NCBI GenBank assembly: GCA_003345555.1
Contig: PRDJ01000045.1
Location: 1 to 6,370 of the forward strand
Direction of reading: 5' to 3'
Length of the DNA stretch: 6,370 nucleotides
DNA from: Candidatus Thorarchaeota archaeon
GTDB taxonomy: Archaea; Asgardarchaeota; Thorarchaeia; Thorarchaeales; Thorarchaeaceae
Part shown: one piece after another, positions 1 to 6,370 of the stretch
How positions within the stretch are numbered: the stretch's first letter is position 1
How the letters are laid out: each line of letters starts with the position of its first letter
Notes under the pieces: generated by a model
What the model saw: the letters and a program-made list of their open reading frames with translations, nothing else
Databases searched by the model: none
What the model was told of the DNA's origin: nothing
Translations under genes and position numbers: made by a program

Positions 1-732
1 TCTGTATTCGCGATACCTTTCGTCGTCAGGATGAACGAAGATTGCATCGCATGCGCAAAGCAACTCTGGCCGCGTCGTTGCTATCTTAATGGGCTCCATT
101 CTTTCCACTTGGAAGTAGAGGTAGTATAGAGTCGTCTGGCGCTCCTCATACTCTACCTCTGCGTCAGCAATGGTCGTGCCGCAATCCAGACACCAGTTGT
201 TTGGTCTGTAGTCACTGTAGACTAGCCCTTGTTTCCAAAGACTGATGAAAGTCGCCTGTGTTACGGCCCTATATTTCGGGCTATCGGTTCTATAGACTCC
301 GTCGCCGCTATAGGCATTGAAACTGATGCCCAGTCTCCTGAAGCTCTCGACAACCTCTTCTTCGTACATGTCGAGCTGCTCTTTGCATTTACGAACAAAC
401 TCCTCCCGTGGAGTATTATGCATATTCATCCCGAATTCTTTCTCCACGCGGAGCTCAACCGGAAGGCCATTGCGGTCAATGCCTAATGGAAAATTCACCT
501 GAAGACCTTGCATGCGCCGATATCTTGCGATAATGTCGATCTGTGTGTAGTGTACTAGCTGACCTATGTGAACGTGTCCTGACAGATATGGAGGCGGCGT
601 GTCAACCGAGTACAGATTCTTTGCGCGGGGATCGAAAGCATAGATTTCCTCCTGGCCCCAAGTCTCCAAGAGCGCCTCCTCATCTGCTGGAGTCCATCGG
701 TTGGATTCGATTCTCGCTGTGAACTTTGACAT
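1..732 (-). CDS. valS: Valyl-tRNA synthetase, N-terminal 244 codons (continues beyond the left edge)
   Basis: Hand translation from ATG at 732 is open to base 1: MSKFTARIESNRWTPADEEALLETWGQEEIY...DTPPPYLSGHVHIGQ (class I HIGH signature)...GIDRNGLPVE...NWCLDCGTTIADAEVEY...KIATTRPELL. These are ValRS/IleRS-family motifs, best matching archaeal ValRS. GAGAGG SD-like site upstream. Absent from the ORF track because there is no stop codon in the window. Confidence 0.93.
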   Translation of the reverse strand, partial: MSKFTARIESNRWTPADEEALLETWGQEEIYAFDPRAKNLYSVDTPPPYLSGHVHIGQLVHYTQIDIIARYRRMQGLQVNFPLGIDRNGLPVELRVEKEFGMNMHNTPREEFVRKCKEQLDMYEEEVVESFRRLGISFNAYSGDGVYRTDSPKYRAVTQATFISLWKQGLVYSDYRPNNWCLDCGTTIADAEVEYEERQTTLYYLYFQVERMEPIKIATTRPELLCACDAIFVHPDDERYREYR

Positions 733-965
733 TACACTTTAGCCTCTCTGGCTATTGTGGAGACCGGACAGGGGCCGCGTTCAAGTCGCAGATTGCCGTC
801 GTGCTAAAAGGCTTGTGGGCAACTTCGTTTATCCTTCAAGCAACTCGTGCACTACCCCATGAAAATCAGTACACTCTCGGAACAATGTGCCACCTGTAGG
901 GCATTGAAAAGCGTTCAGTCGAAATATCGACCAATCGTTCCATTCAAGAAATCTTCTTTAGGTGA

Positions 966-988
966 GTCCAAGAAGTCAACTCTTGGAC
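966..988. repeat. 8-bp inverted repeat GTCCAAGA-N7-TCTTGGAC upstream of pyrH (candidate operator or 5' hairpin)
   Basis: Perfect arms at 966-973 and 981-988, ending 19 nt before the pyrH ATG and lying just downstream of a weak TATA-like TTTAGG (957-962). The repeat is seen directly; its function is inferred. Confidence 0.5.
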
Positions 989-1007
989 AATCCGGCAGGG
1001 ACAGGCT

Positions 1008-1700
1008 ATGCGCGCAGTTCTCAAGATAGGAGGCTCTCTCCTCTACGATGACGCAGGCAACATACTAACGGAGAGAATCAAGAAATACGCCATGAATGTC
1101 AAGAGCCTAGTAAGAGAAGGCCATCAGCTGATTGTAGTTGTGGGTGGTGGAAAGCCTGCAAGAGCCTTCATCAGTGCTGCTCGGGAACTTGGCGCGAGTG
1201 AAGCCCAGTGTGATTGGTTCGGTATTAAGTTAGCACGACATAATGCAGAGCTGCTCATTACTGCTTTGGGAGATGTGGCCTACCCAAAGGTGGCAGAGAG
1301 CTTGGATGAAGTCGCAACGGCAAACTGCCTTGGCAGAGTTATACTGATGGGAGGGTTGCTTCCAGGTCAGTCTACGAATGCTGCCGCGGCCCTTGCGGCA
1401 GAGTTGGTGCACGCAGACAGACTACTGAATGCCACAAACGTGGATGGCGTCTACGACCGTGACCCGAAACAGCCCGGTGCCAAGAAGCTAGACTCAGTTA
1501 GTGTTGCTCAGCTCAAGTCCATACTTGCAAGAAGTGGAACACGCGCTGGTGAATATGAACTCTTTGACCCCGTGGCAATCGGAGTCGTGGAACGTTCTAG
1601 GATTGAGACAGTGATATTTGACGGCACGGATCCTGACAACCTTCTTCGGTTCTTCAAGGGCAAAAAGGTCGGGAGCACTATAGTGCCTGCTTTGATATAG
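1008..1700 (+). CDS. pyrH: Uridylate (UMP) kinase, archaeal type
   Basis: 230 aa with VLKIGGS, VVVGGG..AR, D.FGI..AR.NA, PGQSTNAAAA, NATNVDGVYDRDPK and LFDPVA motifs of the amino-acid-kinase-fold UMP kinase family. Confidence 0.96.
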   Translation: MRAVLKIGGSLLYDDAGNILTERIKKYAMNVKSLVREGHQLIVVVGGGKPARAFISAARELGASEAQCDWFGIKLARHNAELLITALGDVAYPKVAESLDEVATANCLGRVILMGGLLPGQSTNAAAALAAELVHADRLLNATNVDGVYDRDPKQPGAKKLDSVSVAQLKSILARSGTRAGEYELFDPVAIGVVERSRIETVIFDGTDPDNLLRFFKGKKVGSTIVPALI

Positions 1701-1722
1701 TGATGAGTGGAGGGCATTACAG

Positions 1723-2028
1723 TTGCACAAGCTTCTTGAGAAGATATTCGCCTCACGAGCCCAAACAAGAGTCGTTCAACATTTTCTTGACCGACCGAAG
1801 GAATTCTTCAATCTTAGCAGGATAGCCAAAGACACGGGCTTGGCTCACTCAACAATTCACAGAGTCATGCAGCCTCTCGTTGATATTGGCTTCGTCAAGG
1901 AAATAAGAGTCGGCCAACAGATTCGTTTGTTCATTCTCGAGACTGAAGAGACGAAAAGCAAGATTATCGCTGACTTCTACAAACAGATTAGACCGTTCCT
2001 TGAAGAGAAGTCAAGAGCTACTTCCTAG
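1723..2028 (+). CDS. Winged helix-turn-helix DNA-binding protein (putative transcriptional regulator)
   Basis: 101 aa with a TTG start and GGAGGG SD at 1709-1714. Helix-turn-helix FNLSRIAKDTGLAHSTIHRVMQPLVDIGFV is followed by a beta-wing (KEIRVGQQIRLFIL). Starts 22 nt after pyrH, so probably co-transcribed. Confidence 0.82.
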   Translation: MHKLLEKIFASRAQTRVVQHFLDRPKEFFNLSRIAKDTGLAHSTIHRVMQPLVDIGFVKEIRVGQQIRLFILETEETKSKIIADFYKQIRPFLEEKSRATS

Positions 2029-2060
2029 ACTCTTATGGAATGAATTGCCTGGCGGCACAC

Positions 2061-2852
2061 TCAGTTTCGACTCTTTAGGAACGTAATGAGTAGTTGATTG
2101 AGTTCTTTCGCCCTTTCCACGGTTGGAGAATGACCAGATCCCTTTAGGACCTTCAGTCTTGAGTTCCTTATGCCTCTGTTCATGACCCGCCCCATCTCAA
2201 TGTTGATTATTCTATCGGAGTCTCCATGAACAACAAGCGTTGGCACATTGATCTCGGGAAGTCGATCTGTCACATCGGTTGTTGCTAGACCAAGACCGGC
2301 GACGACGACGCCATCCGCATTCATACCCTGAGCTTTTTGTCTGAGATGTTCGACGATTTCTGGGTTCTTCTTGATCCACTGGGATGAGAACCCGCTTCTT
2401 AACGAGGCCCAGAAGAATGCTTCATTTCCTCCCGCCAGTTGTGCCTCGCGCCAACCGTACACAACGTCAGCTGTCTCTTCGGTCACTTTGGGTGTGGTGC
2501 CTATTAGCACCAGTCTGTCAATGCGCTCAGGGAAATCAAGGACGAATTCAAGAGCTATGATTCCGCCCATCGACTCACCTACAACATGTGCCTTGTCAAC
2601 ATGCAAGTGAGACAGGAGCGTGTCCAAATCCTCTGCGAACCGCCGCGCCGGAACAAAGTCAGTGATGCCGCCCCTCGACTGCCCATGACCACGGAGGTCC
2701 GGGATTACAAGCTGAAAATGACTCTTCAGGTCATTCTCCTGAAACTCCCAGCCACGGTGATCCGACCCTAACCCGTGTATCAGTAGGACGGGCTTACCCT
2801 CGCCGGATACATTGTAGAACATTGAGAAATCTTCTATCGTTAGATACGACAT
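2061..2852 (-). CDS. Alpha/beta-fold hydrolase (PcaD/MhpC-like); substrate unknown
   Basis: 263 aa with LLIHGLG oxyanion motif, PDLRGHGQS, nucleophile elbow GESMGG, acid in HGDSD and catalytic His in GSGH. The triad looks complete. Confidence 0.92.
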   Translation of the reverse strand: MSYLTIEDFSMFYNVSGEGKPVLLIHGLGSDHRGWEFQENDLKSHFQLVIPDLRGHGQSRGGITDFVPARRFAEDLDTLLSHLHVDKAHVVGESMGGIIALEFVLDFPERIDRLVLIGTTPKVTEETADVVYGWREAQLAGGNEAFFWASLRSGFSSQWIKKNPEIVEHLRQKAQGMNADGVVVAGLGLATTDVTDRLPEINVPTLVVHGDSDRIINIEMGRVMNRGIRNSRLKVLKGSGHSPTVERAKELNQLLITFLKSRN

Positions 2853-2964
2853 TCACTTTGGCTCCAAGCACAGTATCTGAGACATGTATAGTTCAGGGCG
2901 GTCCTGATAAGCCTGACTAGGAAAAGCGATTCTCTGGTTTGGATACGTCGAACAGGAAGGACAA

Positions 2965-2983
2965 GGGAAAACGGCTATATACA
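2965..2983 (+). promoter_or_regulatory. Archaeal promoter (BRE + TATA) for tRNA-Leu
   Basis: Purine-rich GGGAAAACGG (2965-2974) followed by TATATA (2976-2981), ending 27 nt before the first tRNA base at 3009. The spacing fits a start site just upstream of the tRNA. Confidence 0.65.
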
Positions 2984-3008
2984 GACTAGAGAGATTGGCA
3001 GCCAGCGT

Positions 3009-3129
3009 GCCGAGGTAGCCAAGCTAGGCCAACGGCGAAGGACTCAAGATGTTTGATGGTTGGTCGGCCTTCCGATGAGAAATCCTTTCTCGTAGGAGTA
3101 CGCGAGTTCGAGTCTCGCCCTCGGCACCA
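3009..3129 (+). tRNA. tRNA-Leu (anticodon CAA) with a canonical-position intron and encoded CCA
   Basis: Acceptor stem GCCGAGG (3009-3015)/CCTCGGC (3119-3125), discriminator A at 3126, CCA at 3127-3129. D stem GCC/GGC. Anticodon stem AAGGA (3038-3042)/TCCTT (3083-3087) with anticodon CAA at 3045-3047. Long variable arm CTC-GTAG-GAG (class II, Leu type). T arm GCGAG-TTCGAGT-CTCGC. Confidence 0.96.
3049..3081 (+). other. 33-nt tRNA intron at position 37/38 with a bulge-helix-bulge-type splice motif
   Basis: Removing 3049-3081 restores the 7-nt anticodon loop CTCAAGA. The central 4-bp helix CTCA (3043-3046) pairs perfectly with TGAG (3076-3079), with a 3-nt bulge AAA (3080-3082) at the 3' splice site. 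Confidence 0.9.
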
Positions 3130-3205
3130 TTCATTCCTTTGGGGGGCGATGAACATCGCGGGCCTTTGCAGTCATGCCGCTCTGTGAGAATCGAAATTTG
3201 GGTCG

Positions 3206-3218
3206 AAAAGAAGAGAGG
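3206..3218 (-). terminator. Putative archaeal pyrimidine/oligo-T terminator after the small-ORF cluster
   Basis: The minus strand reads CCTCTCTTCTTTT immediately after the sORF-C stop at 3221. Confidence 0.4.
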
Positions 3219-3220
3219 GC

Positions 3221-3343
3221 TCACGTAGCCTCTAGCGCAAGCACCTCTTCAAGTGTGGGCCCACGCTCGGTGGGTGATTCTGGGTCGAGTACATGTGTGC
3301 TCTTGGAAGTGCTCTGGGAGGATTCATTGGGCGAACTACTCAT
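3221..3343 (-). CDS. Small hypothetical protein sORF-C, 40 aa: MSSSPNESSQSTSKSTHVLDPESPTERGPTLEEVLALEAT
   Basis: ATG at 3343 is preceded by SD AGGTGA (3350-3355) with a 6-nt spacer; TGA stop at 3221-3223. Ser/Thr-rich N-terminus and an acidic, helix-like C-terminus. Below the ORF-track length cutoff; no family recognised. Confidence 0.55.
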   Translation of the reverse strand: MSSSPNESSQSTSKSTHVLDPESPTERGPTLEEVLALEAT

Positions 3344-3349
3344 CGATAT

Positions 3350-3448
3350 TCACCTAGAGAAGTACGCGTGGGCGATTGCCTCAGTCGTCATCGGGACCTT
3401 GAGGGATACTGCCCTTCGAGTTCTGTTCGTGATTCTTACCTGAGCCAT
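3350..3448 (-). CDS. Small hypothetical protein sORF-B, 32 aa: MAQVRITNRTRRAVSLKVPMTTEAIAHAYFSR
   Basis: ATG at 3448 is preceded by a strong SD GAGGTGA (3453-3459) with a 4-nt spacer. Ends AGG-TGA at 3350-3355. Shares a C-terminal motif with sORF-A. Confidence 0.6.
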   Translation of the reverse strand: MAQVRITNRTRRAVSLKVPMTTEAIAHAYFSR

Positions 3449-3452
3449 GCTT

Positions 3453-3560
3453 TCACCTCATTACGACGCATGTCATGTACCGGTATGCCACAGCCTTTGT
3501 GGATTGGTACTTGGTGTCCCTCATCACGGAATCATTTCGAGAATTGCTTTCGTGCGCCAT
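3453..3560 (-). CDS. Small hypothetical protein sORF-A, 35 aa: MAHESNSRNDSVMRDTKYQSTKAVAYRYMTCVVMR
   Basis: First substantial ORF after the TATA box at 3592-3599. ATG at 3560; ends AGG-TGA at 3453-3458. Shares a C-terminal motif with sORF-B. Confidence 0.52.
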   Translation of the reverse strand: MAHESNSRNDSVMRDTKYQSTKAVAYRYMTCVVMR

Positions 3561-3591
3561 CGTGATTCACATGATATGCTGCCCAAGTTCA

Positions 3592-3599
3592 GTATATAA
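3592..3599 (-). promoter_or_regulatory. TATA box for the small-ORF cluster
   Basis: The minus strand reads TTATATAC, a close match to the archaeal TTTA(A/T)A(A/T) box. The predicted start site near 3570 is about 10 nt before the sORF-A ATG. The BRE is weak. The element is partly symmetric, so plus-strand use cannot be excluded. Confidence 0.6.
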
Positions 3600-3617
3600 T
3601 GCGGAGCCACATCTTAG

Positions 3618-3647
3618 GGTCACGACACAGAGTCACATATCGTGACC
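3618..3647. repeat. 8-bp inverted repeat GGTCACGA-N14-TCGTGACC (candidate transcription-factor site)
   Basis: Perfect arms at 3618-3625 and 3640-3647, 18 nt upstream of the minus-strand TATA box. The repeat is seen directly; its function is inferred. Confidence 0.55.
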
Positions 3648-3722
3648 GAAATGAGCACTAAGACAGCCCGGAATCAGAAACAGGGCCATTCTATACTGCA
3701 TCCGGCTTAGGAAGCAGACTAT

Positions 3723-5435
3723 CTATTTCCTCAACAGCTTAATCATTTCCTTCAACGGATATGTGTTGATTACGTCCTTGGCCTCAAGCCACCCACGACG
3801 CGCTTGGAACACACCAAACTGCATGTTGTCAAGTTCACCTATGCGATGAGCGTCCGTGTTTATTGCGATTTTCAATCCGTATCGCTTAGCCGCTCTGAGA
3901 TTCCCATCATTGAGGTCTAGCCTCTCAGGATGACTGTTGAGCTCCATGATGACACCTGAAGCGCGGGCGGTCTCGAATACTCTCTCCAAATCGACTTCGT
4001 ACTCCGAGCGCTTGAGCAGAAGCCGGCCTGTGGGGTGGCCCAAGATGTCCACATGTCTATTCTGAATCGCAGCACAGACCCGATCAGTGATTGCCTCCTT
4101 AGTGTCCTTCATCTTTGAATGGACAGATGCCGTCACAACGTCCAGCTGCTGAAGTACTTCGTCGCTGATGTCCAGATTTCCATTTGAGAGTATGTCGACC
4201 TCGGCGCCCTTTAGAACTCTCATCTTCCATCTGCCCGACGAATTAAACTCATCAATCTCACTAATCGATGCAAGTATCTGTTCCTCAGTCATGCCACGGG
4301 CTATGGTCAGGCTCTTTGTGTGGTCTGATATGCAGTAGTATTCGTACGACTTCCTGGCTGCGGCATCGAGCATCTCTTCAATGGAATTGGCACCGTCTGA
4401 TTTGTCAGTGTGAGTGTGGAGATCGCCCCGAATGTGCTTTAGTTCTATCAATTTGGGAAGTTCGTGATGCTGTGCTGCCTCAATCTCGCCCTTATCTTCT
4501 CTGAGTTCCGGTTCGATATAGTCGAGACCTACTGCACTGTAGATAGCATCCTCTTCTCTTCCTGCAACCTGTTCGTCTCCTCTATATAGACCGTACTCGC
4601 TGAGTCTCAGACCTCGCTTCTGAGCGATTGTCCTCACATGCACGTTGTGATCAATGCTGCCCGTGAAGTACTGAAGACCAGCTCCATAACTATCTGCGGG
4701 GAGCACGCGAACGTCAACCTGAATGCCGCTCGCTAGACGCACAGAGGACTTGGTAGGCCCGTGAGCAAGGACATCTGCAACACCCTCAAGGTGAACGAAC
4801 GCGTTCATCAGCTGCTCTGCTTCATCCGTTACGACAAGTACATCGATATCACCAATGGTCTCTTTCCTGCGACGAAACGAACCTGCAATAGTGATCTTTC
4901 GTACGCCCTGAATCTCTCTCAGCGAAGCCTGAATGCCCTCGACAATTGGAAAGGCATTTGCCAGCAACGTTCGGCCGAAACCAGCACGTGCGAGCTGGAT
5001 ACCCTCAGATATCTGGTCCACTGTCTTCTGCCCGATCCCTTTCAAACCCTTAAGCTGCCCCTCTTTGACTGCCTTTTCGAGAGACTCTAGGTCCGTTATG
5101 CCGAGGTTTTCATACAGTAGTTTCATCGTCATCGGACCGACACCGGGGATAGCGTCTAGTTCTCTCACCTTGACCGGGATTTCCTTTCGCAACTGTTCGA
5201 GTTGATTGATTGACCCTGTCTTGAGATAGGCATCGATTTTGTCCGCTAGTGACTTCCCGACGCCCGGAATTCCAGTTAGCTCCCCGCGAGCGGCTATAGC
5301 CTCGATGTCCTCACCGAGAGAGGCAATAGAACGTGCAGCCCTACTGTACGCCTTCGGCTTGAATTTGTCCGTCCCCTGTATTTCCAGAAGAACCGCCATC
5401 TCGTTAAGCAATTGCACGACATCGTTGTTCTTCAT
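3723..5435 (-). CDS. polX: DNA polymerase X fused to a PHP (3'-5' exonuclease/phosphoesterase) domain, 570 aa
   Basis: HhH repeats (GIPGVGKS, AIPGVGPM, GLKGIGQK), GSFRRRKETIGDIDVLV (catalytic DxD), QVDVRV (third Asp) and YFTGS. PHP motifs GDLHTHT, ISDH, GAEVDI, SVHS, ILGHPTGRL, INTDAH. The start is placed at ATG 5435 (MKNNDVV), which has a GGGAG upstream and an ATGA overlap with the previous stop, rather than the track's GTG at 5450. Confidence 0.95.
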   Translation of the reverse strand: MKNNDVVQLLNEMAVLLEIQGTDKFKPKAYSRAARSIASLGEDIEAIAARGELTGIPGVGKSLADKIDAYLKTGSINQLEQLRKEIPVKVRELDAIPGVGPMTMKLLYENLGITDLESLEKAVKEGQLKGLKGIGQKTVDQISEGIQLARAGFGRTLLANAFPIVEGIQASLREIQGVRKITIAGSFRRRKETIGDIDVLVVTDEAEQLMNAFVHLEGVADVLAHGPTKSSVRLASGIQVDVRVLPADSYGAGLQYFTGSIDHNVHVRTIAQKRGLRLSEYGLYRGDEQVAGREEDAIYSAVGLDYIEPELREDKGEIEAAQHHELPKLIELKHIRGDLHTHTDKSDGANSIEEMLDAAARKSYEYYCISDHTKSLTIARGMTEEQILASISEIDEFNSSGRWKMRVLKGAEVDILSNGNLDISDEVLQQLDVVTASVHSKMKDTKEAITDRVCAAIQNRHVDILGHPTGRLLLKRSEYEVDLERVFETARASGVIMELNSHPERLDLNDGNLRAAKRYGLKIAINTDAHRIGELDNMQFGVFQARRGWLEAKDVINTYPLKEMIKLLRK

Positions 5436-6370
5436 CTGTAAGTCTCCCACTCTTTATCCCAAGGAACAATGGACCTTGTTGCATTAACTACTGCATGAAT
5501 GTTGTCCTCCGGCGCGTCAATCGGAATCACGCAGCCGGGCGCAACAACCAATCGCTCAAGTCCAGCGGATCTTATTGCCTCTAGGACCTTCTCTTTTGCT
5601 TCATCTGGAGTGCCGGTCCTCAGTACACCATTATGGTCAATGCCACCAAACACTGCCATTCTTGACTGGTTCTTCATCTGTTTCAACGTAGGAGCTACGC
5701 TCTGATCCGCCCAGTTCAGACCATCCAAGGTGGGTATTCGTGAAAGCCGCTCAAATCGGATTCGCTTGTCTTCGACTCCAGAATGAAGATGCATCAGGAT
5801 GAGCCCGGCCTTGCGCCTCAGTTTGGACAACACCTTGAGGTCGTATGGCAGAACGAACTCGTCGTACTGCCTGTCAGTGACAGCTTCGTACGTTCCGTGC
5901 TGTGAGGCGAGGAAAATACCATCCGCACCCGCATCAATAGTAGCGCGGGCAAAATCAACCATTACACCCGTTATGAGTTCGAGTGCGCTTTTCATAATGT
6001 CTGGATTCTTGTCCATGTACTCCTTCAGCTTTCCTTTGCATAGTAGGTCCGCCACCATCGGAGGATCGAACACAGTAGCCAATGTGGGCACGCGGGCTTG
6101 CGCATACGCATGTATGAGTTGGACGGCCTGGACCTGTTTGCCAAACTCCCCAGTATTGACGTCCAAGGGTTCGAGTGTCTCCCAGTCAGCAGATGAGCAA
6201 ACGGCACAGTTGTCGCATTTGGTGGACCCAGTAATCCCCCCGTCATAGACCGGTGCGCAACCCCAGTCGACGACCGGATAACAACTGTGAAAGGATATCT
6301 TGATGATGTCATGGTCGAACGTTCTGTGCAGTGCTATCTCGGCTTCTGCAAGCCCCTCTGGAGTGCGGTC
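5432..6370 (-). CDS. Uroporphyrinogen-decarboxylase-like (URO-D/MtaA/CmuA superfamily) protein, 5'-truncated by the window edge
   Basis: The frame is open from 6370 to TGA at 5432, so the track's TTG start at 6166 is internal. Reads DRTPEGLAEAEIALHRTFDHDIIKISFH...DWETLEPLDVNTGEFGKQ...DAGADGIFLA...ILMHLHSG...DGLNW...VFGGID...GTPDE...LVVAPGCVIPIDAPEDNI, typical URO-D-like TIM-barrel motifs. HemE versus methyltransferase function is not resolvable. Confidence 0.88.
   Translation of the reverse strand, partial: DRTPEGLAEAEIALHRTFDHDIIKISFHSCYPVVDWGCAPVYDGGITGSTKCDNCAVCSSADWETLEPLDVNTGEFGKQVQAVQLIHAYAQARVPTLATVFDPPMVADLLCKGKLKEYMDKNPDIMKSALELITGVMVDFARATIDAGADGIFLASQHGTYEAVTDRQYDEFVLPYDLKVLSKLRRKAGLILMHLHSGVEDKRIRFERLSRIPTLDGLNWADQSVAPTLKQMKNQSRMAVFGGIDHNGVLRTGTPDEAKEKVLEAIRSAGLERLVVAPGCVIPIDAPEDNIHAVVNATRSIVPWDKEWETYR

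Follow-up and report, generated by a model that had tools for sequence, protein, structure and literature searches.

A putative microprotein regulon of the Thorarchaeaceae and its copy between tRNA-Leu and polX

Does the stretch between a tRNA-Leu gene and the PolX gene of a Candidatus Thorarchaeota archaeon encode proteins, and if so, what could these proteins do? An original prediction proposed that this region (positions 3206-3647 of the window, which is the whole 6,370-nucleotide stretch of DNA analysed here) holds a dedicated, regulated operon of three unrecognised microproteins on the minus strand. No known prokaryotes are more closely related to eukaryotes than the Asgard archaea. To our knowledge, almost nothing is known about their small proteins and gene regulation, and no thorarchaeote has been cultured. 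The main features of the locus are as follows.

3009-3126, plus strand: tRNA-Leu(CAA) gene with an intron, found by Rfam and aragorn -i
3206-3218, minus strand: pyrimidine/T tract 3' of the stop codon of C
3221-3343, minus strand: ORF of microprotein C, 40 aa, read from the sequence
3350-3448, minus strand: ORF of microprotein B, 32 aa, read from the sequence
3453-3560, minus strand: ORF of microprotein A, 35 aa, read from the sequence
3723-5450, minus strand: gene of PolX, a DNA-repair polymerase

The inverted repeat, the TATA box, the three ORFs and the T tract were all located on the minus strand where the original prediction had placed them. The intercistronic gaps are 4 nt (A-B) and 6 nt (B-C). 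The tRNA-Leu(CAA) gene was overlooked by the default run of ARAGORN and recovered with aragorn -i. B and C share one reading frame and are split by a TGA, while A lies in another frame, an arrangement that looks at first like a broken gene. Additionally, two plus-strand ORFs of 89-90 aa (3174-3443 and 3293-3565) cross the operon region, and the adjacent tRNA gene provides an integration-site context, as tRNA genes are common integration sites. These observations would suit a reading in which the ORFs are not genes but remnants of a longer gene that has decayed, noise antisense to a plus-strand gene, part of a structured non-coding RNA or a scar of integration next to the tRNA. Such a reading is very improbable, because each ORF is separately conserved with its own start and Shine-Dalgarno (SD) site in dozens of genera, and codon-position statistics favour the proposed frames.

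The individual versions of this reading were also rejected. A broken longer gene is rejected because of the separate conservation and because, across the family, B-to-C spacers of 5 nt, which put C out of frame, are roughly as frequent as those of 6 nt, which keep it in frame. The plus-strand ORFs are broken in a same-genus syntenic orthologue (L004), in which A, B and C are all intact. Rfam finds only the tRNA in the region, and the fold of the whole transcript has no excess RNA structure (z = +1.27), which speaks against a structured non-coding RNA. An integration scar at the tRNA is rejected on the grounds that the synteny from PolX through A-B-C to tRNA-Leu is kept in 30 species. The operon layout is not a product of chance, as it recurs in more than 130 Thorarchaeota loci, far beyond chance expectation. 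On comparative grounds, the minus strand of 3206-3647 can be recognised as a self-contained transcription unit of three separately conserved microgenes that appear to be protein-coding.

The order, starts, stops and SD sites of A-B-C are kept across many genera. The original prediction had also implied dN/dS values below 1. This stands clearly for A, with 0.17 in frame against the G003 orthologue, and for C, with 0.18 in frame against 0.76 and 5.4 in shifted frames (the range of the shifted frames over the A and C comparisons being 0.76-5.4); for B, the pairwise value of 0.69 comes from 13 changes only. Codons of invariant residues vary synonymously across 108 A, 78 B and 26 C sequences, indels in the ORFs keep the frame, and the stop-to-stop frames are tight over hundreds of matches. 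Together with the kept order and signals, these data lend support to the predicted dedicated, regulated operon, and they support the view that A, B and C each belong to a small-protein family of its own, probably under purifying selection at the codon level.

Microprotein A is net basic (about +3, counted from the translation), and its family comprises 108 distinct members of 33-37 aa. The A profile was found in 79 of 85 Thorarchaeaceae genomes and in none of 314 other Asgard genomes. A combines a conserved N-terminus with the C-terminal helix motif S-T-x-A-[LIV]-x-[YH]-A-Y...R-stop, and the third positions of its invariant Thr/Ala codons have an entropy of 1.6-1.9 bits. AF2 predicts two helices (pLDDT 66), the C-terminal one at pLDDT 71-80. 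The first approximately eight codons of A scarcely vary synonymously; thus, conservation there may act at the nucleotide level or result from gene conversion. A genus-specific A N-terminus is common to all three paralogues of this genome, which points in the same direction.

Microprotein B is strongly basic (about +5) and ends in the helix S-T-x-A-I-x-x-A-Y-F-[RS]-R-stop, with synonymous variation at the invariant T, A and Y residues. Its family includes 78 distinct members of 22-35 aa, and AF2 predicts a C-terminal helix at residues 22-31 with a pLDDT of about 90. The A and B profiles match each other, and the two peptides are basic paralogues with the common C-terminal helix T-x-A-[LI]-x-x-A-Y. 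In both, the two ends are conserved and the central spacer varies by up to 7 residues. At the amino-acid level, conservation is highest over the last approximately 12 residues and at the terminal Arg, although their codons vary synonymously, and the conserved residues lie on one face of the C-terminal helix predicted by AF2. The A/B peptides are hydrophilic; they lack Cys and contain little Trp or Gly.

Microprotein C is acidic (about -5). Its N-terminal part is hypervariable, and its C-terminus, L-[ST]-[LIV]-x-E-V-L-A-L-E-A-T-stop, is conserved as a helix of its own. The C profile matches in 54 of the 85 Thorarchaeaceae genomes and in none of the 314 other Asgard genomes, and almost every match lies in a frame that measures 36-42 codons from stop to stop. 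In the part of C upstream of the terminator-like hairpin described below, Leu and other hydrophobic positions are encoded by CTN in some sequences and by TTR in others, a sign that selection acts on the amino acid.

In agreement with the original prediction, in which no family was recognised, Pfam and NCBIfam gave no family at E<=10 for the peptides, PADLOC gave no match, PHROGs gave matches at E 0.06-0.3 only, and the best PDB profiles reached E 0.18 (N-terminus of eS1) and 1.2. The best ESM Atlas score was 0.77, which serves as a lead only. The literature on Thorarchaeota/Asgard small proteins, leader peptides and sORFs yielded nothing on this operon system. Judged by these searches, A, B and C match no known family, and the operon set appears to be undescribed. 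Standard annotation misses or mis-calls the three ORFs. C occurs in public protein sets as 59 unnamed clusters, and in several public gene calls B and C are joined because TAG was taken for a Gln codon. The 68-77 aa B-C "fusion proteins" in ENA and Logan are gene-calling artefacts, since a TAG is present in the DNA and such products arise only if TAG=Q is assumed in translation. Likewise, a 90% cluster joining a C peptide to 418-aa proteins is spurious.

The promoter of this operon is nearly invariant. The promoter block on the minus strand includes the following elements.

3592-3599, minus strand: TATA box TTATATAC, read from the sequence
3605-3610, minus strand: half-site GTGGCT, 13 bp beyond the GTGACCC half-site, beside the TATA box at a BRE-like position
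3617-3623, minus strand: half-site GTGACCC, 13 bp downstream of the GTGAC of the palindrome, kept in all copies
3632-3646, minus strand: palindrome GTCAC-N5-GTGAC, a putative operator at the upstream edge of the block, read from the sequence

The inverted repeat had been predicted at 3618-3647, and the palindrome arms, GTCAC (3642-3646) and GTGAC (3632-3636), lie within that span. Conservation begins abruptly at the palindrome, which is nearly invariant among 21 aligned copies. The TATA box of the copies is an invariant (A/T)TATATAC at a constant 31-32 nt from the ATG of A. The conserved promoter thus spans about 60 bp, from the palindrome through the two half-sites at 13-bp steps to the TATA box, and it is better conserved in the aligned copies than the ORFs behind it. 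The pattern was found in 81 of 85 Thorarchaeaceae genomes, with 1-9 copies each, and in none of 314 other Asgard genomes, which represent other families of the phylum. It has no match among viral contigs, and the control pattern read backwards has 0 matches. Archaeal TATA-to-start spacing is well established, and from it a transcription start near 3570 is predicted.

The palindrome would be bound by a transcription factor, and the GTGGCT element is a putative repressor site overlapping the TFB contact. A dimeric factor, of the TrmB type or of similar geometry, would occupy the palindrome and the repeated half-sites and would switch all copies of the regulon together. The known counterpart is the Thermococcales glycolytic motif (TGM) of TrmBL1, TATCAC-N5-GTGATA, with which the palindrome shares an identical TCAC-N5-GTGA core, the spacing and the position upstream of a TATA box; TrmB-family factors are also known to regulate transporters (PMC4706686). 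In contrast to the TGM, the flanks read GTCAC instead of TATCAC, the palindrome is followed by two additional half-sites in direct orientation, spaced by 13 bp and extending as far as the BRE position, and the lineage is Asgard instead of Thermococcales. The genome encodes at least five TrmB-domain proteins, at C57:61652, C33:41537, C42:72215, C80:24843 and C40:2616, none of them linked to the loci. The resemblance of the motifs is what suggests a TrmB-type regulator.

The distribution of the promoter and of the profiles indicates that the regulon is restricted to Thorarchaeaceae and that the window carries its PolX/tRNA-Leu-linked copy. Clustering of neighbouring genes, annotated with Pfam and NCBIfam, distinguished several locus types. 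The type of the window, PolX -> A-B-C -> tRNA-Leu, is the one found in 30 species. In 19 sister loci, A-B precedes a DHA3/MFS_3 transporter; in a further type, A..A'-B'-D precedes an MFS_1 transporter; and other loci consist of A-B alone or A alone. Two of the sister loci lie at G000:C65:19290-19484 and C33:34797-34992. An A-type gene always lies directly behind the promoter and B-type paralogues follow A; the unit then either ends or continues with a C gene or with a transporter gene of the DHA3/MFS_3 or MFS_1 class. In total, 46 loci have A/B genes directly 5' of MFS genes. Among the best NCBIfam matches of the MFS_3 genes behind A-B are Mef(A/B/C), Tap, Tet(V) and EntS, all far below the curated cut-offs, so they place these genes in the superfamily and do not identify orthologues. 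The window copy and many others are without a transporter, and genes for export or immunity are absent from the window. The loci occupy syntenic places in the chromosome and do not belong to mobile islands.

Among about 137 loci, the 22 neighbour families that recur most often include PolX, hydrolases, MFS, Zn-ribbon, wHTH, SOR and similar proteins; in the window, a syntenic wHTH gene is located at 1723-2028. These families bear on the possibility that A and B, alone or together with C, are exported, for instance as leaderless cationic archaeocin-like antimicrobials, signals or RiPP precursors. The MFS protein of the sister loci would then be an exporter or an immunity factor, and any enzymes that modify the peptides would have their genes at other sites. 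Cationic paralogues of about 30-37 aa that stand in tandem and have no signal peptide do resemble multi-peptide leaderless bacteriocin loci, the 46 MFS loci imply co-transcription with efflux-type genes, and the dispersed copies with a common conserved end recall RiPP precursors, which can occur as dispersed copies sharing such an end. However, no maturase (radical-SAM, YcaO, lanthipeptide, P450 or protease/RRE) is present among the 22 families, which also turns the evidence against the peptide precursors considered in the original prediction. Conserved ends around a variable middle reverse the pattern of RiPP precursors, in which the leader is conserved and the core varies, and in C only the C-terminus is conserved. 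Given also the hydrophilic composition of the peptides, the many copies lacking a transporter and the absence of usable PADLOC and PHROGs matches, we regard export as quite improbable; we know of no MFS pump that exports 35-residue peptides.

Further information is contained in the junctions between the cistrons and in the end of the transcript.

3449-3458, minus strand: A/B junction, where the AGG TGA of A is the SD of B, with a 4-nt spacer, read from the sequence
3344-3355, minus strand: B/C junction, where the AGG TGA of B is the SD of C, with a 6-nt spacer, read from the sequence
3206-3250, minus strand: terminator-like hairpin around the last codons and stop of C, followed by the pyrimidine/T tract, from folds

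The SD sites expected in the original prediction were thus found as the SD-like sequences GAGGTGA and AGGTGA, which overlap the stop codons of the first and second ORFs. At about 200 junctions, the last Arg codon or codons together with the stop form the SD of the next cistron (AGGAGGTAA, AGGAGATAG or GAGGTGA; spacer 4-7 nt), and this arrangement suggests translational coupling across the junctions. After transcription, translation would pass from one cistron to the next in a coupled relay, and the products would be made in a fixed ratio.

At the end of the transcript, folds of 36 loci were surveyed and a 12-bp family stem was scored. In this stem, 91.9% of cells are paired, against 19-48% with the partner slid, and 14 cells are changed on both sides, against 4.3 +/- 1.5 in shuffles, where 0 of 500 reach the observed value. 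The hairpin of the window itself folds at -19.4 kcal/mol. This covariation places the stop codon of the last cistron within what appears to be a conserved RNA hairpin with a T tract next to it, and the hairpin explains part of the conserved C-terminus of C.

Another option in the original prediction was a small toxin/antitoxin-type module. In such a module, basic A and B would be toxic binders of nucleic acids or membranes and acidic C would neutralise them. Their opposite net charges and the apparently tight coupling of their translation would fit such a module. However, C is missing from 31 of the 85 genomes, most of which keep A, and operons with A-B or A only, without C, are common and conserved. 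Loci at syntenic positions instead of mobile islands and the lack of a PADLOC match also argue against the module. A prediction of the A+B+C complex with C as a partner scored 0.03 and gave no answer, which counts neither for nor against an interaction. Nothing supports this option as such, and we consider it hardly credible.

Among the functions listed in the original prediction, that of regulatory peptides remains the best suited to the sequence evidence. We tentatively propose, as quite possibly correct, that A, B and C are small proteins with a regulatory role in trans and that a transcription factor governs the regulon to which they belong. In this view, A and B would be disordered basic tails carrying a short C-terminal amphipathic helix, whose face T-x-A-[LI]-x-x-A-Y looks like a docking motif, while C would be an acidic tail with its own conserved C-terminal helix. 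The products would act in trans, and their candidate targets are the co-transcribed MFS efflux-type transporters or the regulator of the regulon itself.

The main rival reads the same loci differently. A and B could be cis-acting leader peptides that arrest the ribosome at the Arg-stop when sensing a metabolite or a ribosome-targeting compound, and because their stop codon doubles as the next SD, stalling would gate the translation of B, C or an MFS pump. The 46 MFS loci have A/B where bacterial leader peptides sit, one class of them having DHA3 genes downstream, and this placement, like the downstream SD within the A/B stop codons, also suits cis control and counts against action in trans. 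The always promoter-proximal A has about the length of the exit tunnel. The conserved N-terminal segment and the conserved aromatic C-terminal segment ending at the putative stall site, Arg-stop, mirror the sensor/effector layout of SpeFL, the ornithine-sensing arrest peptide of Enterobacteria, which is promoter-proximal, has 34 aa, lies upstream of an operon including a transporter and combines a conserved N-terminal segment with an aromatic-rich C-terminal segment ending in Arg-stop (bioRxiv 10.1101/604074).

A and B also occur where there is nothing downstream to regulate. A short ORF immediately 5' on the transcript is found at the 46 MFS loci and in the A->B->C relay, but not in the stand-alone A and terminal A-B operons, both of which are under selection. 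The stand-alone A locus, known from one genus only and with nothing conserved downstream, is kept at a dN/dS of 0.13 (two species). Several lineages (L003/L077, L029, L034 and L083) have A-B operons ending directly in a terminator hairpin, and there B still ends in F-R-R or F-S-R with CGC/CGT/AGA codons. Such codons cannot act as an SD, so selection on the terminal Arg of B concerns the amino acid, and Arg persists where no SD is required. These two observations, the variable distance between the N- and C-terminal modules and the single conserved helical face favour trans-acting proteins over leaders. Additionally, the genes that arrest would regulate in the window are microproteins themselves, the transcript has no excess structure, and A and B have no sequence relationship to SpeFL. 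We know of no archaeal arrest peptide. Arrest is therefore rather unlikely in our judgement, and its boldest form, which would make A and B the first nascent-peptide sensors of archaea, gating drug-efflux-type MFS pumps and C across a Thorarchaeaceae-wide regulon, is unlikely.

Three observations go beyond the original prediction: the family-wide multi-locus regulon, the sister copies before MFS transporters, and the RNA hairpin that accounts for part of the conservation of C. The locus offers what appear to be three new microprotein families with strong comparative support for translation, and a promoter that ranks among the most clearly defined cis-regulatory modules seen to date in any Asgard lineage. 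As this promoter occurs in 1-9 copies per genome and is better conserved than its genes, its regulator is directly testable. The locus and its sister copies also present clear dual coding, since Arg-Arg-stop doubles as a Shine-Dalgarno site and a covarying terminator stem encloses a stop codon, and a concrete link between sORFs and efflux-type MFS transporters. Such a link could stand either for a new class of small transporter regulators or for the first leader-peptide control in archaea.

Comparison with known systems places A, B and C near several of them. The nearest arrest peptide is SpeFL, beside TnaC and fungal AAP-type peptides that stall at termination; A, with 33-37 aa and an aromatic-rich helix before an Arg-stop end, resembles SpeFL. 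The differences from SpeFL are two or three sORFs in tandem, some of them stand-alone or operon-final, the variable module spacing, the archaeal host and the lack of a Rho/hairpin switch among the features found here. The MFS_3 genes of the 19 sister loci, preceded by short ORFs, resemble the leader-controlled DHA3 macrolide efflux genes of mef/msr operons, from which the window copy differs in having no transporter at all. Bacterial mef/msr leaders are shorter and act through attenuation. Garvicin KS and aureocin A70 are encoded by 3-4 tandem genes for similar cationic leaderless peptides of about 30-35 aa, and A and B are likewise cationic, tandem, leaderless and of similar length. However, leaderless bacteriocins are hydrophobic or amphipathic and Trp-rich, with adjacent immunity and ABC export genes, whereas A and B are hydrophilic and their loci have no such adjacent genes. 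The proposed trans-acting regulators come close to Methanosarcina sP26/sP36 and to E. coli SgrT, MntS and AcrZ, nutrient- or stress-regulated microproteins of about 20-60 aa, some of them soluble, which bind a transporter or an enzyme; the likeness extends to a dedicated regulator, as proposed here. There is no homology to any of these, and the Thorarchaeaceae system is set apart by several paralogous copies per genome and by three peptide classes in one coupled operon.

Three short ORFs, here called A, B and C, lie on the minus strand of the window between a PolX gene and a convergent tRNA gene. Minus-strand reading and the ORF listing place them where the original prediction had put them, with spacers of 4 nt (A/B) and 6 nt (B/C), and the TATA box, inverted repeat, SD-like motifs and T tract that it had described were all found in the window sequence.

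3009-3126, plus strand: tRNA-Leu(CAA) with an intron of ~33-36 nt (Rfam; aragorn with introns allowed)
3221-3343, minus strand: C, 40 aa (ORF listing)
3350-3448, minus strand: B, 32 aa (ORF listing)
3453-3560, minus strand: A, 35 aa (ORF listing)
3592-3599, minus strand: TATA box TTATATAC (read from sequence)
3632-3646, minus strand: inverted repeat GTCAC/GTGAC (read from sequence)
3723-5450, minus strand: PolX gene (pol-beta and PHP domains)

The stops of A and B are each overlapped by AGGTGA, and a pyrimidine/T tract follows the stop of C. The tRNA at 3009-3126 was not reported by default ARAGORN. Further along the window lies a 101-aa winged-helix gene (1723-2028, plus strand) with an IclR-type HTH and a weak TrmB match in its homologues; 11 of the 30 PolX-type loci have it in synteny with the operon, and it is a candidate regulator by position only.

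Conservation is stronger in the promoter than in the ORF behind it. Across 21 aligned copies it sets in sharply at the palindrome and continues through GTGACCC, GTGGCT, TATA box and GTGAA motif to an ATG whose distance is fixed. DNA searches of 40 relatives recovered many copies as well as a syntenic orthologue with 78% identity (locus L004) in the same-genus genome G003, while two further copies of the promoter-proximal part, at C65:19290 and C33:34992, were found in the window's own genome, G000, besides its PolX-type A-B-C operon:

G000:C65:19290-19484 (L002:1501-1695), plus strand: promoter copy with a stand-alone A
G000:C33:34797-34992 (L003), minus strand: promoter copy with A and a B-like ORF, hairpin and T tract at the end

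Allowing up to two mismatches, the promoter pattern occurs in 81 of the 85 Thorarchaeaceae genomes (1-9 copies each) and in none of the 314 genomes of the phylum's other families, and the reversed pattern, used as a control, gave no matches; the counts over the 85 genomes describe distribution and carry no significance test, related genomes being non-independent samples. The exact pattern located 118 further loci in species-representative genomes, labelled Candidatus Thorarchaeota almost throughout, with a few Hermodarchaeota, Promethearchaeota or "uncultured archaeon". Two weaker look-alikes in G000 precede a 415-aa gene to which no function was assigned (C68:31701-31731, minus strand) and an MFS_1 transporter (C11:341-392, plus strand), the latter with an A-like start that may be degenerate.

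In about 110 of 116 loci the ORF immediately after the promoter is 33-37 aa long (A); its N-terminus is conserved and its C-terminus reads S-T-x-A-[LI]-x-[YH]-A-Y...R-stop. In most loci it is followed by a shorter, basic peptide (B) ending in S-T-x-A-I-x-x-A-Y-F-R-R-stop; B is a paralogue of A, and the two profiles match each other. The third, acidic peptide (C), present in many loci, is conserved only in L-[ST]-[LIV]-x-E-V-L-A-L-E-A-T-stop. Translations give net charges of about +3, +5 and -5 for A, B and C, respectively. Six-frame profile searches found A in 79 and C in 54 of the 85 family genomes, almost always within tight stop-to-stop frames, and neither in the 314 other Asgard genomes. 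A, B and C are all intact in the G003 orthologue. None of the peptides matched Pfam, NCBIfam, PADLOC, PHROGs, PDB or ESM Atlas; some family members are present in public gene sets, always unnamed or as "hypothetical protein". Several ENA/Logan calls join B and C (68-77 aa; L141:942-1148 and L142:398-616 on ENA contigs), and such fusions arise only when TAG is read as Gln; they were rejected as gene-caller artefacts on short contigs. With the family alignment, AF2 predicted two helices for A (pLDDT 66; 71-80 in the C-terminal helix) and a confident C-terminal helix for B (residues 22-31, pLDDT about 90) behind a low-confidence N-terminal part. The conserved T, A, [LI], A and Y, at i, i+2, i+3, i+6 and i+7, would share one helix face. 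All three G000 paralogues begin with a genus-specific M-A-H-E-S-N (M-A-L-[AT]-T-N in other genera), which points to either gene conversion or a common partner with which they co-evolve.

Codon statistics bear on whether these ORFs are genes at all. At the invariant Thr, Ala and Tyr of A and B, entropy is near zero at codon positions 1-2 and 1.6-1.9 bits at the third, and the conserved Leu/hydrophobic positions of C alternate between CTN and TTR or ATT/GTG codons. Nei-Gojobori estimates comparing the window with G003 put dN/dS at 0.17 for A (shifted frames, 1.15 and 2.13) and at 0.18 for C (shifted frames, 0.76 and 5.4); the value for B, 0.69, comes from only 13 changes and is uninformative. 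The longest ORFs in the gap are antisense to the operon (plus strand, 3174-3443 and 3293-3565; 89 and 90 aa); both are broken in the G003 orthologue, and the best reading is that they merely shadow the genes on the minus strand. Because of the codon-level constraint, these broken ORFs and the lack of excess RNA structure in the operon transcript (z = +1.27), pseudogene, antisense and ncRNA readings were rejected, and it is very improbable that the ORFs are not genes.

Coding and regulatory signals overlap at the cistron borders. At ~200 junctions, the final Arg codon(s) of one cistron together with its stop form the SD of the next (AGGAGGTAA, AGGAGATAG or GAGGTGA), 4-7 nt ahead of the ATG; the window reads ...AGG TGA aagc ATG and ...AGG TGA atatcg ATG. 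Selection nonetheless acts on the terminal Arg as an amino acid, because B in terminator-ended A-B operons still finishes in F-R-R or F-S-R, with CGC, CGT or AGA codons that are useless as an SD.

Ahead of the T tract, the final seven codons of C, together with its stop and a further four bases, fold into a hairpin whose stem has 12 bp and whose loop is GAAG. Across 36 loci the stem is paired in 91.9% of cells, against 19-48% with slid partners, and 14 cells show double-sided compensation, against 4.3 +/- 1.5 after shuffling (0/500 shuffles reach 14). Two of the covarying pairs involve third codon positions: that of the Val codon pairs with a base beyond the stop, and that of a Leu codon with the stop's own middle base (TGA with CTC, TAA with CTT). 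The conserved C-terminus of C is therefore in part RNA-constrained. Three observations argue for selection on the peptide too: conservation ahead of the stem is at the amino-acid level, E-V-F-A-W-E-A-T is kept with a differently built hairpin in two species of the window's genus, and the register in which the frame runs into the stem is constant, indels notwithstanding. In operons ending at B (L029, L034, L083, L003), the stop of B likewise lies inside a hairpin with a T tract after it; a last stop codon within the terminator stem is thus a design that recurs in the regulon and is not confined to C.

Clustering and annotation of the genes around about 137 promoter copies, with classification of the peptides, sorted the loci into types that recur in synteny. 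The window's type, PolX followed by A-B-C and a convergent tRNA-Leu(CAA), comprises 30 loci, the intron-bearing tRNA being recognised in 14 of them. In 19 loci, A-B precedes an MFS_3/DHA3 transporter (TIGR00900 at 2e-62; the best named matches include Mef, Tap, Tet(V) and EntS, none of which reaches its curated cut-off). In 27 loci, A is followed by a second unit, A'-B', a conserved ORF of ~50 aa and then genes for an MFS_1 transporter and a Zn-ribbon protein. Between the first A and A', the sequence resembles another operator/promoter (GTCAC...GTGAC). The ~50-aa ORF ("D") was seen between A'-B' and the transporter, ~460-620 nt downstream of the TATA box, in L053, L065, L068, L035 and L036, starting M-S-I-P-S-N-P-Y-N-F-G-L in L053 and similarly in the other four. 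Further types are A-B-C variants beside other genes, A-B operons ending directly in a terminator and, in the window's own genus, stand-alone A.

Taken together, comparative analysis shows in the window a conserved promoter that combines a palindrome with repeated half-sites, three cistrons that look translated, stop-embedded SDs and a covarying terminator. The unit is a real, previously undescribed microprotein operon within a Thorarchaeaceae-specific regulon. The prediction of a dedicated, regulated microprotein operon is supported by the family-wide promoter, the A/B/C families and the codon constraint on A and C. Its products may well be small regulatory proteins acting in trans, the reading we favour at somewhat under even odds, because the stand-alone A is preserved (dN/dS 0.13) in front of a diverged spacer (the G003 orthologue does not conserve what follows A in the C65 copy), terminal A-B operons exist in several lineages, the distance between the conserved ends of A/B varies and helical conservation is one-sided. 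The same four observations count against A and B being leader or arrest peptides that act in cis, which we hold to be a distinctly less probable, though serious, explanation; it is suggested by the position of the two peptides ahead of efflux-type MFS genes, by their tunnel-like length and by the SD of the next cistron, which their stop codon hides. Exported or antimicrobial peptides or RiPP precursors are unlikely and a TA module very much more so; what remains of our expectation goes to something else.

The system is not described in the open-access literature searched, and its regulatory and dual-coding features are unusually clear. The window palindrome has the same TCAC-N5-GTGA core and spacing as the TrmBL1 site (PMC4706686); with at least five TrmB-domain genes in the window's genome, we infer a regulator of TrmB type, no particular factor being assignable. 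As in SpeFL, the enterobacterial ornithine-sensing arrest peptide, A and B end in a conserved aromatic segment running up to Arg-stop, a likeness that speaks for the cis-acting leader.
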